Part shown: piece by piece, positions 1-30,907 of the stretch | Numbering within the stretch: position 1 is the stretch's first letter | How the letters are laid out: the number at the start of each line of letters is the position of its first letter | From: a virus | Taxonomy: Duplodnaviria; Caudoviricetes | Virus record (IMG/VR): IMGVR_UViG_3300012953_000125 | Location: 1 to 30,907 of that record | Strand: one strand, 5' to 3' | Length of the DNA stretch: 30,907 nt | Notes under the pieces: model-generated | Told to the model about the DNA's origin: nothing | Seen by the model: only the letters and a program-made list of their open reading frames with translations | The model's database searches: none | Made by a program: the position numbers and the translations under genes

Positions 1-1292
1 AACCCACCGAATATACCACCGATTGTTTCTATGATACTTACAAAGTATCCTACTACTGTATCGATAACTGCTCTAAATCCTTCTGATTCATTGTATAGAT
101 AAATTGCACCTACAAGAAGCATAATTGCTATAGCACCAATTAATAATGCAGGGACTGACAATCCTAAAGCTGCAGCTAACATTGATACACCAGTTGCGAC
201 AAGTGACGCACCTGCAGAAAGTAATCCAACTACAAATGTTCCCGCCGCCATGAGGAAAGTTCCTGCACCTCTAAGAACATTCATTGCACCTTTTCCAAAA
301 GCTGCAAATCCTTTCTTCAAGTTTTCGACACCAGTATTAAATCCTTTTTTGATTCCTTGCATCATGTTACCAGCACCTTCTTTCATGCTGTTCCAAACTG
401 CACCAAGGTCAGAATTTAATTGTTCAGTTACTGCACTGAGTCCACCTTCTTTGAATGTTTCACCAAGACCACTGAAATAAGTTCCAGTTGCTTTAAGTCC
501 GTTCATGATACCTGAACTAACAGAAGATATTCCTGATTTTAATCCAGCAGTAAAGTTCTGAATACCACCGACTACGTCACCAAATAAATCTTGGTTACCG
601 AATAACATACCGACAGAATTTATATTTTCAACTACAGAATCAAATGCACCAATAAGGTCAAACCCTGTAAGGTTCTTTAAACCTTGACTAAAAGATTGTA
701 GTCCTTGTGCAGTTTCGTCTGTTGTTTGTTTTAGTATTCCATCTAATTCTTTATTGAATTCGTCTCTTTTTTCTTTTTCAGTTTTAATTGAATCGTCAAA
801 TGTTTTAGTAATTTCTTTTGCTTTTTTGAGACGTTCTTTTTCTATTGCTTCTCTTTTCTCAACGAGATTATTAAGAGCTGCACCTTGGAGTGTGCCTTCT
901 TTTGCACCTTGAATTTCTTTTTGTTTAAGCGCTAGAATTTCCGCATCCATTTTACCAAGAACGTTAGTTGACTTTTCTGCTGTTGCAAGTCTTTTTGCAC
1001 GTGCTTCTTCTAATGAATTGAGTTCGTCATTAACTTTTTTAAAATCCGCAAAGTCGATACTACCTAATTGACCTTCCCCAGTTTTCAAACCCTCTGCTAC
1101 TTGATTTAGACTATCTCTTATTTTGTTAGCCGCAAGAGCACCTTGAAATGTATTTTTATTTGAGGAACGGAAATTAGCTGCTGTGAGAGCAACCTCTTTA
1201 TTTGTTTCCGCAAGAGAATCTACAATTTCTTTGAATGCAGGTTTAAGAGGTCTTGACGCCTCTTCTATCTGTTTGGTAATATCGTCTGACAC
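1..1292 (-). CDS. Tape-measure-like tail protein (5' part; runs off the left edge; not in ORF track)
   Basis: My translation from a GTG at 1292, preceded by AAGGA, reads MSDDITKQIEEASRPLKPAFKEIVDSLAETNKEV... It has a long charged coiled-coil region, then G/A-rich amphipathic stretches and a hydrophobic segment (LLSAGASLVATGVSMLAAALGLSVPALLLIGAIAIMLLVGAIYLY). It lies downstream of the gp26/gp51-like genes. Confidence 0.7.
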   Translation of the reverse strand, partial: MSDDITKQIEEASRPLKPAFKEIVDSLAETNKEVALTAANFRSSNKNTFQGALAANKIRDSLNQVAEGLKTGEGQLGSIDFADFKKVNDELNSLEEARAKRLATAEKSTNVLGKMDAEILALKQKEIQGAKEGTLQGAALNNLVEKREAIEKERLKKAKEITKTFDDSIKTEKEKRDEFNKELDGILKQTTDETAQGLQSFSQGLKNLTGFDLIGAFDSVVENINSVGMLFGNQDLFGDVVGGIQNFTAGLKSGISSVSSGIMNGLKATGTYFSGLGETFKEGGLSAVTEQLNSDLGAVWNSMKEGAGNMMQGIKKGFNTGVENLKKGFAAFGKGAMNVLRGAGTFLMAAGTFVVGLLSAGASLVATGVSMLAAALGLSVPALLIGAIAIMLLVGAIYLYNESEGFRAVIDTVVGYFVSIIETIGGIFGG

Positions 1293-1302
1293 TTATATGT
1301 CC

Positions 1303-1689
1303 TTACTTTTTATTATTGTCTGAGTCATGTTCTTTAGCCGCACTGTTTACATATAGTCCAAACCACGCCGCCCCAGCACCAACTAAGATACTGATAAGAC
1401 CTGATTGTTCCATAGTAGGTGCAGGTAAACTTATGAACCACATGACAACAAAGTAAATTAAGAATATGTAAACACTTAAAAATGCTCTTGGCCATATTCT
1501 CCATGAGTCTACTGCTTTAGCAGCGAAAATCCATTTTTGCCATGGATTCTTTTTATCGTCATGTTCTAACTCAAATATTTTCTGTTTGAGGTCATTGTTT
1601 TCAGTGACCATTTCCATAAATTTGCTGAGGTCAATTTCAACCTCATTACGGCTCATGTCACCACTAAATCTTTCTCTATCATCGCCCAT
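1303..1689 (-). CDS. Hypothetical membrane protein, N-terminal coiled coil plus 2 TM helices (holin-like topology, function unknown)
   Basis: Two hydrophobic segments (AFLSVYIFLIYFVVMWFISL; GLISILVGAGAAWFGLYV) and a charged C-terminal tail. GGGAGA SD upstream. Tightly packed in the operon. Confidence 0.7.
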   Translation of the reverse strand: MGDDRERFSGDMSRNEVEIDLSKFMEMVTENNDLKQKIFELEHDDKKNPWQKWIFAAKAVDSWRIWPRAFLSVYIFLIYFVVMWFISLPAPTMEQSGLISILVGAGAAWFGLYVNSAAKEHDSDNNKK

Positions 1690-1692
1690 GTT

Positions 1693-1944
1693 CTATCTCC
1701 CCGATTTATACTTGGCTTGTTCATTCTTTTGCCTTTCCTGTTCTTCCTTTAGGAATTGCATGAGTAACATAATATAAATCTCCCTTTCCCATGGCATCAT
1801 ATTTTCAAGTTCTTCTAAACTATAGTTATGATGTTGCATCAACTGAAAGTTCGTATTGTAATAATTCAATACGCTCTCATGAGAAAGGCCTATCAAAAAA
1901 AACTTTGTAAGCCCTCCATGGTGCGAGACTGCTTCGTTCCACAT
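1693..1944 (-). CDS. gp51: gp51-like baseplate hub assembly catalyst; probably expressed as a -1 frameshift extension of gp26
   Basis: Motif HHNYSLEELENMMPWEREIYIMLL matches the small gene that follows gp26 in marine T4-likes. It overlaps the gp26 3' end in the -1 frame. True start uncertain. Confidence 0.7.
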   Translation of the reverse strand: MWNEAVSHHGGLTKFFLIGLSHESVLNYYNTNFQLMQHHNYSLEELENMMPWEREIYIMLLMQFLKEEQERQKNEQAKYKSGR

Positions 1945-2609
1945 ACTTTACATGTGTATTCAGCATCGTAAAACACTTTAGGCATGTCATCGAAATATGA
2001 ACCAAGTTTTTCTATCTGTGGGAACGTTAAGTTGTCCACAAAATCACTTAGTTCTTTTTTCGATACGTCATCTGTATCATATACATTTTCCGCATCAAAT
2101 ATTTCAGAAATACATTCCTTCAACATCGCAATAGGTTGTTCGTTCTGAGGTATCTTATTAACACGTTCCATAGTGTTCCAATTAGGATATCTCAATACCA
2201 CACCCATTTCATCAGTAATCATAATTTTAGGTTCTACGCCCTCAGGTTTAGAAGTTTGAACTTCTTCTAAGTTCACCGTAACTTCACCTGTGCCATTGCA
2301 CCCTTCTTCTTGACAAGACAAATTAATTGTAACTGTTTCTCCGACTGATACTGCTCTTACTTTAATAAACAAGAATTCAATATCAAACATTGGTAGTTTT
2401 TCAATATCTAACCAATCGTTTTCTTCAAATGCAGTTACGCCTTTGAGCATTGTCTTGATAGAATCAAGTGACCTACTTTGGTCTTCACCCTCTTTCGCAA
2501 TTACTAAAACCTTTTGTTCTTTTACAAGAAAAGGTCTGAATTTAACTTCATTCCCATTACTTGGTAGCACGCACGTATACGTAGGTGCCGACTGTATTGG
2601 TAAACTCAT
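1893..2609 (-). CDS. gp26: Baseplate hub assembly chaperone gp26
   Basis: MSLP...PTY...LPS...VKFRPFLVKEQKVL and FDIEFLFIKVRAVSVGE motifs, Cys pairs (CQEEGC, CKVC), C-terminal EGLQSFF. GAGGA SD. Confidence 0.88.
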   Translation of the reverse strand: MSLPIQSAPTYTCVLPSNGNEVKFRPFLVKEQKVLVIAKEGEDQSRSLDSIKTMLKGVTAFEENDWLDIEKLPMFDIEFLFIKVRAVSVGETVTINLSCQEEGCNGTGEVTVNLEEVQTSKPEGVEPKIMITDEMGVVLRYPNWNTMERVNKIPQNEQPIAMLKECISEIFDAENVYDTDDVSKKELSDFVDNLTFPQIEKLGSYFDDMPKVFYDAEYTCKVCGTKQSRTMEGLQSFF

Positions 2610-2631
2610 AATTATCCTCTATTATATAATA

Positions 2632-3381
2632 TTAACCACCACGACCAAACACATTATTAATTTTACCTAAGTTAGTGTCTAATCCTGTTAGTTTGTTCAG
2701 TAGTCTATCTCCTTTACTACCATAACGACTACCGATTGATAGCGCTTCCATGGCAACATTAAGATATCTTCTACCTTTATTTAGTGCTGAAAGCTCAGGT
2801 GGTTCAGTATATTCTACTTCCCAACCACGATATGCTAACGTGCACGAAAACTTTAAAATATTATCAGGAGTGTTTGAGTCTAATGTCATAGCTTCAAAAC
2901 TCTTTGGATAACATTCATATAATTTATATTTCATAGCAGAGTTTCCGTCAACCCTGTATTGTGTAATGTCTACTTGTCCTATGTAATCAGTGTAGTATGC
3001 AAAGACTGGTTGGAGTTGGTCACCTTCACCAGCAGTGTATACTAAAGTCTGCCATGCTTCAATGATTAATCTGTCAGCAAATGTTTGGTCACAGAAAAAT
3101 GTAAATGCAGTTTCACCACCGTCATTTACCGCATGAGGCATTTGTCTTTTTTGTCCGTATTCTGACCATGCAGTTGATTCAATTGTTCTGCCTGGCAATG
3201 TAGCAGTATCACAACGTAATCCTTCTAGAGACAATCCCATTGGGCCAAAAAAGTCTGCTTGGAATCTATTTGACCTTGCACCGATATCAAAGTTTGCTCT
3301 AAACTTATCGATACTTGTTCCTTTATCATTCCCACTTAAGAAATTAGAAACACCTCTTTTTATTAAATTCTTTATTGCCAT
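2632..3381 (-). CDS. gp54: Tail tube initiator / tube-fold protein (gp54-like)
   Basis: ARSNRF, CDTATLPGRTI, FTFFCD...IIEAWQ, YKLYECYPKS and FSCTLAYRGW motifs of the gp19/gp54 tube fold. Adjacent to gp2 and gp26. Confidence 0.75.
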   Translation of the reverse strand: MAIKNLIKRGVSNFLSGNDKGTSIDKFRANFDIGARSNRFQADFFGPMGLSLEGLRCDTATLPGRTIESTAWSEYGQKRQMPHAVNDGGETAFTFFCDQTFADRLIIEAWQTLVYTAGEGDQLQPVFAYYTDYIGQVDITQYRVDGNSAMKYKLYECYPKSFEAMTLDSNTPDNILKFSCTLAYRGWEVEYTEPPELSALNKGRRYLNVAMEALSIGSRYGSKGDRLLNKLTGLDTNLGKINNVFGRGG

Positions 3382-3932
3382 TAAATTTTCCTCAACGAAT
3401 CAGAATAAACTGTATTCGCATTTACATTAAAACTTTGTGTGGGTAACATTGCAACTATATCGTAATAGTCTGACTGCACCTCTTTTATATAACTGTTAAA
3501 GTAACCATATTGATATTGTTTAACGCAGGGTTTTGCCCATCTTAAATTACCAATAGACTTTACCATTTTGTAATTAATATCAAATACATTATCTTGCATA
3601 TTTCCATACATAGCGTCCAGTAATCTGACTCTATATCTTGGTGCCAAGTAATGTAGGTTTAATCCCATAAAACCTGTTTTATATTTTTTAATAGGAATGC
3701 ATAAAGGGAAATAATCCCAGTAAGGAAGTTTGTCTTGTGTCTTCGCATCGTAGAAAAACATATAAATTTTTCCCAACTCAACTCTTCCTGTAGCATTAAA
3801 CTCGTCTAACAAGGAAGAATGACGCACTCTTATTTGTCGTAAATTATTACGGAACCAATTCATACTGTCGATACTTCTTTGGCGTAATTCGCTAGGTTTC
3901 TCGTTCTGTAAATCGTCCAGTAGTTGTCCCAT
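3381..3932 (-). CDS. gp2: DNA end protector protein gp2
   Basis: GKIYMFFYDAKTQDKLPYWDYFPL, GFMGLNLHYLAP and KPCVKQY motifs. Confidence 0.9.
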   Translation of the reverse strand: MGQLLDDLQNEKPSELRQRSIDSMNWFRNNLRQIRVRHSSLLDEFNATGRVELGKIYMFFYDAKTQDKLPYWDYFPLCIPIKKYKTGFMGLNLHYLAPRYRVRLLDAMYGNMQDNVFDINYKMVKSIGNLRWAKPCVKQYQYGYFNSYIKEVQSDYYDIVAMLPTQSFNVNANTVYSDSLRKI

Positions 3933-3937
3933 ACAAC

Positions 3938-3945
3938 TATTTATG
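3938..3945 (-). promoter_or_regulatory. T4-type late promoter variant CATAAATA, 5 nt before the gp2 ATG
   Basis: Minus strand reads CATAAATA-GTTGT-ATG. Confidence 0.6.
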
Positions 3946-3948
3946 CAT

Positions 3949-4383
3949 TTAGGTCAAATGGTCTTCCGTTAATATACGAAATTTTAATCTTCTCTCTTTA
4001 CAATAGATTTCAGCTGCTTTAAATTTAGCTTGATTGACCGCATAAGTCTGTGCTTCCATAAGATATCTTTTGGAAACTCTGTGTTCAGGTTTCTTTGGGG
4101 GTTTCAATTGTTTCTTAGGTTTAACTTCTATAATTTCACGTATAGTTTGTCCCTGCGAGTTAGTATATTTGATATAAAAGTCAGGAAAATACCTATGACG
4201 TTTTCTATCAAGGGGTGAAACATAAGGAATGACCACTTCTTCTGAACCCCATTCGGAAATATTAGGGTTAGAATCAGCGTAAACCATAAATCTACGCTCC
4301 CATAACGACCTATAATAGATTTTTGTAGGGTCTCCTTTATATTTTTTGTAATTCTTAGGTTTAAACTTGCCACTGTAAGACAT
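3949..4383 (-). CDS. gp4: Head completion nuclease gp4 (TnsA-like endonuclease fold)
   Basis: MSYSGKFKPKNYKKYKGDP, YRSLWE, WGSEE, HRYFPDF, IEVKPKKQ, NQAKF and ILTEDHL motifs. The likely start is the ATG at 4383, not 4401 as in the ORF track. Confidence 0.92.
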   Translation of the reverse strand: MSYSGKFKPKNYKKYKGDPTKIYYRSLWERRFMVYADSNPNISEWGSEEVVIPYVSPLDRKRHRYFPDFYIKYTNSQGQTIREIIEVKPKKQLKPPKKPEHRVSKRYLMEAQTYAVNQAKFKAAEIYCKERRLKFRILTEDHLT

Positions 4384-4388
4384 AAATA
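4381..4388 (+). promoter_or_regulatory. Late promoter variant CATAAATA for the gp48 operon
   Basis: Lies at the left edge of the divergent gp4/gp48 gap and overlaps the antisense of the gp4 start codon. Confidence 0.55.
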
Positions 4389-4420
4389 GATATATTACCA
4401 ATTAATTTATTCAACGAAGG

Positions 4421-4428
4421 TATTTATG
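4421..4428 (-). promoter_or_regulatory. Late promoter variant CATAAATA for gp4
   Basis: TATTTATG on the plus strand; overlaps the gp48 ATG. Confidence 0.55.
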
Positions 4429-5496
4429 GGATTAAGCAAATTACTAGACAAAGTCAATCAAGCAAAGTCTGCTGTAGAATCAGTCAAAGGAATTCAAAAC
4501 AAACTAAAAAACATTGACAAGACTACAGTTCTTGACCAATTAGGTGAACAAGCAGAAGAAGCTAAAAGAACTTTAGAAAAAAGACGAACTTCTTTAGAGA
4601 AAAATTTAGACGCAAGAAATACAGGTAAAGCAAAAGCGAAATCTACACCTTCTGGCGGAACTACAGATTTAGTATATCCAATATATGACCAATTAGATAA
4701 CTATATTGTATTCTCAACTAGAGCACGTGAAGCAAGAGACGGTAAAAACGGTCAAAATCTTTTATCAAAAGATGATATAGAAATTGCACTATACGTAAAA
4801 CCCGAACATTTAGCAAGTAACTTTACAGTTAACTATAAAACTCAAGGATTCGGTGCAGGTATCCGTGGACTTGCAGATATGTTTGACGGTGGTGAGTCAG
4901 GAAACTTTTTTGGAGAGGGTGGTTCACTAGAAAACTTTGCAGGTGAGGTTAAAAACATGGCGGGAGCTGCCATAAACAAACTTATGAATTCTGCTACAGG
5001 TGATTTTGTAAACTTTAGTGCTGGACGAGCAGTAAATCCAATGGAAGAACAAATGTTAGAAGGAATCGGTTTCCGTTCTTTCTCATTCTCATATGATTTC
5101 TATCCACGTTCAGAAGCAGAAGCAGACATGGTGCAACAAATTATGTATTATTTTAGAACTGCAATGTTACCTGATACATACGGTAGTTCAGAAGTAACAG
5201 AAAACGAAAACTTCTTTAACTATCCAAATATATTTGACGTATCATTCGATGGCCCAATCGCAGAAAGACTAGACGGATTTATGCCAATGGTTTGCACTGG
5301 TTGTGATATTTCTCATGGAGATACAGAGTTAGGTTTTTTCGAGAATGGACAACCAACAAAGTCTTCTATGAAAATAGACTTTACAGAAATTAAAATTGTT
5401 ACTCAAGAGAACTTCCAAAAAATATCACCTATTGGAGACAAGAGTATTACACCTACTGATTACAGTATTACAGATAGAAGGACTAGAGGCGACTAA
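4426..5496 (+). CDS. gp48: Baseplate tail tube cap gp48
   Basis: AVNPMEEQMLEGIGFRSFSFSYDFYPRSEAEA, FFNYPNIFDV and FTEIKIVT motifs; precedes gp53. Confidence 0.85.
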   Translation: MGLSKLLDKVNQAKSAVESVKGIQNKLKNIDKTTVLDQLGEQAEEAKRTLEKRRTSLEKNLDARNTGKAKAKSTPSGGTTDLVYPIYDQLDNYIVFSTRAREARDGKNGQNLLSKDDIEIALYVKPEHLASNFTVNYKTQGFGAGIRGLADMFDGGESGNFFGEGGSLENFAGEVKNMAGAAINKLMNSATGDFVNFSAGRAVNPMEEQMLEGIGFRSFSFSYDFYPRSEAEADMVQQIMYYFRTAMLPDTYGSSEVTENENFFNYPNIFDVSFDGPIAERLDGFMPMVCTGCDISHGDTELGFFENGQPTKSSMKIDFTEIKIVTQENFQKISPIGDKSITPTDYSITDRRTRGD

Positions 5497-6248
5497 TGGC
5501 AAATCAATTATTTAAGAACTTTCCCGAAGTTCAATACAAACTTAGTAACGGAAAATTTGTTACTATCAAAGATTTTTTTCGTAAAGCGAAGATAGAAGGA
5601 ACACAACTTAATCAAGTAGTTGATTATACTTTTTATGAATTACAAGAAGGTGAAAGACCTGACGTAGTTGCAAGTAAACTTTATGGTAATGGTGATTTAC
5701 ACTGGACATTATTTCTTGCAAATGATATTACTAATTACTATGACTGGTATATGGATACCAATACCTTTCAAGAAGTTATAAACAAAAAATATCCTGGCCA
5801 AGTATTGGTTGCGTCTGTAAGCACCGATATAGTATCTGCTACTTCTAAATTTTTAATCGGTGAAGACATAACGCAGAATACAACAGAAGGTAAAATTATA
5901 AAAGTTGACCCAACTTATAATAGAATTTGGGTAGAAAGAACAAATGGTAAAGACTTTGTGGCAAATCAATTAGTTAACACAGTTCGCACCATAGACGGTG
6001 CTGTTGCAAAATCATTCACACCTACCAGTGTAAAAAATGGAATAGACGCAACTGCATATTACTATGACCCTAATGCAGGTGGAATTAATAGTTATAGATA
6101 TAACAACAATACTACGGGAACCTATCAACCAAGAACGTATTACGAAAAAGAATACGAAGAAAACGAAGCGAGAAGAAAGATAAAAGTTATCAGACCTGAG
6201 TTCATACGAAGAGTTGTATCTGAATTTGAACGTGTAATGAGTGCATAA
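5496..6248 (+). CDS. gp53: Baseplate wedge subunit gp53
   Basis: FKNFPEVQY, GERPDVVASKLYGNGDLHWTLFLANDI and YEENEARRKIKVIRPE motifs. Confidence 0.9.
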   Translation: MANQLFKNFPEVQYKLSNGKFVTIKDFFRKAKIEGTQLNQVVDYTFYELQEGERPDVVASKLYGNGDLHWTLFLANDITNYYDWYMDTNTFQEVINKKYPGQVLVASVSTDIVSATSKFLIGEDITQNTTEGKIIKVDPTYNRIWVERTNGKDFVANQLVNTVRTIDGAVAKSFTPTSVKNGIDATAYYYDPNAGGINSYRYNNNTTGTYQPRTYYEKEYEENEARRKIKVIRPEFIRRVVSEFERVMSA

Positions 6249-7732
6249 TGACTGAAAAGAAAAACATGCAGGGTGGTGTATTCACTATCGATGCAATTAA
6301 CCTAGTAAACCAAGAAGGCGAAAGTGTAGACATACAAAATATGGTGCACATGTTTCGCTTGTATGAAAGTATATACAATAAATTTGTTACAGGTGATATC
6401 CATATCATAGACGGTCTTGATATGTTAAAGAATTTTAAAATTACTGGTGACGAATTCATTCGTGTTGCTATCAAACAGATTGAAGGTATGGGTGAAGAAG
6501 CACCAAAAGAATTTACAATTGATAGAGACTTTAAAGTTTATAAGATAAGTGCAGTTAACAGGATAGACCAAGCGACACAAACCTACGTTTTAAAAGTATG
6601 TGACCCACGCATGTTTACTGTTAGAAATACGAGAGTGTCTAGAGTCATGCGTGGTTCATATGATAAGATGTTACAAAACGTTCTTATTAATGAAGGTCAT
6701 ATGAAAACAGATGAGTTTGTTCATTGGGAAGATTCAAAACCCGAAAACTGTCAAATGGTTGTTCCTAATTGGACTATTGATAAGTTCATAGACTTTACAG
6801 TTAATAATGCAGATAAAGGATTAGAAGATAAAGCGGTATATAGAAATGGTATGTTTTTCTATCAAACATTAAATGGTGGATTCTGTTTTAAAAGTATTGA
6901 CGAAATGTTTCAACAAGAATTTCCTCTTAAATTTTCATATGGTTCAAGACAAGCAGATACAGAAACTGCAGACGTAGACGCAAATGCTGAAGGGGGTGTT
7001 AATACTGTGATTGAAGCAATCGAACACCCACAAAGAGCAGACACCTTAAGAGGAATGGTTGGTGGTGCATTTGCTTCAACTCAGATTACATATGACCCGA
7101 TAAGAAAAGTAGACGAAATAGATTTGTATTCTATAAATGACTTGTTCAATAGAAATAGTGAAAATCATTTATCAGGTTTTCCTATGATAAGAACAGGTGA
7201 AGAAAATGAAGTCTTTGAAAAAGTTTTAACAACAGAAAATGTAACGGACGCAAAAGTATCTCCGCCAGTCACAGAGAAAGATGTTGACGCTAATTTAGGA
7301 TACAAATATGATTCACTAAAAATTTATGATACTAAAATGATTCATTCTTTTGACAATGCAGATAAATTAGATACCGAAGAATCATTTAAAGGTTGGTCTG
7401 CTAAAGTTGATTCAGGTAAATTAGAACGTAGAGCAATGTTAGAAATCTTACAACAAAACAGAATTATAATTACGATACCTTTGAGAACAGATTTAAGTGT
7501 TGGAACTGTTATCGAATTAGATATCCCACCACCACAATCTTCAACAGGTGGAGTTGATATCGCAGATAAAATGAATGACAATAGATACTTGATAACTGAT
7601 ATTTGTGTAAATGGAGTTCCTGCTGATAAGGTAGGAAAACTATTTATTGAATGTGTAAAAGAAAGTTATGCAAAGAAAATACAAGACTATACTCCTTTAG
7701 ATAACGTTGCACCACCGAGGGACAACACATGA
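6248..7732 (+). CDS. Baseplate hub protein (gp27-like)
   Basis: Located between gp53 and gp5. LYESIY...TGDIHIIDG, FFYQTLNGGFCFKSID and TDLSVGTVIEL...RYLIT motifs fit a gp27/Mu gp44-type hub. Confidence 0.65.
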   Translation: MTEKKNMQGGVFTIDAINLVNQEGESVDIQNMVHMFRLYESIYNKFVTGDIHIIDGLDMLKNFKITGDEFIRVAIKQIEGMGEEAPKEFTIDRDFKVYKISAVNRIDQATQTYVLKVCDPRMFTVRNTRVSRVMRGSYDKMLQNVLINEGHMKTDEFVHWEDSKPENCQMVVPNWTIDKFIDFTVNNADKGLEDKAVYRNGMFFYQTLNGGFCFKSIDEMFQQEFPLKFSYGSRQADTETADVDANAEGGVNTVIEAIEHPQRADTLRGMVGGAFASTQITYDPIRKVDEIDLYSINDLFNRNSENHLSGFPMIRTGEENEVFEKVLTTENVTDAKVSPPVTEKDVDANLGYKYDSLKIYDTKMIHSFDNADKLDTEESFKGWSAKVDSGKLERRAMLEILQQNRIIITIPLRTDLSVGTVIELDIPPPQSSTGGVDIADKMNDNRYLITDICVNGVPADKVGKLFIECVKESYAKKIQDYTPLDNVAPPRDNT

Positions 7733-7893
7733 GTAAGTGGTTATTAAATAAACTAGCACCATACGCTTTGAGATTCAGAGAATGGTCAAGAGGAAAAACT
7801 TGGATACAGATACCTTTATGGATTTTAATCTTATGGTTATTAGGATTCGCTAATCCATATTGGTGTGTATATCCTGTATGTTGGATTCAATGA
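7729..7893 (+). CDS. Small Trp-rich membrane protein, 54 aa (below the ORF track cutoff)
   Basis: MSKWLLNKLAPYALRFREWSRGKTWIQIPLWILILWLLGFANPYWCVYPVCWIQ*. ATGA overlaps at both ends and GAGG upstream; fills the gap exactly. Confidence 0.7.
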   Translation: MSKWLLNKLAPYALRFREWSRGKTWIQIPLWILILWLLGFANPYWCVYPVCWIQ

Positions 7894-9203
7894 TGAAATT
7901 TTGGTATGGAATAGTAGAAGATAGACAAGACCCGTTAAAGATTGGCCGTGTGCGTGTGCGTGTGCACGGCGTCCATACGCACATGAAGGAACAAATAGCA
8001 ACTCCTGATTTACCATGGGCACAAGTTCTTCTTCCAACTAGTTCCGCAGGTCTATCGGGATTTGGATTCGGTAACGGTCTTGTAGAAGGGTCTACGGTAT
8101 TTGGATTTTGGAGAGACGAAGATTACATGCAAGACCCAGTGGTTCTTGGTGTAGCGGCTGGAATGCCTGCACAGGGTTCTCGTATTACAATCAAAGACGA
8201 ATTGATACAGAGAAAGATTGAAGACGGATTCAATGACCCAAGAAGATTAACTGTAGCAGACTATGCTGAAACTCCTGACGGTGAAACACCTACGCATGAC
8301 AGGACTAGAAGTTTTGGATTAACAACTGCATTGGATACTGCACCTAAACATGTCAAGTCTCTTACGGTAAACTATGACGGAACAGGTTCAACTATAGAAG
8401 AGGTCACACTTACCGAAGACGATTTACCTTACTATCCAAAATACTATGACGCTTCAGATTTAAATGATAACACAACAGGTATTGCAACATATACTCATAG
8501 AAGTTTTACAAAAGTTGTAGACGATAAAGTTGAGAATTTAAAACACGTAAACACAAAAGAAATCTTTACAGACAATACAAAGAAAAGAGCAGTAGACGAA
8601 GAATGGTCATTCCCTGTATCACCTGCTAAACCAGTATACCCATATAACAAATCAGTCACTACTGAGTCAGGACATATTTTAGAATTAGACGATACTCTTG
8701 GTGTAGAAAGAATCGCATTAGAACATAGAAGTGGAACATTCCAAGAGATACACCCTGACGGTTCACAGGTAACTAGAATTGTAAATGATAATTATACTGT
8801 AGTTGCAAAAGACGATAAAATAATTGTTGGTGGTAACGTAGACGTGTCTGTCGAAAAGGGTAATGTTAGAATTGCAGTAGCAACAGGTAATGCAGATATC
8901 TATGTAGCAGGACAAACAGATTTAATGGTAGACGGAAATGTAAATGCAAGTATAGGTGGAACATTAAATGCAGACGTAGTTGGTAATACAACATTCACTT
9001 CACCTGAAACTCTTATGACTACAAATTTAACAGTTGACGGTAACGTTCATATTACTGGAACAACACATTCAGTTGGTGACGTATCAACTGACGCTGGAAA
9101 TGCTCCGACACTTGCAACCCATAAACATAAATCAACTTCTAAAGATACGGGTGTTGGTGCTAATGCAGGAGTTAAAACAGATACTACAATTCCTGATGCA
9201 TAA
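7890..9203 (+). CDS. gp5: Baseplate central spike gp5 (OB fold plus beta-helix, no lysozyme domain)
   Basis: FWYGIVEDRQDPLKIGRVRVRVHG, DLPWA, GFWRD...QDPVVLG, YPYNKSVTTESGHILELDDT and HRSGTFQEIHPDG motifs, followed by VxGN repeats. The start is probably the ATG at 7890 or 7893, not 7860. Confidence 0.9.
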   Translation: MMKFWYGIVEDRQDPLKIGRVRVRVHGVHTHMKEQIATPDLPWAQVLLPTSSAGLSGFGFGNGLVEGSTVFGFWRDEDYMQDPVVLGVAAGMPAQGSRITIKDELIQRKIEDGFNDPRRLTVADYAETPDGETPTHDRTRSFGLTTALDTAPKHVKSLTVNYDGTGSTIEEVTLTEDDLPYYPKYYDASDLNDNTTGIATYTHRSFTKVVDDKVENLKHVNTKEIFTDNTKKRAVDEEWSFPVSPAKPVYPYNKSVTTESGHILELDDTLGVERIALEHRSGTFQEIHPDGSQVTRIVNDNYTVVAKDDKIIVGGNVDVSVEKGNVRIAVATGNADIYVAGQTDLMVDGNVNASIGGTLNADVVGNTTFTSPETLMTTNLTVDGNVHITGTTHSVGDVSTDAGNAPTLATHKHKSTSKDTGVGANAGVKTDTTIPDA

Positions 9204-9216
9204 TTTAGAGAGGTTG

Positions 9217-9224
9217 TATAAATA
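9217..9224 (+). promoter_or_regulatory. T4 late promoter TATAAATA, 5 nt before the gp25 ATG
   Basis: Exact consensus, intergenic. Confidence 0.8.
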
Positions 9225-9229
9225 GAAGT

Positions 9230-9649
9230 ATGGCAGACTTAAAATCAGAAGGACAAAACGTTGCAAACACAAAACTCTATGCAGATATAGATTTTAGGTT
9301 TAAACCACACCCAATTACTGGTGACGTAACTATCAAATATGACAGTGACGCTATCAGACGTGCAGTCAGAAATATTGTTCTAACTAATTTTTATGAAAGA
9401 CCATTCAAACCAAGTTTGGGGTCTTCGATAAGAAATCAATTATTTGAATTAGATACAGATAGAAAGACAAGAAGACTTGCACGAAAAGTTCAAAAAATTA
9501 TAGAAGACTTTGAACCAAGAGTAGAGAAGGTAAAAGTTTTATTAGGTGAAGTATCAGATAGAAATGAAATGAATGTGACTATTTTTTACAATATAAAAAA
9601 CAGCGCCCAACAACAAGAAATGGATTTTACCGTTAACAGGGCAAGATAG
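9230..9649 (+). CDS. gp25: Baseplate wedge subunit gp25
   Basis: YADIDFRFKPHP, AIRRAVRNIVLTNFYERPFKPSLGS and FEPRV motifs. Confidence 0.92.
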   Translation: MADLKSEGQNVANTKLYADIDFRFKPHPITGDVTIKYDSDAIRRAVRNIVLTNFYERPFKPSLGSSIRNQLFELDTDRKTRRLARKVQKIIEDFEPRVEKVKVLLGEVSDRNEMNVTIFYNIKNSAQQQEMDFTVNRAR

Positions 9650-9659
9650 GGGACACTAA

Positions 9660-11534
9660 ATGGCAGTTAAAAGTTCAGCACTAAATGTAACTGATTTAGA
9701 CTTTGACGATATAAGTCAAAATCTGAAAAGTTATTTAAAGGGACAAGACAGTTTAAAAGATTACGACTTTGAAGGTTCAACACTTTCAATGTTAATAGAC
9801 TTACTTGCATATTCATCACATATCGGGGCAGTGAATACAAACATAGCTGCTTCAGAGTTATTTTTAGACTCCGCACAAATGAGAAAGAACGTTGTATCTC
9901 GTGCGAAGGATTTAGGTTTTACTCCTGCTTCAGAAACTGCCTCTACAGCAATCATTGACCTAACCATGAACAACGTAAGAAATGCAGACGGAACTTATCC
10001 GAGTGCAAATGAAATGGCGATTCCTGCAGGAACTAGATTCTCAACTATGTATGACGGTAAAGCATACAATTTTGTTTGTAGTGCAGGTGTAACACCTCTT
10101 TCAAATTCAAAAAGTTTTACTTACCAAGGTGTTAATTTAAAACAAGGAACAAACGCAAGTGATATATTTGTTTATGATAGACAAATATCAAATCCTAAAT
10201 TTGTATTGAGTCAAGGAAGAATAGATAGGACTGCATTAACTGTATCTGTAAACTCAGGTGGAGTAAGCACTGCATACGCACTTGCAAGTGATATCTCAAA
10301 TATTCTTTCTACAAGTCAAGTATACTTTACTCAAGAAAATGAAGACGGATTTACCGAAGTATATTTTGGTGACGGTAGTATTGGTGCAGAATTAAATGAC
10401 GGAGATATCATTACAGTTCAATATACTATTGTAGACATAACACATGCTAATGGTGCAAATACATTTACTCTTACAGACGCAATAAATGGATTTTCAGATT
10501 CAACAGTAGTAGTAACAAGTCCTGCACAAGGTGGTGCAGAGAAAGAAAGTGTAGAGTCGATAAAATTTAAAGCAACGAAATTCTATTCTTCACAAAATAG
10601 ATTGGTTACCTTGAATGACTACAAGGCGAAAGTATCAGAATATTATCCAAATGCAGACGCAGTTGCAGTATGGGGTGGTGAAGATAATGACCCACCAACT
10701 TATGGTAAAGTTTTTGTTGCAATCAAACCTTTAAACAGCGACTACCTATCTGATACAGAAAAAACTTTAGTTAAACAAAATCTAAACAAACTTAATATGA
10801 TTACAGTAAGACCTGAAATTGTAGACGCAGAAATTATTAAAATTATGATTACTACTGTATTCAAGTATAACGAAAAATTAACAGATTTAACAAGCGGTGA
10901 GTTAGAAACTTTAGTTAAGAACACTATCATACAATATGATACAGATAATCTTAACAATTTCGATAGTATATTCAGACATTCAAATCTTCTTAAAACTATT
11001 GACGAGTCTGATAGTTCAATTCTATCAAACATATCTAACGTAAGACTTAAACTTAAGAAAAAGATTTTATTACTAGGTCAAAATGCTGGTATAACAGTAG
11101 ACTTTGGTAATCCGTTGTATAATCCACACTCAGGGCACAATGCAGGTGCTGGTGGTATTACAGCGACAACAGGATTTTACATTAGTGGCGATACTACCAA
11201 CATCATGTATTTTGATGATGACGGTTCAGGTAAGATTCGTAGATATTATCTATCAGGTTCTACAAGAATCTATCAAGATAATGAAGCGGGAACTATCACA
11301 TACGGCACTGGTAAAATATCAATCAATTCTTTGAACATAACCTCAACGGTTAATTCAGACAATACGATTGATTTCACTTTAATACCTAACTCAAATGATG
11401 TTATTGCTAAAAGAGGTTCGTTAATCGATATCTCTTCTGCTGATATCAAGGTCACAAGTGAATTGGACACCGTTGCAAGCGGTGAATCGAGTGCTGGTGT
11501 AGGATTTACTCCAACATCAACCTCGACTTATTAA
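9660..11534 (+). CDS. gp6: Baseplate wedge subunit gp6
   Basis: LDFDDISQNLKSYL, DYDFEGS, FLDSAQMRKNVVSRAKDLGF, YFGDG, ESVESIKF, QNRLVTLNDY and WGGEDNDPPTYGKVF motifs. Confidence 0.93.
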   Translation: MAVKSSALNVTDLDFDDISQNLKSYLKGQDSLKDYDFEGSTLSMLIDLLAYSSHIGAVNTNIAASELFLDSAQMRKNVVSRAKDLGFTPASETASTAIIDLTMNNVRNADGTYPSANEMAIPAGTRFSTMYDGKAYNFVCSAGVTPLSNSKSFTYQGVNLKQGTNASDIFVYDRQISNPKFVLSQGRIDRTALTVSVNSGGVSTAYALASDISNILSTSQVYFTQENEDGFTEVYFGDGSIGAELNDGDIITVQYTIVDITHANGANTFTLTDAINGFSDSTVVVTSPAQGGAEKESVESIKFKATKFYSSQNRLVTLNDYKAKVSEYYPNADAVAVWGGEDNDPPTYGKVFVAIKPLNSDYLSDTEKTLVKQNLNKLNMITVRPEIVDAEIIKIMITTVFKYNEKLTDLTSGELETLVKNTIIQYDTDNLNNFDSIFRHSNLLKTIDESDSSILSNISNVRLKLKKKILLLGQNAGITVDFGNPLYNPHSGHNAGAGGITATTGFYISGDTTNIMYFDDDGSGKIRRYYLSGSTRIYQDNEAGTITYGTGKISINSLNITSTVNSDNTIDFTLIPNSNDVIAKRGSLIDISSADIKVTSELDTVASGESSAGVGFTPTSTSTY

Positions 11535-11536
11535 CC

Positions 11537-11576
11537 ATGGATAAAGCGGTCAGGAGTCCCCTGAGTAGTTTACCAT
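11537..11576 (+). promoter_or_regulatory. Predicted RNA hairpin in the leader of the 159-aa gene
   Basis: ATGG-A-TAAA / TTTA-CCAT outer stem, 4x4 internal loop, TCAGG / CCTGA inner stem, loop AGTCC. No U-tract follows. Confidence 0.45.
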
Positions 11577-11606
11577 TAAATTGGATTAAAATAGGAGAAA
11601 ATTCAA

Positions 11607-12086
11607 ATGGCAGATAAAAAAATATCAGCGTTGACAGCAGTAGCGGACGCAGACATAGGCGGTGATGATTTACTTCACATCGTTGACAATCCTGGCGGAA
11701 CGCCAGTAAACAAAAAGATGACTATTGCTCAACTTTTTGAAAATATCCCAACTCATTTAGCGGTTGACGATATTACAACAGTAACAGCAACTGCAAGTAA
11801 CCTTGCTTCTTCTTTCGCAACTGCGATTGATTTATCAGGTGCTTCAGGTAACGTTGCATTTACGTTAGACAACGGAACAGACGTTGGTCAGTTAAAATTG
11901 ATTTATCAAAAAACTGAACCTGCAAGTTCTCATGCGGCTAACATTACTGTAACTAGTTTCGGAAGTGGAACAAGTTCAAGTAACCAAATCGTTCAAGATA
12001 CTTTGGGTGATGCAGTTATTTGTGTTTGGGACGGTTCTAACTGGTTTGTTTTAGCAAACTTTAACAGCACAGTTACACTATCATAA
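11607..12086 (+). CDS. Putative virion structural / baseplate decoration protein (MADKKISAL N-terminus)
   Basis: Strong AGGAG SD. The xKISxL N-terminal motif is common in phage fibre proteins. Beta-rich C-terminal domain ends WDGSNWFV. Sits between gp6 and gp7. Confidence 0.7.
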   Translation: MADKKISALTAVADADIGGDDLLHIVDNPGGTPVNKKMTIAQLFENIPTHLAVDDITTVTATASNLASSFATAIDLSGASGNVAFTLDNGTDVGQLKLIYQKTEPASSHAANITVTSFGSGTSSSNQIVQDTLGDAVICVWDGSNWFVLANFNSTVTLS

Positions 12087-15000
12087 TGAGCGGAATTGGA
12101 AGCGTAGACAAACTTTTACCTAGACTAAACAGTCTAGTTCCCGACTTTGTTCAGTCAGAGTCGCCAGAGTTTGTCGCCTTCCTAAAAGCTTATTTTGAGT
12201 TTCTAGAACATGAAACAATAGTTCTCAAAAGTCAATCGACTATTGATAACTTCGGTTTGGAAGATGGAAGCGGTGACATATTATTTGAAACCGCAACCAT
12301 CTCTCCTTCCCAAACAGATACTAATAAAATATTATTAGAACAATCCGCAGATAACCCTGATATAAATGCTGACCCTTTTGTAACAGGAGAATATATTGTC
12401 GGTAATACATCTAAATCAGTTGCAAAAATAAATGTTGTTAACGGAACACAAATGTTCGTTAAAACAATATCAGGAATGGGTTTCAAAGCAAATGAAACTG
12501 TAACTGGAAGAACTAGTAATCAAACAGGTATTGTTTCCGCATATAAAGAATCAACAATTCGTGCAAACAATAAACTATTAGATTACTCAGACATAGATAA
12601 AACAACGGAATCATTCTTAGATTATTTCCAAAAAGATTTCATGCCCTCTCTTGACGCAAGTTTAAATGCAAATAAGAGAACAACAATAAAACATATCAGA
12701 GACCTTTACCAAAAGAAAGGTTCACCTGATTCATTAAAGTTCCTTTTAAGACTTCTATATGGGCAAGAAGCAGAGGTAACATATCCATACGATAATACAA
12801 TTAAGTCAAGTGATTCTTCTTACGGTTCTGAAAGAAGAATGGTAATTAATGTTCCTATAATTAAAGACTTACCAAAAGCAACAGACACGATTACTGAATA
12901 TGATTCAGGTGTAATCTATGCACAAGGTATTATTAATATTGTTTATCCTGTATCAGGTTCGGATACATTATACTCACTTGATATTACAAATATAGCAAGT
13001 AAAGAGTTTAGACAAGGTTCTACTATAGAATTAAAAGATAGAGATACTAAAGAAACAAGAGAAGGAACTGTTTCGGGTATCATACAAACTTTCAATCAAA
13101 ATGATTCTTCCATATATCTTGACCACGGAGATAGTGGTGATATTCTTTTAGAAGACGGTAGTGGTTTATTATTTGAAGGAAGTTTTGCTTCAGCGGGTTC
13201 ACTATATGCTGACAACGACAAGATTGATTTTCAAGGTGCAAAAGATAATAATACAGCTGAGGTTGCTACTTCTGTAATTGAAGGAATACAAACAGGTTCT
13301 GTAGAAGAAGTTTATATTGAAGATGACGGTTCAGGTTATGAAGGTGGCGATATGGTTATCTTTGATAATAGAGGAACCAACGGAGACGGTGCATTTGGTA
13401 TGATTGGTTCTGCTGGAGACGAACTATTCCAAGAAGCAGGAACAAGATTTGGATACTATCAATTTACCGCAACAGCAGGACAAACAGTTTTTAGTGGTTA
13501 TGATAATTACGGACAACAAGTAATTTATGAAGACCACAACAGACACGTTTTTGTAAATGACGTAGAACAAACAACAGGATTTAGCACACAAGGAAGTATA
13601 CTAACTTTCAATTCAGGATTAAGTGCTGGTGACCAAGTAGAAATCTATACGGAGTATATGAGAATTCTACAAGAGGACGGTTCAGTAGTAAATCTTGAAA
13701 CAACAAATTCAAATATAAGAAAAGTAACTCTAATTAATAAAGGAACAGGTTACTCAAGTTTACCATTATGTGGCCCAGGCGGATACATTTATCCCGCTTC
13801 TTTAACTGGATTCACTGCAGGTGAAGTTATAACAGGACAAGCGGGTGCAACAGCAGTAATCGCTTTAGTTAATAACGAAAAAGGTAGACTAGAAGTATAT
13901 CGTAGACCAACAGATACAGGAAGTTTTAATACCAATGAAACATTAACTGGTGGTGGTAGTGGAACAGTATCCACTATTGTTCAACACCAAGTTTCTTCGG
14001 GAACAGGTGCAAAATTATTTGCATTCTCAAAAAGTATTGGTAGAGTTGGAACACTTAATTTACAAACACAAGGTCATTCATATCTTTCAGATGCACATGT
14101 AGCTGCTTCTTCGACATATCCTATGTTGATATCCGCACCAAGTGTTGCATTATCAAGAGACACAATCATAACAGGTGCAGTATCAGGTTCAACTGCAAGT
14201 GTGATTGACTTTAATTCTAATACACAACTTTTAAAAGTTAAAGATATGACTAATATGTTTTTAGAAAATGAAAACGTAACATATCCAAATGGTGGAACCT
14301 TTAAAATTCATGCATTCAATCCTTTCACTGGTAGAGGAACAATGGCAGGTGAAGGATTTATAAACAAGGGAACAACCAGTGACATAGGTGCTCTATCAGT
14401 TTCAGGACAATCAATTACAGATAGTAAATTTTATTAATCGCATTCTTATGTTGTAAGAATAGGTGAGAGTATCAACAAGTTCCGTTCAATAGTAAAAGAT
14501 TTAGTTCACCCTGCAGGACATATATTCTTTGGTGAAGTTGCGGTAACTAATAATGTTTCCATGAACGTTGCAGACGCAGACCATGTAAAATTTAGACCGA
14601 CTATTGTTATTAATGCTGGTGGAACCGATGACTTTACAGACGCAAGTGTTGGATTAGCAAATAGAACTGGACAAAGACAAGAAGTAGAAATATACTCATT
14701 ATCTACAGAAGAACATGACTTAGCATATGCACCAATGATTGCATTAGTTAATGAATCGATACCAAGTCCAAGCACAGACCCAAGAACAGGTGGGTCGATT
14801 ACTGAACCAAGAACAGAACATGGTGATTCTTCGCACAGACAAAGACATATAAACATTCTTAAGATTGTTTCCAAAAATGCAGAAGTCAATCAGGTTGGTA
14901 TGTGGACACCAACAGGTGGTATTCCAACAACCATATCTTTAGAAAGTGGTGACGGAACCTTTGACCCATACTTTGTTCTACAAACAAATGTAAATGGTGG

Positions 15001-15646
15001 GCCAGAAAGAAGACCTACACGTAACGGTAAACCTCTTCCAATAAATCCACACCATGAAGAAGTTCTTGTTTTAGAAGACAATACAAGAATTGAAATGGAA
15101 GAAGTCGTATGTAAATTAAGAATGGAACCTAGAAGAAATGCAGAAGTTAAAGGCGACTTTGGTGACGTAATGGTAATGGAAGACGGAACAACCATGCGTC
15201 TTGAAAGTGCAACAACAATTGAAGAGGTTAATTATTTTGTAACAGAAAGAACAAGAGAAAATTTAATAGAAAGATATATGCAAACCGAAGACGGTTATTC
15301 TATTACTATGGAAGACGATAGTAGATTAGTTGTAGAGGGGGTCAGTGAGAATGCTGTAACCTCGTCATTTGTATCTTTCGGAACTTCGTTTAATGACCTA
15401 AATATAATCAGTGGTCAACAAGTATATGATATTGCATATTATATTAAAGACGAAACAGATAATGACGACTTCTTATTAGAAGACGGCACAGGTGTTATCA
15501 TGAGTGAAGTCTCAAAACCCGAAGGACTTAGAATCCAAGACATGGAAACTTTCTTCCCTAACACCTTTATCCCAAAATTTTCCGACCATGCTAGAGATAG
15601 AACTAACATAACTTACTCAGCATACGTTAAATCGGGAACAAATTAA
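12086..15646 (+). CDS. gp7: Baseplate wedge initiator gp7-like (~1186 codons), interrupted by an in-frame TAA at 14435-14437
   Basis: N-terminal LVPDFV...FVAFLKAYFEFLE and IKHIRDLYQKKGS...FLLRLLYG. The frame continues through the stop (ITDSKFY*SHSYVVRIGESINKFRSIVKDLVHPAGHIFFGEV) into the 14561 ORF. Lies between gp6 and gp8. Confidence 0.8.
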
Positions 15647-15648
15647 TT

Positions 15649-15685
15649 TTTATAACAACAGTTGTTATAAATAGAAGTATAAATA
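15649..15685 (+). promoter_or_regulatory. Tandem late promoters (TATAAATA at 15666-15673 and 15678-15685) overlapped by a 23-bp palindrome
   Basis: TTTATAACAAC-A-GTTGTTATAAA followed by two exact consensus boxes. AGGAG SD before gp8. Confidence 0.75.
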
Positions 15686-15711
15686 CATTATATCTTAGGA
15701 GATAGAATCAA

Positions 15712-17190
15712 ATGGCAGCAATAATTACAGAAAAGTTTCGTATACACAATGCGAGACAATTTAAAGAGGACTTTGGTGAAGCAGCTTCGTCAACATTCCT
15801 TTTCATAGGACGACCACAACAGTGGGACGCATCAGACACAACCCCAACACCTTCAAACTCTATTGGAGAGATGGTAGACGCATATACAGATATGATAGCA
15901 ATGAAGAAAATAAGTTCTTCTGACGTATCACATGCTTTGGTAAGAAGGGATTGGACAACAGGAACAACTTATGACGAGTATGCACATGATTATAGTGCAA
16001 CAAATACTTCTCCTGCTTCTTCATCGAATAACTTGTATGATTCAAGATACTTTGTTATTACTGATGACTATAATGTATATAAATGTATAAGAACAGGAAG
16101 AGATAGTTCAGGTAACGTAGTTGCATCTACAGTTAAACCTACAGGAACTGCTACAACACCATTTCTAGTATCTGACTCAGGAGCTGCCGCTAACCGAGGA
16201 TACATTTGGAAATACATGTATTCAGTTTCTGCTTCCGAAACTATCAAGTTCGTAACAAACGATTTTATTCCAGTAAAAACATTAGGTGCACAAACAGAAG
16301 TCAATGGTGACTTAGGTGCATTTGGTTCCGCAGGTTCAGATGACGGTTCTACACAATATGACGTAGAGTTAGCTGCCGTGGACGGTGGTATCCACCACGT
16401 AGTAGTTAGTAATGGTGGTGCAGGATATACTAATGGAACTTACGCTAGTGTCCCAGTAGTTGGAGACGGAAGTGGCGCAACAGTATCAGTCGTGGTATCA
16501 GGTGGTGCAGTAACAGAAGTTTTCGTGCAAACAATAGGTTCACATGAAGGAACTGGTTACAGACGTGCTTCAATTAATATTGACGACATTTCAGGAATCG
16601 GAACACCTTCAACAAGTGCAGTAGTAAAACCAATCATATCACCAATATATGGACATGGTGCTAATCCAATTGAAGAATTGGGTGGAATATACGTTATCGT
16701 AAATTCAAGATTAGAATTCGCAGAAGGAAGTGGTGACTTCCCAGTCGATAATGATTTCAGACGAATCGGTCTAATTCAAGACCCATTCCAAGACGACACT
16801 ACTACAGTTTCAACAGACTCAACTTTAAGTGCAATGTATAAAATGACACTAAGTTCAGTATCAGGTCTTGCAAAAGACGATACAATTCTAAGTGCGAGTT
16901 CTGACGGAACAGGTGTTGCAAAAAGCACAATAGTTTCAATTGACACAAGTAATAAATTTGTTTATCATTTACCTCAAGCAAATAGTAAAGGTGAATACGT
17001 GAACTTCGCAACTAGTGGAACAAATACAGTATTTGTAGGTTCTACAAACATAGGAACAGTTAGTGCAGTTGATTCAGATTATCCCGAAGTGCAACCACAT
17101 TCGGGTGAAATCATTTACATAGAGAACAGAGGTGCGGTATCTAGGGCTTCAGACCAAATTGAAGATATCAAACTTATTGTTCAGATGTAA
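15712..17190 (+). CDS. gp8: Baseplate wedge subunit gp8
   Basis: MAAIITEKFRIHNA, RRDWTTGTTYD, YNVYKC, GYIWKYMY, GHGANPIEELG, NDFRRIGLI and EDIKLIVQM motifs. Confidence 0.9.
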   Translation: MAAIITEKFRIHNARQFKEDFGEAASSTFLFIGRPQQWDASDTTPTPSNSIGEMVDAYTDMIAMKKISSSDVSHALVRRDWTTGTTYDEYAHDYSATNTSPASSSNNLYDSRYFVITDDYNVYKCIRTGRDSSGNVVASTVKPTGTATTPFLVSDSGAAANRGYIWKYMYSVSASETIKFVTNDFIPVKTLGAQTEVNGDLGAFGSAGSDDGSTQYDVELAAVDGGIHHVVVSNGGAGYTNGTYASVPVVGDGSGATVSVVVSGGAVTEVFVQTIGSHEGTGYRRASINIDDISGIGTPSTSAVVKPIISPIYGHGANPIEELGGIYVIVNSRLEFAEGSGDFPVDNDFRRIGLIQDPFQDDTTTVSTDSTLSAMYKMTLSSVSGLAKDDTILSASSDGTGVAKSTIVSIDTSNKFVYHLPQANSKGEYVNFATSGTNTVFVGSTNIGTVSAVDSDYPEVQPHSGEIIYIENRGAVSRASDQIEDIKLIVQM

Positions 17191-17215
17191 TTGATAATTA
17201 AAAAGAGATAAAAAT

Positions 17216-20200
17216 ATGCCTGAGAAAGTAGACTTAAATGTATCGCCCTATTATGACGATTATAATGAAGATAGTAAGTATCATAAGGTGCTTTATCGTC
17301 CTAGTAGACCAATACAAGCAAGAGAGTTAACTCAAGGTCAATCTATTCTTCAAAACCAAATCGAACGATTTGGTGACCACATGTTCAAAGAAGGAAGTAT
17401 CATTACTGGTGCTGAATCTAATGTGGACATGGACGTTATCTATGTAAAAGTAGAAAGTTCAAATCCTAATAGTTTAGGAACAGTAGGCGTAGAAAATTAC
17501 AGAACTTCTTTTGATACCAAATACCTTCAAGGTAAAACTTCGGGAGTTGTTGCACAGGTTGTAACTTCATATGCAGAAACTACTTCTGATGCGATTACCT
17601 ATATTGTCAGAAATTATAAATCAGGAACTGACACAGACAACTCAAGTAGATTCTCCGCAGGAGAAGAACTTCAAGAAGTAGTTATAGACTCAAGTGGTAA
17701 TGCTACTTCAGCAAGTAACAATAACGAATTAAAAGTAAAAGACTCAACACATACCCCAGTAGGACGTTCTTCATTAGCAGAAATCCAAGAAGGGGTTGTA
17801 TTTGTTAGAGGATTTTTTGTTAAAGTTAGTAAACAACAAATAACACTTGAAAAATATTCAGGTTCACCTAGTTATAGAGTTGGTCTAGAAATTGCAGAAA
17901 CCCTAGTGGGAACTTCTGGCGACTCTACACTTTTTGATAACGCACAAGGTTCTTCTAACGAGAATGCCGCTGGTGCTGACAGATTAAAAATTGAATTAAC
18001 TTTAGCAAAACATCTTATAGACGCAACAACAGACGCAAACTTCGTTGAATTAATGAGAGTTAATAATGGAGTAATGGAACTATCTATTCAAAGACCTGAA
18101 TACAATGCATTCCAAAGTCTTCTTGCACAGAGAACATTCGATACTTCGGGTGACTTTATTGTAAGACAGTTTGTGCCTATTCTTAAAGAACATTTAGATG
18201 ACGGAACTAATGGTGGTATTTACTCTACACTTAATGGTGGAGATAGTAATCAATTCTGTATAAAAGTATCTGCTGGTAAAGCATATGTCAAAGGTTATGA
18301 TGTAGAGAGACCAGTTGGTTCAACAATAGCAATTAAAAAGGCAAGAAACACTGCAAGTCTAACAGGTGCATCGACACCAGTCAGACTCGGTAACTTTATT
18401 AAAATCAAAAACTCACATGGTCTTCCTGAGTTTGGTAACGAAGCAGGAACAGACGCACAATCACCATATGGTATCGTTAAATTATTTGACGGCGTAATAG
18501 CAACGCCTGGAACTGAAAATTCACTCTCATCAACAAGTAGACAAATTGGTTTTGCAAGAATTAGAAATTTTGATTTCGATACTGCAGGAACTTCTAACAG
18601 TGATGAAGTGTGGGATAATGCAACTAGATTTAATGCATATCTTTTTGATATCAAAATGTTTACTGCTCTCAGATACAGTAACCATTCAGGAACTGCAGTA
18701 GTAGGTGATAAAGTAACAGGTTCAGTTTCGGGTGCAACAGGAATTATTGCATATGACCATACAGCTGCTTCTGGCGGTGGAACCAACGGTGCATTATTTG
18801 TCCATGACGTAGTTGGAACATTTACCTCAGCAGACGCAATTAGTTCGACAAACGGAACGTTTGCAATGACAACTGCTCAACACATTGGTGAAAACTTTTG
18901 TGGAACAGATAACCAAGTTAGAACATATAATATAGATAGAGTTCGTGGAATTTCACAAGCACCCAAAACAGGAACGAGAGAAACATTTACTGGTGACGTA
19001 TTTACAGATAACGACTTTATCTTAACAGGACAAGCAACAATTAATGGAACTGCATTAACAGGTTTTGCAAGTAAGTTTACTTCTGAATTAAAAGAAGGTG
19101 ACATAGTTATTGACGGTGCTGGTGCAGAACAAGTTGTATCATCAGTAACAAGTGATACAGCTGTTGTATTAACTGCAAGTGCAGCTGCATTATCAAACAC
19201 AAACGTAACAAGAAGAAGAACAAGAGTATTTCTTCAAGACCAAACTGCATCTATCTATGCATGGCCGAGAGACTATGTAAAAACACATGCACCTGACCAA
19301 GTTCAAGTAAGAAGGTCACAAAACGTAACAATATCAAGTGGTGCGATTACATTATCAAGTGGTTCTGCTGAAACATTCTCAACAAGAACAAATGATAATT
19401 ATGTATTCTCATGTGTTGAAGCTTCAACAAATGGTTCAGCAACTTTCGCCGCTGGAGATATGATTGACGTAGTTAATAATTTAGCTGGTAGTCCTTTTAC
19501 AGATAGTATAGTTGGTAATAACTTAGAGATTAGTGGTTTCCCAACTGCAGATAATGGCGCAATTCTAAAAGTAACATTTACTGTAGATATTAATACACCA
19601 GTCAACAGAGATAAATCATTAAAACAAGCAAGGTGTTTATCAGTAGTAAATAGTAGAACAACAGGTGGATTCTATGGAACATGTTATAATGATAAAGAAA
19701 TATCATTAGGTGTTGCAGACTGTTATAAAGTTCGTGCGGTGTATGAAGGTGACGGGGTTAACGCACCTTTACCGCCTTCAGCAACTTTTACAGAAACTTC
19801 AAATCCTGCTGTTGCATTCCAAAGTTTTGAAGTTGTTAAAGGTAATACCTCAGACGCACGTGCAATCATTGTAAATTATAATGGTTCTGCTAATAAAAGT
19901 TTCTTTTACTATCAAGGTAATTCAGTTTTCACAGAAGGTGAAACTATTATAGGACAAACTTCTAAAGCAGTAGGAACAGTTACAGCTGTTACAAGTGGTG
20001 CAACAAATATAACTTCAAGATATTTATTTGACGATGGTCAAAGAGACGGATTCTATGACCATGGTAAATTAGTTCTTAAACCAGGCACACCACCTGCAAA
20101 CAACAGATTACTAATATTATTTGATTACTTTACTTCAACAGGTAATGGTGATTTCTTTGACGTTAATTCATATGCAGGTTTAGAATATGAAGAAATACCA

Positions 20201-23200
20201 ACTTATGTTCCTAGTAAAGTGGACTTAGGTGGTTTGGAACCTGACGGTGAATTTGAATTAGCAGACGCAGTAGACTTTAGACCAGTATTAGGTCAGATTT
20301 TAGGAACCTCTACCTTTAGTTCAGCTGCTCCGAATCCTGAAGCACCAATAAACTTAAGTGATACTACTGCTGGTGCAGTGTCTTCACCATTCTCATACTT
20401 TAGTAAATCATTTGAAGAAGCTGTTACAGGTGTTTCAGCTACAGGTGCTAGTGCGGTAGACGTTCCAGTCCCAGGCTCAAATGTAGTTGGTGATATTTCA
20501 TTCTATGTTGGAAGAATCGATAAAGTCTTCTTACATCAAGACGGTGAATTCCAAATATCTCAAGGAACTCCTTCCCTAACTCCTATGAAACCAAAAGGAC
20601 TCGATGACGCTATCGAATTATATGAGTTGAGAATTCCACCTTACACTGATGATTTAAAGAAAGTAAGATTAAGAAGTGTAGACCATAGAAGGTTTACAAT
20701 GAAAGATATCGGTAAGATATCTAACCGTGTTGCAAACTTAGAAAGGTTGACAACATTATCTCTACTAGAAAGAGATACACAAACAATGCAATTCCAAGAC
20801 GAAGACGGACTTGATAGATTCAAATCAGGTTTTGTTGTGGATTCATTTAAAGGACATAATATTGGAGACGTTAATCACTTAGATTATAATTGTGCGATTG
20901 ACACAAAATCAGGCGTATTAAGACCTAAGAGTTTCCAAAACTTTTTTGACATAGAATTAGATACAGTTAATAGTTCAAACTATCAAAAAACTGGTGACTT
21001 AATTACCTTACCTTATACAAGTAGAACATATGTAAATCAAAGTAAAGCGTCAAGGGCAATGAATGTCAACCCATATCACGTATTTGCATTTATTGGAAAT
21101 GTTAGTTTAACACCTGCATCAGATATATGGCAAGACCAAACACAATTACCCGAAGTAAGAATAAACAGAGAAGGTAACTTTGACGCACTATTAGCTGAAA
21201 GTGGAGACCTCGGAACTGTTTGGAATTCATGGCAAACAACATGGGTTGGAGAACCTACAACTACATCTACAGAAGTTCTTTCAACTTCTAGTGGTTCATG
21301 GAGTGGAGACCCAGCACAAGGTGGTGAATGGGTATCAGGAACAGAAGTATCTAGAGAAATTACAAACACAGTAGAAACACAAAGTAGAACTGGTATTAGA
21401 ACTACAGTAGTAGAAGACTTTGTAGAAGATAGAAATGACAGAGTTGTAAGTATATCTGTTATTCCATTTATCCGTGCTCAAACAATTGAGATTGACGCTG
21501 TAAACTTAAAACCTGATTCATTCCATTACGTATACTTTGACAGTCAAGACGTAAATGCATTTGTAAGACCTTTCAATGCAACGTATTCACAAGACGGTGG
21601 AACGACTGCAAGTTCAGGAATTAAAGCAGACGGTAACGGTAGAGTTCGTGCATATTTTGATTTACCTAATAATAGTGTAAATAGATTCGCAACTGGACAA
21701 AGAGATTTAAAAGTAACTTCAAGTTTTTACAACGAATCAAATCCTTCATCAGCTGGTGATGCGTCATTCAGTGCACAAGGATTATTACAAGCTAACCAAA
21801 CTGAAATTATTTCTACTAGAAATGGTAGAGTGGTTATGGGTGCAACTAGTAGTAACAGACAGATAACAAGACGTGGTGAGGTAATGAACTCACGAAACGT
21901 AGATACTGACCCACCACCACGTCCACAACCAGTGGTTCCAGTTCCTGCAGTTCCACCAACACCGCCCCCTGTTCCGCCAGAGGTTCCGCCTGTTGACCCA
22001 CCACCTTTTAATTTTAATATACCTATTAATGCAATTGGTGAAGCAGGTTTTACTTTTGACTTCCCTGAATTTGGATTTATGGGGTGGAGAGACCCACTTG
22101 CACAATCATTCTTGGTTGATAAGACTGGTGGTATGTATCTAACAGAAATAGACTTGTTCTTTAAAACAAAAGATGAAAGTTTACCTGTATCTGTAGAACT
22201 TAGAAACATGGTTAATGGATATCCTGGCCAAATTATATTACCATTCTCAGAAGTTACAAAAAATCCTGCAGATGTTAATTTAACACAGGACGGTTCAACC
22301 GCAACAACATTTACATTCCCAAGTCCAGTATTTTTAGAAGAAGGACAGGAATATTGTTTCGTGGTTCTTTCAAATTCTGATAAGTATGAAGCATACATTT
22401 CAAGAATGGGTGAAACAGACTTAATAACTGGACAAACAATTTCAGGACAACCATATGCTGGTTCATTGTTTATGTCACAAAACTCTTCGACATGGACTGC
22501 AGAACAAACAGACGATTTGAAGTTCCATATGAAGTATGCATCTTTTGATACTGCAAAAATACCAGTTGTCAAATTTAATAACAAAAGTTTATCTGCTTCA
22601 CCTTTACAAGCAAATCCGATTGAATCATATGTTGGAACAAATTACGTAAGAGTTTATTCTTTCAGTCATGGTATGTATGATACTAGTTCTAACGCTGTGA
22701 TAGCAGGAGTAACGGGAGAAGCTATAGGTGGAGTAATTAATATTGAAGCAGAAGGTTCAATGGCAACAACTGGAACTCTTCCTGCAGATGGGTCTTATAA
22801 TGACCTTGCAACAACTAATGACGGAAGTGGAACAGGTTGCACCGTAGATATAACAATAGCTTCGGGTGCAATAAGTTCAGTTAAAATTTCAAATCCAGGC
22901 TTCGGATATTTAGCTACCAACGCATTAACAGTTACTAACTTTGGTAGTGCAACAAATACTGTTGCAATTGATATTGATACCGTAGACCAAACAATTGGTG
23001 GTATTCCAGTATCAGCTATTAATGGAACATATACTTCTATTGCAAATATAGATATCGATAGTTACACAGTAATACCTGACCTATCAGGCACAGACCTTAA
23101 ATCAGGTTACGTAGCATTATCAAGCACACAAAGTGGTGGAACAGATGTAACTGCACAGAGAAACTATTACTTTGATACAATACATACAATGATACCAAGT

Positions 23201-23920
23201 GTTCAATTAAAGAATACATTGTTGCACACTAACATTAGAACAACTGCAATGAAATCGCCAGAAGGTGTAGGTGGAACTGCATATAGTAAAACAAACACTG
23301 CAGAGTTTATCACATTGAACGATAACCACTTCTTAGACCAACCAGCGATTGTTGCTTCACCAATTAATGAAACCAATGAAATGGCAAGTGTAAGTTCGTT
23401 CACTGTTACTTTACAAATGCAATCACCAAGAAGTAACTTGTCACCTATGATTGACGTTTCTTCATTAGGTGCATTAGGTATCATGAACAGACTAAACAAT
23501 ATAGACAGTAGTTCAGACCTTGCGACAGGACTTACATATGTGGATTCTACGGAAGCTGACGGTGATAACAACGCATTTGTTTACTGCACAAGAAAAGTGT
23601 CTCTGGCTACGCCTGGCACCGCTGTGAAGGTTATGTTAGACGGGTTTAGACCTGCAAATACAGATTTAAAAGTTTTATTTAAAGTATTAGAAAATGATAA
23701 TTCAACACCATTTGATGATGTTGGTTGGACATTCTTTAATACGGACGGTTCGCCTGATGTTACAGTAGGTAATGACGCAAGAAACTTTAAGGAATATAAT
23801 TACACAGTTGAAGGACTTGCAGAATTCTCAGCATTCGCAGTTAAGATTGTAGGACAATCAACAAATACAAGTAAAGTTCCATTAGTAAGTAACTTGAGGG
23901 CGATTGCATTAGCAACGTAA
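17216..23920 (+). CDS. Very large virion structural protein (DUF4815 / VrlC-like), 2234 aa
   Basis: LNVSPYYDDY, QARELTQ.QSILQNQIE, AAGADRLKI, GKAYVKGY, RRFTMKDIG, RFKSGFVVDSF, DPLAQSF and WTAEQTDDLKF motifs; ends NLRAIALAT. Follows gp8 as in marine T4-likes. Confidence 0.8.
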   Translation: MPEKVDLNVSPYYDDYNEDSKYHKVLYRPSRPIQARELTQGQSILQNQIERFGDHMFKEGSIITGAESNVDMDVIYVKVESSNPNSLGTVGVENYRTSFDTKYLQGKTSGVVAQVVTSYAETTSDAITYIVRNYKSGTDTDNSSRFSAGEELQEVVIDSSGNATSASNNNELKVKDSTHTPVGRSSLAEIQEGVVFVRGFFVKVSKQQITLEKYSGSPSYRVGLEIAETLVGTSGDSTLFDNAQGSSNENAAGADRLKIELTLAKHLIDATTDANFVELMRVNNGVMELSIQRPEYNAFQSLLAQRTFDTSGDFIVRQFVPILKEHLDDGTNGGIYSTLNGGDSNQFCIKVSAGKAYVKGYDVERPVGSTIAIKKARNTASLTGASTPVRLGNFIKIKNSHGLPEFGNEAGTDAQSPYGIVKLFDGVIATPGTENSLSSTSRQIGFARIRNFDFDTAGTSNSDEVWDNATRFNAYLFDIKMFTALRYSNHSGTAVVGDKVTGSVSGATGIIAYDHTAASGGGTNGALFVHDVVGTFTSADAISSTNGTFAMTTAQHIGENFCGTDNQVRTYNIDRVRGISQAPKTGTRETFTGDVFTDNDFILTGQATINGTALTGFASKFTSELKEGDIVIDGAGAEQVVSSVTSDTAVVLTASAAALSNTNVTRRRTRVFLQDQTASIYAWPRDYVKTHAPDQVQVRRSQNVTISSGAITLSSGSAETFSTRTNDNYVFSCVEASTNGSATFAAGDMIDVVNNLAGSPFTDSIVGNNLEISGFPTADNGAILKVTFTVDINTPVNRDKSLKQARCLSVVNSRTTGGFYGTCYNDKEISLGVADCYKVRAVYEGDGVNAPLPPSATFTETSNPAVAFQSFEVVKGNTSDARAIIVNYNGSANKSFFYYQGNSVFTEGETIIGQTSKAVGTVTAVTSGATNITSRYLFDDGQRDGFYDHGKLVLKPGTPPANNRLLILFDYFTSTGNGDFFDVNSYAGLEYEEIPTYVPSKVDLGGLEPDGEFELADAVDFRPVLGQILGTSTFSSAAPNPEAPINLSDTTAGAVSSPFSYFSKSFEEAVTGVSATGASAVDVPVPGSNVVGDISFYVGRIDKVFLHQDGEFQISQGTPSLTPMKPKGLDDAIELYELRIPPYTDDLKKVRLRSVDHRRFTMKDIGKISNRVANLERLTTLSLLERDTQTMQFQDEDGLDRFKSGFVVDSFKGHNIGDVNHLDYNCAIDTKSGVLRPKSFQNFFDIELDTVNSSNYQKTGDLITLPYTSRTYVNQSKASRAMNVNPYHVFAFIGNVSLTPASDIWQDQTQLPEVRINREGNFDALLAESGDLGTVWNSWQTTWVGEPTTTSTEVLSTSSGSWSGDPAQGGEWVSGTEVSREITNTVETQSRTGIRTTVVEDFVEDRNDRVVSISVIPFIRAQTIEIDAVNLKPDSFHYVYFDSQDVNAFVRPFNATYSQDGGTTASSGIKADGNGRVRAYFDLPNNSVNRFATGQRDLKVTSSFYNESNPSSAGDASFSAQGLLQANQTEIISTRNGRVVMGATSSNRQITRRGEVMNSRNVDTDPPPRPQPVVPVPAVPPTPPPVPPEVPPVDPPPFNFNIPINAIGEAGFTFDFPEFGFMGWRDPLAQSFLVDKTGGMYLTEIDLFFKTKDESLPVSVELRNMVNGYPGQIILPFSEVTKNPADVNLTQDGSTATTFTFPSPVFLEEGQEYCFVVLSNSDKYEAYISRMGETDLITGQTISGQPYAGSLFMSQNSSTWTAEQTDDLKFHMKYASFDTAKIPVVKFNNKSLSASPLQANPIESYVGTNYVRVYSFSHGMYDTSSNAVIAGVTGEAIGGVINIEAEGSMATTGTLPADGSYNDLATTNDGSGTGCTVDITIASGAISSVKISNPGFGYLATNALTVTNFGSATNTVAIDIDTVDQTIGGIPVSAINGTYTSIANIDIDSYTVIPDLSGTDLKSGYVALSSTQSGGTDVTAQRNYYFDTIHTMIPSVQLKNTLLHTNIRTTAMKSPEGVGGTAYSKTNTAEFITLNDNHFLDQPAIVASPINETNEMASVSSFTVTLQMQSPRSNLSPMIDVSSLGALGIMNRLNNIDSSSDLATGLTYVDSTEADGDNNAFVYCTRKVSLATPGTAVKVMLDGFRPANTDLKVLFKVLENDNSTPFDDVGWTFFNTDGSPDVTVGNDARNFKEYNYTVEGLAEFSAFAVKIVGQSTNTSKVPLVSNLRAIALAT

Positions 23921-23924
23921 TAAT

Positions 23925-24164
23925 ATGTCTAAGTTTGCATATGAAAAAGGACATAGTAAAGTAGAAGGACATTCTTTACTAATTAGAGAAGAAAGTTCAA
24001 GTGCGATTATCAATAATGATGTCGCAGGGTATCAAGCTGCTATAAGAAGAAAGAAAGTCTTTCAGATACAGCGAGATGAAATAAATATGTTAAAAGATGA
24101 AATGGGTGAGATAAAACAACTATTAGGTGAAATATTAGAGAGAACAAATGGCAAAAACAGTTGA
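23925..24164 (+). CDS. Small hypothetical protein with C-terminal coiled coil
   Basis: KVEGHSLLIREESSSAIIN...EINMLKDEMGEIKQLL resembles the small gene that usually follows the DUF4815 gene. Confidence 0.7.
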   Translation: MSKFAYEKGHSKVEGHSLLIREESSSAIINNDVAGYQAAIRRKKVFQIQRDEINMLKDEMGEIKQLLGEILERTNGKNS

Positions 24165-25734
24165 CCAATTTAGCACGTTAGAAAATTTTAGAACTCGTTA
24201 CAACGACCTTGCATCAGACGTTGGGGATATCTCTGGCTTAAGAACTGACGTTACAGGAAATCTAATAGACGCAATCAACAGTATAGAAGATAAAACATTC
24301 TTCTATCAAGAGTTTCTTTATACTGCAACTGCTTCTCAAACTGCATTTACAGGAAATGACGCATTTAGTAATGACTTAGTATTCAAGAAAGATAGAATAC
24401 AGGTTTATAAAAATGGTTCATTGTTAAGGGTTGGTGACGATTATGTTTTAGCAAGTCAACAATCAGACGGAACATTCAAACAGATTACACTTATTTCAGG
24501 TGCAAGTTCAGGTGATAAAATCGCTATACATGCTTTCACTGGTTCGTTCTTAACGGTTCAAGGTGGTGGTGTAGGTGGTAGTTCTTTATTCACAGAAACT
24601 GCAAACAATACAATTTTTAACCATAACAGTAATGGTATAATATTAAACGCAAACAATACTCCTTCTATAACTTCATTAGATACTGGTGTAAATATTCAGT
24701 TAGAAGGTGTAACTAAAGTTGACGGTAATTTATCAGTTGATACTGGACACACATTTACCGCTCCAACAATTACAGACGGAACAATATCAATAACTGGTGG
24801 TAACCTTACTAACGCAACAAGTATAACTTCTACTGCATTTGCTGGTAACTTGACAGGCGATGTAACAGGTGATACTACAGGAACACACATTGGGCCGTTA
24901 ACTTCGAGTTCAGGAAATGTTCAGGTTACAGCAGCTACATACATAACAGAATTTAGAGGTGGTGGTTCTACCGAAGGGCAGATTAAACTTAACTGTCACG
25001 TTAACTCTCATGGTCAAACAATTAAACCACAACCACATAGTGCAAATGTTACAAATACTTTAACACTCCCTGCTGGTGGAGACCAAGAGTTAGTTGGAAC
25101 AAGTGCAACTCAAACATTAACAAATAAAACTATTACAGGGACTTTTACTGGTTCATTAACAGGAACTACTTCTGATATTTCTAATCATAGTATCACAGGA
25201 TTAAGTGACGTTCATGGAACACCTAGTGACGGACAGATACTTGTTTATAGTTCAAGCAATAGTAGGTATGAACCTACAAACCAAAATACTTCTGACAGTG
25301 TAACAGAGGGTTCAAGTAATTTATATTTCACAAATGAAAGAGTTGACGATAGAGTTAATTCATTATTAGTTGGTGGAACAGGTATCTCATTAACATATGA
25401 CGATGCAGGTAATTCTTTAACTATTAATGGAAATGCTTTATATGGTGACGAAGATGTTTTAGACTTCTTAGGTGGCGGTGGACTAGTCGGTGGAAATGGT
25501 ATCGACCTATCATATGATGACGCCGCTAATACATTAACCATTCACAGTGATATTGAAGGTGGTTCAGGTCTGCTTGCAGTTACAGAAGCAACAGGATTAA
25601 ACACTATAAATATCGGCGCAGGTAAAGGAATAAAAGTTAACGCAGATGACGTGCAACTTGACTACGAAGTAACTAACTCAACCCCAGGCTCAGTTGGTTC
25701 TACACCCGATGGTCACCTTTGGTTTGTGATATAG
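24148..25734 (+). CDS. Tail fibre / whisker-like protein, 528 aa
   Basis: N-terminal TLENFRTRYNDL anchor, a TATASQTxF Ig-like module, GNLTGDVTG, TQTLTNKT, LSDV...DGQILVY, EGSSNLYFTNER, two GIxLxYDDAxNxLTI repeats, and C-terminal PDGHLWFVI. Confidence 0.75.
   Translation: MAKTVDQFSTLENFRTRYNDLASDVGDISGLRTDVTGNLIDAINSIEDKTFFYQEFLYTATASQTAFTGNDAFSNDLVFKKDRIQVYKNGSLLRVGDDYVLASQQSDGTFKQITLISGASSGDKIAIHAFTGSFLTVQGGGVGGSSLFTETANNTIFNHNSNGIILNANNTPSITSLDTGVNIQLEGVTKVDGNLSVDTGHTFTAPTITDGTISITGGNLTNATSITSTAFAGNLTGDVTGDTTGTHIGPLTSSSGNVQVTAATYITEFRGGGSTEGQIKLNCHVNSHGQTIKPQPHSANVTNTLTLPAGGDQELVGTSATQTLTNKTITGTFTGSLTGTTSDISNHSITGLSDVHGTPSDGQILVYSSSNSRYEPTNQNTSDSVTEGSSNLYFTNERVDDRVNSLLVGGTGISLTYDDAGNSLTINGNALYGDEDVLDFLGGGGLVGGNGIDLSYDDAANTLTIHSDIEGGSGLLAVTEATGLNTINIGAGKGIKVNADDVQLDYEVTNSTPGSVGSTPDGHLWFVI
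25605..25612 (+). promoter_or_regulatory. Possible internal late promoter TATAAATA upstream of the 476-aa repeat gene
   Basis: Exact consensus inside the upstream CDS, about 140 nt before ATG 25752. Could be chance in AT-rich DNA. Confidence 0.35.
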
Positions 25735-25751
25735 TGAATGAGTAATGTGTA

Positions 25752-27182
25752 ATGGCAGACGAAATATATATAAACACCAAGAATGCTCCACATAGTCAAG
25801 TAGGTCAACTCGGGCCTACAGGAACCTTTCAACAAAGTTATGACGGGCAAAGACAACTAACTGGTAGACTTCAAAACCAAAGAGCTGTAACTGGTCAAAC
25901 TCCATTTACATATCAAAATAGATATCCATTTACGTATCCTGCAAGTGCAAGAGGAAGAACTCCTTCTACATATCAGGCAAGGTATCCTTATCCTGCTAAT
26001 ACACTAGTAAGATATCCATTTACATATCCTGCAATAGGAAGAAACCCATATCCTGCAGGTGCACAAGGTAGATATCCATTTAATTATCAAGCAAGATATC
26101 CATTTCCTACTACGTATCAGGCAAGACAACCAAGTAATTATCAAGCAAGATATCCATTTACATATCCTGCTAATGCGAGAGGACAAGCACCGTATACTTA
26201 TCCTGCTAATGCACGACAAGCTTATCCTGCAAGTGCACAAACACCGTATCCTGCAAATGCATCGACACGAGTTCAATCAGCAACCCAAGTAAACTACAAT
26301 TATACTACTCAAGTAAGTTTTCAGGGGCCACACCAACAACCGACTCCATATAATTTCCCTGTTGGTCTTGGTGGTAAATTAGGTGATGCACAGGTGCCTG
26401 GCCAAGCACAGAACACTACTCAAGGCCCATATACTGGGCCTCAACCTGCGGTAGGAAGAAGACCTTTTTCTTATCCAGCGGCAAGAACGGTATCAGGAAC
26501 TTCCCAGTATCCCGAAGGTGAAGGTGGAGTTCAGTTTGGTCGTTTTCCGATACCTTATACGTTTACTCAATTCTATCAATTTGAACCTAGAAGTCAAGCC
26601 TCACAACCATTTACATATCAGGCAAGGTCACCATCAAATTATCAAGCACGAAATCCATTTACTTATCAGGCAAGTGCACAGACAAGATATCCATTTACGT
26701 ATCAAGCAAACGCTAGAGGAAGATATCCTGCAAATGCACAAACAGCTTATCCTGCAAATACTAATGCACAAGGAAGATATCCTGCAAGTGCACAAGGTAG
26801 ATATCCATTTAATTATCAAGCACAACAACCATTTCCGTATCAAGCAAATGCTAGAGGAAATACGCCGTCTACTTATCAAGCACAAGGAAGGTATCCTGCA
26901 AACGCACAAAACAGATATCCATATAACTACCAAGCGAACGCAAGAGGAACATATCCTGCAAATGCACAGAATCCTTATCCGTTCCAACAGAATTATCAAA
27001 ATCCTTATCCGTATACGCAACCTTATCCAACCACTAGACCTATTGGAAATGTTGCTAAGGCAAAAGGTATTTACATAAATGATGCAGGAACTTTAAGAAA
27101 ATTACAAGAAGTATATGTAAATAACCAAGGAAGTTTAGAAAAAATTCACCAAACAGTTCCTGCACCGCAATTCCAAAAGTAA
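25752..27182 (+). CDS. Q/Y/P/A/R-rich repeat protein with mirror-symmetric arms; putative fibre-tip adhesin or stalk
   Basis: Units such as QARYPFTY and PANAQxxY form two 128-aa arms around a unique 107-aa centre. C-terminal GIYINDAGTLRKLQEVYVNNQGSLEKIH motif. Confidence 0.75.
   Translation: MADEIYINTKNAPHSQVGQLGPTGTFQQSYDGQRQLTGRLQNQRAVTGQTPFTYQNRYPFTYPASARGRTPSTYQARYPYPANTLVRYPFTYPAIGRNPYPAGAQGRYPFNYQARYPFPTTYQARQPSNYQARYPFTYPANARGQAPYTYPANARQAYPASAQTPYPANASTRVQSATQVNYNYTTQVSFQGPHQQPTPYNFPVGLGGKLGDAQVPGQAQNTTQGPYTGPQPAVGRRPFSYPAARTVSGTSQYPEGEGGVQFGRFPIPYTFTQFYQFEPRSQASQPFTYQARSPSNYQARNPFTYQASAQTRYPFTYQANARGRYPANAQTAYPANTNAQGRYPASAQGRYPFNYQAQQPFPYQANARGNTPSTYQAQGRYPANAQNRYPYNYQANARGTYPANAQNPYPFQQNYQNPYPYTQPYPTTRPIGNVAKAKGIYINDAGTLRKLQEVYVNNQGSLEKIHQTVPAPQFQK
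25890..26978 (+). repeat. Degenerate coding repeats (e.g. AGATATCCATTTAC and TATCCTGCAAATGCAC)
   Basis: Many imperfect 18-36 nt units in 25890-26273 and 26595-26978. Confidence 0.85.
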
Positions 27183-27187
27183 TTAGG

Positions 27188-27195
27188 TATAAATA
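27188..27195 (+). promoter_or_regulatory. T4 late promoter TATAAATA, 5 nt before ATG 27201
   Basis: Exact consensus, intergenic. Confidence 0.8.
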
Positions 27196-27200
27196 GTTAA

Positions 27201-27533
27201 ATGGCAGTAATAGCAAACATATACATAGACCAAGGAACTGACTTTACTGTGCAAGTTGATTGCACAGATACTGCTGGTGACGTATTGAATCTTACAGGTT
27301 ATACTCCTACTGCCCAAATTAGAAAAACATATGGTTCTTCTAATGCGACTGCAACCTTCACTTGTTCACATACAGGAGTTGGTGGTGTAGTTAATATGTC
27401 TTTAACTGATGTTCAAACAACTGCTATTGAATCGGGGCGATACGTCTATGACTTAATGGTAACAGACGGAAGTGGTGTTAAAAGTCGTATAGTGGAAGGA
27501 CAAGCAATTGTAACCCCAGGCGTAACGAGGTAA
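27201..27533 (+). CDS. Small virion structural protein, Ig-like adaptor (BppU-N-like)
   Basis: ANIYIDQGTDF, NLTGY..AQIRK, LT..QT.AI..GRYVYD and RIVEG.A.VTPGVT motifs, recalled as common in marine T4-like fibre regions. Confidence 0.7.
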   Translation: MAVIANIYIDQGTDFTVQVDCTDTAGDVLNLTGYTPTAQIRKTYGSSNATATFTCSHTGVGGVVNMSLTDVQTTAIESGRYVYDLMVTDGSGVKSRIVEGQAIVTPGVTR

Positions 27534-27535
27534 AA

Positions 27536-27745
27536 ATGTCAACAATTAAAGGAAGATTGAGAGGAACAGGTAATATCAAGGTGCAAACTTTAAAAGTTGG
27601 TGCAACGGACGTTAATCTATCAACAAAATCTATACAAGAACTTCAAGACGTAGACGCTACTGAAACTGATAAAGGGTATCTTCAATACGACCAAGCTTCT
27701 GATAAATGGAAAACCACGTCAACTATTGACGGTGGCACTTTCTAA
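27536..27745 (+). CDS. Small fibre-associated protein ending IDGGTF
   Basis: IQELQDVD...GYLQYDQASDKW motif; GAGG SD. Confidence 0.7.
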   Translation: MSTIKGRLRGTGNIKVQTLKVGATDVNLSTKSIQELQDVDATETDKGYLQYDQASDKWKTTSTIDGGTF

Positions 27746-27748
27746 TCG

Positions 27749-27756
27749 TATAAATA
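27749..27756 (+). promoter_or_regulatory. T4 late promoter TATAAATA
   Basis: Exact consensus right after the stop, about 120 nt before ATG 27878. Confidence 0.8.
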
Positions 27757-27775
27757 GTATAAGACACAAATCAAG

Positions 27776-27852
27776 GGAACAACCAGTGAGTTCCGACCCA
27801 CAACGTGAGTGGATAGGTTTCATTATGGATATACCCATGTGGGAATAAACTA
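27776..27852 (+). ncRNA. Candidate structured 5' leader (cis-regulatory RNA)
   Basis: Hairpins GGAAC-AACCAGTGA-GTTCC and CCAC-AACGTGA-GTGG have related loops; a third stem centres on ATGG-ATATAC-CCAT. Confidence 0.45.
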
Positions 27853-27877
27853 ACAGAATTATACGAGGAAAATATAA

Positions 27878-29311
27878 ATGGCAACAGTAATTCAAATTAA
27901 AAGAACGACTGGTGTTTCTAGCCCAACTACATCGAATCTATCTGAATCGGAAATGGCGTATGTCCAAGACCGTTCAAATGATGGTGCTTCCTCTAAGTTG
28001 TTCATTGAGTCTGTAGACTCAAGTTCTAATCCAGTTATACATGAAATCGGTGGTAAATACTTCACTGATATTATTAAAGGTTCGACACCTACTCCTGCCA
28101 ACTTAATTGTTGGTAATAGTGCAACTGCTGGTGCAAGTATTCAACTAAGAGAAGATTCTGACAACGGTTCTAATTTTGTTGCTTTGAAATCGCCAGATTC
28201 AATGGCGTCAAATGTAACATTTACTATGATGTCAGCAGACGGTTCTGCTAATCAGGTAATAGAAACCGATGGTGCAGGAAATTTAAGTTTTAGGACAGTA
28301 ACATCAACAATTGACGGTGCAACAGACACCAATATCACTTCAGCAGCTGACGGTGCAATGTTACTGTATGATACAGGAACATCTAAATGGATAGATAACG
28401 TAATGTCAGGTGACGCTACAATGGCGGACACTGGTGTTATGACTATTTCAAATGACGCAGTCACACTTGCTAAAATTGCAGACGCAGTTATCATTACCGA
28501 ATCAGAAGGTATTTCAGGTAATGACGTAGACACAGGATTCCCGACAGCGGCTGCTGTTAAGGACTATGTTGATTCAAACATAACTGCACAAGACTTAGAT
28601 ATTACAGGTGATTCAGGAACAGGTGCAGTAGACTTAGATTCCCAAACTTTAAATATCGTAGGAACATCAAATGAAGTTGATACATCAGTAAGTGGTCAAA
28701 CAGTTACAGTAGGTTTACCTAGTGACGTAATAATAGGAAACAACTTATCAGTTACAGGTAACTTCACAGTTAACGGCACAACTACAACTGTTAACTCTAC
28801 AACTACAACTGTAGACGACCCAATCTTTACAGTTGGTGGAGATTCAGCGCCAGGTTCAGACGATAACAAAGATAGAGGTATTGAGTTTAGATACCATGAC
28901 GGTTCTTCTGCTAAAGTAGGTTTCTTTGGTTTTGACGATTCCACAAGTAAGTTCACGTTTATTGCAGACGCTACAAACACTTCCGAAGTATTCTCAGGTT
29001 CAGCAGGTAATGTTGCATTTGGAAACATGGAAGGTGTTGGTTTAGCATTAAGTGGTTCAATAACTTCCGTAGACGGTTCAGCACCAACAGACGGTCAATT
29101 ATTAATTGGTCATAGTTCAAATGGTGACTTCCAAGCTGCTACTTTGACAGCAGGTGAAGGTATTGATATTACTAACGCAGGTGGAAGTATAACAATTGAC
29201 GGAGAAGACGCAACAACTTCAAATAAAGGTATCGCAAGTTTTGCTAGTGCAAACTTCACTGTATCAAGTGGTGCAGTAACTATCACTGGTATTGACGGTG
29301 GGACATTTTAA
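27878..29311 (+). CDS. Tail fibre protein, 477 aa (Mtd_N-like N-terminus, C-terminal IDGGTF)
   Basis: MATVIQIKR...[54 protein letters not shown]...DDPIF and DRGIEF fibre motifs. Confidence 0.8.
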
Positions 29312-29331
29312 TTATTAGAATAGGGTAAAAC

Positions 29332-30474
29332 ATGGCAACAGTCATAACGTTCAAGAAGTCTTCGACTCAGAACGCTGTTCCAACAACCTCAGATATCACT
29401 CTAGGTGAGTTGGCAGTAAATACTTACCACGGTAGGTTTTATACTGAGAAGAATGACGGTTCGGCTGCCATTGTAGAAGTAGGGTCTAATCCTGCATCAT
29501 TCACTATTAATGACGCAATCACATTCCCCACTTCCGATGGTTCAGCAGACCAAGTTATAGTAACCGATGGTTCGGGTGCTTTATCGTGGGCAGACCAAAG
29601 TGGTGGTGGAAGTTATGGAACTGGAAATACTTTTACCTATACACTAACAGGAACTACAACTACAATATCAGGTAATGACGATGATGGGCAAGCATTGTCA
29701 TACGATATCGGAAAAGAAGCAGTATATCTAAACGGTGTATTATTACAAGACGGTGGTGTCGATTACGCAACAACAAGTTCCTCAGTTATCACTCTTCAAG
29801 CAAATGGAGAAAGTGGTGATGTTCTCTGTGTTAAAACACCTAAACAGCCAGGTGCATTAGTTGAAAGTTCATCTTCAGCATTAACAACTACTAATGCAGA
29901 CCAAACTATTCTTTCGATTGCTTCTGCTGGGACAAAGTCAACTAAAATATCTTTGACTGCAGTTCATTCAACAGGTTCACATTCATGTGAAGTAGTTATG
30001 GGTAATGACGGAAGTAGTGCATTCTTTTCACAATATGGTGACGTAACAACTACAGGGGCATTTTTGTATACTTTATCTACAACAATGTCAAGTGGTAATC
30101 AAATATTAAGAGCGACACCTGCTAATACTAATACAACTTTCTTTTTAACCTACAGTAGGTTACCAGCACTTAAAGACGGTGAGTTGACAACTACAGCTAC
30201 AACTGCAGACCAAACTCTTGATTCACAATCAACTGCGTATGAAGGATTAAAATATTCATTACTTGCAGTCCATTCGAGTGGAACACACGCATGTGAGGTT
30301 GTCGTAGGAACAGACGGAACCGATAGTTACTTCTCACAATATGGTGATGTGGTAACATCAGGTGTTCTATTCTCTCTAAATACATCAGTTAGTTCAGGAA
30401 ATACTAATCTATTGGTAACTCCTGCTAATACTAATACTACGTTCTATTGGAGCGTGACTAAGAGAGGAGAGTAA
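29332..30474 (+). CDS. Tail fibre protein, 380 aa, with two tandem C-terminal beta domains
   Basis: MATVITFKKSS...P...GELAVN N-terminus, FPTSDGSADQVIVTDGSGALSW, and a duplicated ~95-aa domain (H.CEV..G.DG...FSQYGDV...TPANTNTTF). Confidence 0.8.
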   Translation: MATVITFKKSSTQNAVPTTSDITLGELAVNTYHGRFYTEKNDGSAAIVEVGSNPASFTINDAITFPTSDGSADQVIVTDGSGALSWADQSGGGSYGTGNTFTYTLTGTTTTISGNDDDGQALSYDIGKEAVYLNGVLLQDGGVDYATTSSSVITLQANGESGDVLCVKTPKQPGALVESSSSALTTTNADQTILSIASAGTKSTKISLTAVHSTGSHSCEVVMGNDGSSAFFSQYGDVTTTGAFLYTLSTTMSSGNQILRATPANTNTTFFLTYSRLPALKDGELTTTATTADQTLDSQSTAYEGLKYSLLAVHSSGTHACEVVVGTDGTDSYFSQYGDVVTSGVLFSLNTSVSSGNTNLLVTPANTNTTFYWSVTKRGE

Positions 30475-30887
30475 TGCCTAAATCATTAGCATTCAAACTT
30501 GCAGAAGTATCTAGACACATCTATTACGATAGTGCTAATGACGATATTGTTGTAAGTAAAGAATTAGTATCCTCAAGAAGAAAGTCAGGTTCAACAACAA
30601 CTACTGCAACTACTCAAGTTGCATTAGATACGTTTGCAATCGCAACATATTCTACTGCAAGATATATTGTTTCTGTAACTCAAGGTTCAGATTATCACTC
30701 TACAGAAATTGTAATATCACATGACGGAACTACTGCAGACATTCTTGAATATGGAACATTGAGGTCAGGTAGTGATTTAGCTACATTCAGTGCAGATATT
30801 TCAGGTAGTAACGCAAGACTATTAATCACTCCCGCCTCTACGTCTTCAACAGTATTTAAATTTGATAGCCAATTAGTAGAATCTTAA
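30474..30887 (+). CDS. Small fibre-associated protein, paralog of the tandem domain in the upstream gene
   Basis: LDTF...ARYIVSV...HSTEIVISHDG...EYG...RLLITPAS; TAATG stop/start coupling; GAGGAG SD. Confidence 0.75.
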   Translation: MPKSLAFKLAEVSRHIYYDSANDDIVVSKELVSSRRKSGSTTTTATTQVALDTFAIATYSTARYIVSVTQGSDYHSTEIVISHDGTTADILEYGTLRSGSDLATFSADISGSNARLLITPASTSSTVFKFDSQLVES

Positions 30888-30907
30888 TCTTACAAAGCTC
30901 CTTTATT

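Follow-up and report, generated by a model that had tools for sequence, protein, structure and literature searches.

The window, i.e., the whole analyzed stretch of 30,907 nucleotides from an IMG/VR record (linear virus, 17% complete), carries a T4-like myophage tail module, in which genes for the tail tube, baseplate hub, wedges, and a VrlC-like protein of 2234 aa precede a set of fiber-like genes. The public runs containing the stretch are marine, and the baseplate wedge has only 36–39% identity to wedges of SAR11, OM43, and cyanobacterial myophages. The VrlC-like protein has a Pro/Val-rich run at positions 21880–22000, and no PHROG match was found for two structural-module genes (14561–15646, 361 aa; 29332–30474, 380 aa). 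The mirror-repeat gene analyzed here is located after VrlC; in relatives the cluster runs up to the neck gene, and the available part of a previous report terms the interval from VrlC to neck the "host recognition cluster" (PMC7029224). The gene, its parts and its neighbors are as follows.

24148..25734, + strand: fiber-like protein, 528 aa, predicted trimeric carrier (phrog_697 structural protein; its end repeats weakly match the solved tail fiber 9qgo, E 0.008).
25657..25731, + strand: C-terminal motif of the fiber, ending GHLWFVI, predicted docking site (GHLWFV near-invariant in 29 sequences; interface in the complex prediction).
25752..27182, + strand: mirror-repeat protein, 476 aa, one-gene form of the site-1 family (open reading frame; 165 homologs; same gene position in related loci).
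25761..25775, + strand: N-terminal EIYIN strand, aa 4–8, third copy of the base repeat (78/78 by pattern; strand E5-7 in a low-confidence model).
25839..26261, + strand: N arm of the stem, aa 30–170 (unbroken register i + j = 457; strict parity).
26295..26456, + strand: putative tip branch 1, hairpin of aa 182–200 with 217–235 around a GLGGKLGD loop (score 16.2 vs shuffle 95th percentile of 14.6; weak).
26463..26591, + strand: putative tip branch 2, hairpin of about aa 238–254 with 264–280 around a PEGEGG loop (AlphaFold2 strands 241–251 and 267–277, pLDDT 53–64).
26610..27032, + strand: C arm of the stem, aa 287–427 (unbroken register; strict parity).
27057..27152, + strand: base, two predicted beta-hairpins with IYIN (440–443) and VYVN (454–457), predicted docking module (pLDDT 72–78 for aa 441–470; phrog_13729 match; complex prediction).
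27201..27533, + strand: neighbor gene, 110 aa (phrog_1084 and phrog_3304, 'L-shaped tail fiber protein assembly'; 3' of complete site-1 units).

Contig pieces from two public runs tile the mirror-repeat gene with 0 differing letters (either run is possibly the source sample; joints among the pieces mostly resemble pieces of paralogs and were left out), and given this agreement to the letter the gene is not an assembly slip. Contigs from RNA libraries, which cannot show transcription, cover parts of it. Across the tip (26229–26725), one public-run strain had 20 differing letters out of 497, compared with 16/2071 on the upstream side and 5/1071 on the downstream side.

A sequence-only reading had cut the protein by hand into short units and reported that the units of a C-terminal arm mirror those of an N-terminal arm in reverse order. 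The 476-aa reading frame is present as claimed at 25752–27182, and the arms have no Asp or Glu within the claimed bounds (the outermost unit boundaries, at 47, 174, 282, and 409, were set by hand). With a mechanical rule chosen after the hand parse was known, i.e., cutting after Tyr before Gln or Pro-Ala, the N arm (54–166) received 13 cuts, and all 13 were mirrored in the C arm at i + j = 455, as was reached by only 1 of 100,000 unit-order shuffles. The mirrored order was weaker under looser rules (p = 0.009 for Tyr before Pro or Gln, p = 0.024 for all Tyr), and for this reason the homolog tests carry more weight than the single sequence. The same looser p values are what speaks for the mirror being a chance outcome of low-complexity repetition, a result of the hand parse, an inverted repeat in the DNA, or an assembly artefact. 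No inverted DNA repeat was detected between the arms (one chance 16-nt pair), the assemblies agree, and the homolog tests given below, using transposed training and each chain's own partner, refute this explanation, to which we give practically no credence. Judged across the homologous proteins, the mirror is real and is conserved throughout the family.

The claimed size of 128 aa per arm and the unit-to-unit register did not stand: the stem comprises 141 pairs (aa 30–170 with 287–427) at i + j = 457. The two-residue periodicity, described before as unit lengths that are all even, is strict in both arms. Within aa 30–170, Pro was found at odd positions (21/21) and Tyr/Phe at even positions (27/27); within aa 287–427, Pro was found at even positions (19/19) and Tyr/Phe at odd positions (28/28). 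Pro occupies 40 of the 282 stem positions, at a single parity per arm, and one face of each arm is purely aromatic or small.

The register of the homologs was fixed via conserved terminal motifs, except for the site-2 offset (see below), which was read off the data. The anti-diagonal covariation proposed as a check by the earlier reading appeared as a sharp peak at one antiparallel register, i.e., i + j = 457 in the query. The conditional mutual information between the arms was 1.02 at the peak in 22 non-redundant one-gene proteins, compared with about 0.25–0.39 far away, and 1.14 at the peak in five two-gene pairs. Parallel pairing was rejected, as its best register reached 0.49 vs 1.13 for antiparallel.

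The pairs follow a code that is reciprocal between the arms, with Pro:Gln/Arg and Asn:Thr on one face and Tyr/Phe:Ala/Gly on the other. On the Pro face (n = 1699 pairs), P:Q (509), P:R (217), and N:T (183) were counted, along with I:Q; on the aromatic face (n = 1703), A:Y (274), A:F (180), and G:Y (153), along with R:Y, Q:S, and Q:T. In register, Pro:Pro was seen 0 times vs 61 expected in one-gene proteins, 0 vs 36 in two-gene pairs, and once vs 29 at site 2. When the pair matrix was trained with the N and C arms swapped, which removes leakage from shared ancestry, the anchor register ranked first of 41 in 5/5 two-gene pairs, 5/5 site-2 paralogs, and 21/22 one-gene proteins. A first, hand-made pair score had detected the axis in close relatives and missed it in most distant ones. 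The best axis minus protein length was −19 or −20 in the query and six close relatives (443–508 aa) and +34 in five paralogs (434–561 aa).

The earlier proposal that units face each other across the arms held for the antiparallel pairing but not for whole unit against whole unit, as at the residue level it is Tyr that faces Ala/Gly. By this register, the Tyr-to-Tyr unit mirror (455) is a diagonal neighbor of the true register (457). Two residues off register, Tyr:Tyr was enriched on one side and Pro:Pro on the other (132 seen, 59 expected), as would be expected if a twisted ribbon brought diagonal neighbors into contact on its two opposite faces. In two related proteins of 744–745 aa (P0091, P0160), which have a large head inserted, the code is a different dialect (R:Y, E:Y, V:Y, Q:R, N:N, H:V) that retains P:Q; their single-sequence mutual information peak was weak and two residues off the anchor register. 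That the arms pair antiparallel and in register is, in our assessment, hardly in doubt.

The searches retrieved 165 proteins and >250 loci of the family, and 101 distinct units from viral loci fall into two paralogous sites about 8 kb apart. The upstream fiber gene ends in GHLW at site 1, to which the queried gene belongs (49/49 units with a called upstream gene), and in GDLW at site 2 (42/42); 10 units, including the window's own copy, had no called upstream gene. A small gene follows the complete site-1 units examined, whereas site-2 genes have no such neighbor. The bases at the two sites gave an hhalign probability of 1.85%, so we describe their likeness as a resemblance. No match for the protein or its base was found among 50,697 phage records (a low-complexity filter weakens the protein search). 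The base motif is also present in two assembled bacterial genomes (L254, L255), possibly as binned phage contigs.

At both sites the stalk is encoded either by one gene or by two adjacent genes, of which chain A has the base strand(s) and one arm, often with a head, and chain B has the other arm and the rest of the base. The two-gene analysis parsed 55 of 61 units (6 were missed by the anchor patterns; the window's own stretch, L247, was excluded). The lengths of arm A, estimated without reference to chain B, and arm B were nearly equal over a range of 166–433 residues (r = 0.989, median difference 2–3). The anchor register ranked first in 53/55 pairs, and chain A scored highest with its own chain B in 16/18 and 37/37 cases. 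The claim that arm lengths are equal across homologs is thus supported in general but has exceptions: chain A is too short for chain B in L166 and L178, and some bulges and unpaired indels exist. The register ranked fourth in L105, and seven related site-1 pairs had an overall score near zero with 2–6 Pro:Pro pairs and an apparent register shift. As the phages are related, these homolog counts overstate independence. In seven site-2 two-gene units (L142, L145, L150, L164, L169, L170, L194), chain B is encoded before chain A and the register still matches. Within a genome, the half-length of the site-1 stalk correlates with that of the site-2 stalk (Spearman 0.77; 15/17 pairs parsed, relatedness uncorrected, one-gene lengths including the fork), with pairs on the same contigs including L001/L128, L044/L172, and L108/L167.

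Length changes had been predicted to require paired indels. Close relatives have indels of equal size in both chains, i.e., 46/46 (L174, L177), 18/18 (L143, L153), 8/8 (L150, L169), and 18 + 8/18 + 8 (L146, L154), and L150 and L185 differ by a series of 13 equal-sized gaps (gap positions are ambiguous inside repeats, and some pairs are less tidy). Perfect symmetry is not required, however, as bulges of 1–3 residues are common and a few unpaired indels were found. Among 42 one-gene stems, 23 are unbroken (109–189 pairs) and 17 need shifts or bulges of 1–3 residues; the exceptions are a 36-residue unpaired gap in P0012 and a shift of 6–8 residues in P0022. Only about 97 pairs could be traced in four one-gene proteins of 526–542 aa.

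Nearly all indels are of even length. Together with the strict two-residue periodicity and the single linear register over up to 433 residues, this argues against an antiparallel duplex that is not a beta-ribbon (polyproline-like, or a folded-up zigzag), for which the length estimate given below would be wrong. The high Pro/Gln content of the arms would suit such a duplex, as would the fact that predictors leave the arms as coil; we consider it improbable. A beta-ribbon rod, on the other hand, is very likely.

Structure prediction of the monomer, which the sequence-only reading had suggested, did not fold the stalk. AlphaFold2 gave a mean pLDDT of 42.1 for the query (51 sequences) and 29.9 for P0010 (20 register-screened sequences), with a few low-confidence stem strands at the predicted sum (33–46 with 411–424, sum 457, in the query; 20–25 with 424–429, sum 449, in P0010). 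Only 1–4 homologs align in register with the query, and the failure is partly due to repeat alignments losing register. The ribbon geometry and its length of 40–47 nm are consequently estimates. The rise of a beta-strand is about 0.33 nm per residue, and 141 pairs would thus extend 47 nm, or less if twisted. Foldseek of the query model against PDB and BFVD returned no match at E ≤ 0.001, which means little given the low confidence of the model, and a PDB sequence search with the protein profile returned nothing informative.

The IYIN-like motif occurs once at the N-terminus and twice at the C-terminus in 78/78 one-gene site-1 proteins (lenient pattern), and the C-terminal profile detects otherwise unrelated small proteins (P0166–P0171) with three contiguous copies of the repeat, all matching phrog_13729. 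Given this motif layout and the contiguous triple copies, the base is a three-repeat module split across the termini. We predicted a complex of three copies of the last 50 residues of the fiber with aa 425–476, which contain two of the three docking strands. The ipSAE was 0.79 vs 0.03 for the best of three controls (the sibling fiber end was not among them), the runs shared at least 93% of contacts, and the partner pLDDT was at least 75; this mark was reached by 116/157 solved vs 2/215 mismatched pairs, counts that are roughly applicable here. In the model, the GHLWF strand of one fiber copy pairs with I440–N443 and that of a second copy with V454–N457, W525 of one copy contacts Y441 and W525 of another contacts Y455; contacts are fewest for the third copy.

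The binding of base and fiber is thus supported as a prediction, and the EIYIN strand at the N-terminus would occupy the third site. As two base strands dock on two of the three GHLWF ends in the model, one ribbon per fiber trimer, an arrangement like that of gp38, is suggested, and we regard this stoichiometry as probable. No similar complex was found in PDB by sequence using the base and fiber-end profiles, though a like fold may exist; comparison of the base with GP38 clusters gave short structural leads below the bar (TM about 0.55).

The predicted stoichiometry bears on the main rival explanation, in which three copies of the hairpin bundle into a six-stranded needle like that of T4 gp37, with the Tyr/Ala faces as a core of constant section replacing the iron sites. 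A gp37 chain does double back into such a needle according to the accessible text of two studies (PMC12609058, PMC9659904), the purely aromatic/small face of each arm and its large:small pairing would suit a packed core, and the carrier fiber is itself modeled as a trimer. However, there are three docking-type strands per chain (78/78), and one partner engages at least two fiber copies in the model. In addition, the HxH motif is absent from 78/78 one-gene and 55/55 two-gene stems, and Pro at 40/282 stem positions, all of one parity, would block the hydrogen bonds of a barrel. We therefore consider the needle unlikely. One point does count against the two-stranded ribbon: a lone ribbon of 141 pairs leaves its Tyr face unburied.

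The center between the arms, proposed to be hypervariable, was the least conserved region in 88/92 pairwise comparisons, with an identity of 0.47 for the tip, 0.65 and 0.64 for the arms, and 0.78 for the base. The heads of two-gene forms are likewise divergent, at 0.33–0.59 identity in 12 site-1 pairs whose arms are 0.76–0.92 identical. Rather than a unique globular tip, the center with its two Gly-rich turns is likely a fork of two short hairpins, as the local pairing and the model strands suggest. Local stems exceeded the shuffle 95th percentile in 13/14 centers (best score per protein), and P0003, P0009, P0010, L002, L005, and L022 can each be interpreted as having a pair of adjacent hairpins, the second of which is often below the bar. 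For branch 1 of the query, an alternative pairing (176–197 with 236–257) scored 16.7. Branch 2 is outside the top four local stems of the query center, and its hand-read pairs (P242:Q276, A243:Y275, G249:Y269) fit the code.

A Hint-like domain is located at the end of many chain-A heads (P0026, P0029, L160:2505-3908, L174:3001-4926, L180, L193, L164; most of the Pfam hits scored around or under the cut-off), and the far end of some ribbons may be self-cleaving or ligating. The other chain-A heads had no Pfam match.

From the variability of the tip and the location of the gene, it is reasonably likely that host binding is located at the tip. It could instead be that the ribbon and its docking are right and the stalk serves as a scaffold for decorating subunits, or as a drag or spacer whisker, rather than as the receptor-binding part. 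Fibers made of a rope and dimers are described in the available text of one study (PMC13730344), and here the small gene that follows site 1 and an exposed Tyr stripe that could bind partners would be compatible with decoration. Site-2 genes, however, have no small downstream neighbor, and it is the tip rather than the stalk that varies, with two-gene forms placing variable heads at the far end; we find the scaffold explanation rather unlikely.

Our preferred reading remains a two-stranded antiparallel beta-ribbon of 40–47 nm, whose base caps the end of a trimeric fiber, one per trimer, and whose variable forked tip contacts the host, and we hold this full combination with moderate confidence. 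One chain would fold back and zip into the ribbon, with the base plugging the three-fold end of the upstream trimeric fiber, each IYIN-like strand pairing antiparallel with the GHLWF strand of one fiber chain. The variable fork would be held away from the virion and contact the host.

Pro lacks an NH, and in beta-sheets aromatic rings can cover small cross-strand partners. In the ribbon, the Pro-face pairs would be non-hydrogen-bonded and the Tyr/Phe:Gly/Ala pairs hydrogen-bonded, with the ring over the small partner. Because Pro has no NH, its nitrogen must point outward, which would keep further strands from joining the ribbon. The irregular order of the units would act as a zip code permitting one register only. 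Where two genes encode the stalk, this ribbon would be heterodimeric, with chain A running on into a swappable head in place of the fork.

Taken further, and here we lean only slightly in favor, the family would represent a new class of protein fiber, i.e., a naked two-stranded beta duplex that reaches about 430 residue pairs in related proteins, with a reciprocal amino-acid code like base pairing (including stems, bulges, three-way junctions, paired indels, and pairing in trans), mounted one per trimeric fiber via a circularly permuted three-hairpin cap, and thus a natural programmable protein ruler. If true, a ribbon of 40–140 nm is kept in one register by a simple code of residue pairs and has been missed by structure predictors. 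It would provide clean natural statistics for cross-strand pairing, and a rule by which orthogonal heterodimer zippers and rulers of chosen length could be designed. It would also pose an evolutionary puzzle, namely the origin of equal indels in two arms or two genes, and would provide a candidate for the device by which an abundant, uncultured marine T4-like group recognizes its hosts.

No description of the family was found in a literature search (subscription papers were mostly outside its scope and supplements were not covered), and neither a structure nor an isolate of the family was found. The available portions of PMC9608196 and PMC13252515 describe nothing similar. Among known systems, T4 gp37 forms a homotrimer; its last 215 residues contain a six-stranded barrel stabilized by HxH-iron sites as well as a collar domain, and the receptor-binding head is at the turn (PMC12609058 and PMC9659904, in the text available). 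The mirror-repeat protein shares with the gp37 needle, and with Bas63 fiber tips, a chain that runs out and back as antiparallel strands, a likeness seen here at the sequence level only. It differs in that the query stem has no His and HxH occurs in 0/78 and 0/55 stems, in that the query has no Pfam, PHROG, or PDB match to gp37 or its collar, and in having a separate gene, 141–433 pairs, a Pro/Gln and Tyr/Ala code, and split forms.

In the S16 gp37(3)–gp38 tip (PDB 6F45), a single adhesin chain, with hypervariable loops at its distal end, caps a trimeric fiber through a pseudo-three-fold module, according to the accessible part of PMC6851490. As with gp38, the mirror-repeat gene directly follows the fiber gene (49/49 and 42/42 units with a called upstream gene), and a single chain is predicted to cap the fiber end. 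Whereas gp38 attaches by three Trp helices and has a beta-helix and a polyglycine sandwich, the query has three beta-hairpins split circularly between its termini and a long ribbon body; it has no Trp, no helix in the model, no PF05268/GP38 Pfam hit, and no Gly runs. The phrog_13729-type proteins share the YVNDxGT repeat with the query, but have three contiguous N-terminal copies and an unrelated 120-residue domain without a stalk.

The G5-E rods of SasG and Aap are likewise monomeric, thin, length-variable stalks of single-layer beta-sheet that project an adhesin (as described in the available text of PMC4458895). No Pfam hit to G5 or E domains was detected in the query, and SasG strings local domains together head to tail whereas the query rod is one long-range duplex, so that length changes need paired edits. 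The chain-like fibers of podophages A1002, GP4, and VP1 also use an extended chain as the fiber axis, but theirs is a single rope strand coated by separate dimers, with no mirrored arms mentioned in the accessible text (PMC13730344). Given these comparisons, we conclude that the architecture fits no family tested and that the function is probably of a known kind, i.e., that of a fiber-tip adhesin.
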